NCBI GenBank assembly: GCA_964016885.1
Contig: OZ024762.1
Coordinates: forward strand, 12,090,001-12,154,000
DNA: 64,000 bases
From: Eledone cirrhosa
Lineage: Eukaryota
Reading direction: 5' to 3'
Part shown: positions 1 to 64,000 of the stretch, in pieces
How the letters are laid out: every line of letters starts with the position of its first letter
Position numbering within the stretch: position 1 is the first letter of the stretch
Position numbers and translations under genes: made by a program
The notes under the pieces: model-generated
What the model saw: only the letters and a program-made list of their open reading frames with translations
Told to the model about the DNA's origin: nothing
The model's database searches: none

Positions 1-73
1 CCCTTCTCACGACCATCGGCACTGTGTTGGCTACTCATAGTAGTGGAGACATCTGGGTCCTTGGCCCTAGGAC
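1..73 (+). mobile_element. CRE-like fragment (same family as 29240-29519)
   Basis: atagtagtggagacatctgggtccttggccct translates as IVVETSG followed, after a frameshift, by VLGP. Confidence 0.4.
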
Positions 74-96
74 TATATAATTATATATATATATAT

Positions 97-480
97 CATC
101 ATCATCATCATCATCATCATCAACGTTTAACGTCCGTGTTCCACGCTTGCATGGGTTTGGACGGGGGTAGTCCCACTTGAGGCAAGAGTGATTGTCTTGC
201 TCGCATAGGACTGTCTGGCAGGTTTTCTACAGTTGGATGCCCTTCCTAACACCAACCACATTTACAGTGTGGGTCTGGGAGGTTTTTACCGTGTTGCCTA
301 CACGGCCACATTTACAGCGTGGACTGTGTTTTTTTGTTGTGACACCTACACGATCTCATTTGTTTCGGCCTCGATGGCGCGGCACCAACATAACTTTACA
401 TAGAACGGGGTGGTGTGGATGGGGTGGGGGTGGTGGTGGTGGTGGGACGGGGTGTATTTTGTTAGAGATGCCTACTGACT
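97..480 (-). mobile_element. RTE LINE 3' UTR copy
   Basis: Nearly identical to 11878-12250, with (GAT)n tail. Confidence 0.88.
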
Positions 481-699
481 GTAGTAGGTTTTACTTTATA
501 TATATATATATATATATATACACATACATACACCTAATTAATTTGTATTTAAAGTTTACTAAAATACACCTTATCTTGCAGAACTGATTTTGGTATGAAC
601 TGCTTTGGAATATTTTCTATATTTCTAATAGTTGGCTAATTATTATTGATTTTATATATTGATACAAGGTCACCGATTTCTTGTGGTGGAAAAACTTAC

Positions 700-785
700 A
701 GTTGATTGAACGGAGTGTAGAGAATCTGTGTGTTGTTATTGAAGTAACTGAAACAGTTAGCTGTAGGCTGGCCCAGTTTACTGAT
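700..785 (-). other. Candidate 86-nt exon on minus strand
   Basis: Acceptor ttcctcttaccatgttctacacag| and donor |GTAAGT. Two frames are open, and no homologue was recognised. Confidence 0.3.
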
Positions 786-1053
786 CTGTGTAGAACATGG
801 TAAGAGGAACTACGTGTTCTTGTAAACAGCTACATCCTTGTGATGTGTTTAGAGTTAAAGAGGAAATGAATAAGATGGTGATTATAATAATGAAAATAAT
901 AATAATAATAGTAACAATAATAATGATTAAAATGATTGTGTACAGTGCTCGGGTGCACTACAACTCATCAAAGGTGTATGTATAGTACATAGAATAATGT
1001 ACAAATGTCAGGAAAGTGAACAGTGTATGAGTCATGATATACACACAGATACA

Positions 1054-1089
<36 letters not shown>

Positions 1090-1116
1090 ATTATATATAT
1101 AATTATATATATATAT

Positions 1117-1158
<42 letters not shown>

Positions 1159-1493
1159 CGAAGGAGTTGTTGTAAGGAACCAGATGGACCAAAACGCACC
1201 AGAGTACTCAATAGCCTTCGAAACGGCTTGTGCATGTATAGTACATAAAATATTGATTTCTAATATAGGTACAAGGCCAGCAATTTGGAGAGAGGGGAAA
1301 GTTGATTAAATCGATCCCAGTGCATTACTGGTACTTTATTTTATTGACTCAGTAAGGATGAAAGGCAAAGTAAACCTTGCTGGGATTTGAACTCAGAATG
1401 TAAAGAGAACAATACCTAAAAAAAGTGGCTGGTTACGGCCGGTTTGAACAGAAAGAGGTGAGAGAATTCTGACCAGATATAGCCAGTTTAATT

Positions 1494-2132
1494 CTTTACT
1501 ATTTACATTACTCTCTATATACTATTGTATTTTCACAGTAAAGGCTTTACCTCACATAATATCTCACATAACATTTACATTACTCTATATATGCTATTGT
1601 ATTTTCACAGTAAAGGCTTTACCTCACATAATATCTCACATAACATTTACATTACTCTATATATACTATTGTATTTTCCCAGTAAAGGCTTTACCTCACA
1701 TAATATCTCACATAACATTTAGATTACTCAATATATACTATTGTATTTTCACAGTAAAGACTTTACCTTACATAATATCTCACATACCATTTACATTACT
1801 CTATATATACTATTGTATTTTCACAGTAAAGGCTTTACCTCACATAATATCTCACATAACATTTACATTACTCTATATATACTATTATATTTTCACAGTA
1901 AAGACTTTACCTCACATAATACCTCACATAACATTTACATTACTCTATATATACTATTGTATTTTCACAGTAAAGACTTTACTTTACATAATATCGAATC
2001 TATGAGATTTTGATATTTATTTTGAAGACAATACCGTAACATCAGAATGAGTGGCCAGTTACGGCTGGTTTGAACAGAAAGAGGTGAGATAATTCTGGCT
2101 GGATATAGCTGGTTTAAATGTTAAAGGGTTAA
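1494..2132. repeat. MITE C with internal ~71-bp tandem expansion (similar arrays at 4345-4885, 28960-29233, 47428-47836, 48794-49330, 54656-54980)
   Basis: Unit catttacattactctatatatactattgtattttcacagtaaaggctttacctcacataatatctcacataa. It is the source of the YFHSKGFTSHN pseudo-ORFs. Confidence 0.9.
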
Positions 2133-2631
2133 GGTATTGTTATCAAAATAAATAATATTAAAATCTCAGGGATATTATGTGAGGTAAAGCCTTTACTGTG
2201 AAAATACAATAGTATATATAGAGTAATGTAAATGCTAAAGGGTTAAATCAACTTTATCCTCCCCCTATTATTTAGGACACCCCGAGAGTTCATGTCTCTC
2301 ACAAAGTCCACTATAGTTTGTTATATTTGTGTATATTTTATTCATAAATAATACTGAAGTGTGTTGAGAGTATGTATGGCCTAACCTTGTGTTTCTCAGA
2401 TCAATTGTGTGTCAGTTGGTCGTATAATTATATAGTTTACTCACATGGTGTCAATGTCCTTGTTGTTTTCTAGATTCTTTTAAAACTTTACTTTCTATTG
2501 AACAACAAACTATTGAATAGGGTGGTGGATTGGCAGTATCGGTAGAGGGTCGGACGCCATCATTTCGAGCATAGTTACGTCCCTTTACGGTCTGAGTTCA
2601 AATCCCGCCGAGGTAAGCTTTGCCTTTCGTC

Positions 2632-2831
2632 NNNNNNNNNNNNNNNNNNNNNNNNNNNNNNNNNNNNNNNNNNNNNNNNNNNNNNNNNNNNNNNNNNNNN
2701 NNNNNNNNNNNNNNNNNNNNNNNNNNNNNNNNNNNNNNNNNNNNNNNNNNNNNNNNNNNNNNNNNNNNNNNNNNNNNNNNNNNNNNNNNNNNNNNNNNNN
2801 NNNNNNNNNNNNNNNNNNNNNNNNNNNNNNN
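2632..2831. other. Assembly gap (200 N), followed by ~680 bp of (TA)n
   Basis: Run of N. Confidence 1.
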
Positions 2832-2842
2832 TATAATAATAT

Positions 2843-2915
<73 letters not shown>

Positions 2916-2936
2916 ATATATATATATATAATATAT

Positions 2937-2978
<42 letters not shown>

Positions 2979-3000
2979 ATATATATAATATATATATATA

Positions 3001-3049
<49 letters not shown>

Positions 3050-3056
3050 TAATATA

Positions 3057-3230
<174 letters not shown>

Positions 3231-3237
3231 TAATATA

Positions 3238-3513
<276 letters not shown>

Positions 3514-3830
3514 ATATGTGTGTTGAACCAAACTGATTGTGCAATAGACATTACACATTTCTTTGAAAATGCATGAAAATGGCTAATTAGAGTTTCATTG
3601 ATTTTTAACATGTATTTTTTGTTTAGTCATATATATACACATGTGTATATATATATGTGTATATATATATATATATATATACATACATATACATGTGTAT
3701 GTGGCTTGAGTGATATTTTGGATCGTCATGTATGAAATTTGTAGAAAAAAAAACAATTTCATATGCCTCACTACAAATTTCAAACTTGACAAACCCATAT
3801 ATATACACATATATATATATGTGTGTGTGT

Positions 3831-3921
<91 letters not shown>

Positions 3922-5408
3922 TATATAAAATGTCTGACTTACTGTAGTCATTTTGGAATAGCATTTAGAAAAAAACATGTTTTAGGAATATTTAATTTAG
4001 TAGATTTAAAAATACTGTGTAAAAATAACAGATTTCATATTTTAACCTTAGTTTCTCCTCTCAAATGTTTTGTGACTGTCTCCCCCATTTCTTTTCAGGG
4101 ATATATTTCAGTAACCCCTTCCCCCATCCACCCATCATATTGCAAAGGTAATGAAAAATAACTCTCTGAAAATTAAATTAGAATGTGGTTTATTTATATT
4201 TTATTAAAGCATTTATTAACCCCTTAGCATTTAAACCGGCCGAATCCAGCCAGAATTCTCTCACCTCTTTCAGTTCACACTGGCTGGAACCAGGTTATGG
4301 CATTGTTCTCAAAATAAATAACATCAAAATCTCATAGATTCCATATTATGTTAGATAAAGTCTTTACCGTGAAAATACAATAGTATATATAGAGTAATGT
4401 AAATGTTATGTGAGGTAAAGCCTTTACTGTGAAAATACAATAGTATATATAGAATAATGTAAATGTTATGTGAGATATTATGTGAGGTAAAGCCTTTACC
4501 GTGAAAATACAATAGTATATATAGAGTAATGTAAATGTTATGTGAGGTAAAGCCTTTACTGTGGAAATACAATAGTATATATAGAGTAATATAAATGTTA
4601 TGTGAGGTAAAGCCTTTACTGTGAAAATACAATATTATATATAGAGTAATATAAATGTTATGTGAGATATTATGCGAGGTAAAGCCTTTACTGTGAAAAT
4701 ACAATAGTATATATAGAGTAATGTAAATGTTATTCAGGTATTATGTGAGGTAAAGCCTTTACTGTGAAAATGCAATAGTATATATAGAGTAATGTAAATG
4801 TTATGTGAGGTATTATGTGAGATAAAGCCTTTACTGTGAAAATGCAATAGTATATATAGAGTAATGTAAATGTTATGTGAGGTAAAGTAGCAGCTCTACC
4901 TGGATTGACTCTCTGATCTCTGAACTACAAATCTGTTCAATGATTCTTTATTGAGACATTCTAACCACATATCGGAGTTGTGATCTCTCAATTCAGAGAA
5001 GAAGCAGCTCTACCTGGAATGACTCTTTAATCTTCGAGCTACATACTTTATGGGATAGACATAACTATTAAATTACCATCAATCTTGAAAAAATTAATCA
5101 GTAAATCAATCGACATTGCCGGTTTGTTTTGCCCATAAAAAACTCTTTCTTCCCAAAATATTTAATATTTTCTTCTCTGTTATTTTCTGATGTTTTTAAT
5201 AATTATATTTAATAATTTTAATAATTAACTAATTTTAACCATTTTTTGTGTTTTTAGTGGTTCACAATGGAGTTGGTGGTATGTGGTTGTGTTTGGAATT
5301 ACACCCTGACTGAAAAATATAGTTTATTAATATCGTAAGTTGATATATCTATTTTTATCTCTTTATCAAAAAAAAAAAAAAAAACACCTGACCCCCCCCC
5401 CCCCCCCC

Positions 5409-5450
<42 letters not shown>

Positions 5451-5641
5451 CAGTTTTGATCTAGATGTCAAAACAATTGGAGCTCAGCCGTTGGGGTCCT
5501 GAATCTTTTCCTATATATATATATATATGGAAGTAGTTCCACACCAGTTAATTCAGCATAAGGTGAAACATTTGTTCTCGGTATGGTGAACTAACTGTTG
5601 CGGAACTACTTCTACCAAACTCGTCCCATGGACTGAGTGCT

Positions 5642-5672
<31 letters not shown>

Positions 5673-5907
5673 GGATATAACCCCCCAGTGTTTTACTATT
5701 ATATATATACACACAAACACAAAGTGAGCCAAAAGTCACATTAATAAAACATTACAAATTAACTCCAAACTAATTTTTCTAGGAGGGTGTATTTTTCCAA
5801 AATTTGATCTTGTTTTTATTCAAATTTAACTGAAAGAAAAAAATATATATATTTTGATAATAAAGAAAATTATGAATTTTTTTTTAATAGGAAGTGACTT
5901 ATGACCC

Positions 5908-5968
<61 letters not shown>

Positions 5969-5971
<3 letters not shown>

Positions 5972-6156
5972 AAAAAGAAGTTGAAAATGCAATTGGTGTG
6001 TTTAAAAAGGTTTATTTACAATAATTTAAAACTTTACTGGTTTCACAAGTTTCATGGTTTTCAAAAGTTAGAGATGGAGAGATGTGTGGCTATGCCAACT
6101 TGTAACTATTTTTCCTATATTTATATGTGGAATATATTAAATAAAAACCTTTACTT

Positions 6157-6160
<4 letters not shown>
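5969..6160 (-). mobile_element. Diverged copy of the U3:A8-hammerhead-bearing element, inserted in (TA)n
   Basis: Aligns by eye to 43206-43320 (ggaaaa..gaaaatgcaa..tttac.ggtttcaca..tcaaaagt..agatggag). Confidence 0.6.
6030..6069 (-). ncRNA. Minimal type I hammerhead-like motif, U3:A8 core variant
   Basis: Minus strand reads aactt-TTGAAAA-ccatgaaacttgt-GAAA-ccag-TA-aagtt. It sits in a diverged copy of the element at 43206-44035. Confidence 0.55.
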
Positions 6161-6193
<33 letters not shown>

Positions 6194-6233
6194 CTGAGGT
6201 GTTGGTATACAACCGACATATACTCAAAATCTC

Positions 6234-6262
<29 letters not shown>

Positions 6263-6264
<2 letters not shown>

Positions 6265-6543
6265 CATCATCATATGTCCGGTTTTCCCTGCTTGCAAGGG
6301 TAGGATGGGTCCTATTCAGCACAGCATCTCTCCATTCGTCACAGTCCTTCGTCATCTCCTCGGTGAGTCTCAGCGATCTGAGGTCAGCTCTCACCACTTC
6401 CACCCATGTTTTTCGTGGTCTTCTTCTACTGAATCTTCCTTCTACTGGGATTTCTTGGCACTTCTTTACCCAACGGTCATCCTCCATGCGCATCACATGT
6501 CCATACCAACGGAGTCCTCTCTCCTGCACACTACAGGAGGGAA
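6263..6543 (-). mobile_element. RTE LINE 3' fragment (second family)
   Basis: ERGLRWYGHVMRMEDDRWVKKC...RPRKTWVEVVRADL plus (GAT)n tail. Confidence 0.88.
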
Positions 6544-6606
6544 GACATATATATATATATATATATATAATATATAAGATCAAAAGATGGTTAAAAGAGT
6601 TCCATG

Positions 6607-6677
6607 TATTTTATTATGCGCATTTCAAAAACAAATATCATCATGCAATAACATTTGCGTTTTCGTCAGATAAAATA
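6607..6677 (-). ncRNA. Type I hammerhead ribozyme (Penelope-like element associated)
   Basis: Minus strand reads tattttat-CTGACGA-aaacgcaaatgttat(tgcatg)atgatatttgttttt-GAAA-tgcgca-TA-ataaaata. This gives an 8-bp stem I, a long stem II, a palindromic stem III (atgcgcat) and an AUA cleavage triplet. Confidence 0.85.
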
Positions 6678-6799
6678 GGGAGACATGATATAAAGGTTAA
6701 AACACACTTGTGAATAGTGCAGTTTTAAATCAACATATTATACTACAATAAATCAACATATTGTACTACAATAAAACTCACCTCCTACATATATATATT

Positions 6800-7132
6800 A
6801 TCATTATCATTATCATCATTTTACATCCACTTTTCCCTGCTTGCAAGGGTGGGACGGGAACTGATTCTGGCTTGATTTCTACAGCTGGATGCCCTTCCTA
6901 ACACCTCATTTACAGTGAGTGCTGGGTGCTTTTTTGCCGTGGCACCTCCACAACCACTTTGCAGTGGAATGATAGGGACCCCAGTCCCTATCATCTCATT
7001 TCTACAGCTGAGTAAACTGGAGCAATGTGAAATAAAGTGTCTTGCTCAAGGAAACAACACATCACCCAGTCTGAGAATTGAACTCACAACCTTTCGATTG
7101 CAAGACCAATGCTCTAACCACTGAGCCATGTG

Positions 7133-7136
<4 letters not shown>
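6800..7136 (-). mobile_element. tRNA-derived SINE family A (CORE-like middle, RTE-like tail)
   Basis: Head ggcacatggctcagtggttagag...gagttcaattct (Pol III A/B boxes), then ccttgagcaagacactt, with a 3' end shared with the RTE at 6263-6305. Confidence 0.8.
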
Positions 7137-7207
<71 letters not shown>

Positions 7208-7569
7208 TATTGTTATGTATTTATGTAGAATGTCTTGCTAACATGGTTTCATATGGTTTGTTAATTCAAATGTTTATAGTATCTTTACTGGTTGCTAGAT
7301 TGTTATGAAAATTTGCAGTATTAGAGTAATTACTTTAATATTTAATGTGACAACAGTCATGGAGTTGTTTTGTACTTTTCAAGAATATCTTAATAATTGT
7401 TTCTAGTTTAGGCACAAGGCCAGCAATTATCTTAGTGCATTACTGGTACTTTATTTTATCGACCCCCTTGTAAGGATGAAAGGCAAAGCTAATCTTGGTA
7501 GGATTTGAACTCAGATTGTAAAGGGCCGTAACTTCATGCTGGAAAGCATGGTGTCCGATATATATATAT

Positions 7570-7622
<53 letters not shown>

Positions 7623-7636
7623 TATATATATACACG

Positions 7637-7680
<44 letters not shown>

Positions 7681-8328
7681 CACACACACACAAATACTGT
7701 TACCTCTTGCTGAGTGGGTCTCTCTCTCTCTCACTCCTCCCTCTCTCATTTTTACTGTTTTTCCTCTTTTTCCTGCTGAAAAAATCAAAGCTAAATTCTA
7801 TATAAATAAATATTTAATTCAACAGTTAATTAGAATTTTATTTAATTAACTTCACGTTTTACAAGTTTTATGTAAGTCTCTGTATCATCATCATCATCAT
7901 CATACCTCCATTTTCTCTGCTAGCGAAAGTTATATATATATATATATATATATGATTTGCTCCCGAAATGGTTTAAGCTTAGTCATCGAGGAAAGAATTC
8001 CTACAATAATAAATAAATTTATATATATACACATACACAGACACATACACACATATATATTTACGCATATATATATATACACACACACATACATTGAAAA
8101 TAAAACCAAACACTGCTAATTATAACTTCTTCACCTACAATTATCTGTTTTTGTATTTGAAAACGAATTACTTTATACTATATATATATAGAAGGAGTAG
8201 CATCTGAAACGTCAAGACCCTCTTCCTGCTATTTCAAGTGTTAAACTAATATATTCCTTCCATATACTGTACCGATCGTGTTGCTATTTCTGTTTACTTT
8301 TAATATATATATATATATATATACATAT

Positions 8329-8413
8329 GTACAAAGGGTGTCCCAAAAATGTATACACACTACAACAGCATTCTAATAAAAGTATGTATACATTTTTTGG
8401 GGACGCACTGTAT
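8329..8413. mobile_element. Short palindromic Tc1/mariner-type MITE (also 27276-27368, 44802-44872)
   Basis: agggtgtcccaaaaatgtatacac...gtatacattttttggggacgcactgta, TA-flanked, three copies in the window. Confidence 0.65.
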
Positions 8414-8462
8414 AATTATATTTATACTGGTTTCCATGTGTTTATGGTGCAGCCCTTCCCAA

Positions 8463-8522
<60 letters not shown>

Positions 8523-8775
8523 ATATACTCTTTTACTCTTTTACCTGTTCCAGCCATCCAGCTGAGGCCATGCTGGGGCACTGCCCTTCAGCAACAGAAG
8601 TCATGCCAAAACAGAGCATATAAAGAATACATGGTCATCTGGTGTGTTTAAATCTCAGACTCTCAGACATTAAATGACAATGATGATGATGATAGTCTCA
8701 CACACACACACACGTGTGTGAATTTACATACATAAATATATATCTATATATGCATATATTATATATATTACATAT

Positions 8776-8838
<63 letters not shown>

Positions 8839-9068
8839 CATCATCATCATCATCATCATCATCGTTTAACGTCCCTGTTCCACGCTTGCATGGGTTTGGA
8901 CGGGGGTTTTCCCACTTGAGGCAAGAGTGGTTGTCTTGCTCGCATAGGACTGTCTGGCGGGTTTTCTACAGCTGGATGCCCTTCCTAACACCAACCACAT
9001 TTACAGTGTGGGGCTGGGAGGTTTTTACCGTGTTGCCTACACGGCCACATTACAGCGTGGACTGTTTG
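8839..9068 (-). mobile_element. RTE LINE 3' UTR fragment
   Basis: Same family as 11878-12110. Confidence 0.85.
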
Positions 9069-9086
9069 CCGTATATATATATATAT

Positions 9087-9290
9087 GCAGAGGTTATATT
9101 TAATTTGTTGGGATTCAACAAGCGAATTTCAACCGTTGAGGTTATCTTTTTTCCGGGTATGTCAATATTTATTTATAAAACAAATCTGTATTTTATCTGA
9201 TGAAAGTGCACCATAATTTACTTTGGTCGCCCTTGAAATATGTATAATAAAATAAATATGGTTTTATAAATATAGTTTCCATTTATTAAT
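9087..9290 (+). mobile_element. Penelope-like element 3'/pseudo-LTR remnant
   Basis: TA-flanked fragment with LLGFNKR (similar to the PLE ORF C-terminal LLNKR motif) followed by a hammerhead. A homologous copy is at 26535-26695. Confidence 0.6.
9189..9254 (+). ncRNA. Type I hammerhead ribozyme in Penelope-like remnant
   Basis: tattttat-CTGATGA-aagtgcacca(taatttactt)tggtcgccctt-GAAA-tatgta-TA-ataaaata. Stem I is a perfect 8 bp; stem II is imperfect. Confidence 0.8.
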
Positions 9291-9335
9291 ATATTGTATA
9301 TCTATATCTATATATATATATATATATATCTATAA

Positions 9336-9582
9336 TCGTGTAGGTGTCACGACAAAAAAACACACAGTCCACGCTGTAATGTGGCCGTGTAGGCAACACG
9401 GTAAAAACCTCCCAGACCCACACTGTAAATGTGGTTGGTGTTAGGAAGGGCATCCAACTGTAGAAAACCTGCCAGACAGTCCTATGCGAGCAAGACAATC
9501 ACTCTTGCCTCAAGTGGGAAAACCCCCGTCCAAACCCATGCAAGCGTGGAACACGGATGTTAAACGTTGATGATGATGATGA
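9336..9582 (+). mobile_element. RTE LINE 3' UTR fragment, inverted relative to 8839-9068
   Basis: Reverse complement of the same 3' UTR, ending in (GAT)n. Confidence 0.85.
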
Positions 9583-9769
9583 TATATATATATATATATT
9601 ATATACATACTCATATATATATATATATTATATACATACACATATATATTATATATATTACATATATATATTACATATATCATATATATATATATTATAT
9701 ACATACACCTATATATATAAACATATAAATAAGCATATTATATATATGTATGCATGTATATGTGTGTGC

Positions 9770-9828
<59 letters not shown>

Positions 9829-11082
9829 TATACACACGTGTCTATATATATGTGTATATATATATATACATACATATACACGTGTGTGTGTATATATATA
9901 CACATATACACACGTGTGTGTGTTATTTGAATGATTGAGTTATGTAAATCTAATGGACGTATGTCTGTAATAAAATAAATTAGGCGAGAGATCTAATTAT
10001 CTATTATTTTAAAAAGCGATTTATTTTTATGGAATGGATGTCTAGTTAATATAACGCCTCTCTCTCTCTCTCTGTCTCTGTCTTTCCTCTCTCTCTCTCA
10101 GTCTTTCCTCTCTCTCTCTCTCTCTCTCTCTGTCAGTCTTTCCTCTCTCTCTCTTTCTCGGTCTTTCGTCTCTCTCTCTCTCTCTCAGTCTTTCCTCTCT
10201 CTCTCTTTCTCGGTCTTTCCTCTCTCTCTCTCTCTTTCAGTCTTTCCCCTCTCTCTCACTCTCTCAGTCTTTCCCCTCTCTCTCACTCTCTCAGTCTTTC
10301 CCCTCTCTCTCACTCTCTCAGTCTTTCCTCTCTCTCTCTTTCTCGGTCTTTCTTCTCTCTCTCTCTCTTTCAGTCTTTCCCCTCTCTCTCACTCTCTCAG
10401 ACTTTCCTCTCTCTCTCTCTCTCTCGGTCTTTCCTCTCTCTCTCTCTCTCTTTCTCAGTCTTTCCTCTCTCTATCTCTCAGATTTTCCTCCTCTCCATCT
10501 CTTTCTCTCTCTCTTAGTCTTTCCTCTCTTTCTCTCCGCTCTCTGTATTTCCCCTCTTTCTCTGTCCTGTCTCTCTCCTCTCTTTCTCTCCGCTCTCTGT
10601 ATTTCCTCTCTTTCTCTGTCCTGTCTCTCTCCTCTCTTTCTCTCCCTCTATCTCTGTCTCTCTCTCTCTCAGCCCGCCCTCCCCCTCTCTCTCTCCTACA
10701 AACCAGTCTACCGTCTACAGTTGTACAGTCTACTCTGTACAGTGTACAATGTCTAGTGTTGTGATGTTATAAGCTGCTCTACACTCTTTTACAGTCAAGC
10801 AAGAGATAGTGTAGTGAGCGATGCTTCTTCTCTGTGAGGGACTGTCTTGGTAGAGGAAGGTGCAGGCATTGGAAGGTGCAGGAGGAGGAGTAGATTGTGT
10901 GAGAGTAGCAGGTGGTGGTGGCAGAGGATGAATAGGGGTAATAGGAAGAGGTAGTGTTAGTGCTATGTATACATTATATATGTATATTTATATATATATA
11001 CATATTTAATGTATGCGCACACACACATACATATATATATATACATATATATATGTATATGTATATATATATATGTATATGT

Positions 11083-11138
<56 letters not shown>

Positions 11139-11507
11139 GTATATATATATACATATGTATATATTTATACATATATATATATATACATATATAATGTATG
11201 CACACACGCACACAAACATATGTGTGTGTATATATATATATATGTATACATACATATATATATACATATATATATATATGTATATGTATGTATATATGTA
11301 TACATATATATATATATATACATATATATATGTATATGTATGTATATATGTATACACATATATATATATATATACATCATCATCATCATCATCGTTTAAC
11401 GTCCATTTTCCATGCTAGCATGTACATATATATATACATATAATGTATGCACACACGCACACATACACAAAAATGTGTGTGTATATATATATATATATAT
11501 GTGTGTG

Positions 11508-11543
<36 letters not shown>

Positions 11544-11715
11544 TATATTGATTATGTATATATATATATATACACACACACACACAAGATGTTGGGTTAG
11601 GAGTATACAGTACAGTGATGTACTTAAGAGAGTACGAGAGGGGTGGAAGAGGTGGATGGGGGGAGGAGAGAAGTACTGTAAAGTGAATGTATGTGGTGGA
11701 GGGGGATAAACCTAC

Positions 11716-11794
11716 CTTTCAACTTATCAATGAATGAACGAAATCACTGACAATCAATAACAGGGTGAACTAAGGTGAGAGTTTTAACACGTTC
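11716..11794 (-). other. Candidate 79-nt exon of minus-strand transcript
   Basis: Acceptor tttttctaactag| and donor AAG|GTAGGT. It translates as ERVKTLTLVHPVIDCQ*FRSFIDKLK. Confidence 0.3.
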
Positions 11795-11877
11795 CTAGTT
11801 AGAAAAACTCCAGTTGAAATTCTGTCTTCATATAGACATAGATATACTTAAATATACAGCGATTTGAGTGTATATAT

Positions 11878-12709
11878 ATCATCATCATCATCATCATCAT
11901 CAACGTTTAACGTCCGTGTTCCACGCTTGCATGGGTTTGGACGGGGGTAGTCCCACTTGAGGCAAGAGTGATTGTCTTGCTCGCATAGGACTGTCTGGCA
12001 GGTTTTCTACAGTTGGATGCCCTTCCTAACACCAACCACATTTACAGTGTGGGTCTGGGAGGTTTTTACCGTGTTGCCTACACGGCCACATTACAGCGTG
12101 GACTGTGTGTTTTTTTGTCGTGACACCTACACGATCTCATTTGTTTCGGCCTGGATGGCGCGGCACCAACATAACTTTACATAGAACGGGGTGGTGTGGA
12201 TGGGGTGGGGGTGGTGGCGGGACGGGGTGTAGTTTGTTAGAGATGCCTACTGGCAAGGCGGGTCTTCTCTGTTACTGAGTACCGCCAAAGGTCACGGTCC
12301 AGTGACATTGTCTTGGAGAGGTGTAAGTGTGTGAGGTCGGAGTTTATCAGCTCATCCCATGTTTTTCTAGGTCTGCCTATTCCGTGGCTACCGTCTATCT
12401 TTATTGCCCTGCACTTTTTAATACAGCTATCGACTTTCATGCGCATCACATGTCCATACCAACGCAGCCTTCTCTCGAGTAAACAACATCTGATCCCTCT
12501 TATCTCTAATTTTTTCCTTAGTTCGTTTATGCTTTGCCGTTCACGTATATTACTGTTACACATCCAGCGGAGCATGCAAGCTTCGTTCCTCTCTAGTCTG
12601 CGTATATCCTCTGCACACAATGCCCAGGTCTCACTACCATGCAACATTGCTGTTCGTATGCAGGCATCGTACAACCTGCCTTTCATTTTTAGGGAGAACC
12701 CTTTAGCAG

Positions 12710-12710
<1 letters not shown>
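11878..12710 (-). mobile_element. 5'-truncated RTE-clade LINE (ORF C-terminus + 3' UTR + (GAT)n tail)
   Basis: ORF 12237-12686: KGRLYDACIRTAMLHGSETW...LRWMC...RRLRWYGHVMR...GRPRKTWDE, the typical RTE C-terminal region. Confidence 0.92.
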
Positions 12711-12746
<36 letters not shown>

Positions 12747-12775
12747 TAGATATACTTATATATACAGCGATTTGA

Positions 12776-12810
<35 letters not shown>

Positions 12811-12839
12811 TAGATATACTTAAATATACAGCGATTTGA

Positions 12840-12884
<45 letters not shown>

Positions 12885-12913
12885 TAGATATACTTATATA
12901 TACAGCGATTTGA

Positions 12914-12950
<37 letters not shown>

Positions 12951-13150
12951 TAGATATACTTAAATATACAGCGATTTGAGTGTATATATATATATATAGA
13001 CATAGATATACTTAAATATACAGCGATTTGAGTGTATATATATATATATATAGACATAGATATACTTATATATACAGTGATTTGAGTATATATATATAGA
13101 GAGAGAGAGACATAGATATACTTATATATACACCGATTTGAGTGTATTTA
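12711..13150. repeat. Compound repeat: gacatagatatacttaaatatacagcgatttgagtg + (TA)n; one unit also at 11834-11877, so the RTE inserted into this array
   Basis: Units occur on both sides of the LINE at 11878-12710. Confidence 0.85.
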
Positions 13151-13699
13151 TATATATATATCTATATATACAGATCTAAACATATACACACACAGGCACA
13201 CATGAACACACACTCACATATATAGAGATCTGAACATATAGTGTCAGTGTAACTCATCTTTTCCAGCTGAGTGGACTGGAGCAATGTGAAATAAAGTGTC
13301 TTGCTTAAGGTCACAATGTACTGCCTTGTCTGGGAATCAAACTCCTGACTCTACACTTCTAATGTACATTATACCTGATCACTTCCATCTCTGAGTCTTC
13401 AACTGCTATTTTGTTATGATTATTGGAAATTGGCAGTATCAGTAGAGGGTCGGACGCCATGCTTTGACGCATAGAGTTACGGCCCTTTCCATTCTGAGTT
13501 CAAATCCCGCCGAGGTTAACTTTGCCGTTCATCCTTACGGGGTCGATAAAATAAAGTACCAGTAATGCACTGGGTAATTGCTGGCCTTGTGCCAAACGTA
13601 GAAACAATTATTGGAAAACCAGGCCATCTTTGTGAGATCTTCAACACTTTGTCCTGTGTTTTCATAAGTTCCATCAAATACAAGCACTCCACATGTTTA

Positions 13700-14270
13700 T
13701 AAACCCGACATCCTCCATGGCCACATGTTTATACACCTGACATCCTCCATGGCCACATGTTTCTTTATACACCAGACATCCATGGTCACATGTCTCTCCA
13801 CACACCTGACATCTCCATGGCCACATGTCTCTCTACACCAGACATCCTCCATGGCCACATGTCTCCATACACCTGACATCCTTCATATCCACATGTCTCT
13901 CCATACATCTGACATCCTCCATGCCCACATGTCTCTATACACCTGACATCCTCCATGGCCACATGTTTATACACCAGGCATCCTTCATGGCCACATGTCT
14001 TTCCATACACCTGACATCTCCATGGCCACATGTCTCTCCATACATCTGACATCCTCCATGGCCACATGTTTCTATATACACCTGACATCCTCCATGGCCA
14101 CATGTCTCTATACACCTGACATCCTCCATGGCCACATCTTTATACACCAGACATCCTTCATGGCCACACGTCTCTATATACACCTGACATCCTTGATGGC
14201 CACATGTCTCTCCATACATCTGATATCCTCCATGGCCACATGCTTATACACCTGACATCCCCCACATGTG
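13700..14270. repeat. ~34-bp minisatellite (acacctgacatcctccatggccacatgtctctat)
   Basis: About 16 imperfect tandem copies. Confidence 0.9.
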
Positions 14271-14364
14271 TAAATATCTTTAATTCAGTATTGTGCCAAC
14301 TCTTACCTATGATCGTGAATCCAATCGGCCGAAACAGGGTTCCTCTGAAGGGTCTTTGGAGAAA

Positions 14365-15215
14365 CGTTCCATAGAGTGTGTAGCTCGGAGATCAGAGAGT
14401 CACTCCAGGTAGAGCTGCTACTTCTCCGAATTGAGAGACCACAGCTTCGATACTTTGGACATGTGGTTAGAATATCTCAGGAAAGAATCGCTGGACAAAT
14501 TTGTACCCCAGAGATCAGAGAGTCACTCCAGGTAGAGCAGCTACTACTCTGAATTGAGAGATCACAGCTCTGATACTATGGACATGTGGTTAGAATGTCT
14601 CAGGAAAGAATCGCTGGACAAATTTGTACCCCAGAGATCAGAGAGTCACTCCAGGTAGAGCAGCTACTACTCTGAATTGAGAGATCACAGCTCTGATACT
14701 ATGGACATGTGGTTAGAATGTCTCAGGAAAGAATCGCTGGACAAATTTGTACCCCAGAGATCAGAGAGTCACTCCAGGTAGAGCAGCTACTACTCTGAAT
14801 TGAGAGATCACAGCTCTGATACTATGGACATGTGGTTAGAATGTCTCAGGAAAGAATCGCTGGACAAATTTGTACCCCAGAGATCAGAGATCAGAGAGTC
14901 ACTCCAGGTAGAGCAGCTACTATTCTGAATTGAGAGATCACAGCTCCAATATTATGGACATGTGGTTAGAATGTCTCAGGAAAGAATCGCTGGACAGATT
15001 TTATGGGCAAGACCAACTGGCAGGAGACCCAGGGGTAGATCCTGAGCAAGATGTTTGGATAACATCCATGAGCTTGGCTGGTCACACTTGGGGATCCAGC
15101 TGGATCAGTTGAAGATGGTTGCTTCTGACAGGACCTGTTGGAGGGAGTTTGAGGTCTCTGACCCTACCAGGATCTTCTCAGGAATAATTTGGAGAAGAAG
15201 AAAAAGATGGATGTA
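14365..15215 (+). mobile_element. Expander/Rex3-like RTE LINE 3' fragment with internal 123-bp tandem array
   Basis: Encodes IERSQL.YYGHVVRMSQERIAGQILWARPTGRRPRGR...DNIHELGWSHLGIQLDQL and has a GAAGAA-type tail. About 5 copies of a 123-bp unit. Confidence 0.85.
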
Positions 15216-15611
15216 TTATATTGAGGGAATTACTAAGGGGTTATATAACTGTTATTGATTAGTCAATGTATCAATATCTTGGTTGATTTTCATGTTTGAA
15301 ATGATTGTAAAACAATGGATTGATTCAAGAATTAAACCTTGTCTTACTTAGTTTCAGTGGTCAATTTTGTATATATGTTGAGTGTGTGTGTGTGTGTGTA
15401 TTATATATGTGTGTGTGTATGTATTATATGTGTGTATGTGTGTGTATGTATTATGTGTGTACATGTACACACACATATATTTGTGCATGCATGTTTTTAT
15501 ACATATATATGTGTGTGTTTGTGTGCATGTACATACATGTGTATAAATATTTTGTCATGTATATATATATATATATATTTACACACACATGTGTGTAAAT
15601 ATTTTATCATG

Positions 15612-15645
<34 letters not shown>

Positions 15646-15779
15646 TACATACATATACACATATATGTATATATATATACACACACATGATAAAAAAAAT
15701 TGATCTCACCTTCTTTTAATAGAATGTTATCTATTTGGTGTCTTTCTGTTCTGTGGTTCTCTAGTGAGGTTTCCATGGT

Positions 15780-15820
<41 letters not shown>

Positions 15821-15892
15821 TGTGGTAGATAATGAGAGAGGGAGAGACAGTGAGGGAGATAGATAGAGTGAGAGAGAGAGAAATATATATGG

Positions 15893-15928
<36 letters not shown>

Positions 15929-16069
15929 TAGTGGTGGCAGGTGAAGCTAGTAGGTGAGGTGAGGTGAGAGAGGTGCTGCTGCTGTGTCTTCTTCACACAC
16001 TGTGAACACTATAAGGCATGATTGACCAGGAGACGAGAAGATAGGAACTACTGAGGTATGGGGAATGGA

Positions 16070-16560
16070 TGGACCTGGAGAAGTGGTGGTGGTGGTGGAC
16101 CTGGAGAAGTGGTGGTGGTGGACCTGGAGAAGTGGTGGTGGTGGTGGTGGTGGTGGTGGACCTGGAGAAGTGGTGGTGGTGGTGGTGGTGGTGGTGGACC
16201 TGGAGAAGTGGTGGTGGTGGACCTGGAGAAGTGGTGGTGGTGGTGGTGGTGGTGGTGGTGGACCTGGAGAAGTGGTGGTGGTGGTGGTGGTGGTGGTGGT
16301 GGACCTGGAGAAGTGGTGGTGGCGGTGGTGGTGGTGGTAGTGGTGGTGGACCTGGAGAAGTGGTGGTGGTGGTGGTGGTGGCGGTGGCGGCGGCGGCGGT
16401 GGTGGTGTTGGTGGTGGACCTGGAGAAGTGGTGGTGGTGGTGGTGGTGGCGGTGGTGGACCTGGAGAAGTGGTGGTGGTGTTGGTAGTGGTGGTGGTGGT
16501 GGTGGCAGTGGTGGTGGACCTGGAGTAGTGGTGGTGGACCTGGAGAAGTGGTGGTGGTGG
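16070..16560. repeat. Compound repeat GGACCTGGAGAA + (GTG)n
   Basis: A constant 12-mer separated by variable-length GGT tracts. Confidence 0.9.
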
Positions 16561-17162
16561 TGGGAGTGGGGTAGTGGTGGTGATGGTGATTGTTGTGGTG
16601 GTGGTGGCAATGGTAGTTGTGCTGGTGTTGGTGGCTGGTGGCATATGTCCTTTTGTATATGAAGCAGTGCTGCTGATGATGATGGTGATGATGATGACCA
16701 TGGGGTCAGTGTAAGACAGTTTGGATTGAAGAGTGATGGTGATGGTGGTAATGATGGTGGTGGTGGTCGTGATGGTGGTAATGATAGTAATGATGGTGAT
16801 GGTGGTGGCGGTGGTGATGGTGGTTATGATGGTGATGGCGGTGGTGATGGTGATGGTTATGTTGGTGATAATGATGGTGATAATGATGGTTGTGGTGGTT
16901 ATGTTGTTGGTGGTGGTGGTGGTAGTCCTAGCATATGTCCTTTTCTCTATGAAGCAATGGTGGTGGAGATGATGGAAGCAACAGGGAATCGCAGTCAACT
17001 CTGCAACATAACATTATATATATGCACACTCACATGTGAGCATGCACCCCCCCCTCTCCCTCTCTTCCCCCTATCACTCTCTCTCACACACATACATACA
17101 TATATGGATAGCTGTCTTCTTGCTAAACCTTATCATTCTCCATTTACCTATCCATCTACCTA

Positions 17163-17905
17163 TCTAAAATCTGCGGCATGTCTTTGTATTGTCCCCTTTT
17201 CTTGTGCGCCCTTGTAGCAAATAAAGAAATCTATCTATCTATCTATCTATCAAGGAAGAGATTCTTTTTTTTCAAATACCACTTTGGAAGAAGAATCAGG
17301 GTGGAGAGAGAGGTGCTGTACCCCAGCAAGTTTTATGAAAGGTGGGTGAAAGTGGCGAGAATGGCTCGAGTGAATGGGCCTTCTCTCTATATCAGTCTGT
17401 AGGTTGAGGAAAAAGAGGAGGAGAGGAAAGGAGCACAAACTCTTTGTACTCCTGGGTTGCACATTTTTTTTCGGGGGTATGTGTTACCCTTATGTAATGT
17501 CTCCCCCTATTGGGGAAAATCGACTAATTTTTAAATTGGATTTGTGATAATATTTTACACGTTTTTATTGTATATAAACTTCCCCCTTTGTATTTGTCCC
17601 CTTCTTTTGTGCCCCTGTGGCTAATAAAGAAACATATCTATCAAGGAAGAGAGCAAAAGGAAGAAAGGAGCACTTGCACAACACGCTCATGGAGTTGAGG
17701 GTTGTTCTATCGACGGGGTATTAAACAACCCATTTGTGGCGCCTCCCCCCTATTGGGGATTTCGATTGTTGTAATTGTTTGTTTTTATATTTTTTACACG
17801 ACTGTATGTAAAATCCCCGGCATGTCTTTGTATTGTCCCCTTTTCTTGTGCGCCCTTGTGGCTAATAAAGAAATATATCTATCTTTCTATCTATCTATCT
17901 ATCTA
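17163..17905 (+). mobile_element. Three tandem Tx1/L1-like LINE 3' ends in (TCTA)n
   Basis: FFKYHFGRRIRVEREVLYPSKFYERWVKVARM resembles a Tx1-type ORF2 C-terminus. Each unit ends in aataaagaaa followed by tatcta/tctatcta repeats. Confidence 0.65.
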
Positions 17906-18036
17906 TCCTTAATTTACATCACTCCCTCTCCTCCACCAAACACATATATATATGCACACACACACGTGTGTGTATATATAATTATATATGTGTGTGTGTG
18001 TGTGTGTATATGTATGTGTGTATATATACACATGTA

Positions 18037-18071
<35 letters not shown>

Positions 18072-18259
18072 GTGTATGTATATATGTGTGTGTGTGTGTA
18101 TGCACATTACACACATACACAAATATAAATGTACATTTATATCTAGATACATAATTTATATATATACATATATACATCTATGTATATATACACATATACA
18201 TATATATATACATATAGATGTACATATATACACATATATATATCAGTCACCAATAATAT

Positions 18260-18327
<68 letters not shown>

Positions 18328-18360
18328 TATATATCAGTCACCAATAATATACAACATTTC

Positions 18361-18394
<34 letters not shown>

Positions 18395-19744
18395 GATGTG
18401 TGTATTAAATCGATAATATATCTAAACTATATATATATCTTATTGGTTAAACATTTTCACTTCTTTTGTCTGCAAGCAAGATGGAAACAACAAAACACAC
18501 AGACATGCATACACACACATACACAGGCACACACAGACACATGCATACACACATGCACACACACATACACATGCATACACACATACACATACGCAGACAC
18601 ATACACACACAACATTTAGATGTCAACTTGATGTGCTCCTGTTGTTGAGAGATGGCAGGTGGTGTGGTGGTGGTGGTGGTGTTGGTGGTGGTGGTTGTAG
18701 TGATGGTGGTGGTGGTGGTGGTAGTAATGGTGGTGGTGGTGGTGGTGGTAGTGGTAGTGGTATGTTGTTGTTGGTGGTGGTGATATGTTGTTGGTGTTGT
18801 AGTGGTGGTGGTTGCGATGATGGTATTGTAGGTGGTGGTAGTGTAGGTGATTATAGTGGTGGTGTAGATGGTAGTAGTAGTGGTGGTGTTGGTGGTGGTG
18901 GGAGGGTTAAATTAAGGTGATACTGGGGAAAGGATCTCAGATCTTATTTAAGACTCCTTGTCAAATGTCTTCCACTCATAGCTACCATTGCTATCATTTA
19001 TCTGTCATTAGTGTCACCACCACCATCACCATCATAGCCATTACCACTATCACCACCACCAACACCACACCTCCATCACCACACCTCCACCACCACCACC
19101 ATCACCATCATAGCCATTACCACTATCACTACCACCAACACCACACCTCCACCACCACCACCATCACAGCCATTACCACTATCACTACCACCAACACCAC
19201 ACCTCCACCACCACCACCATCACCATCATAGCCATTACCACTATCACCACCACCAACACCACACCTCCATCACCACACCTCCACCACCATCACCATCACT
19301 GCCATTACCACTATCACTACCACCAACACCACACCTCCACCACCACCACCATCACAGCCATTACCACTATCACCACCACCAACACCACACCTCCACCACC
19401 TCTACCATTACCACTGCCATCACTACCATGACCATTACCACTATCACCATTACCACCATCATCATTATTGCTATCACCATCATTGCTCTTACTAGCACCA
19501 ACACCACCACCACCACCACCACCACCACCACCACCACAAATCTTAGAGAAGAGGAAATTTGAAGACAAAATAAAAAAGAAAAAAATAGCTTTTTTTTTTT
19601 TGTGTAGAAAAAACAAAAACATAACTGAATCAATAAATAAAAAAAATTTTCAGTCCTTCCTAGTTTTTCATTGCAAGTGGCTTTATATTTTAATTTATGG
19701 TATTTTGAAATACTGGACAGAAATACCTGCATAACGGAGGGGAG

Positions 19745-21000
19745 TGAGTAGCTTAGAGATGAGAGACTCATACCAGGTAGAGCTGGTATTTCACTGAACT
19801 GAGAGATCACAGCTCTGATACTATGGACATGTGGTTAAAATGTCTAAGGAAAAACCCTCTGAATTGAGAGATCACAGCTCTGATACTATGGGCATGTGGT
19901 TAGAATGTCTCAGGAAAGAATCACTGGACAGATTTGTAGCTCAGAGATTAGAGAGTCACTCCAGTTAGAGCCACTACTTCTCCGAATTGAGAAAAGAAAG
20001 CTCTGATACTATGGACATGTGGTTAGAATGTCTGAGGAAAGAATCTTTGGATTGAGAGATCACAGCTCCGATACTACAGACATGTGGTTAGAATGTCTCA
20101 GGAAAGAATCTCTGAATTAAGGGATCTCAGCTCTGATACTACAGACATGTGCTTAGAATGTCTCAGGAAAGAATCTCTGAATTGAGAGACCACAGATCTG
20201 ATACTATAGACATGTGGTTAGAATGTCTCAGGAAAGAATCTCTGAATTAAGGGATCTCAGCTCTGATACTACAGACATGTGCTTAGAATGTCTCAGGAAA
20301 GAATCTCTGAATTGAGAGATTACAGCTCTGATACTACAGACATGTGGTTAGAATGACTCAGGAAAGAATCTCTGAATTGAGAGATCACAGCTCTGATACT
20401 ACAGACATGTGGTTAGAATGACTCAGGAAAGAATCTCTGAATTAAGAGATCTCAGCTCTGATACTACAGACATGTGGTTAGAATGTCTCAGGAAAGAATC
20501 TCTGAATTGAGAGATCACAGCTCTGATACTACAGACATGTGGTTAGAATGTCTCAGGAAAAAATCTCTGAATTAAGAGATCTCAGCTCTGATACTACAGA
20601 CATGTGGTTAGAATGACTCAGGAAAGAATCTCTGAATTAAGAGATCTCAGCTCTGATACTACAGACATGTGGTTAGAATGACTCAGGAAAGAATCTCTGA
20701 ATTGAGAGATTACAGCTCTGATACTACAGACATGTGGTTAGAATGACTCAGGAAAGAATCTCTGAATTGAGAGATCACAGCTCTGATACTACAGACATGT
20801 GGTTAGAATGTCTCAGGAAAGAATCACTGTCAGATTTTACATGCAAAAACCAACTGGCAGGAGACCCAGGGGTAGGCCCCGAGTAAAGATGGTTGGATAA
20901 CATCCATGAGCTTGGTTGGTCTTACTTGGGGATACAGCCGGATCAGTTGGAGAAGGTTGCTTCTAAGAGGATCTTCTTGAGGAAGTATTTGAGGACTCTG
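19745..21000 (+). mobile_element. Expander/Rex3-like LINE fragment with 65-bp tandem array
   Basis: Same family as 14365-15215. The unit gaattgagagatcacagctctgatactacagacatgtggttagaatgtctcaggaaagaatctct is repeated about 12 times. Confidence 0.85.
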
Positions 21001-21036
21001 AACCAATCTAACACCCTTATCTGCCCTTATATATAA

Positions 21037-21877
21037 CGGTGGATTGGCAGTATCAGTAGAGGGTCGGACGCCATGCTTTCCAGCATAGAGTTACGTCCCT
21101 TCACGATCTGAGTTCAAATCTCGCCGAGGTTGACTTTGCCTTTCATCCTTACGGGGTCGATAAAATAAAGTACCAGTAATGCACTGGGGTAATTGCTGGC
21201 CTTGTGCCTAAAGTAGAAACAATTATATTAATAGAATATAATAATCGTTTCTACTTTTGGCACAAGGCCAGCAATTTTTCCAGTGTATTACTGGTACTTT
21301 ATATTTTATCGACACTGTAAGGATGAAAGGCAAAGTTAACCTTTGAACTCAGAACGTAAAGGGCCGTAACTCTATACTGCATAACATGGCGTCCGACAGT
21401 ATAGAGTTATGGCCTTTTACGTTCTGAGTTCAAATCCCGTCGAGGCTAACTTTGCCTTTCATCCTTACAGGGTTGATACAAAAAGTACCAGTAATAATAA
21501 TAATAATTGTTTCTACTTTTGGCACAAGGCCAGCAAAAACCCAGAGTATTACTGGTACTTTATTTTATCGACCTCGTAAGGTTGAAAGGCAAAGTTCACC
21601 TCCAAATAATAATATTAATATTAATAATAATTGATACATCTGCTTTGCATACTGGCATGGGTTGGACATGTAGTAATTATTATGATGATAATTGTTTCTA
21701 CTTTAGGCACAAGGCCAGCAAATACCCAGTTCATTACTGGTACTTTATTTTATCGACCCCGTAAGGATGAAAGGCAAAGTCAACTTCGGCGGGATTTGAA
21801 CTCAGATCGTAAAGTGACGTAACTATGCTGGAAAGCATGGCGTCCGTCCCTCTTCCGATACTGCCAATCCACCGCCC
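21037..21877. mobile_element. Cluster of five SINE family B copies/fragments in mixed orientation
   Basis: ggattggcagtatc...gagttcaaatc (A/B boxes), gcctttcatccttacggggtcgataaaataaagtaccag (resembles the Meta/Sauria-type SINE central domain), and an (ATT)n tail. Confidence 0.8.
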
Positions 21878-22387
21878 TTATTATGATGATAATAAAATTA
21901 ATAATAAGTAATGATAATGATTAATATTTGATTACTCATAATCAACGAACAGAAGGCTAGTATATCGCGCGTGTGTGTCTGTATATAGTGGTATATTGTC
22001 ATTGTTTATTATCGTTTTTTCTGTAATTAGGATTAATTACGTTCATTGGTATATGGACAGAGCTTGCTATGAATTTTAGAGTGAAGCCACTTCTACTGGG
22101 GTCTGTTGTGTGGTGTTGTGTTGTGTTGTGGTGTGGGGTGGTGTTGTGTTGTGTTGTGGTGTGGTGTTGTGGTGTGTTGTGTTGTGTGGTGTTGTGGTGT
22201 GGTGTTGTGTGGTGTTGTGTGGTGTAGTGTTGTGGTGTTGTGGTGTGGTGTGGTGTTGTGGTGTGATGTGGTGTTGTGTGGTGTGGTGTTGTGGTGTGGT
22301 GTGGTGTGGTGTGGTGTAGTGTGGTGTTGTGGTGTGTTGTGGTGTTGTGTTGTGTTGTGGTATGGTGTTGTGGTGTGGTGTGTGGTG

Positions 22388-22586
22388 TAGTGGCACCTCC
22401 ACGACCACTTTGCTGTGGAATGATAGAGACCCCAGTCCCTATCATCTCATTTCTACAGCTGAGTAAACTGGAGCAATGTGAAATAAAGTGTCTTGCTCAA
22501 GGAAACAACACATCACCCGGTCTGAGAATTGAACTTACAACCTTTCGATTACAAGGCCAATACTCTAACCACTAAGCCATGTGCCT
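22388..22586 (-). mobile_element. SINE family A, 5' half
   Basis: Near-identical to 6940-7136. Confidence 0.8.
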
Positions 22587-22725
22587 ATATATATATATAC
22601 ACCTCAACACAGAAATGAACCTAAACATCGAGTGCTCACCCGGGTGAACCTGCAGTAACTCCAAGTTACACTCCCTAGATATATATATATATAGCCGTTA
22701 AATGATGATGATGATGATGATGATG

Positions 22726-22763
<38 letters not shown>

Positions 22764-23058
22764 ATAAATATATATATATATATATGAGTGTGTATATATA
22801 CATATATATATGTCCACACTTGACCTATTTTCCTTCAGTTCCAGGTCAGTAGTTCATTTCTTTGCAATAAAACTCCAACCAATTAATATTTAACCAATAA
22901 AACACAGGATGAACGTCTCAACATCCTCATTGGTTCTTCTTCTTTTTCTTCTTCTTCTCCTTCTTCTTCTTCCTCTTCTTCTTCTTCTTCTCATTCTTCT
23001 TCTCATTCGTCTTCTTATTTGTCTTCTCATTCTTCTTCTTCTTTTTCTTCTTCTTCTC

Positions 23059-23089
<31 letters not shown>

Positions 23090-23379
23090 TTCTTCTCATT
23101 CGTCTTCTTATTTGTCTTCTCATTCTTCTTCTTCTTTTTCTTCTTCTTCTCATTCGTCTTCTTCTTCTTCTTCTTCTTCTTCTCCCACCAAACCTATCCC
23201 CTGGAAATGTTCAATGTAAAGATAGAGGGTGTGTGTTTGAGTGTGTGTGTGTGTGGAGTAGTATGGTGTAGGGGGTGTAGGAGTGAGGGGTGGGGTCCTA
23301 GATACTTGAGGAGGGAGAAATAAAAATCAATCGCTGGTAATTAATGCCCAATGCTGAGTGATTAATATTCTAAACATAC

Positions 23380-23420
23380 TTTAAGTATTTTTAAACTGAG
23401 GCCATCTTGTAGGAGAATTC
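23380..23420 (-). other. Candidate 41-nt internal exon of an unidentified minus-strand transcript
   Basis: Acceptor tctttccatctccctgatcag| and donor AAA|GTATGT. The only open frame is (G)ILLQDGLSLKILK. Confidence 0.3.
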
Positions 23421-24044
23421 CTGATCAGGGAGATGGAAAGATGGCGTCGGTGGTGGTGGAGGGGAGGGGGTGCTGGGTGGGGTTAGGGGCTAGTGTGGTG
23501 ATGGTGGGGATGGTTGGGTGTGGTGGTAGTGGTGGGGTTGGAAGTTAATGGTAGGGTCTGGGATGGTTGGGTGTGGTGGTGGTGGTGTGGTTGGAAGTTT
23601 GGGGTATTGGTGAGGGTGATATTGGGGGGGAGGGTGTTAGATTGGGGTGGTGGTAATGGTGATAGGGGTGGGGTTTCGAGATTGGGATGGTTGGAGGTTG
23701 TGGTGAGGTGTAGTTGGAAGTTTGAGGTATTGGTGGGGATGATATTGAGGGAGGGGGTTAGAGATTGGGATGGTTGGAGTGGTGATGGTGGGGGTGGGTT
23801 AGAGAATGGGGTGGTGGTGGTGAGGTGGAACTGCATGGCAGGGGTGGTGGTGGTGGGGTGACACGAAGTGGAACTGCTGCATGGGCAGGGGTGGTGGGTG
23901 TATTGTACTTTAGTTGTTGGGGAAAGGAGCTATGTTGATCTAGAAATGGTGTGGTGTGGTGAAGTGAGGGGGTTGTGTGCAATACTGTACTTTAGTTGTG
24001 GGAGAGGGGCGTAGGGTGATGTTGAAATGGTGTGTGCGGTGAGG

Positions 24045-24502
24045 TGTTATCCAACCATTTTGCTCGAGGTCTACCCCTGTGTCTCCAGCCAGTTGGTTTT
24101 TCCCCCCTTAAAATCTGTCGAGTGATTCTTTCCTGAGATATTCTAACCACATGTCCATAGTATCAGAACTGTGATCTCTCAATTCAGAGAAATACTGGCT
24201 CTACCTGGAGTGACTCTCTGATCTCCTGAGACATTCTAACTACATGTCCATAGTATCAGAGCTGTGATCTCTCAATCCAGTGATTCTTTCCTGAGACATT
24301 CTAACTACATGTTCATAGTATCAGAGCTGTGATCTCTCAATCCAGTGATTCTTTCCTGAGACATTCTAACTACATGTCCATAGTATCAGAGCTGTGATCT
24401 CTCAATCCAGTGATTCTTTCCTGAGACATTCTAACTACATGTCCATAGTATCAGAGCTGTGGTCCTTCAATTCGGAGAAGCAGCGGTTCTACCTGGAGCG
24501 AC
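24045..24502 (-). mobile_element. Expander/Rex3-like LINE fragment with 65-bp tandem units
   Basis: Reverse complement of the same family. Confidence 0.8.
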
Positions 24503-24703
24503 CACATGGTTGATTTCAGATGATTCTTTCAAACCTGGATAACAAGTACATCTGGTATTGCTACAACATTTCTTCACAACACTTCACTTCAGTTTCAAAG
24601 TAACATTAGATAATATCATGTCCAATATTGAAATAATATTTCATTAAATCATTTCACCCCAGTTTCAAAGAGACAGTGGATAATGTTATGACTGGTCTTG
24701 AAA

Positions 24704-24894
24704 TAATTGTTTTTACTTTTGGCACAAGGCCAGCAATTACCCAGTGCATTAATGGTACTATATTTTATCGACCCCGTAAGGATGAAAGGCAAAGTTAACC
24801 TCGGCGGGATTTGAACTCAGAATGGCAAGGGCCGTAACTCTATGCGTAAAAGCATGGCGTCCGACTCTCTACCGATACTGCCAATCCACCGCCA
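24704..24894 (-). mobile_element. SINE family B, full length (other copies approx. 1253-1405, 2521-2631, 7394-7558, 13431-13612, 29850-30027, 31359-31540, 38047-38275, 48054-48238, 55761-56070, 60090-60420)
   Basis: Recurrent ~190-bp element with Pol III boxes, at least 15 copies or fragments in the window. Confidence 0.8.
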
Positions 24895-24970
24895 TCTTGA
24901 AATAATAGTTCTTCAAATTACTTCAAAGAAACATGAGATAATGCTATGTCCAGTATTGCAATAACATTCA

Positions 24971-25210
24971 TTAACCCTTTCATGACATTATTTCTAATGA
25001 AATACTCTCTATTTCATTTAATTAATGAATAATTTTGAGGGATTTACTAAAATTATTAATTACTTCATTACTAAGATAGTAACTTAATGTAAGGTTCTGA
25101 TATCAAATTATGTTGGAAGATTTTAATTTAAATTGGAAACCTTTAAAATGGGTGGTTTTATTTCATTGAACCAGAACCAGTTTTGACCAGGTTGGTAACT
25201 AAAGGGTTGA
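24971..25210. mobile_element. piggyBac-type MITE family D (others: 47090-47303, 42871-43068, 62835-63170 with nested family C)
   Basis: TTAACCCTTTCATGAC...GTAACTAAAGGGTT(A/G)A, recurrent AT-rich ~230-bp element. Confidence 0.75.
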
Positions 25211-25915
25211 TGAAAAAAAAAAATGAAATTGATAGCTCACCCGCTGGTAGGTTTAGCTGGCTTCTTTATGAGGTTGTATTTCATAGGAGGTTTCTAAGGT
25301 GTTTTAATAACGGGGGCCTCTGAACTATCATGTTTTGGTTGTTACAGCTTAATCCTCTGCTAGGTTTTGTTGGCCTCCTATCGGTTGCATGTCACAGGAG
25401 GTTCCTGGGGGTGTTTCAATGTTAGAATTAGATATAAGCTTGGTTTAAGCCCAACATTGTATATAGAAGTAAGTACTGATTCAGTTTTAACAGTCCCTGA
25501 GCAGTGGTGAGTAGTAGTAGAAGTGAAGAAGGCAGAGGAGGAGGGTTCCATGTGAAACAAGGCTCAAACTAGAAGGGTGCATTTTATCATGACACCAGCA
25601 CTACCACTTTACAGGGTGTATTGGGTGTATTTTATCATAGCACCAGCACTACCACTTTACAGAGTGTACTGGGTGCGTATTATTGTGGCACTAATAATAT
25701 TGCTTTACAGAGTGTACTGGGTGTATCATGTACTCATAATATTCAGTTCTCATGTTCTTATAAACAGTGCCGTACACTATTGAACTGTATTGATTGATAG
25801 CTGGCTTAATTTTCAATTGACCGTGTTTCCCTGTCTGTAAGAAAGTACAGACTGCTGCTGTTGGCAGATACAGATCACTGCACTGAGGTGGTAAACACAC
25901 ATCAATATATAAGAT

Positions 25916-26180
25916 CATCATCATCTTTATGTCCGATTTCCCACACTAGCATGGGTTGGACAGGTCTATCTCAGCACAACATCTCTCCAGCTCTTACATG
26001 AGTCTCAGTGATTTGAAGTCAGCTCTCATCACCTCCACCCCAGGGTTTTCTCAGTCTACCTCTACTACGACTTCCTTCCACTGGCATTTCCCGGCACTTC
26101 TTCACCCATTGGTCATCGTCCACACACATCACATGTCCGTACCAATGTAGTCATCTCCCCTGCACACCACCCCAGATTCC
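25916..26180 (-). mobile_element. Degenerate RTE LINE 3' fragment
   Basis: Homologous to 6263-6543 (acatgtccgtaccaa encodes WYGHV on the minus strand). Confidence 0.75.
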
Positions 26181-26186
26181 TATATA

Positions 26187-26499
26187 TCATCATCATCATC
26201 ATCATCATTTCATTTTACGTCCGCTTTTCCCTGCTTGCAAGGGTGGGACAGGAACTGATTCTGGCTTGATTTCTACAGCTGGATGCCCTTCCTAACACCA
26301 ACCTCATTTACAGTGAGTGCTGGGTGCTTTTTTTGCCGTGGCACCTCCACGACCACTTTGCAGTGGAATGATAGGGACCCCAGTCCCTATCATCTCATTT
26401 CTACAGCTGAGTAGACTGGAGCAATGTGAAATAAAGTGTCTTGCTCAAGGAGACGAGACATCACCCGGTCTGAGAATTGAACTCACAACCTTTCGATTG

Positions 26500-26502
<3 letters not shown>
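26187..26502 (-). mobile_element. SINE family A
   Basis: Near-identical to 6800-7100. Confidence 0.8.
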
Positions 26503-26534
<32 letters not shown>

Positions 26535-26536
<2 letters not shown>

Positions 26537-26695
26537 CAGAAGGGATATTCAATTTATTGGTTATGTCAAATATTTATAAAACATTTTGTATTTTATCTGA
26601 TGATAGCGTACCGATGTTGTCTTGTACCCTTGAAATATATATAATAGAATAAATATGGTTTTATAAATATAGTTTCCATTTATTTAATATCATTG
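26535..26695 (+). mobile_element. Penelope-like pseudo-LTR remnant
   Basis: Homologous to 9087-9290 and contains a hammerhead. Confidence 0.6.
26589..26651 (+). ncRNA. Type I hammerhead ribozyme in Penelope-like remnant (degenerate stem II)
   Basis: tattttat-CTGATGA-tagcgtac...gtaccctt-GAAA-tatata-TA-atagaata. It has the same downstream flank (aaatatggttttataaatatagtttccattt) as the 9189 copy. Confidence 0.7.
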
Positions 26696-27512
26696 TATAT
26701 ATATATATATAACGAAGGAAATGTGGTAAGGAACCAGATGGACCATAACGCACCAAAGTACTCAATACTTAGGTTAGTAGAGTGGGTAATAGGAACAAGT
26801 ATGACCCCGAGCTCTGCCGTTGGGGTCATACTTGTTCCTATATATATATATTACTGAGAGTTATATGAATATATGTGGCCTAGCGCATCACATGTCCGTA
26901 ACAATGAAGTCATCTCCCCTGCACACCACCTCGGATTCCTCTCTCTCTGTATATCATATATCACATAGAGTTATATGAATATATGTGGCCTTGTGGTTAG
27001 GGTGTTGGACTAACAGCGATCTTAATGTCGTTGGTTCAATTCCTGGACTAGGTAGTGTGTTGTGTTCTTGAGCAAAATGTTATAATTATTTTTACGTTAC
27101 TCCAGTAAACCCAGCTGAAAATTAGTACCACCAGTAGCTGGGGTTAACTGTGATGGACATGTGTCCTTTCTAGAAGGAGTTTTGTTCTTTTAGTCAATTA
27201 ACAGTTAGGAAACCACGGTAAACACCGGCTAGATGAGTTTCTTGGCAATGAGGTCGACTTTAGCATTTTTTTATATACAGGGAGTCCCCTCCTCCCCTCC
27301 CAAAAATGTATACACATTTCAACAACATTCTAATCAATATATGTATACATTTTTGGGGGACATCCTGTGTGTATATATATATATGTGTGTGTGTGTGTGT
27401 GAAAGTGTGAGAGAGAGGCAGAGCTTGGATGAGTTGAAGGAGAAGCTGGGTTTAAAAGGAATTCGAGGTGGTGTGTAGGAGAGAAGATTGTTGGTTTGGA
27501 TATGGGTGGACG

Positions 27513-28310
27513 GAGTGCTTTTCATTGTGACACCAGCACTATCACTTTACAGAGAGGACTGGGTGCTTTTCATTGTGACACCAGCACTATCACTTTACAG
27601 AGAGGACTGGGTGCTTTTCATTGTGACACCAGCACTACCACTTTACAGAGAGGACTGGGTGCTTTTCATTGTGACACCAGCACTATCACTTTACAGAGAG
27701 GACTGGGTGCTTTTCATTGTGACACCAACACTACCACATTACAGAGAGGACTAGGTGCTTTTCATTGTGACACCAGCACTATCACTTTACAGAGAGGACT
27801 GGGTGCTTTTCATTGTGACACCAGCACTACCACTTTACAGGGTGGACTGGTGTGACACCAGCACTACCACTTTACAGAGAGGACTGGGTGCTTTTCATTG
27901 TGACACCAGCACTACCACTTTACAGGGTGGACTGGTGTGACACCAGCACTACCACTTTACAGAGAGGACTGAGTGCTTTTCATTGTGACACCAGCACTAC
28001 TACTTTACAGAGAGGACTGGGTGCTTTTTATTGTGACACCAGCACTACCACTTTACAGAGAGGACTGGGTGCTTTTCATTGTGACACCAGCACTACCACT
28101 TTACAGGGTGGACTGGGTGCTTTTCATTGTGACACCAACACTACCACTTTACAGAGAGGACTGGGTGCTTTTCATTGTGACACCAGCACTACCACTTTAC
28201 AGAGAGGACTAGGTGCTTTTCACTGTGACACCAGCACTACCACTTTACAGAGAGGACTGGGTGCTTTTCATCGTGACTCGAGCACTACCACTTTACAGGG
28301 TGGACTGGGT
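27513..28310. repeat. 48-bp minisatellite derived from a SINE/RTE 3' segment
   Basis: Unit gtgcttttcattgtgacaccagcactaccactttacagagaggactgg. Confidence 0.9.
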
Positions 28311-28443
28311 ATATTCATCCACCAATATATATATACACCCCAAACTCCCAATGGAATTGAAGGGGTGCCATCTTGGTCATTTTACACCTAATAGATCCCA
28401 GAATCTCATGGTTTCAATGTAAACTTCTTAACTTCTCAGTCAT

Positions 28444-28510
<67 letters not shown>

Positions 28511-29239
28511 AGACTGTGTGTGTGAGAGAGAGACTTTGTGTCTACATGTGTGTGTGTGTGAGAGAGACTGTGTGTGTGTATACCTGTGCAAGTGTGTGTG
28601 TGTGAGTGTATTAGTGTGTATATGTTCAACACATATACACCAATAGCTGTCATCTTTTTAAGCCAGAAAATAGTAATGTGAGGCTGGGTTATGACACAAG
28701 CTTGGAACACACACACACATACACCAACACCCTAGCTATCATCTCTTAGTTATGAAATAGCAACATGTAGCCATAGTTATGATATAAAACACACAACACA
28801 CACACAGCTAGTTACCATTTCTAAGTTATGAAATAGCTCATGTAGGAGCAGCGTTTATACCACAAGCCTGGACAAGTCGTGAATAATTCTTGGGTTTCAA
28901 AACTTCTAGAAGTTGTTCTCTCAACATGTGTCCATGTTCTCCAGGGCTTTTTTTTAAACCTTTACCATTTACATTACTCTATATATACTATTGTATTTTC
29001 ACAGTAAAGGCTTTACTTCACATAACATTTACATTACTCTATATATACTATTGTATTTTCACGGTAAAGACTTTACCTCACATAATATCTCACATAACAT
29101 TTACATTACTCTATATATACTATTGTATTTTCACGGTAAAGACTTTACCTCACATAATATCTCACATAACATTTACATTACTCTATATATACAATTGTAT
29201 TTTCACGGTAAAGACTTTACCTCACATAATATCTTACTG

Positions 29240-29519
29240 CTATCAGGACAGAGTTAGCCACCTACCTCAAACCTATAGCAGTGGAGACTTCAGACATTCT
29301 TGGTCACTGTACCACCTCCTGACTGTTATTATGGCAGAGTTGGCCACCAGCAGGAGTGAGCCCCATGAAGTAAACTGGCTTCTTGTTACAGCCATAGCAG
29401 TGGAGATATCTGGTGTTCTTGGTCACCAAACCATTTCCTTACTCACTGGATAAGTTTGGATATATTGGGATATAGTTGACCACCTGCTAGAGTGAGCCCT
29501 GCCAGTTAGAATGGCTATT
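29240..29519 (+). mobile_element. CRE-like (REL-endonuclease) non-LTR retrotransposon C-terminal fragments, locally duplicated
   Basis: PIAVETSDILG.. / ELATSRSEPHEVNWLL / AIAVEISGVLG / EPCQLEWLF resemble the P.AVET.G..G...EPRE..WL.QRLS motif. Confidence 0.55.
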
Positions 29520-29748
29520 TTAACCCTTTAGCATATAAACCGGTCATATCCGGCCAGAATTCTCTCATTTCTTTCTCTTCAAACCAACTGTAACTGGCCG
29601 TTCATACTTATGTTAAGGTATTATTCTCAAAATAAATAATATCAAAATGTCACAGATTCGATATAATGTGAAATAATCAAGTGAGATAAAACCTTTACTG
29701 TGAAGATATGATAGTCTATATAGAGTAATGTAAATGCTAAAGGGTTAA
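29520..29748. mobile_element. piggyBac-type MITE family C, intact (others: 30467-30691, 45669-45886, 50584-50812, 56113-56460, 62883-63087)
   Basis: TTAA-CCCTTTAGCAT...ATGCTAAAGGG-TTAA: TTAA target duplication and CCC/GGG termini. Confidence 0.85.
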
Positions 29749-30249
29749 GAAGAGTTTCTACCTATCTCTCTCTCTCTCTTTGGTAGCACTTTCTCCATTC
29801 TATCTGCTGAGATCACAAGGTAACTTGACCCAAGGTTCTGTACATCAAATAACTGTTTCTACTTTAGGCACAAGGCCAGCAATAACCCAGTGCATTACTG
29901 GTACTTCATTTTATCGACCCCGTAAGGATGAAAGGCAAAGTCAACCTCGGCGGGATTTGAACTCAGATCGTAAAGGGACGTAACTGTGCTGGAAAGCATG
30001 GCGTCCGACTCTCTACCGATACTGCCACATCAAATAACATTCTCTCACACTGTCCAGCCTCATAACACTCGGGTAGCAATGATTGAGAATTCTTTCTCAT
30101 GTTCTCCCAATTCTTTCCCATGGTGTGTGTGTGTGTTTGTGTGTTTATGTGTGTATGCAGATGGTTTTCTGAATTCAGTTGCCTGTGTGAGTGTGTCCGT
30201 GAAATATATACATTTATACACCAGGTCCAAACACAAAAGGAACCAAACT

Positions 30250-30445
30250 CTCACTGTCACTGCTTCTGTCTCTCCTGCCATCCCCACCTCTTGTGAGCAA
30301 ATAGGAGCCTACGAGCTGACTGCCATGCAGCCCTGGTGGAATGGCTGCCTCGCGGTCCCTGTGGACAGACTAGAGAAGGCATTTCCAAAGAGGATGGTGA
30401 GGGAAAAGCACTGGGAGAGCCATTCCAGCTTGCGGGGTTCACACC
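30250..30445 (-). mobile_element. CRE-like non-LTR retrotransposon 3' end fragment
   Basis: EPRKLEWLSQCFSLTILFGNAFSSLST resembles the terminal WLFQRLSLAI.RGNA motif. Confidence 0.55.
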
Positions 30446-31549
30446 TGCATTTTTCAATTTTGTGTATTAACCCTTTAGCATTTAAACCAGCCAAATCCGT
30501 CCAGAATTCTCTCACCTCTTTCTGTTCAAATTGGCTGTAACCAGTCACTCATACTGATGTAAAGGTATTGTTCTAAAAATAAATGATATCAAAATCTCAC
30601 AGATTCGATATGTGAGATATTATGTGAGATAAAGTGTTTACCATAAAAATACAATAGTATATATAGAGTAATGTAAATGGTAAAGGGTTAAATTATTAGA
30701 ATGAATGGAGAAAAAGTGAATGAATAACCTCACATGAATCCAACTAAACCTAGCTGTGAGCTGTAGATTTAATATTTTTTGTTACTGTACAGGGTGGTGG
30801 TGGTGGTAGATAAATTTGAGTACCTAAAAAACTGACCTACCTATAATTAATAGAGATAATACACCCTGGGTGCAGTGGGAAAGGTTTTTTGGGGGTTTAT
30901 TATGAAATAACAGAAAGTCTCAACTTTCAACCTCATACATTCAGTAAATACCTCTTCACCCAGTTTCTTCATTTTAGATTCTGTTTTCGGTTATTTGCAA
31001 GTTAACCTAGTAGGGGTCCAACTAAACCTACATAGCTGTGAGTTGTAAATTTAATTTTTCTTCTTCTCTGTTCAGTATGTGTGTGTGTGTGGGGGGGGGG
31101 GGGTGTAAATTAGAGTACCTGAAAAAACTGACCTACCTATCTCGTCAACAAAGAAAATACTTCCTGGGTGCTGTCAGTATTTTTCTGAGTGGGAAAGGGT
31201 TTTTGGGGGTTTATCATGAAATAACTGAAATGGTGAAGTTCTGGAGTTAAGAGGTTAAAATAAACCCATATTTGAACCTTATCTGAGTCTAACGTTTTCT
31301 AGGGTCATCTTTAGGGAGTTAAGAAGAGGTTATAATAAACCCATAACAATATCGTATTTGGCAGTATCAGTAGAGGATCCGACACCATGCTTTGACTCAT
31401 AGAGTTACGACCCTTGCCATTCTGAGTTCAAATCCCGCCAAGGTTAACTTTGCCTTTCATCCTTACGGGGTCGATAAAATAAAGTACCAGTAATGTACTG
31501 TGTAATTGGTGGCCTTGTGTCAAAAGTAGAAACAATTATTATATAGCAA

Positions 31550-32300
31550 CCCTACAAAAGGTGTTTTCCCCTCTTTCCGCTCTCCTCTCTCTCTATATAT
31601 ATACGAAAGTTCGAATTCATTATGAAATGAACAGATTTCATGACGGTTTTTAAGCGGGTCTTGAGTGAGAGAGATAGAGAGAGAGGGGGAGAGAGAGAGA
31701 GTGTGTGTGTGTAAATAGAAAGAAGTGTTATATGTGTGTGTTCATGGTGTACCCGTTTATAGTGAGGTAAAGTTCTACTTGTGGGGTGGTTTCTGTAGTA
31801 CAGTGTACTGTGCTTGAAACGGCGGGTGAGGGCGACTACCACCACTACTACTAATAATAATAATAATAAATAAATAAACTGACCGTACGTACACGTGTGT
31901 GAATGTGTATGTAGATGTATGTGTGTGACCAAGAATGTTTTCTCTCTCTCTCTCTTACTCACACACACAATTTCACCAGCAGTAGAGCTCATACATATAC
32001 ACACACACTGAACAAGAGAAGGAGAGAGAGAGAGAGACACCATGTTTGACCCAATTTCTGGTTTATACTTCGTTCTAGTAGTGTGGTGAATATGTGTGTA
32101 TTTAGTGGTATTGTTGGTGAGTTTAGTTTAGTTTTTTAGATCGACACTTTATGGAATTTGCTGCTTGCGCAGGTCAGTAATTATCTGCTAAATTCTCTAA
32201 AAACACACGTTATTTTTTCCGTCCTTAAAGGAAAGTTTTTTTTTATTTTCATTTAACAATTTATTGTAAAGTCGGTGCGTGCTCCTTGTCTTACTCTCTC
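31550..32300. promoter_or_regulatory. CpG-enriched unique region, possible promoter/first exon with + strand donors at 32117 (GTGAGT) and 32173 (CAG|GTCAGT)
   Basis: Local CpG retention in an otherwise CpG-poor window and two consensus-like 5' splice sites. Confidence 0.3.
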
Positions 32301-32370
32301 CTTGTTTGGTTTTGAACGTTCTGTAGGGTTTTAAATTCACTGTTGCCGCATATATATATACAAACAGATC

Positions 32371-32402
<32 letters not shown>

Positions 32403-32738
32403 CACACACACCAGAGAGAATCTGTTATATATACACACACACACACACCAGAGAGAATCTGTTATATATATATATATGTATGTGAGAGAGAGCCTGTTAA
32501 TTGTATGTGAAAGTGTGTAATATATATGCTGTGTATATTCATATGGAGTTCAAAATATTGTTGCCATATGTGTGAAAAATATGGTGTGTGTGTGTGTGTG
32601 TAACATGTAAATATATGTGTGTATGTGAAAGAAAGAAAGCATGTGTGCGTGTGTGAAATAAGATTTGTGAGCTGTGAATGAGAGACTTGTCTATGAGTAA
32701 GTAATGTTGATTTGAAATTCACCGTTGCCGTATGTAGG

Positions 32739-32784
<46 letters not shown>

Positions 32785-32870
32785 TCACACATTCTCATAT
32801 ATTTGTTACTTGTGTATTAACGATCGTTGGTATATGGTTTGAAATTCACCGTTGCTGTGTGTGCTATGTA

Positions 32871-32904
<34 letters not shown>

Positions 32905-33154
32905 CATACATATAATGTGTGTGTGTATGGTATATATATATTTATATAATGTGTGTGTGTATTGTGTGTATATATATATATATTTATAGCAATGTCTGTA
33001 GATGTGTTAAAGGAAAACAGTGCTCGATTGGGAAGAGAGAAGAAATATATTATTTATCTATGTTCAGACAGGAAACAAAGGCTCTAACCAACATTTCAAG
33101 GTCCAAATTTGACTAATATCTCCAGAAAACAAGAGGTATCAAAATAGGCGCTTG

Positions 33155-33301
<147 letters not shown>

Positions 33302-33391
33302 CTCTATATATATATGTGTGTGTGTGTGTATGTATGCCTTGTGAATTAGTGATCGGTATATGGTTTAAAACTCACTGTTGCCATGTGAGTG

Positions 33392-33422
<31 letters not shown>

Positions 33423-33633
33423 GTGTGTGTGTTTGTGCGTGTGACACTGTCGAGACCTCGCATCAACATCCAACAGCACTATCACCTACATCACCACCAC
33501 TTACTATTACTACTACATATATATATATATATGTCCTCTCCTTCCTTTATAATCACCATCCATGCACAACTTTCTCAAATTTCTGCCATTTTTCACAGAT
33601 GTATCCTTACTATATATGTATAATCATATATAT

Positions 33634-33694
<61 letters not shown>

Positions 33695-34031
33695 TATATA
33701 TATAATCATATACACACACACATATATATATAATCATATCCACACACAGATATATATATATATATAATCATACACACACACAAATATATAATCATACACA
33801 CATATATATATATCATAGAACATCAGGAATGTCAGATAATGTTGGTCAGTTTTAGTATTTATATTATCTCTCTTTCTATATATATATATACACTCACACA
33901 GATATATATACACCCACACACACACATATATATATACATATATATACACACACAAGCAGTCTTGTCTGATGACCCTGAGTACACCAGTAAAAACTTCTGT
34001 GTAATACAATTCAAACTTAGCCTTAAAGAGA

Positions 34032-34094
<63 letters not shown>

Positions 34095-36099
34095 TACATA
34101 CATATATACATATGGATATATATATATATATACATATATACATAGATATATATAATTTTCTAAAGCTTTGCTATGTGAGTGTTTGTATTTAAAATCAAGT
34201 TTCATGACTATATAGACATGTATATATGTGTGTATATATATAGACACAGTATATATATTATATAGAATGGCAGTAGAGAGAGGACATTTAGCTGTCTGTT
34301 GGTTCACTGCTGTGTCTCCATGGAACCGGCGTGACACTCAGTCCCCCTTTCTTTCTTTCTCTCTTTGTCCACCAGCCAACTTGGTAAAAACTGACACCAT
34401 CATCATCATCATCACTGCCATTAACATCTCTTTCCTTCTCTCTACTCTGTCCTTCTACTTTCTCATCTCTCTCTTTCTCTGTCCCTTTCTTTCACGCGCT
34501 CTCTCTTTCTTTCCTTCAACCTTCTCCCGTCTTTTCCATCTCCCCCTCTCTCTCTCTACTACACTTCATCATTTGCTCTCTCCCTTACTCTTTCACCTTT
34601 TCCTCTCACTCTCACTCTTCCACCTTTTCATCTCTCTTTCTCTCCTTCACTCGTCAACCTTTTCATCTTACTCTCTCTCTCTCTCTTTCCTTTAACCTTC
34701 ATATATCTATCTTTTTTTATTCCCCTTCTCTTTTTTCTCCTCGCCCTCTTTTCTTCCTTATATTCCATCTTCCGCTCTCCTTCCCCTTCAATCTGGTCTT
34801 GGTCTCTCTCTCTCTCTCCCCTTAAGTCTTGTCTTACTCTCTCTCTCTCTCCTTTAGTCTTGTCTTACTCTCTCTCCCTTTCAGTCTTCTCTTTTCTTCT
34901 CCCACCCCTCTCTCCTTCAGTCTTCTTCTCTCTCTCTCTCCATTAGTTCTCTATGTCAATAAGTGTGTAGTCATACTATATTTGGTGGATTTCTTCCTTA
35001 CTACTACTACTACTACTACTATTGCTACTGTTACTGCTGTGGTGACTGACTACTACCACTTCCCTTGATTGTTGTAGTAGTAGTGTTAGCTGCATGGTGG
35101 CACTGTTTCTACTACTACTAACAGTCTGGTGCCACTACTACTACTGCAACAACAACCACTACCACTGTCTTTACTCTACAATCACCACTACTACTACTAC
35201 CACTATCTTTACTCTACAATCACCACTACTACTACTGCTATCTTCACTCTACAAACACCAACACCACTACTACCTTTACTGCAACTACTTCTACCACCAC
35301 CTCTACTGCAACAACAACAACCACTATTTACTACTGCAACTACTACTACTACTGGCTACTCATTCACACAAACACATTTTACTGATGCACACACTCTTTC
35401 TATCACCCTCACTCAATCACCACACACACTCTCTTAACTACACATTCACACAACACTGCACTTATTCTAATACACACACCCATACATACATATATATATA
35501 TATATATACACACTATCTTTTACATACACATATACACACTGATGACCTAGCCACTGCGCCTACTTCTTTGAATGTGTGTCTTTGTATCTGAATGTGTGTG
35601 TCTGTATGAGTGTATGTATGTATGTCTGAATGAATATGCGTGTGCCTGTTTCTATGTCTATGAGTGAATGTGTGTGAGTCTGTTTCTATGAGTATGTGTG
35701 TGTGTGTCTGTTTCTATGAGTGTATGTGTGTGTGTGTCCGTTTCTATGAGTATGTGTATGTGCCTGTTTCTATGAGTATGTGTGTGTGTCTGTTTCTATG
35801 AGTATGTGTGTGTGTCTGTTTCTATGAGTGTATGTGTGTGTGTCTGTTTCTATGAGTATGTGTGTGTGTCTGTTTCTATGAGTGTATGTGTGTGTGTCTG
35901 TTTCTATGAGTGTATGTGTGTGTGTCTGTTTCTATGAGTGTATATGTGTTTGTCTTGAACAACTTGTCAAGGAAGTTCGCGCGCTCAGTCGTTCAATTCA
36001 CGATATTTATAATATTTACTTATTTCTCTCTCTCTCAATTATTTAGTTTAGTTCAGACTACTGATGTCTCTTTCCCTGATTTCATGCACATACACACAA

Positions 36100-36161
<62 letters not shown>

Positions 36162-36253
36162 TATACACACACACTCGCACACCTTTTGTGTATTAGCCAT
36201 ACATGATGTAGTGCAAAAGATAAATGTAGGAAGGGAAGATTAGTCTCGTGTGC

Positions 36254-36297
<44 letters not shown>

Positions 36298-36446
36298 CCA
36301 TAATACATAACACGCACTCACGTATATATATATATACACACCTATTCATACTACACCGTCTTCATATTCTTAAATAAGCATCTAAAAGGTACACCTCTGT
36401 CTTAACACCGTCTTAGAGCTAGTACAGCTTCTAAATGGGAGTGCAC

Positions 36447-36478
<32 letters not shown>

Positions 36479-36739
36479 GCGCATACATTATTGGAGAGCA
36501 TACACATATAGGGGTGCATGTGAAGGCATATATATACATACATACATGCTGTCTCAGAGAAAGGGGAAAATAAAATAAAATTATAAATTGAATAATATAT
36601 TTTTTAATGACATAAGTTTAGGTAATTGGGAGAAAGTCTTCTCACGGTAGTTCAAGTGAATAATAGTAATTTCTTTTATATTTCTAATTCACCATATTGT
36701 TTTAACACTCTCATCTTCATTCTCATCTTAGTTTCCACT

Positions 36740-37405
36740 CTCTCCCATCTTCACTTTCCTCTCTCATCTTCTCCACTCTCCTCTCCCTTTCATCTTCTCC
36801 ACTTTCCTCTCTCTCCCATCTTCACTTTCCTCTCCCTTTCATCTTCTCCACTCTCTTCTCTCTCTCATCTTCTCCACTTTCCTCTCTCTCTCATCTTCTC
36901 CACTTTCCTCTCTCTCTCATCTTCTCCACTTTCCTCTCTATCTCATCTTCTCCACTTTCCTCTCTCTCTCATCTTCTCCACTTTCCTCTCTCTCCCATCT
37001 TCACTTTCCTCTCCCTTTCATCTTCTCCACTCTCTTCTCTCTCTCATCTTCTCCACTTTCCTCTCTCTCTCTCATCTTCTCCACTTTCCTCTCTCTCTCA
37101 TCTTCTCCACTTTCCTCTCTATCTCATCTTCTCCACTTTCCTCTCTCTCTCATCTTCTCCACTTTCCTCTCTCTCCCATCTTCACTTTCCTCTCCCTTTC
37201 ATCTTCTCCACTCTCTTCTCTCTCTCATCTTCTCCACTTTCCTCTCTCTCTCATCTTCTCCACTTTCCTCTCTCTCTCATCTCCACTTTCCCCTCTCTCT
37301 CTCATCTTCTCCACTTTCCTCTCTCTCTCTCATCTTCTCCACTCCCCTCTCTCTCTCACGTTCTCCACTCTCTTCCCTCTCTCACACCTTCTCCACTCTC
37401 TCTCT
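36740..37405. repeat. Polypyrimidine minisatellite (catcttctccactttcctctctct)
   Basis: Tandem units. Similar simple/complex arrays occur at 10058-10670, 22105-22390, 22935-23182, 35640-35945, 41590-42145, 60560-61290 and 61430-61820. Confidence 0.85.
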
Positions 37406-39739
37406 TTCGTTGTTGTTGCTTAAAACTGATGAACGTCCACATTCCATTGACATTTCATTGAGTGCACAGTGCATTCTCAACCATCATCATCATCATCGTC
37501 GTCGTCATGGTTGCTTCGCCTTCGTCAGCATCATCACCATTAGTTGCACCATCATCACTACCACCACCTTCACCACCATATTCATCAACACCATCATCGC
37601 TACCTCCTCTTCCACCACCACACCACACCACCATCATCATCACTACACCCCGCTCCCCCCACTATCGTCATCATCACCATTATCACTATTTCCACCACCA
37701 CCACCATCACTACAAATACGACCTTCACCACCACCACCACCACCATCACCATCAGTAGCACAATTTCTTGTTTTGAAGTCTTGCTTTATGTCTGCTACAT
37801 TTGTCATTAGTGATGATGATGACGTTAATTAATGCTAATGATAATGATGTTGACAATAATTATAATGAAGCTACTGTCTTTCTCCCTTTGTTAGACATTC
37901 CGGCACCCAACTTCTATCTTCAATCAAAGACATTCTCTCTCTTTCTCTCCCTCATTAATTTTTTTCCCGCTCAGATTTTAATGGAGGGAGGAAGAAAGGT
38001 TCTTCTCGTTCCATTTATTTTCATTCATTTATTTATTATTATAAATTGGCAGTAATCGGTGGAGCGTCGGACCCAATGGCTTGCGGCGTTTAGTTACGTG
38101 TGAATAACGCTCTGAGTTCAAATCTCGCCGTAGTCAACATTAAATATAAGCTATCATCCTTCTGGGGTCGATAAAATAATACTAAAGTACTGTTAAAGTA
38201 CTTAAGGGGTTTCGTTAAATCAACTCTGCCCTTCCCCTAAATTTGCTGACTGTGTGCCTAAATTAGAAATCTGATTACTACTACTACTACTACTACTACT
38301 ATTTAGGGTGATAGATCAACATAACTAACACCGTTTTGAGTTCAAACCCTAAACGAGTTAAACTTTACCTTTACATTTCATCCCATACACATAGGTACAA
38401 GTCATGACTACGTGGTTAGGGGTTCGGTCCCACTGCGCGGCCCCTCGAGCCAGTGTTGGATTTAGGACAAATGAGACCCGAAACACTTGAAAAATTCACC
38501 GTAAAAAAACCTTTTGGCAGGAAGATAACGGCTAGATCCTGGCTAACGGGGCCCTGTGTTTTAGCACACCTAAGCACAATGGTAAATCTGGTCTGTCTTC
38601 TATAATGGCTTCGGGTTGACCAAACATAACACCGTGGAATTTGGTAGACTGAGATTGCTGTCTGGTCTCTGTCTGTGTTTACGTCTGTGGTTTATTTCAC
38701 CCTAACTTTGAATTGAAAACAATAAGTATAGGGATCGATGTGATCAACTAATTCAATGTTGTGCCCAAGCCTCGCCTCAATATAAATAAAAGTATGTGTG
38801 TGTGTGTGAGTGTGTATACACGCACACTTTCCTCCACTTGTTTGTTCGCAAGTCTATCGTTACACACACAAGACACCATACATCAAAATCTGCCAGTTAC
38901 TCTGTATCTTCTCATCTCTTTATTTTGACCACTCTAAATACCACCTATCTCTCTCTCTGTCTCTATCACTCACACTCTCTCTATCACTCACTCTCTGTCT
39001 CTGTCACTCACTCTCTCTCTATCACTCACTCTCTCTCTCACTCACTCTCTGTCTCTGTCACTCACTCACTCTCTCTGTCTCTCTATCACTCACTCTCTCT
39101 CCCTCTATCACTCACTCTCTCTCTCCCTCTCTATCACTCACACTCTCTCTCTCTACTACTACTCTTTCTCTGTCTCTCTACCACTCTTTCTCTCTCTCTC
39201 TCTATCCTTCTCTACTACTCTCTCTCTCTATCACTCTCCCAATTACCCCCCCCCCCCCAATTTAACCCCAACTACTTTGGTTAATCAGCAACAATTCTTA
39301 AACATCCAACTTGTAAGGCCGTGTAATTAATATTGCCCTATGTTGCTGTATATACACACAGTTATACACACACACACATACATATATATATACTCACATA
39401 CATACACATAGACATAAATATATACACATAGACATATATATACTTACACACATACACACATATATATATATACTCACACACACATCCATACACAGACACA
39501 TATATATACACATACACATACACATAGACATATATACACTCACACACACCCCAAACATATATACTCACACACACATCCATACACAGACACAGACACACAA
39601 AATGTCTGAAGATGAAATAATATATTTGTGTCATAATTTTTCTGTCATCTCAACATCTTGTTTCTTTTCTTCTGTATTCCTCTCTGTTATGGCTGCCATG
39701 TTGACAATCCCGTCCCCACCACCAACACCTCCTCCTGCC

Positions 39740-40615
39740 ACCGCCATCACCATTGTGACCACCACCACCACCACCAGCACCTCCCCCACTGTCACAGTTG
39801 TGACCAACACCACCATACCACATCCAACACCTCTCCCACTGCCACCACTACCACCAACACCTCCCCCACTGTCACCACCATCACTATTGTGACCAACACC
39901 TCCACCAGCACCTCCCCCACTGTCACAGTTATGACCAACACCACCATACCACATCCAACATCTCTCCCACTACCACCAACACCTCCCCCACTGTCACCAC
40001 CATCACCATTGTGACCAACACCACCATACCACCACCAACACCTCCACCAGCACCTCCCCCACTGTCACAGTTGTGACCAACACCACCATACCACATCCAA
40101 CACCTCCCCCACTGTCACCACTACCACCAACACCTCCCCCACTGTCACCACTACCACCAACACCTCCCCCACTGTCACCACTACCACCAACACCTCCCCC
40201 ACTGTCACCACTACCACCAACACCTCCCCCACTGTCACCACCATCACTATTGTGACCAACACCACCATACCACCACACCACCACCACCAGCACCTCCCCC
40301 ACTGTCACAGTTGTGACCAACACCACCATACCACATCCAACACCTCCCCCACTGTCACCACTACCACCAACACCTCCCCCACTGTCACCACTACCACCAA
40401 CACCTCCCCCACTGTCACCACCATCACTATTGTGACCAACACCACCATACCACCACACCACCACCAACACCTCCACCAGCACCTCCCCCACTGTCACAGT
40501 TGTGACCAACACCACCATACCACATCCAACACCTCCCCCACTGTCACAGTTGTGACCAACACCACCATACCACATCCAACACCTCCCCCACTGTCACCAC
40601 TACCACTACCACCCC
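39740..40615. repeat. C/A-rich complex minisatellite (30-bp core ccaacacctcccccactgtcaccactacca)
   Basis: Tandem units read directly. Confidence 0.85.
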
Positions 40616-41406
40616 CTCACTCAGTGTCCAGTTAGATGGTAAGTCTTTCTTCCCAGTAGCCAGTCCAATTTGATGGTCTGTCTTCCCAGTAACCAATGTC
40701 CAGTTGGTCAGTCTCCCCAGTGACCAGTGTCCAGTCTCTGTTGAACAGATGTAAAACTCTTACAAGGTAGTTTATCTTCCCTGTGTTGTACCGTCAAGAT
40801 TGGTGATAGCATTGTAGTGGAGAACAGCCAGCAACACCTGCTGCACCAGCCTCTTTACCTCCATACCCCTCACTAGATGGTATATCTAACCACTCCACCA
40901 ACCAACCAACCAACCACTCCACCAACCAACCAACCAACCAACCAACCAACCATCCACCATCCAACCCCTGCCCCAACCAACCATCCACCATCCAACCCCC
41001 TCCCTCAACCAACCATCCACTATCCAACCCCCTCCCCCAACCAACCATCCACCAACCAACCATCCACCATCCAACCACTCCACCAAAGAAACAACAAAGA
41101 TCAGCCATGCCTTTATTTCTGTATTCAAACTTCACTGGTTCAGTGTGTGTATGTGTGTATGTTTATATATGTGGAGATGTGTGTGTGTATGTGTGTGTAC
41201 ACCTCTCAGCTACTCTCTATCTCTCTCCCTATCCACTCTGTCTCTATCTTACCAAATTGACCCCCCCCCCTCCTCTAAATCTCAGAAGCAGGGCTTCACT
41301 TGTTATCTCTGCCTTTCAGCTATCTCTCCTCTCTCTCTCTGCCTTTCAGCTCTCTCTTTCTCTCTCTGCCTTTCAGCTCTCTCTTTCTCTCTCTGCCTTT
41401 CAGCTA

Positions 41407-41437
<31 letters not shown>

Positions 41438-42568
41438 CTCTACAGAAGCAATGTTTTCATTTATGTGTGTCTCTGAACTACTGTCTTCCAAACTCTTTCT
41501 CTCTCCCTCTCCCTCTCCCTCTCCCTAGTCACCATGACTCCCTCTAACCCAGCTACCACCCCACCCCACACCACCCACACTGATAAAGAGAGAGAGAGAT
41601 GTGTGTGTATGAGAGAGAGGTGTGTAAGACAGATGTGAAAGAGAGAGGGATGTGTGAGAGAGAGAGAGAGAGGTGTATAAGACAGATGTGAAAGAGAGGG
41701 ATGTGTGTGTATGAGAGAGAGGTGTGTAAGACAGATGTGAAAGAGAGAGGGATATGTGAGAGAGAGGTGTATAAGACAGATGTGAAAGAGAGAGGGATAT
41801 GTGAGATAGAGAGAGAAGTGTGTAAGACAGAGATGTGAAAGAGAGAGAGAAGTGTGTAAGACAGAGATGTGAAAGAGAGAGAGAGGTGTGTAAGACAGAG
41901 ATGTGAAAGAGGGAGGGATATGTGAGAGAGAGAGAGAGGTGTGTAAGACAGATGTGAAAGAGAGAGGGATATGTGAGATAGAGAGAGAAGTGTGTAAGAC
42001 AGAGATGTGAAAGAGAGAGAGAAGTGTGTAAGACAGAGATGTGAAAGAGAGAGAGAGGTGTGTAAGACAGAGATGTGTGAGAGAGAGAGAGGTGTGTAAG
42101 ACAGATGTGAAAGAGAGAGGGATATGTGAGATAGAGAGAGATGTGACTGCCCTCCTGTGTACCATTTCTCCATCATTGCCAGTAATCAATGTAGCAATAT
42201 GGTGGTTTCTATCTCTCCTCCTCTTTTTCTTGTGTCACACCACCACCATCACCACTACCATTACCACCACCACCTTCACCACTACCATTACCATTACCAC
42301 CACCACTACCATTACCACCACCATCACTACTACCATTACCACCAACACCACCACCACTACCATTACCACAGCCTTCACTATCATCATCACCACTACCATT
42401 ACCACCATCACCACTACCACCACCACTACTGCTACCACTACCACCACCACTACTACCACCACCACCACTACCACCACCACCACTACTACACTAATCAATA
42501 GTTTTATGTTAAACTAAACTTTACACCTAATAACCATCTCCTCATTTAGATATGTCTGTGTCTGTGTG

Positions 42569-42600
<32 letters not shown>

Positions 42601-43254
42601 CTCACAAGACTGACACACCTACATACGTATATATCAGACAGCCACACACACACACACCAGACAGCCACACACATCACAGCCACAGAATCATACACACACA
42701 TGTACAGACAGGCATCAGACAGCCACACACATACATACATAACACACTGCCACACACTTGTAAATGTATAATTTTGGTATACCTGTAATGCCTTGTGGCA
42801 TATTATGTAATGCTGAATCTCCCTGAGAACTATGTTATCAGTGCATGTCTCTAGGGAATGCTTGGACACTTGACCTTTTCATGACCGTATTTCTCATAAA
42901 ACACACTCTATTTTAATTAGTTAATGAAGAATTTTGAGGGATTTACTAAAATTATTAATTAATTCATTACTAAGATAGTAACTTAATGTAGGGTTCTTAT
43001 ATAAAATTATGTTGAATTGGAAACCTTTAAAATGGATGGTTTTATTTCATAGAACCAGAGCTGGTTAAGAGTGCATGTGAATATGGAATGCCCTGTCATT
43101 TACACATGAAATAAATATTACAAGCAGAGCGTTCTGCTGATTGAATCAACTGGAACACTCACCATCAGAAATGATAGAGCCAACAACAGATTCATACACG
43201 ATGATGGAAAAGAAATTGAAAATGCAACTGGAGTCTTTTAAGAATATTTATTTA

Positions 43255-43298
43255 TTTACTTTACCGGTTTCACAGTTCTTATGATTGTCAAAAGTAAA
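43255..43298 (-). ncRNA. Minimal type I hammerhead-like motif, U3:A8 core variant (left arm of inverted repeat)
   Basis: Exact reverse complement of 43943-43986. Confidence 0.65.
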
Positions 43299-43897
43299 AT
43301 TAAGATGGAGGGATTGTGTTTCTGTTGTGGTGCGTCAAAAGTAAAATTAAGATGGAGGGTTTGTGTTTCTGTTGTGGTGCGTCAAAAGTAAAATTAAGAT
43401 GGAGGGTTTGTGTTTCTGTTGTGGTGCGTCAAAAGTAAAATTAAGATGGAGGGTTTGTGTTTCTGTTGTGGTGCGTCAAAAGTAAAATTAAGATGGAGGG
43501 TTTGTGTTTCTGTTGTGGTGCGTCAAAAGTAAAATTAAGATGGAGGGTTTGTGTTTCTGTTGTGGTGCGTCAAAAGTAAAATTAAGATGGAGGGTTTGTG
43601 TTTCTGTTGTGGTGCGTCAAAAGTAAAATTAAGATGGAGGGTTTGTGTTTCTGTTGTGGTGCGTCAAAAGTAAAATTAAGATGGAGGGTTTGTGTTTCTG
43701 TTGTGGTGCGTCAAAAGTAAAATTAAGATGGAGGGTTTGTGTTTCTGTTGTGGTGCGTCAAAAGTAAAATTAAGATGGAGGGTTTGTGTTTCTGTTGTGG
43801 TGCGTCAAAAGTAAAATTAAGATGGAGGGTTTGTGTTTCTGTTGTGGTGCGTCAAAAGTAAAATTAAGATGGAGGGATTGTGTTTCTGTTGTGGTGC
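43287..43897. repeat. 47-bp tandem repeat, 13 near-identical copies
   Basis: Unit gtcaaaagtaaaattaagatggagggtttgtgtttctgttgtggtgc, with no spacers. Confidence 0.95.
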
Positions 43898-43942
43898 GTC
43901 TTGCATCAAACCACAACAGAAACACAAAGCCTCCATCTTAAT

Positions 43943-43986
43943 TTTACTTTTGACAATCATAAGAACTGTGAAACCGGTAAAGTAAA
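43943..43986 (+). ncRNA. Minimal type I hammerhead-like motif, U3:A8 core variant (right arm of inverted repeat)
   Basis: tttactt-TTGACAA-tcataagaactgt-GAAA-ccgg-TA-aagtaaa. This gives a 7-bp stem I, a palindromic stem III (accggt) and a GUA cleavage site; stem II is weak. Confidence 0.65.
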
Positions 43987-44735
43987 TAAATAAATATTCT
44001 TAAAAGACTCCAGTTTCATTTTTAATTTCTTTTCCTTATACTTACACCCAAGTGGAACATCTCTTTTTAAAAAAAAAAACTCATTTTCTTATACATATAT
44101 ATTGTCTTTTCCCTTCTAGCAGGAGTTAGATAAGTCAGCACAGACCTGGCCAGTACTCAAGTGGATCTACTGACCTTCAGACCAGTTGGTGGCCGGCATC
44201 TCACCCATGTACATTCCTTCGCTCTACCAAGTGTATTTTATTGTGGTACCAGCACTAGTGAGTTTGCTATGTCTTTGACACAACTGAAAAGTTCTCCCAA
44301 CCATTCTTTGGCAGGTTTTCTGTGGCTGGTTACCCTTTCTAGTATTTGTAACTGACATGATAAGTGCACCGAGTATACTTTGTGATTGGAAGGGCATCCC
44401 ATTGTAGAAAACTTGCCAAACAAAGCTTTTCAAGGACTTAGCAGCTGTGGGAATGTCTTGTATTTGAGATGAAGGTCCCTGGTTTGCCAGAGAACATGTT
44501 AGAGTGCATGAATGTAAATAAGTGAGATGGAGGTGCTGGGCCCATCTGGGAGGTCAGTGGCATTGCTTCAGTACTGACATGGTCTGTGGTAGTGGCCATC
44601 TGGGAGGTCAGTGGTAGTCTGACATGGTCAGTGAGACTGTCCAACCTTTTCTAGCAGGGCTGTTTAACCCTTTCATGACTGCAACTCTAATGAATTACAC
44701 TCTATTTTAATTAATTAATGTGTGTGTGTGTGTGC

Positions 44736-44767
<32 letters not shown>

Positions 44768-45887
44768 TTCTATATAGATGTGTGTGTATATATATATGTA
44801 TATACAGGGTGTATACACAATTCAACAACATTCTAATCAAAGTGTGTATACATTTTTCGAGGACGACCTGTATATGTGTGTGTATATAAATGCATGTGTG
44901 TGGATATATGTATATGTGTGTGTGTGTATAAATATATGTATGTGTATATAAATGCACGTGTGGATGTATGTATGTATGTATGTATGTCTGTGTATATAAA
45001 TGTATGTGTGTGTGGATATGTGTATGTGTGTATATATATATATGTGTGTGTGTATAAATGTATGTGTATGTGTGTGGGTGTGTATAAATGGATATATGTA
45101 TGTATATAAATGTATGTGAAGCAAATGACAGTCTTATTGATTACTGTGTGATTGATATTGATTGTAGTATGATCTACAAAGAAATGTCTTTGTTAGATAT
45201 TGAAAGACAATACAACAATTTCCTTTCTAAATGAAGTGAATCACAATCCAACCACGACGTCCACGTCTTCCATATAAGGATGTTGGGATATATTCTGTAG
45301 AAATAGAAAAACTGGGGTAACTGGCAATGGTCCTATGAAAACATCCCCCATTTTAGTCCCTTTGTGACCACATTTCTAATGAAATAGATTGTTTGAATTA
45401 ATTAATGAAGAAGAATTTTGAGGGATTTGTTAAAATTATTAATTATTTCATTACTAAGACTAGCAGAAAAGCCACCCTCCGGATGGTTTTCTGCTAGCAT
45501 GTATAGTGTGTATATTGATATTATACACAAATATATATATACACGTAGATATGATACATCAAATAAAATTGTAATTGACAATATAAACAGAAATTGAACG
45601 AAGACTGCGTTACACTGTCTTGTGTAATCAGTAACGTAATCCATTGATGGAAATATATGACTGTTTATTTAACCCTTTAGCATTTACATTACTCTATATA
45701 TACTATTATATTTTCATGGTAAAGGCTTTACCTCGCATAATTATCTCACATAATATCGAATCTATGAGATTTTGAAAGTATTTATTTTGAGAACAATACC
45801 TTAACATCAGTTTGAGCAACCAGTTACAGCCAGTTTCAACAGAAAGAGGTAGAGAATTCTGGCCGGTTTGAACATTAAAGGGTTAAA

Positions 45888-45950
45888 CGATCGCTAACCG
45901 GAAGTGTTGACATTTGAAAATTTTAAAGAAGTGAATCTTAAAATAAGTAA
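45888..45950 (+). promoter_or_regulatory. Candidate promoter with ETS-family motif ACCGGAAGTG (45897-45906), possible REV3L TSS region
   Basis: Consensus ETS site in a small CpG-containing non-repeat patch about 4.5 kb upstream of the REV3L acceptor. Only weak donor candidates follow. Confidence 0.3.
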
Positions 45951-46497
45951 TAGCATTATTTATATTTAATCAAGAATAACAAAATTTAGTAGATAAATTA
46001 TGTAATATTCATTCATTATTTATTCAAAGTAATCAAACTTATTTTACAAATGGGATAAAAAAATATATTCTGGACTCAGTTCCTGCACTCCTTACTTTAT
46101 TGTAGTTTAGATAGTAACTTAACCCTTTGGCATTTAAACCGGTTGTATCTGGCCAAACTCCTTTCCCTTTTTTGAAACCAGTCATAACTAGCAGCTCACA
46201 CTGATGTTATATCATTCTTAAAATATATAATTACAATATTAAAATCTCGTAGACTCGATATTATGTGAGATAAAACCTTTACCATGAATATACTATAGTA
46301 AATATAAAATAATGTATTGTATCTCACATAATATCGAATCTACAAGATTTTGATGGTGTTATCCATTAACATCAGTATAAGCAGCCAGTTACGGCTGGTT
46401 TGAACAGAAAAGGGTGAGAGAATTCTGGCCGGATATGGCCAGTTTCAATGTTAAAGTAATTTCAAGGAATTTCCTATTCCTATGTCTTGCAACCTCC

Positions 46498-46945
46498 TAG
46501 GTGACCTGCTAAACCTACATAGGGTGTCCTGCTAAACCTACACAGGGTGTCCTGCTAAACCTACACAGGGTGGCCTGCTAAACCTACATAGGGTGGCCTG
46601 CTAAACCTACACAGGTGGCCTGCTAAACCTACATAGGGTGTCCTGCTAAACCTACATAGGTGGCCTGCTAAACCTATATAGGTGGCCTGCTAAACCTACA
46701 TAGGTGGCCTGCTAAACCTACATAGGGTGTCCTGCTAAACCTACATAGGGTGTCCTGCTAAACCTACATAGGGTGTCCTGCTAAACCTACATAGGGTGTC
46801 CTGCTAAACCTACATAGGGTGTCCTGCTAAACCTACATAGGGTGTCCTGCTAAACCTACATAGGTGGCCTGCTAAACCTACACAGGGTGTCCTGCTAAAC
46901 CTACATAGGTGGCCTGCTAAACCTACATAGGGTGGCCTGCTAAAC
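46498..46945. repeat. 22-23-bp minisatellite (cctgctaaacctacatagggtgt)
   Basis: About 19 tandem copies. Confidence 0.9.
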
Positions 46946-47349
46946 AAACAGGTGTAAGCTGTAACCTCTACAACATAATAGTAAAACACCTGTGAATCCT
47001 ATCCAATGCCACCTAGTAGATGATTAGCTAAACTTGCAAAAGTACCAGCTATAAATTTCATTAAAACTTTGTTTTTTCCAGTTTGAGATTAACCCTTTCA
47101 TGACTCTATTTTAATTAATGAAGAATTTCAAGGGATTTACTAAAGTTATTAATTATTTCATTACTAAGATAGTAACTTAATGTAAGGTTCTTATATAAAA
47201 TTATGTTGGCAAATTTTGATTTTAATTGGAAACCTTTAAAATGGGTGGTTTTATTTCATAGAACAAGAGCCAGATTTAGCCGGGTTGATAACTAAAGGGT
47301 TAAAACTGTGCTGCAGATGCTGTTTGCTTAACCCTTTACTATTGACATT

Positions 47350-47425
47350 TGCATGAAAGAAGTGAAGAGCAGACTTGATAATAGCGATTTTTCTGATTTT
47401 CATTCAATTTGTGTGGTAGCCATTT
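47350..47425 (-). pseudogene. Mariner transposase fragment (WVPHEL linker region)
   Basis: Minus strand translates as KWLPHKLNENQKNRYYQVCSSLL, similar to the mariner WVPHELNENQKNRR.EVCSSLL motif. Confidence 0.75.
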
Positions 47426-49769
47426 TTTAACCTTTACCATTACATTACTCAATATTTACTATTGTATTTTCACACAGTAAAGGCCTTACCTCACATAATA
47501 TCTCACATTACTCAATATTTATTATTGTATTTTCACTGTAAAGGCTTTACCTCACATACTATTTACATTACTCTATATATACTATTGTATTTTTCACAGT
47601 AAAGGCTTTACCTCACATAACATTTGCATTACTCTATATATACTATTGTATTTTCATGGTAAACACTTTATTTGACCTAATTATCTCACATAATATCGAA
47701 TCTGCGAGATTTTGATATTATTCATGTTGAGAACAATACCTTAACATCGGTATGAGTGACTGTGAACAGCCGGTTTGAACAGAAAGAGGTGAGAGAATTC
47801 TGACCAGATATGGCTGGTTTAAATGTTAATGGGTTAATATATCATCTTTCCTCAGAGATATGTCTTACCAAACCTGGCCAAAAGTGGCTCTGGTTCTATG
47901 AAATATCGGACAAACTGCCTTGTTGTGGTCAACAGTGGTCAGTATAGTGTAACAGCTGGTTTGAACAGAACGAGGTGAAAGAATCCAGCCCGGTTTAAAT
48001 ACTAAATTGTTAACAAATTTCCTCGGCCCTGTAATATATATATTATTATTTCATTGGCAGTATCGGTAGAGGGTCAGACGCCATGCTTTGACGTATAGAG
48101 TTACGGCCCTTGCCATTCTGAGTTCAAATCCCGCCGAGGTTAACTTTGCATTTCATCCTTATGGGTCGATAAAATAAAGTACCAGTAATGCACTGGGTAA
48201 TTGCTGGCCTTGTGCCAAAAGTAGAAACAATTATTATTTCATAGTTATGAGGCCTTATGTTATTTCAGTGTCAAATTTAAAGGGGAAAACAGGTGTTATA
48301 GAACACTTGTAATAAGAAACAAAAACAGGGAGGGGACAATCAAAATAATATCTTACATGAATATGAAGCCCTATTTTGTGCATTAAATGACTAGAAGGTC
48401 CCTTCTATAAATCTACAGCTGCGCTCTCTTAAGTTTCTGTGGCATATATATATATATATATATATCTGTCCAACCCATGCAACTGTGGAAAAAAAGACTA
48501 GCGCCCGAAACGTTAAGGGTCTTTTCCTACTATATCAAGCGTAAAACTAATATATTTCTTCATTGTACTGTGTTGTTTGCTTTGTTATTTGTTTGACTTT
48601 TGCATATATATATATATACACACACTATATTTCTGTATTTGTTTTACAATATTTTTACCATGATATCACTCCTGAAACTAACCTCGTTTTGTGCTACAAA
48701 ATTGGTTTAAGCTGTTTATATCTATCTTTAGAAAAACCTTCCATCATAATTTTATGTAAGAGCTTCTATTAAATTGAGTTCAAAACATCGGATTAACCCT
48801 TTAACATTTACATTACTCTATATATATACTATTGTATTTTCACAGTAAAGACTTTACCTCACATAATATCTCACATAACATTTACATTACTCTATATATA
48901 CTATTGTTTTTTTCACAGTAAAGGCTTTACCTCACATAATATCTCACATAACATTTACATTACTCTATATATACTATTGTTTTTTTCACAGTAAAGGCTT
49001 TACCTCACATAATATCTCACATAACATTTACATTACTCTATATATACTATTGTTTTTTCACAGTAAAGGCTTTACCTCACATAATATCTCGCATAACATT
49101 TAAATTATTCTATATATACTATTGTATTTTCACAGTAAAGGCCTTTACCTCACATAATATCTCACATAACATTTAAATTATTCTATATATACTATTGTAT
49201 TTTCACAGTAAAGGCTTTACCTCACATAACATTTACATTACTCTATATTTACTATTGTATTTTCCTGGTAAATACTTTATCTCACATAATTTTGAATCTA
49301 TGAGATTTTGATGTTATTTATTTTGAGAACAATACCTTAACATAAGTATGAGCAGCCAGTTATGGCCAGTTTGAGGCAAAGACTTTACCATGGAAATACA
49401 ATAGTAAATATAGAATAATGTGAATGGTAAAGGGTTAAGGTGGTGAAACAGCAGAGTAGAACATCAGGTAGAATTCTTTATGGGATTCATTCCGGATCTC
49501 TGCTCTCTGAGTCCCACCAACGTCAACTTTGCTTTTCATCCTTTCGAGGTCGATAAAAAAAAGTACCAGTCTAATACTGGGGTTGATTCTTCCTCTGTTT
49601 CTCTTTCTCATTTCCTCTCTCTCATTTTCTATCTTTCTCTGAAAGAAATCATCTGTATTCAGGCCTGGAGAGCGATGGGCTGCACCAGGCTTTAAATGCC
49701 CAAGAAATACCGTATCACATTTCAGTGCCCCTAAAAAGGAGTTACGGGACCATACATACATATCAACAC

Positions 49770-50340
49770 TTTAAAACCAACAGTTTTGTATTGTAAAACC
49801 AGGGGTGGTTTCTGGCAGTTTGATATCAAACTGTTTAGAGAATAACTTAAAGGTTCTATAAAATTATGATGGAGAGTTTTCAGATGAATCTAAACAGTTT
49901 AAAACCGACAGTTTTGTATTGTAGAACCAGGGGTGGTTTCAGGCAGTTTGATATAAAACTGTTTAGAGAATAACTTAAAGGTTCTATAAAATTATGATGG
50001 AGAGTTTTCAGATGAATCTAAACAGTTTAAAACCAACAGTTTTGTATTGTAAAACCAGGGGTGGTTTCAGGCAGTTTGATATCAAACTGTTTAGAGAATA
50101 ACTTAAAGGTTCTATAAAATTATGATGGAGAGTTTTCAGATGAACCTAAACAGTTTAAAACCAACAGTTTTGTATTGTAAAACCAGGGGTGGTTTCAGGC
50201 AGTTTGATATCAAACTGTTTAGAGAATAACTTAAAGGTTCTATAAAATTATGATGGAGAGTTTTCAGATGAACCTAAACAGTTTAAAACCAACAGTTTTG
50301 TATTGTAGAACCAGGCATGGTTTCAGGCAGTTTGATATAA
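49770..50340. repeat. 128-bp tandem repeat (~4.5 copies) abutting the REV3L splice acceptor
   Basis: accaggggtggttt recurs at 128-bp spacing. Confidence 0.9.
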
Positions 50341-50380
50341 AAAATATTAAAATGTGCTATTTTTCTTCTTTCTTTTGTAG

Positions 50381-50432
50381 GATACAATAATGTTGTAGAA
50401 GCTGTCTGTTAGCAGTCGAAACTGCTAGAATC
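50381..50432 (+). promoter_or_regulatory. REV3L spliced 5' UTR segment with uORF (ATG TTG TAG, 50390-50398) and 7-bp hairpin (50410-50427)
   Basis: An acceptor AG precedes 50381. The uATG-TTG-TAG and tagcagt-cgaa-actgcta are read directly, and the hairpin ends 5 nt before the REV3L ATG. Confidence 0.7.
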
Positions 50433-50556
50433 ATGTTTTCAGTGCGTATAGTCACTGCTGACTATTACGTTTCACCACCCATAGCTGGCCTTGATGCCAA
50501 CATCTCATCGTCGGTTCAAGTTCCAGTCGTTCGTATATTTGGATCTACACCAGCTG
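50433..50556 (+). CDS. REV3L: DNA polymerase zeta catalytic subunit, first coding exon (gene continues beyond the window)
   Basis: Manual translation gives MFSVRIVTADYYVSPPIAGLDANISSSVQVPVVRIFGSTPA(G), matching the metazoan REV3L N-terminus (MFSVRIVTADYYM...GLD...VPVVRVFGATPAG). The exon is bounded by a strong acceptor (ttttcttctttcttttgtag|50381) and a phase-1 donor G|GTAAGT at 50557. No exon 2 (GQKTCLHLHG-like) was seen before 64000. Confidence 0.95.
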
Positions 50557-51930
50557 GTAAGTAATCCATACAACATTTCTCTTTTAACCCTTTAGCATTT
50601 AAACCAGCCGCATCCGGTCAGAATTCCCTCACCTCTTTCTGTTCAAACCGGCTGTAACTAACTAGCCACTCATACTGATGTTAAGGTATTGTTCTCAAAA
50701 ATAACATCAAAATCTCACGGATTCGATATTATGTGAGGTAATTATGTGAAGTAAAGCCTTTACCATGAAAATACAATAGTAAATATAGAGTAATGTAAAT
50801 GCTAAATGGTTAAACCCTTTAATGACCGTATTTCTAATCAAATACAGTCAGTTGTGTGTGTGTGTGCTACTTTACCACATGGTCAATTGACAGATTCTCT
50901 TCACATGGTCATCCACACGATCACTTCAGTCCTGCTGAATCAACATCTTAACCCTTTCATGGCCATATTTCTAATTAAATACACTCCGTTTTAATTAATT
51001 ATTGAAGGATTTTGAGAGATTTACTAAAATTTTTAATTATTTTATAACTAAGGTAGTAAAGGATTTACCTCACCTAATTATGGTTGTAAGTCCAACAACC
51101 TTACCACTAGGCCATGCTAAACTTCCCCCTGGACAAGACGCCAGTCCATTGCAGCGTTAAACTCCCCAGATATTGCTGGTACACATTTTCAGCTGAGTAT
51201 ACTGGAGCAACATGAACTAAAGTATTTTGCTCAAGAACACAACGCTCAACCCAGTCCAGGAATCAAACCCACGACATTATAATTGTAAGTCTAACACCCT
51301 TACCACTAGGCCACACACCACCACCATCATCATTTTTTAACATCCATCTTCCATGTTTGCATGGATTAAACAGGTCTACTATGTCGTGAGAGAAGTCTGG
51401 TTAGTTGGCTGGGTAGCTGGATGCCCTTCCTAACACCAACCATATATATATATACAGTGTGGAACTGGGTGGTCCCATTATGGAGGAAGTTTGGCCAGTT
51501 GGCTGCGCCATGTCTTGCTCATACTGGGGCCATGCTACTGGGTGACTCTGTTACGAGGCAAGTCTGGCCAGCTAGCCACACTGTACCTTGCTCACACGGA
51601 ACTGTATTTTTGGCTGGGATTTTTACAGCAGGATGCCCTTCCTAACACCCACCAGGTTTTAGAGATTTGCCACGGATGAAGCAGAAATATGTTTCCCTAG
51701 AGATCTGGTCAGTAAAATTGTAAACCAAGAGATTTTCAAAACAAGTATTTTGTAAACTGACCTATTTTTCAGAGGTCAATGACCTGATTCTGTATGTGCT
51801 ATATTGTTTGCACACAGACCTTGTGTTTATATATATAAATATATATATGTATACACACACACCTTGTGTATATATATTATAATTTATAAATATATATATA
51901 AACAGATATACAGACACATCTTATATATAT

Positions 51931-51962
<32 letters not shown>

Positions 51963-52171
51963 TTAACGTCCATGTTCCACGCTTGCAATATATATATATA
52001 ATATGTATACACCACATGTTACGCACACTTCGCACACGTGCCTCACAGACACATCCACACCTTATATACACCACATACCACACACCTTATATAAACCACA
52101 CACACCACACACCTTATATACACACCACACACCTTATATACACACTACACACCTTATATATACACCCACAC

Positions 52172-52480
52172 GCAATCGAAAGGTTGTGAGTTCAATTCTC
52201 AGACCGGGTGATGTGTTGTTTCCTTGAGCAAGACACTTTATTTCACATTGCTCCAGTTTACTCAGCTGTAGAAATGAGATGATAGGGACTGGGGTCCCTA
52301 TCATTCCACTGTAAAGTGGTCGTGGAGGTGCCACGTCAAAAAAGCACCCAGCACTCACTGTAAATGAGGTTGGTGTTAGGAAGGGCATCCAGCTGTAGAA
52401 ATCAAGCCAGAATCAGTTCCCGTCCCACCCTTGCAAGCAGGGAAAAGCGGACGTAAAATGATGATGATGATGATGATGAT
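52172..52480 (+). mobile_element. SINE family A in REV3L intron
   Basis: Same family, with (GAT)n tail. Confidence 0.8.
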
Positions 52481-52759
52481 GACACCCACCACCCACCCAC
52501 ACACATTATAAACTCAACTCACATCATTTCTTCAACACTGACACAAGTTATATAGGATTTTTTATGGCAGGTGATTTTACGGTGGGATTCCCTTCCTAAT
52601 GCTAACCCTTAGCATTTAAACCAGCCGTATCTGGTCAGAATTCTCTCACCTCTTTCTGTTCAAACCAGCTGTAACCGGCCACTCATACTAATGTTAAGGT
52701 ATTGTTCTCAAAATAAATAATATCAAAATCTTGTAGATTCGATATTATCATGGTGCCAT

Positions 52760-53395
52760 GATATCTCACATAATATCTCACAATATCTCACATAATACCT
52801 CATAATATCTCACATAATACCTCACATATCTCACATAATACCTCACATATCTCACATAATATCTCACATAATACCTCACAATATCTCACATAATACCTCA
52901 TAATATCTCACATAATACCTCACATATCTCACATAATACCTCATAATATCTCACATATCTCACATAATATCTCACATAATATCTCACATAATACCTCACA
53001 ATATCTCACATAATACCTCATAATATCTCACATAATACCTCACATAATACCTCACATAATATCTCACATAATATCTCACATAATACCTCACATAATATCT
53101 CACATAATACCTCATAATATCTCACATAATACCTCACATAATATCTCACATAATATCTCACATAATACCTCATAATATCTCACATAATACCTCACATAAT
53201 ATCTCACATAATACCTCACATAATATCTCACATAATACCTCACATAATATCTCATAATACCTCACATAATACCTCACACAATACCTCACATAATATCTCA
53301 CATAATACCTCACATAATATCTCACATAATACCTCACATAATATCTCATAATATCTCACATAATATCTCATAATACCTCACATAATGTCACAACA
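52760..53395. repeat. ~11-bp minisatellite (atatctcacat/atacctcacat) expanded from a MITE C motif
   Basis: Directly follows a MITE C 5' part at 52603-52750. Confidence 0.9.
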
Positions 53396-54187
53396 TATCT
53401 TGTAGATTCGGTATTATCATGGTGCCATATTTCAACCCATTATTTGGCAGGTTTTCTATAGATTCCTTTTCTATCACCAACCAGTTTACAGAGTGTACTG
53501 GGTGTTTGGTTCTGTACTTCACCAATAATAGTTTGTGTCATTGTTGTTTTCTAATGGCTGGATACCCTTTCTATCACCAACAGATTTACAGAGTGTACTA
53601 GGTGTATTTATTGTGGAGATCACCAACACTAGGATGCTTGTCATGTCTTGTCTTATACAATAGGTGATGGGGTAATGGTGGTGGTGGTGATGGGGATGAT
53701 GGTGGCAGTGCTAGTGGTGGTAGTGATGGTGATGATGGTGGCAGTGATGGTGGTGGTGATGGTGGTGGTAGTAGTGGTAGTAGTGATGGAGATGATGGTG
53801 GTGATGATGATTGTGGCAGTGCTAGTGGTGGTAGTGATGTTGATGACGGTGATGGTGGTGGTGGGGATAGTGGTGGTAGTGGTGATGATGGTGGCAGTGG
53901 TGGTGGTAGTGATGTGGATGATGGTGGTGGTAGTGGTGATGGTAGTGATGGGGATGGTGGTGGTGATATGAAAATAACATACCTGAAAGTGAATGTGTGT
54001 GTAATATACACATCATCATCATCAATATATATAAAATAATTATTAGTGTTTTAATAATTTGTGTGTGTCTGTGTATGTGTGTCGGTGTGTATGTCTGTAT
54101 GTGTGTATCTGTATGTGTGTGTCTTCTATATTCTATAATAGGTTCATGCCCTCTAATGTTGATTAACTAATTTGCATGAAGCTTAAT

Positions 54188-54222
<35 letters not shown>

Positions 54223-55327
54223 CACTCTCTCTTACCCCCCCTCCTCCACCATCTCTACCATCACCACCACCTCTAACATCTCTACCACCACCACCACCAC
54301 CTCTCACCCAGGTTTCCTGGACTGACTCCATTAAATGTTAATGAGTTGGCATCTCTAATGGACTACACTGAGGTTGTCAAATTCTTCCTCTACAATTCCT
54401 TCCTCCCTTCTCTCTTTCCTCTCCTCTTTCCTTCATAAGATTGTTTTTCCTCTTAATTTCCACAAGGAACCAAAATGGCCAAAGTAAAGAATTGTTGCAT
54501 CACTTTTCTATCCATCTTTTGGCATTGAGCTGTCTTCTCTCTTTAATCCTTTTGTTAGCAGATTTCTAATGAAATCGTTTTAAAAATAAGAATTTGGAGA
54601 GATTTAGTAATTACAACTAACTTTTTAATTATTTATTTTGTGTCTGGAACATAACTTAACCCTTTAACATCTATATTACTCTATATATACTATTGTATTT
54701 TCACGGTAAAGGCTTTACCTCACATAATATCTCACATAACATTTACATTACTCTATATATACTATTGTATTTTCACGGTAAAGACTTTACCTCACATAAT
54801 ATCTCACATAACATTTACATTACTCTATATTTACTATTGTATTTTCATGGTAAAGGTTTTATTTCACATAATTATCTCACATAATATTGAATCTACGAGA
54901 TTTTGATATTTATTATGAGAGCAATACCTTAATTATGTATGAGCAGCTGGTTTGAACAGAAAGTGGTGAGAGAATTCTAAACGATTAACAATGGTCTTTA
55001 ATAAAATTATGATGGAGCTTTTTAGATAAATATAAACACTTTAACCCTTTCATTACTATATTTCTATTGAAAGACACTGTCAGTGGTTTTCAAAACATTT
55101 TGAAAATAATCGAGAATCTGGAGGGATTTAATAATATAACTAATTTTCTCATTAAACTGGTGTTTGGAATGTAACTTAAAAGTTCTTACATGAAACAATT
55201 GTAAAAGGCTTTTAGATAAATATAAATATTTTAACCCTTTTGATACCAACCTTGCCAAAATTCTCTCTGGTTAAAAAACAGCCACCAATTTTAACAGGTT
55301 TCTATGTAAATTAAGATCTTCCAACAT

Positions 55328-55501
55328 AAGAGGGGTTGCTGAAAAGTTCCTGGCTTTGGGTAAACGAAAATACAGAGGGGATCACTTAAAATACAGGAGG
55401 ATCAGTTAAACTACTGGAGGATCAGTTGAAAGAAAATATAGGAGGATCAGTTAAAACAAATACAGAAGGATCAATTAAAAGAACATATAGGACGTTAAAC
55501 A

Positions 55502-55584
<83 letters not shown>

Positions 55585-55752
55585 AGGAGGATCAGTTAAA
55601 ATAAAATACCAAAGGATAAATTATGATTTTATTCAACATATTCCCCTCTCAGATTCACTTATTGCAGGCGCCCAACCTCCCCCGTAAAGGTAATAGCCCT
55701 CCCCTTTCGCGATAACCCTTAAAGCCTGAAACTTTTCAGTTACCCCCTTGTA
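55328..55752. mobile_element. Mariner-derived MITE interrupted by a (GAT)n retroposon tail
   Basis: TIRs gaggggttgctgaaaagttcctggcttt / aaagcctgaaacttttcagttacccccttg, flanked by TA. Confidence 0.7.
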
Positions 55753-56572
55753 TTATGTTATTGGCAGTATCAGTAGAGTGTCATATAGTTACGTCCCTTT
55801 ATGTTCTGAGTTCAAATCCCGCCGAGGTTAGCTTTGTCTTTCATTTTTATAGAGTTGATAAAATAAAGTACCAGTAATGCACTGAGGTTGATTTAATCAA
55901 CTTTCCTCCCTTCCTCCAAAATTGTTGGCCTTGTGTCTAAACCAGAAACCATTATCTTAATAATGAAATAATGTAACTTTGCCTTTCATCCTTACGGGGT
56001 CGATAAAATAAAGTACCAGTAATACACTGGGGTAATTGCTAGCCTTGTGCTAAATGTAGAAACAATTATATTACTAATATAAAACACTGCCTTTAATTTA
56101 TAGCAAAAGGATTAACCCTTTAGCATTTAAACCGGCCATATCCGGCCAGAATTTTCTTGCCTCTTTCTGTTCAAACCATCTGTAACTCGCCGCTCATACT
56201 GATGTTAAGGTATTGTTCTCAAAATAAATAATATCAAAATCTCACAGATTCGATATTGTGTGAGATATTTATGTTAGGATATTATTTTACCATGAAAATA
56301 TAATAGTATATATACAGTAATGTAAATATCATGTGAGGTAAAGCCCTTACTGTGAAAATACAATAGTATATATAGAGTAATGTAAATGTTATGTGAGGTA
56401 AAGCCTTTACTGTGAAAATACAATAGTATATATAGAGTAATGTAAATACTAAAGAGTTAAGACACCTAATAAAGCCCCAATGAGATGTAAGCTTGTAGGA
56501 AACCAGCTAAACTTGTATCAATGTGAATTGTAAATTTCATTTTCATTTTTAAGGACACTGAGCCCCCTAGAG

Positions 56573-57580
56573 TTGTAATGAGGTAGTACTGGTGCCATGA
56601 TAAAACACACCCAACCCACCTTGTAATGAGGTAGTACTGGTGCCATGATAAAACACACCCAACCCACCTTGTAATGAGGTAGTACTGGTGCCATGATAAA
56701 ACACACCCAACCCACCTTGTCATGAGGTAGTACTGGTGCCATGATAAAACACACCCAACCCACCTTGTAATGAGGTAGTACTGGTGCCATGATAAAACAC
56801 ACCCAGCCCACCTTGTAATGAGGTAGTACTGGTGCCATGATAAAACACACCCAGCCCACCTTGTAAAGCATGCCACATTGAAAAGCTCCTAGTCCACCCA
56901 GTAAAGTGGTAGGGATGGCACCATGACAAAAAGCACCTTGTCAACCCAATAAGGTGGCAGGGCTGGTGTCACAACAAGAAGTCCCCAGTCGACCCTGTAA
57001 AGTGGTAGGGATGGTACCGAGACAAAAAGCCCCCTGTCTGCCCTGTAAAGTGGTAATGCTGGTGTCACAACAAGAAGTCCCCAGTCCACCCTGTAAAGTG
57101 GCAGGGATGGTACCGAGACAAAAAGCCCCCCGTCTGCCCTGTAAAGTGGTAATGCTGGTGTCACAACAAGAAGTCCCCAGTCCACCCTGTAAAGTGGCAG
57201 AGATGGTACCGAGACAAAAAGCCCCCTGTCTGCCCTGTAAAGTGGTAATGCTGGTGTCACAACAAGAAGTCCCCAGTCCACCCTGTAAAGTGGCAGGGAT
57301 GGTACCGAGACAAAAAGCCCCCTGTCTGCCCTGTAAAGTGGTAATGCTGGTGTCACAACAAGAAGTCCCCAGTCCACCCTGTAAAGTGGCAGGGATGGTA
57401 CCGAGACAAAAAGCCCCCTGTCTGCCCTGTAAAGTGGTAATGCTGGTGTCACAACAAGAAGTCCCCAGTCCACCCTGTAAAGTGGCAGGGATGGTACCGA
57501 GACAAAAAGCCCCCTGTCTGCTCTGTAAAGTGGTAATGCTGGTGTCACAACAAAAAGCATCCAGTCTACCCTGTAGTGAG
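56573..57580. repeat. 48-bp monomer array followed by 96-bp (2x48) higher-order array, same family as 27513-28310, opposite strand
   Basis: Units read directly; A/B monomers alternate from ~56960. Confidence 0.9.
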
Positions 57581-57716
57581 GTAAATGTTTATGTGTAAAG
57601 TTGTTGGTGTTAGGAAGCACACCCAGCTGTAGAAAGCAAGACATTGGCACCTGATCAGGCTGGCCTCAACATGCTACAACCTAACCCATGCATCCATTGG
57701 GAAATACAAGTTAAAC

Positions 57717-57750
<34 letters not shown>

Positions 57751-57751
<1 letters not shown>

Positions 57752-57797
57752 ACATTTGGGCAAATGCTGATGAAGTGTAATAACACTGAAATACAGC
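57751..57797 (+). ncRNA. Type III-like hammerhead motif with disrupted stem III, in REV3L intron
   Basis: TA-cattt(gggc)aaatg-CTGATGA-agtgt(aata)acact-GAAA-tacagc. Stems I and II are perfect hairpins. The 5' strand of stem III is occupied by a (GAT)n retroposon tail. Confidence 0.5.
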
Positions 57798-57908
57798 CAT
57801 CACCACACTTACCCCGATGGTGTGACTCACAGCTACACTAGTTGTCTCTATGTATGTAGATTGTTACATCAACATATTGTGTTTAGGTATATAGGCTACT
57901 TTAGTTTG

Positions 57909-57968
<60 letters not shown>

Positions 57969-58122
57969 GTATATGTATTTTTGTGTATATGTATATATAT
58001 ATATGTATATGTATTTTTGTGTATATGTATGTATATATATATATATATATATATATCATATATGTATATGTATATATATATATATATGTATATGTATTTT
58101 TATGTCTATGTATGTATGTGTG

Positions 58123-58185
<63 letters not shown>

Positions 58186-58272
58186 GTTTTCATTTGTAAT
58201 TTATAATATTGTGTATCTGAGTCTGTGTTTGAGTGAAAAACAGATAAATATACATATATGTGTGTATGTATA

Positions 58273-58321
<49 letters not shown>

Positions 58322-58717
58322 TGTCTTTCCCTATCACACACATTCACACTTTGTCGCACTAACACATACACACAGGCATTGTATCACACACACACACAGT
58401 AAAATATATTATAGAGATTGCCTGGATCAAATAGTGAATGTAACAGTGGTGGTGGTGGTGGAGGTGGTGTGGTAGTGCTGTAATGGTGGTGGTGGTGGTG
58501 TGGTGCTATAATGGTGGTGGTGGTGGTGGTGTGGTGCTGTAATGGTGGTGGTGGTGTGGTGCTATAATGGTGGTGGTGGTGTGGTGCTGTAATGGTGGTG
58601 GTGGTGTGGTGCTGTAATGGTGGTGGTGTGGTGCTGTAATGGTGGTGGTGGTGTGGTGCTGTAATGGTGGTGGTGGTGGTGGTGGTGCTGTAATGGTGGT
58701 GGTAGTGGTCAGGATGT

Positions 58718-58757
<40 letters not shown>

Positions 58758-58844
58758 ACCTATCAATGTAACTATACATATATACATATCTATCTATCTA
58801 TCTATATATTTATATTAGGTATGAATCAAAGTTGTAATGCACAC

Positions 58845-58898
<54 letters not shown>

Positions 58899-59947
58899 CA
58901 TCTATCTATATATATATATACATCCATCCATCCATCTATCTATCTATATATATCTATATATCTCCATCTATCTATTTTCCCTACTAGTGCACCACACCAT
59001 TACTATGTAACTAATATAGCAGTATTAGTCACTGGACACACAGTGAAACATACTGTAGAGATAGCTTGGATCAGGTAATGGTGGTGGTGGTGGTGGTGTT
59101 GATGAAGGTAATGGTGGTGGTGGTGGTTGTGGTGGTGTTGATGAAGGTAATGGTGGTGGTGGTGGTTGTGGGGATGATGATGGTGGTGGTGGTGGTGTTG
59201 ATGAAGGTAATGGTGGTGGTGGTGGTGGTGTTGATGAAGGTAATGGTGGTGGTGGTGAGGATGATGAAGGTAATGGTGGTTGTGGGGATGATGGTGGTGG
59301 TGGTGGTGTTGATGGTGGTTGTGGGGATGGTGGTGGTGGTGATGGTAGTGGTGGTGGTGGTGATGATGAAGGTAATGGTGGTGGTGGTAGTGGTGGGGAT
59401 GATGGTGGTGGTGGTGGTGGTGGTTGTGGGGACGATGATGGTGGTGGTGGTTGTGGGGACGATGATGGTGGTGGTGGTGGTGGTGGTGGTGATGATGAAG
59501 GTAATGGTGGTGGTGGTGGTTGTGGGGATGATGATGGTGGTGGTAATGGTGATGGTGATGATGATGAAGGTAATGGTGGTGGTGGTGGTGATGATGGTAA
59601 TGGTGGTGGTGTTGATGGTGGTGATGATGGCGGCAGTGGTGGTGGTGGTGGCAGTGCTGGAGTAGGTGGTAATGGTGGTAGTGGTGGAGATGGTAATGGT
59701 GTTTTTGATGATGATGATGTTGATGATGGTGGTGGTGGTGAAGATGGTACTGGTGTTGTTGATGATGGTGGTGATGTTGGTGGCGGTGATGCTGCTGATG
59801 ACCTACCATTTGGTGGACAGTGCTAATCAATAATCTATTTACAGCAGTCTTACTTGTATCTATAAACCTCACTAGTGATATATACACATGTATGCATATA
59901 CACACACACACATATATACATATACACATGCATGTATGTATACATAC

Positions 59948-59989
<42 letters not shown>

Positions 59990-61939
59990 TCACTCATATG
60001 TGGACACATACATCTATGTATGTATACACATATATATATACATACACACTCACACACATGTATGTATATATACACACATGTATGTATATGCTGGCCTTGT
60101 GTTTATAGTAGAAACAATTATTATTATTAATACGGGGTTGATAAAATAAAGTACCAGTAATACACTGGGATAATTGCTGGCCTTGTGCCTAACGTAGAAA
60201 CAATCATTATTAAGGTGGCGGTGGATTGGCAGAACCGGCGGAGTGTCGGACAAGCTTTGCATCGTATTGTTACGGCCCTTTGTGTTCTGAGTTCAAATCC
60301 CGCCGAGGTCAACTTTGCCTTTCATCCTTACGGGGTCGATAAAATAGAGTACCAGTAATGTACTGAGGTCAATATAATCAACATAGCCAGTCCTTGGCCT
60401 TGTGTCTAAATCAGAAACAGTTATAAACAAATTATGTTTCGTAGTGCAGCTATTATAATGACATATTGATTGGGGGTAGCCATTATTGGGTTAGGGGTTT
60501 TTTTTTTTTCTTTCTTAAGTGCATAATTAGTTGTTTGAAGTGTTTTATTTTTGTTTGTGTCTACCTGGCTGTCTAATTACCTCTCTTTCTACCTGGCTGT
60601 CTAATTACCTCTCTCTCTACTGTCTACCTGGCTGTCTAATTACCTCTCTGTCTACCTGGCTATCTATCTACCTGGCTGTCTAATTAACTCTCTGTCTACC
60701 TGGTTATCTATCTACCTGGCTGTCTAATTACCTCTCTCTCTACCTGGCTATCTATCTACCTGTCTACCTGGCTGTCTAATTACCTCTCTCTCTACCTGGC
60801 TATCTATCTACCTGTCTACCTGGCTGTCTAATTACCTCTCTGTCTACCTGGCTGTCTAATTACCTCTCTCTCTACCTGTCTACCTGGCTGTCTAATTACC
60901 TCTCTCTCTACCTGTCTACCTGGCTGTCTAATTACCGCTCTCTCTACCTGTCTACCTGGCTGTCTAATTACCTCTCTCTCTACCTGGCTACCTGGCTATC
61001 TAATTACCTCTCTCTCTACCTGGCTGTCTAATTACCTCTCTGGCTACCTGGCTGTCTAATTACCTCTCTATCTACCTGTCTACCTAGCTGTCTAATTACC
61101 TACCTGTCTACCTGGCTGTCTAATTACCTCTCACTCTACCTGTCTGTCTAATTACCTCTCTTTCTACCTGGCTGTCTAATTAACTCTCACTCTACCTGTC
61201 TGTCTAATTACCTCTCACTCTACCTGGCTGTCTAATTAACTCTCTCTCTACCTGTCTACCTGGCTGTCTAATTACCTCTCTACCTACCTGTGTATCTGGC
61301 TATCTATACCCATCTCTCTGTCCAGTCCAGTCCAGCTGCCATAAAACCATCAGTGGCTATATATGGATTGATGTGATTTGTGAAACAAAAAGGCCATCTC
61401 ACCACTACCACTATCGGTGACCACACCACACCAGTGACCACTGACCACAACACTACCACTCACCACACCACTCATCACAATCAGTGACCACACCACTACC
61501 ACTCCACTACTACTCACCACACCACACCACTGACCACTCCACTACTACTCACCACACCACTACCACTCACCACACCCACTGACCACTCCACTACTACTCA
61601 CCACACCACAACCACTGACCACTCCACTACTACTCACCACACCACACCACTGACCACTCCACTACTACTCACCACACCACACCACTACCACTCACCACAC
61701 CACAACCACTGACCACTCCACTACTACTCACCACACCACACCACTACCACTCACCACACCACTGACCACTCCACTACTACTCACAACACCACACCACTAC
61801 CACTCACCACTACACTACCACTATACTACAATTCAATATGTAGTGTGTCATATGAAATATATCATATCTTGTAGATAGATGGACGGACAGACAGATAAAT
61901 GGGTAGTATGTAGATAGATATATCGATAAATACATAGGT

Positions 61940-62180
61940 AGATAGATAGATTTCTTTATTTGCCACAAGGGCGCACAAGAAAAGGGGACAGTACAAAGAC
62001 ATGTGGCGGGGATTTTACATACAATCGTGTAAAAAATATAAACAAATAATTACAACAATCGAAATCCCCAATAGGGGGCAAGCGCCACAAATGGGTTGTT
62101 TAATACCCCGTCGATAGAACAACCCTAAACTCCAGGAGCGTGTTGTGCAAGTGTTCTCTTCTTCCTTTTGCTCTCTTAGG
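61940..62180 (-). mobile_element. Tx1-like 3' UTR copy in (TAGA)n
   Basis: Reverse complement of 17645-17880, flanked by gata/taga repeats. Confidence 0.7.
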
Positions 62181-63171
62181 CAGATAGATAAATAGTAAGA
62201 CAGACAGACAGACTAATAGATAGTAAGAGACTGGTAGATTGGTAGATATATGACAGCCAGACAGAATGTCGTGTTCTTAATAAAGAGTGCAAAATGGTGT
62301 TAAAATTAATTAAACTACTGATTGTGGTTGTGGGGGAGGTGGTGGTGGTGTTGGAGTTAGTATCAGTGGTGGTGGTGTCGGGGGAGATGGTGGTGTTTGT
62401 GTTAGTGGTGATGGTGGTGTTTGTGTTGGTGGTGGTGGTGTTAGTGTAAGTGGTGATGGTGGTGTTACTGGTGTTGGTGGAGGTGGTGTTAGTGTCGGTG
62501 GAGATGGTGGTGTTTGTGTTAGTGGTGATGGTGGTGTTTGTGTTGGTGGTGGTGGTGTTACTGGTGTCGGTGGTGGTGGTGTTAGTGTCGGTGGTGGTGG
62601 AGGTGGTGTTAGAGATGTTGATGGCAGCTAATTTTTTCCTCGCTCTGAAGCAAACGAAGGCAAAGTTGAAATTTCATGAGAGTCTTTAAATAATCAATAC
62701 TGTATCAAATATTTCAATACTATTTACTTTTCTGCTGTTACAAAGGATAAGCTTGCTCCAATTAGCTTGATTAAGATAATTGGGTCTACTACAGGCTTCT
62801 CCACCTGCTAGAAATAGCAGCCAAATATCTCTGAACCCTTTCATGACCACATTTCTAATGAAACACATGATGTTTTGATTAATTAACCCTTTAATGTTCA
62901 AACTGGCCAGAATTCTCTACCTCTTTCTGTTGAAACTGGCTGTAACTGGCCACACATACTGATGTTAAGGTATTGTTCTCAAAATAAATACTTTCAAAAT
63001 CTCATAGTGAGATAATTATGCGAGATAAAGCCTTTACCATGAAAATACAATAGTAAATATAGAGTAATGTGAATGCTCAAGGGTTAATGAAGAATTATGA
63101 GTGATTTACTAAAATTATTAATTATTTTGTTACTAAGACAGTAACTTAATGTAAGGTTCTTATATAAAATG

Positions 63172-64000
63172 ACCACTCTTCTTCTTCTTCTCCTCCTCCC
63201 ATTCCTGAGAGGGTTTTTGGGGCAGTCCCCACACACTCCTTCCAGCAGGTCCTGTCAGAAGAAACAGTGTCCAACTGATCCGGCTGGATAGCCAAACATG
63301 ACCAGCCAAGCTCATGGATGTTATCCAACCATCTTGCTCAGGATCTACCCCTGGGTCTCCTGTTGGTTGGTTTTGCCTGTAAAATCTGTCCAGTGATTCT
63401 TTTGAGAGACATTCTAACCACATGTCCAAAGTATCAGAGCTGTGATCTCTCAATTCTGAGAAGTAGCAGCTCTACCTGGAGTGACTCTCTGATCTCCTGA
63501 GACATTCTAACCACATGCTCATAGTATCAGAGCTGTGATCTCTCAATTCAGAGTAGTAGCTGCTCTATCTGGAGTGACTCTCTGATCTCTGAGCTACAAA
63601 TCTGTCCAGTGATTCTTTCCTGAGACATTCTAACCACATGTCCAAAGTATCGAAGCTGTGGTCTCTCAATTCAGAGTAGTAGCTGCTCTACCTGGAGTGA
63701 CTCTCTGATCTCTGAGCTACAAATCTGTCCAGTGATTCTTTCCTGAGACATTCTAACCACATGTCCAAAGTATCGAAGCTGTGATCTCTCAATTCAGAGT
63801 AGTAGCTGCTCTACCTGGAGTGACTCTCTGATCTCTGAGCTACAAATCTGTCCAGTGATTCTTTCCTGAGACATTCTAACTACATGTCCATAATATCAGA
63901 GCTGTGGTCTCTCAATCCAGTGATTCTTTCCTGAGACATTCTAACCACATGTCCATAATATCAGAGCTGTGATCTCTCAATTCAGAGAAGTAGCAGCTCT
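63172..64000 (-). mobile_element. Expander/Rex3-like LINE 3' end with tandem array (runs off window)
   Basis: DNIHELGWSCLAIQPDQLDTVSSDRTCW, (GAA)n tail, and 123-bp and shorter tandem units. Confidence 0.85.

Follow-up and report, generated by a model that had tools for sequence, protein, structure and literature searches.

Minimal type I hammerhead ribozymes are known from metazoan Penelope-like repeats, where according to PMC4209133 their activity is low and seen only in dimers. In that source a very short palindromic helix III implies action as a dimer, the flanks are U-rich on the 5' side and AU-rich on the 3' side, most hammerheads are single truncated copies, and pairs on opposite strands lie 100-700 bp apart. 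The pair G10.1-C11.1 is conserved, an extra base follows A9, and helix II has at least 3 pairs (7-8 in S. mansoni). A U3-A8 variant was found there through Cercyon, a Penelope-like element of S. mansoni (Schistosoma), with about 1,300 descriptor hits; in our own reading of the PDF text the U3-A8 core occurs in 2 of the 56 rows of Fig. S3.

Natural U3-A8 cores, stems II of 2 bp and the mismatch U10.1.U11.1 have each been reported in PMC3088659 (Perreault et al. 2011), along with previous evidence that hammerheads in which 3:8 covaries are active in vitro, and in the accessible parts of that paper the three features are not seen combined in one animal repeat. U.U is reported there as tolerated, candidates with a mismatched 10.1-11.1 position were rejected unless activity was measured, and the tested example with a stem II of 1 bp was pseudoknot-dependent. 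According to PMC8557442, inverted truncated copies, tails and a bias for (TA)n are Penelope-like traits, and the 'HHR_core' of Naiad elements, searched for with a cuganga core, has halves which lie 7-17 nt apart and fail stem descriptors. PMC11167929 describes fixed internal initiation, extension of both strands and a protein-dependent cleavage that is dispensable in vitro.

In a 64-kb stretch of the genome of Eledone cirrhosa (GCA_964016885.1, contig OZ024762.1, positions 12,090,001 to 12,154,000, forward strand), in the following called the window, a short repeat with a U3:A8 core is present in three copies, one at 6 kb and two at 43 kb. The DNA as a whole resembles that of an animal genome rich in microsatellites. 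The repeat resembles the hammerheads of PMC4209133 in being of type I, in the very short palindromic helix III, in U3-A8, in its flanks, in its truncated copies and in its opposite-strand pair. In contrast to them it has a stem II of only 2 bp, preceded by a pyrimidine.U mismatch, and a linked ORF was not found. With the Naiad 'HHR_core' the repeat shares core halves that fail stem descriptors, whereas its core reads UUGANAA and its stem I is good. Inverted, 5'-truncated copies and, at one of the two loci, a (TA)n setting are in common with the (TA)n-targeting Penelope-like clades of PMC8557442, but without an ORF in the frames scanned the clade of the repeat cannot be assigned. The U3:A8 core itself is already published; judging from sequence, what appears unusual is solely its occurrence together with a stem II that is almost missing. 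No paper on this feature combination or on octopus hammerheads was found in our literature search, most subscription papers lying outside its coverage.

The U3:A8 repeat and its copies in the window

The motif at 6 kb lies on the minus strand, which an earlier first-pass annotation of this DNA had left unstated, with U3 at 6064 and A17 at 6035. The features of the three copies and their surroundings are as follows.

6030..6069, minus strand (read 6069-6030): type I minimal hammerhead-like motif with a U3:A8 core
6069-6065, minus strand: 5' strand of stem I, AACUU
6064-6058, minus strand: core U3-U4-G5-A6-A7-A8-A9, reading UUGAAAA
6057-6045, minus strand: spacer of 13 nt
6044-6040, minus strand: G12-A13-A14-A15.1-C15.2, followed by the 2-nt loop CA
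6037-6035, minus strand: G16.2-U16.1-A17, reading GUA
6034-6030, minus strand: 3' strand of stem I, AAGUU
5970..6034, minus strand: 65-nt 3' tail downstream of A17; its end, next to (TA)n, is the terminus also seen in both copies at 43 kb
6070..6102, minus strand: 5' flank homologous to the 43-kb copies, 24/31 aligned sites identical
6103..6160, no strand assigned: remainder of the island, lacking at 43 kb and perhaps not part of the element
5912..5969, no strand assigned: (TA)n run bordering the element on its 3' side, likely insertion target
6161..6191, no strand assigned: (TA)n run at the opposite edge of the island
43206..43331, minus strand: homologous copy A, left arm of an inverted pair, U3 at 43291 and A17 at 43262
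43334..43897, minus strand: 12 extra tandem 47-nt units, each a copy of the 5' flank, the 5' strand of stem I and the core to position 7
43910..44035, plus strand: homologous copy B, right arm, U3 at 43950 and A17 at 43979

Copies A and B form one inverted repeat of 126 nt, which is 97% complementary and arranged head-to-head, with the two U3:A8 motifs on opposite strands about 660 nt apart. Copy A has a stem I of 7 bp, a U.U mismatch followed by a 2-bp stem II, a palindromic helix III and a tail of 56 nt. Since the two 43-kb copies are identical across the 40-nt motif and are arms of one inverted repeat, the family represents two independent haplotypes only. All three copies end at the same 3' terminus (65, 56 and 56 nt past A17), and their outer flanks differ. 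An inverted, 5'-truncated partner copy is given by 43206-43331 and 43910-44035; at 6 kb such a partner is not clear. In the remainder of the 6-kb island two short stretches, 6109-6125 and 6153-6161, echo the terminus and the 5' half of the core, respectively, in inverted orientation, and for 6095-6160 no similarity to other hammerhead-type tails was seen.

The 6-kb copy lies within an island of 191 nt flanked by (TA)n runs. Such an island thus holds one of the two loci of the family, the 43-kb pair being outside (TA)n. Searches of the window with blastn, nhmmer and a profile of the three copies gave no further family members beyond the three copies and the 12 partial units, the remaining window matches of the profile having E values of at least 1.8. 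A search of bacterial and archaeal genomes for exact copies of the family motif gave none.

None of the 12 extra units contains a complete ribozyme, each of them ending at core position 7. The repeats at 43206-44035 have an exact period of 47 nt and are possibly due to slippage or to template jumping at a 3-base microhomology. A reading as non-LTR retrozyme was rejected for this reason: the retrozymes described in bioRxiv 10.64898/2026.07.22.740005 are likewise non-coding, of type I and likely Penelope-derived, but carry a complete hammerhead per tandem unit.

Core, stems and predicted folding

The core letters U4, G5, A6, N7, A9, G12, A13 and A14, the pair A15.1-U16.1 and H17 are present in all three complete copies. 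The 3:8 position is a Watson-Crick pair, U3:A8, in 3/3 copies (2 of them distinct), and N7 is C in both 43-kb copies and A at 6 kb. Stem I closes the core with 5 bp at 6 kb and 7 bp at 43 kb, the outer two pairs of the longer stem being missing in the 6-kb copy, for which the cleavage site is predicted between 6035 and 6034.

Stem II, which the first-pass annotation did not mention, has only 2 bp. In all copies two invariant pairs (C-G and A-U) stand behind a mismatch at 10.1/11.1, the base of the stem, which is C.U at 6 kb and U.U at 43 kb. G10.1-C11.1 is therefore absent, and the energy of the stem is unfavourable with +2.9 kcal/mol at 43 kb and +1.7 kcal/mol at 6 kb. Penelope-type minimal hammerheads have G10.1-C11.1 together with a helix II of at least 3 pairs; the repeat has a mismatch and two pairs. 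The C.U of the 6-kb copy also differs from the U.U that is tolerated according to PMC3088659. In contrast to the pseudoknot-dependent example of that paper, no pseudoknot is supported here: the best shared helix between loop II and the tail has 4 bp with 1 compensatory change, and as 21% of 20,000 column shuffles equal it, this candidate was dropped as not significant.

Helix III can form only between two molecules. At 43 kb it is a perfect palindrome in both copies, with a dimer duplex of -8.3 kcal/mol, while the palindrome is lost in the 6-kb copy (+1.4 kcal/mol). With flanks of 40 nt the pairing probability of stem I is at most 0.01 at 6 kb versus 0.17-0.29 at 43 kb. In both motifs taken alone G12 is tied up in the minimum-energy fold, and for the 6-kb motif the folding energy does not surpass that of its shuffles (z +0.92). 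The architecture of the motif, as read from the letters, is built like that of a Penelope-type dimeric hammerhead. The 6-kb copy is nevertheless not classed as a hammerhead, because it lacks both the 10.1-11.1 pair and the palindrome. Two of its nine changes, the C.U at 10.1/11.1 and the loss of the palindrome, are predicted to be harmful, so that the copy reads as a relic.

Two local Rfam scans gave no hammerhead among 6 and 5 matches, respectively, with E values up to 10. No hammerhead was present either among the 150 matches listed of 382 for the whole window, nearly all of which are microsatellite or miRNA artefacts. These negatives carry little weight, since the canonical motif at 26.6 kb was also missed in a local scan.

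Conservation and covariation

Between the 6-kb copy and the 43-kb copies 9 of the 40 motif sites differ, and none of the differences falls into the 14 core sites. The claim of the first-pass annotation that UUGA-N-AA, GAAAC and the GUA site are kept in a diverged copy is thus borne out. The nine differences are located at 2.5, at N7, at five spacer sites, at one loop-3 site and at 1.5, and they also spare the four inner pairs of stem I. Avoidance of the core within the 40-mer gives p 0.011, or 0.027 without the chosen end pair. Over the whole element the two haplotypes differ by 23 substitutions in 121 aligned sites. Against this substitution rate of the element itself the core alone is borderline (p 0.04-0.07, with n=2 haplotypes), and for the 22 sites of the core plus the four stem I pairs, which contain 0 of the 23 substitutions, p is 0.006-0.013 (Fisher 0.013). 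Gap columns are distributed as 0 in the 40-nt motif versus 25 in the flanks, the 25 resulting from few events.

It had also been proposed that conservation resides at exactly the catalytic positions. In that form this is not supported, as the identity of the 3' flank (43/50) lies above that of the motif (31/40) and the core is borderline. Judged from these comparisons, the conservation signal points in the right direction for function, yet it is modest.

Of the modelled pairs 1/10 covaries and 9/10 are invariant. A compensatory pair in stem I does exist, as the proposed covariation of the outer stem I bases implies, but its score is reached in 266 of 500 shuffles and is not significant, and the two outermost pairs are lost at 6 kb. 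Covariation at 3:8 is not visible within the family, because all three complete copies (2 distinct) are U:A. As U3 and A8 are common to haplotypes differing at 23/121 sites, parsimony points to an ancestor with U3:A8 and favours this state over a CUGANGA that would have decayed separately in each lineage. The earlier argument for a real ribozyme family instead of a decayed CUGANGA can be followed to that extent, that is for the ancestral U3:A8 and for the core together with stem I; the core alone supports it less clearly.

Chance expectation was estimated with a general descriptor, which allows any Watson-Crick 3:8 pair and a spacer of 6-30, asks for a stem I of at least 5 pairs and does not require stem II. 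In 300 local dinucleotide shuffles it gave 0.05 matches per window, or 0.007 with U:A. A pattern built from the motif itself yields 3 matches versus 0.08 expected, a post hoc number in which the 3 are homologous. The motif is unlikely by chance in a single window, but not so over the scan of a whole genome.

Canonical hammerheads in the same window

A relaxed scan of the window resulted in 13 rows. Six of these have a perfect core, namely the three U3:A8 copies and three canonical C3:G8 type I minimal hammerheads, which are separate from the U3:A8 family and all situated in (TA)n islands.

6607..6677, minus strand: canonical C3:G8 motif (at 6669)
9189..9254, plus strand: canonical C3:G8 motif (at 9197)
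26589..26651, plus strand: canonical C3:G8 motif (at 26597), with U.U at the base of stem II

All three have an 8-bp stem I, a long stem II and a palindromic or near-palindromic helix III, the one at 6669 being palindromic. The islands which hold them are at most 250 nt long, and islands of this size account for 8.5% of the sequence outside (TA)n. The motifs at 9.2 kb and 26.6 kb belong to one family (83% identical over 146 nt), and their islands share the first few bases behind the (TA)n run. The motif at 6669 has no detectable flank homology to these two and thus shows the picture expected under real selection for a ribozyme.

Nine comparisons between the tails of U3:A8 and C3:G8 repeats gave 2 results at p ~0.006-0.007, 2 at 0.05-0.07 and 5 that are not significant; for the tail of the 6-kb copy none of three is significant. 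No similarity across the families was found between the heads. The homology of the two families is therefore not established, and they cannot be counted as 3:8 covariation. The best of the nine comparisons is a weak similarity of 43980-44035 to 9247-9300 (p ~0.006); if this likeness is real, the U3:A8 and C3:G8 families would be a true 3:8 covariation pair.

Origin of the repeat

We consider it probable that the repeat is a 3'-end fragment of a Penelope-like retrotransposon, the source RNA of which cleaved itself as a dimer, and that the 6-kb copy is inactive. Core letters, stem I, homology, the shared 3' terminus, the (TA)n flanks and the inverted pair are direct observations, whereas the mechanism is inferred from them. 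A protein of the element would nick the target, which for the 6-kb copy would be the (TA)n run. Reverse transcription would start internally, at a constant position 56-65 nt past the ribozyme, and halt early, so that a fragment of ~130 nt remains. The locus at 43 kb would have arisen when two such cDNAs, begun on opposite strands, were joined head-to-head. Helix III would be formed in the source RNA by two ribozymes that pair via the palindromic ACCGGU, U3:A8 would stand in for the tertiary pair C3:G8, and the 2-bp stem II would stack on the pyrimidine-U mismatch, with cleavage after A17. The 6-kb copy has probably drifted since its insertion, with loss of the palindrome, a new C.U at 10.1/11.1 and a shorter stem I. 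That the 6-kb copy is the derived state is assumed from function, without an outgroup.

The Penelope-like origin is supported by the shared 3' end, the head-to-head inverted pair and the presence of canonical hammerheads in the same (TA)n-island setting. Against it stand a tail of 56-65 nt, which exceeds the 30-40 bp quoted for Penelope-like elements, the fact that neither a linked ORF nor an Rfam match was found in the scans, and the position of the 43-kb pair outside (TA)n. The unfavourable stem II, the sequestered G12, the poor folding of the 6-kb motif and the p of 0.04-0.07 for the core likewise speak against the explanation given above.

The Penelope-like source may also have carried a ribozyme that was already dead, its U3, A8 and collapsed stem II having become established in the master lineage through drift. 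Copies would then share U3, A8 and the collapse of stem II by descent, stem II is near-absent in both haplotypes, C-to-T and G-to-A are both ordinary transitions, and the conservation of the core is borderline. It would also agree with the in vitro insertion, which is unaffected by ribozyme mutants (PMC11167929), and with those Naiad elements that have a core with a 7-17 nt spacer and no fitting stems (PMC8557442). However, the changes at positions 3 and 8 jointly re-establish Watson-Crick pairing, the 43-kb copies have kept both stem I and the palindrome, and none of the nine differences touches any of the 14 core sites or of the four inner pairs of stem I, the motif being free of indels; we regard such a dead source as unlikely. 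It is quite improbable that the 6-kb copy itself still functions, be it via a protein, a partner ribozyme or another register of stem II. Its 14 core sites are all intact, the Anolis Poseidon ribozyme cleaves only when protein is added (PMC11167929), and the same strand carries a canonical hammerhead 605 nt upstream, but the helix III sequence of that hammerhead differs. An alternative stem II register of 4 pairs (A-U, U-G, G-U, A-U) is available after two unpaired bases, yet it costs +3.7 kcal/mol, and both the positive energy of the helix III self-duplex and the low probability of stem I within its flanks argue against a working copy.

The hammerhead letters might finally be an accident in an AT-rich repeat unrelated to Penelope-like elements. 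The repeat is without a proper stem II, Rfam match or ORF, its 3' flank is conserved as much as the motif, and at 0.007-0.05 per window many matches would be expected across a scanned genome. The palindromic helix III, the fixed nearby terminus and the inverted pair fit a hammerhead element though they are outside the descriptor, as is the (TA)n setting in common with the three canonical hammerheads, and we take a chance look-alike to be very improbable.

Coming back to the fragment of a self-cleaving Penelope-like element, it is a tentative and rather doubtful step further to propose an active family of animal retroelement hammerheads in which U3:A8 is combined with a stem II of 2 bp seated on a pyrimidine.U mismatch, and in which a ribozyme by itself has no helix III. 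Such ribozymes would be among the smallest natural self-cleavers and would work only as a dimer or with the element protein. They would be invisible to Rfam and to CUGANGA descriptors and possibly numerous in this genome. If the family cleaves, the known structural minimum for natural animal-retroelement hammerheads would be lowered, standard descriptors would undercount, and a natural comparison of U3:A8 with C3:G8 in one genome would be at hand, bearing on whether such ribozymes matter for retrotransposition at all. Without cleavage the family is no more than a common relic of a transposon.

Coding potential and other repeats

In the frames scanned, which cover the smaller part of the window, no RT or GIY-YIG ORF linked to the U3:A8 repeat was found, and Pfam assigned 0 families to the 9 and 10 translated frames. 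Fragments of about 130-190 nt are, however, too short to be expected to carry the ORF of an element. With phmmer only 3 matches were obtained, which are summed scores on repetitive Ig-like bacterial-type proteins and were judged spurious. A protein-coding cause of the conservation was therefore rejected, although the plus-strand frames look protein-like. An ATG is located inside stem II of the 6-kb copy (window 6055-6026, minus strand), where the 43-kb copies have ATA; the frame stops after nine codons. Its position recalls the start of the Anolis Poseidon ORF, which is also in stem II.

The islands 8191-8302 and 48466-48603 are homologous, flanked by (TA)n and contain apparent 3' halves of hammerheads without an intact CUGANGA; they possibly represent a third, more truncated family. 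Related islands beginning directly after (TA)n are also found at 1157-1270 and 26712-26838, the latter of which ends in a perfect hairpin of ~17 bp at ~26792-26838.

A conserved repeat is present in four copies (7035-7130, 22486, 26434 and 52224), one of which lies beside 7067-7130 (minus strand), where Rfam detects part of a tRNA with 33.6 bits and ARAGORN reports none; this suggests a tRNA-derived SINE. The open frames 6233-6546 and 12237-12707, both on the minus strand, gave 0 Pfam families, and we take them to resemble the C-terminus of RTE-type LINE proteins. Dispersed minisatellites occur with 72-nt units (1501-1995, 4343-4887 and 28966-29234), with 65/123-nt units (14388-15001, 19794-20829 and 24224-24461) and with 48-nt units (27508-28310).

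Follow-up and report, generated by a model that had tools for sequence, protein, structure and literature searches.

The window, a 64,000-nucleotide stretch of Eledone cirrhosa DNA, contains an inverted repeat whose arms (43206–43331 and 43910–44035) are 126 nt each and 97% complementary, with four differences. A 44-nt hammerhead-like motif is letter-identical in the two arms, at 43943–43986 on the plus strand and 43255–43298 on the minus strand, and runs in order through a 7-bp stem I, UUGACAA, 13 nt, GAA, ACCGGU, A17 and stem I'. Both have the layout of a minimal type I hammerhead with a U3:A8 core and a U.U opposition at 10.1:11.1, with cleavage predicted after 43262 in the left motif and after 43979 in the right. 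A tandem array of 13 units of 47 bp (43287–43897) begins inside the left motif. The preliminary description had reported this mirror-image pair of U3:A8 motifs on both strands and the 13 × 47-bp array, and arm comparison and unit alignment bear out both.

Ends shared by a dispersed family divide the locus into two copies in inverted order, each a 5'-truncated pseudo-LTR (pLTR) of a Penelope-like element (PLE). The left copy (43206–43907, minus strand) is split by the array; its 5' end, 43907, sits at the common 5' wall of the family, its 3' end falls 5 nt short of the usual one, and it has no tail. The right copy (43908–44040, plus strand) stops at the family's main 3' end and extends to 44093 through a 53-nt tail (44041–44093, plus strand), after which comes a short TA run. 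The stretch homologous to this tail continues into ORF1 in near-intact sister elements. With a tail on one side only, the outer ends of the insertion are unequal, and no target-site duplication was seen there.

Taken alone, the window is weak evidence for a ribozyme; the strong evidence is genome-wide. Three matches to a loose core pattern occur in the window; shuffles average 0.53, and 2 of 100 reached three, the two arms not being independent of each other. An Rfam search of 38000–50000 gave 56 matches at E≤10, only microRNA-like hairpins below cut-off and none from a hammerhead family. None of the open reading frames near the locus is PLE-like, and a tblastn search of the window with the PLE ORF was empty. 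We rejected the open stretch at about 43110–43240 as a GIY-YIG C-terminus: it extends into the left arm, and tblastn gave no match between it and the PLE ORF. A high-copy repeat (42830–43140) adjoins the element on the left, and contigs originating elsewhere leave out about 300 bp of this repeat. A lone, older relative of the element's pLTR lies at 5910–6090 on the minus strand of the window; it has a recognisable U3:A8 motif at 6035–6064 and ends in a TA run.

The right arm belongs to a dispersed family. Searched against the 3.0-Gb genome it gave 1,850 first-look candidates, the 40 best-scored at about 94–97% identity. Family copies share a common 3' end that runs into (TA)n, with an additional tail (about 50 nt) on some of them, and many stand head to head with an inverted copy; TA-run flanks and the optional tail recur from locus to locus. 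Among 70 window-lineage loci, examined out of 220 exact matches to a 3' anchor, 26 have an adjacent inverted copy and 44 do not. A diverged sister form, its 4-bp stem II perfectly paired, turned up at two loci, and its pattern matches the genome 14,141 times (control, 0). In this sister subfamily an inverted copy lies within 1.5 kb at 24 of 30 loci, many of them the two members of one pair. These counts agree with the earlier statement that PLE pseudo-LTRs can be inverted. A 26-mer about 490 nt upstream of the sister motif has 1,041 matches against 14,141 for the motif, fewer, as expected, because copies are 5'-truncated.

Walking upstream of the sister motif led to genes with reverse transcriptase (RT) and GIY-YIG domains. 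The element L104 (G000:C1:155816000-155823000) reads inverted pLTR, pLTR, ORF1, ORF2 (775 aa), pLTR; L099, L102, L103 and L106 are further young, near-intact sister copies. Same-strand motif pairs 4.7–5.0 kb apart bracket ORFs in L099, L102 and L104, three of the ten long loci fetched, and in L104 and L102 an extra inverted pLTR stands beside the pLTR-ORF1-ORF2-pLTR unit. In Pfam the L104 ORF2 matches GIY-YIG above cut-off (E 4e-6) and RVT_1 just below it (E 1e-6); it has 821 relatives, and those listed mostly combine RT and GIY-YIG domains. Four of the relatives (P0012, P0039, P0042 and P0056) are filed under bacterial symbionts of bivalves and are likely host DNA in those assemblies. Nine other long sister copies are 97–99.8% identical to L104 over aligned ORF stretches, which argues that the sister subfamily is young. 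The overlap of ORF1 and ORF2 in L104 (about 2945–3010) contains the heptamer U UUU UUA, with GC-richer sequence after it; the T run of the heptamer counts six in seven of eight sister copies and seven in L099. We take the heptamer to be a slippery site, and the overlap is likely a -1 ribosomal frameshift signal.

The window's own subfamily is linked to the same kind of gene, in decayed form. The right copy agrees with the pLTR of L104 at 154 of the 191 bases aligned, and three of 30 loci with long 5' extensions match PLE ORF2 by tblastn. The clearest, L327, aligns with ORF2 residues 458–761 at 64–68% identity, with stops, on the motif's strand, with the U.U motif about 570 nt downstream of it; L343 resembles L327, and the match in L322 is weak. 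Across these 30 long loci we found decayed pieces only, and no intact ORF of the window's own subfamily. The PLE pLTR origin proposed in the preliminary description thus stands; the linked RT/GIY-YIG ORF that it said to look for is seen in decayed form in L327 and L343 and intact, as ORF2, in the near-intact sister with its pLTRs. Its label 'young' does not fit: the 40 best-scored relatives match at about 94–97%, and longer copies of the window's subfamily are 77–87% identical to the query copy, which makes this subfamily older than the sister. Residues 645–653 of the L104 ORF2 form a CX4CxxC linker, also present in L327 and L343, and a CX2-5CxxC linker before GIY-YIG marks the Neptune and Nematis PLE types in the accessible part of PMC8557442. 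Judged by sequence, the arms are 5'-truncated pLTRs of an EN+ PLE of Neptune/Nematis type. The frameshifted ORF1 and the TA targets would point to the Neptune clade.

On comparative grounds, we regard the motif as a genuine hammerhead at the level of the family, with stems that covary between families. The window motif carries the minimal type I core at positions 3–9, 12–14, 15.1:16.1 and H17, with a Watson-Crick 3:8 pair (U3:A8). Leaving aside the sister form, the U3:A8 pattern has 254 genome matches against 29 in a reversed-pattern control. Stem II has at least four pairs in 17 and at least three in 21 of 30 such loci fetched, the first pair being forced by the pattern. L289–L316 hold more U3:A8 hammerhead families, with different stems. 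One non-sister family is tied to a PLE ORF at 49–57% identity, on the motif's strand in L296 and through the inverted partner in L289 and L297. Canonical C3:G8 cores number 24,001 (reversed-pattern control, 2,038) and mismatched C3:A8 cores 1,012 (control, 504), the latter without a large family among the 100 matches listed; the patterns differ in tightness.

In 12 motifs, hand-picked with good stems favoured and aligned by MAFFT without structure, 87.8% of cells are paired and both sides have changed in 12 of 13 pairs; slid controls gave 29–42%, and none of 500 shuffles, which ignore relatedness, scored as high. Search patterns fixed the 3:8 pair and, in eight rows, G10.1:C11.1; they placed no constraint on stem I, on stem II pairs 2–4 or on pairing among the inner letters of the palindrome. 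Stem I and the palindromic stem III both covary across families. The reading as a U3:A8 minimal type I hammerhead with a palindromic stem III, its ACCGGU included, therefore survives both the covariation analysis and the genome-wide core search.

Within the window lineage, 76 of 95 anchored segments hold the motif within nine substitutions, the 19 truncated or gapped ones having been dropped. Position 10.1:11.1 in these 76 is U.U in 52, G.U in 18, A-U in three and otherwise in three; N7 is A in 67 and C in three, two of which are the window arms. Exact matches across the genome number 250 for U.U and 713 for G.U. The genome also contains a 310–311-bp tandem family (L140–L167, for example G000:C1:1239857-1244284), each unit of which carries a minimal hammerhead with the canonical CUGAUGA core. 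Its arrays are often in fold-back order, it has variants with A-U or U.U at 10.1:11.1, it makes up a large part of the canonical-core matches listed, and it looks like a non-LTR retrozyme.

The ends of copies suggest what the RT copied. We anchored 81 sister copies downstream of the motif, at 70 loci out of 10,808 matches, pair partners not being independent. Relative to the predicted cut, 36 of the 81 begin at -75 to -60 and 22 at -75 to -70, with none at -91 to -76; nine begin further down and nine pass beyond the 380 nt examined. Of the 81, 68 extend across the predicted cut, and 5' ends cluster about 72 nt upstream, which makes uncut RNA the likely template. Four copies start within 3 nt of the cut, two of them exactly there (Poisson P ~0.03, for one chosen position), so that some cleavage may occur in vivo. 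The window lineage behaves alike: 65 of 70 copies span the cut, one begins within 3 nt of it, and 30 begin at -90 to -65, around a homologous wall at -83.

Read from these DNA ends, the wall would correspond to the 5' end of the RNA. In L104, CCAAT and GCGCGAAA words lie 80–110 nt upstream of the wall, with CACGTG further up in the 3' untranslated part, and older copies carry similar words (L131 and L128 are listed with L104). We take GCGCGAAA to be an E2F-like word and assume that the three words may form a pLTR promoter. A splice acceptor behind the wall was considered and rejected: wall copies have no common upstream exon, and the wall includes the AG. A PLE start site within the upstream pLTR is described in the accessible part of a review (PMC6765202).

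These observations fit a simple insertion history. The element, whose pLTR this sequence is, encodes RT and GIY-YIG; its RNA would start in the pLTR, about 72–83 nt upstream of the hammerhead cut site. By the published in vitro mechanism, the RT would prime at nicked AT-rich DNA and begin inside the RNA at either of two positions downstream of the hammerhead, which account for the main 3' end and the tail; copying the uncut RNA back to its 5' end would leave stubs of about 135–190 nt. Internal RT starts, a tail and uncut RNA as the main template are reported in the portion of PMC11167929 available to us. Two stubs often lie head to head, an observed pattern that yields the mirror image; in the accessible text of PMC8557442 an inverted partner beside PLE copies is the standard pattern. 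On this account the mirror image is a side effect of insertion and no purpose-built ribozyme of two strands. After insertion, the 47-nt segment between two GAC triplets would have been duplicated and expanded.

The 47-bp array is private to this locus and likely a later local stutter. On the left copy's strand each unit starts after a GAC near the copy's 5' end and stops at the GAC made by C7, so that a unit holds the 5' side of stem I and core positions 3–7 only, bounded by a 3-nt GAC microhomology. All 12 genome matches to the array junction fall at the window locus. In reads, a 63-nt contig within the array has a depth of 108 against 9–10 for flanking single-copy contigs (run X1) and 40 against about 3.6 (run X2), which fits about 11–12 units; both runs come from one sample, possibly the assembled one. 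A scan of 228 other loci found no array of three or more copies of a pLTR piece, and two-copy duplications at four. The 11 inner units are identical, where the divergence of the arms would predict about eight differences (P ~3e-4), which argues for growth or homogenisation after insertion. The first and last units have one difference in common, a variant at odds with simple slippage and not explained by it. Local tandem expansion of repeat fragments is common in the window: unrelated minisatellites fill 261 rows. Among them are 65/123-bp minisatellites derived from dispersed-repeat pieces (14388–15001, 19794–20829 and 24224–24461) and a 48-bp one of similar make-up (25575–28310). A second repeat family, with a 72-bp unit, is tandem and inverted at 45685–46404, 1501–1995, 4343–4887, 28966–29234 and 48879–49176.

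Folding predicts that the window hammerhead is probably inert. Its stem II has two pairs and the U.U, with a probability of 0 in monomer and dimer against 0.82–0.85 in the sister; the stable stem II closed by G10.1-C11.1, present in the sister and in other families, is missing, and a competing helix occupies G12 and A13. The active-like fold lies at +6.5 kcal/mol against -6.3. Read-through RNA from either strand forms one long hairpin in which the motif is fully paired to the other arm and stem I has a probability of 0. The ACCGGU palindrome pairs between molecules with a probability above 0.9 in cofolding, and no second motif exists on the same strand for a dimer, since the partner is on the opposite strand and pairs with the motif itself. 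Probable inertness thus follows from the unpredicted stem II, the missing same-strand partner and the burial of the motif. The caution about a weak stem II in the preliminary description was well placed, and its suggestion of a working self-cleaving motif on both strands is not supported, either in read-through or in isolation. The U.U alone need not abolish activity, because the canonical-core 310-bp tandem family has it as well, with four further pairs. In 48 U.U-type motifs the core differs from the majority at 11 of 528 positions against 15 of 288 for N7 and loop II; this may reflect constraint, and is partly a selection effect in a set of mixed subfamilies.

We therefore read the locus, with high confidence, as a fold-back of two PLE pLTR stubs of the older subfamily, each with a U3:A8 hammerhead that is predicted to be inactive, into which a private array grew, likely later and by slippage. 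That the arms are terminal inverted repeats of a MITE or fold-back DNA transposon, with a hammerhead likeness arising by chance in AT-rich DNA, could draw on their near-perfect 126-bp symmetry, the inverted pairs at many loci and the weak window-level chance test. Linkage to the PLE ORF refutes it. Moreover, 44 of 70 loci have no adjacent inverted copy, outer ends are unequal, spacers range from tens of bases to kilobases and contain RT genes, and the stems covary across families, which leaves next to no room for a transposon of this kind. Equally slight is the chance that the array is a non-LTR retrozyme, a tandem, non-autonomous hammerhead RNA element. A tandem array does adjoin hammerhead motifs here, and the same genome holds genuine 310-bp hammerhead arrays, also in fold-back; the 47-nt unit, however, ends at core position 7, so a complete motif is absent from it, the array exists at one locus, and the arms are the pLTR of an ORF-bearing element. 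'Retrozyme-like', as the family had been called, is accordingly not supported.

Two further alternatives accept the PLE origin and have more in their favour. The window hammerhead might still cleave, as a trans dimer through ACCGGU or with help from the element's protein: core letters and the 7-bp stem I are intact, the palindrome cofolds, the U.U version was amplified (250 exact matches), and the Anolis PLE hammerhead, in the accessible part of PMC11167929, needs protein to cleave. We think this improbable given the absent stem II in monomer and dimer, a rival helix that holds G12 and A13, the energy gap and the read-through hairpin; even well-formed minimal hammerheads cleave weakly, according to the available text of PMC4209133. 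Slightly less probable again is an array made during insertion, by a telomerase-related RT recopying 47 nt, rather than by later DNA slippage. The RT finishes at the 5'-most part of the template, which is the segment repeated here; L116 has a two-copy duplication of the 5' segment, and arm divergence could have other causes. Against these points, the arms show 4 differences in 126 positions and the 11 inner units none, nothing comparable turned up in 228 loci, and the window is full of unrelated minisatellites.

Compared with known systems, the stubs and their PLE source are familiar in most respects. In the accessible part of Cervera and De la Pena (PMC4209133), a U3-A8 descriptor run in 2014 gave about 1,300 hits in Schistosoma mansoni, opposite-strand hammerhead pairs 100–700 bp apart were reported, and minimal U3-A8 hammerheads in PLE pLTRs had low dimer activity in vitro. 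The novelty implied for the window by the preliminary description is therefore anticipated there. Like the Cercyon PLEs of S. mansoni described in that text, the present family has a type I minimal motif, a U3-A8 core, a palindromic 15.2–16.2, mostly truncated copies and opposite-strand pairs, about 690 bp apart in the window. Cercyon stem II is given there as 7–8 bp, whereas the sister has 4 bp and the window copy 2 bp plus the U.U; unlike Cercyon, the window family has no extra nucleotide between 9 and 10.1, its subfamily has lost G10.1-C11.1, and the linker of the host element is of Neptune/Nematis type.

The element itself resembles the C-terminal EN+ PLEs Neptune and Nematis, as far as the accessible text of Craig et al. 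2021 (PMC8557442) describes them, in its pLTRs, an inverted 5'-truncated copy at the 5' end, a one-end tail, (TA)n targets, the CX2-5CxxC linker before GIY-YIG and an ORF1 separated by a frameshift. It departs from them in a 53-nt window tail against the 30–40 nt quoted, and in that the window insertion consists of two stubs only, plus a private minisatellite. With Poseidon PAc of Anolis carolinensis (the available portion of Frangieh et al. 2024, PMC11167929) it shares two 3' ends that bracket a tail, a hammerhead upstream of both and the copying of uncut RNA. The PAc hammerhead is C3-G8 and overlaps the ORF start, whereas that of the present family is U3:A8 and about 200 nt upstream of the first ATG of ORF1; no sharp 5' wall is described in that portion, unlike what we see here. 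Non-LTR retrozymes, in the accessible parts of bioRxiv 10.64898/2026.07.22.740005 and PMC7229834, are likewise PLE-derived, hammerhead-bearing and tandem, but have a whole hammerhead per unit, in contrast to the 47-bp unit. No description of the present PLE family was found in the literature searched; the supplements of PMC8557442 and PMC4209133 give lists of PLE families and hammerheads that may include relatives.

The finding in the window is real and ordinary: a PLE end with a hammerhead of an already known kind, one stub among hundreds in its subfamily and among more than 14,000 in the lineage, and by itself of little weight. What the genome supplies is a U3:A8 element that is both young and near-intact, along with sister subfamilies whose stems are weaker and a record of copies made mostly from uncut RNA. 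It also confirms the expectation that CUGANGA-based searches would miss this core, since such scans and Rfam overlook at least 15,000 hammerhead motifs in this genome. A single PLE lineage may thus hold an unpolarised U3:A8 series in which stem II is closed by G-C (14,141), G.U (713) or U.U (250), all of them amplified, and copied as uncut RNA from a fixed site about 72 nt upstream of the cut; we offer this reading tentatively and would sooner doubt it than rely on it. The role of PLE hammerheads is open, according to the accessible parts of PMC8557442 and PMC11167929. Should the U.U form have no catalytic activity, a PLE subfamily has spread with a hammerhead that does not work, and this would be evidence from in vivo that retrotransposition can do without cleavage. 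The young, near-intact sister, with its likely -1 frameshift signal, would be a ready system for asking what the PLE hammerhead is for.
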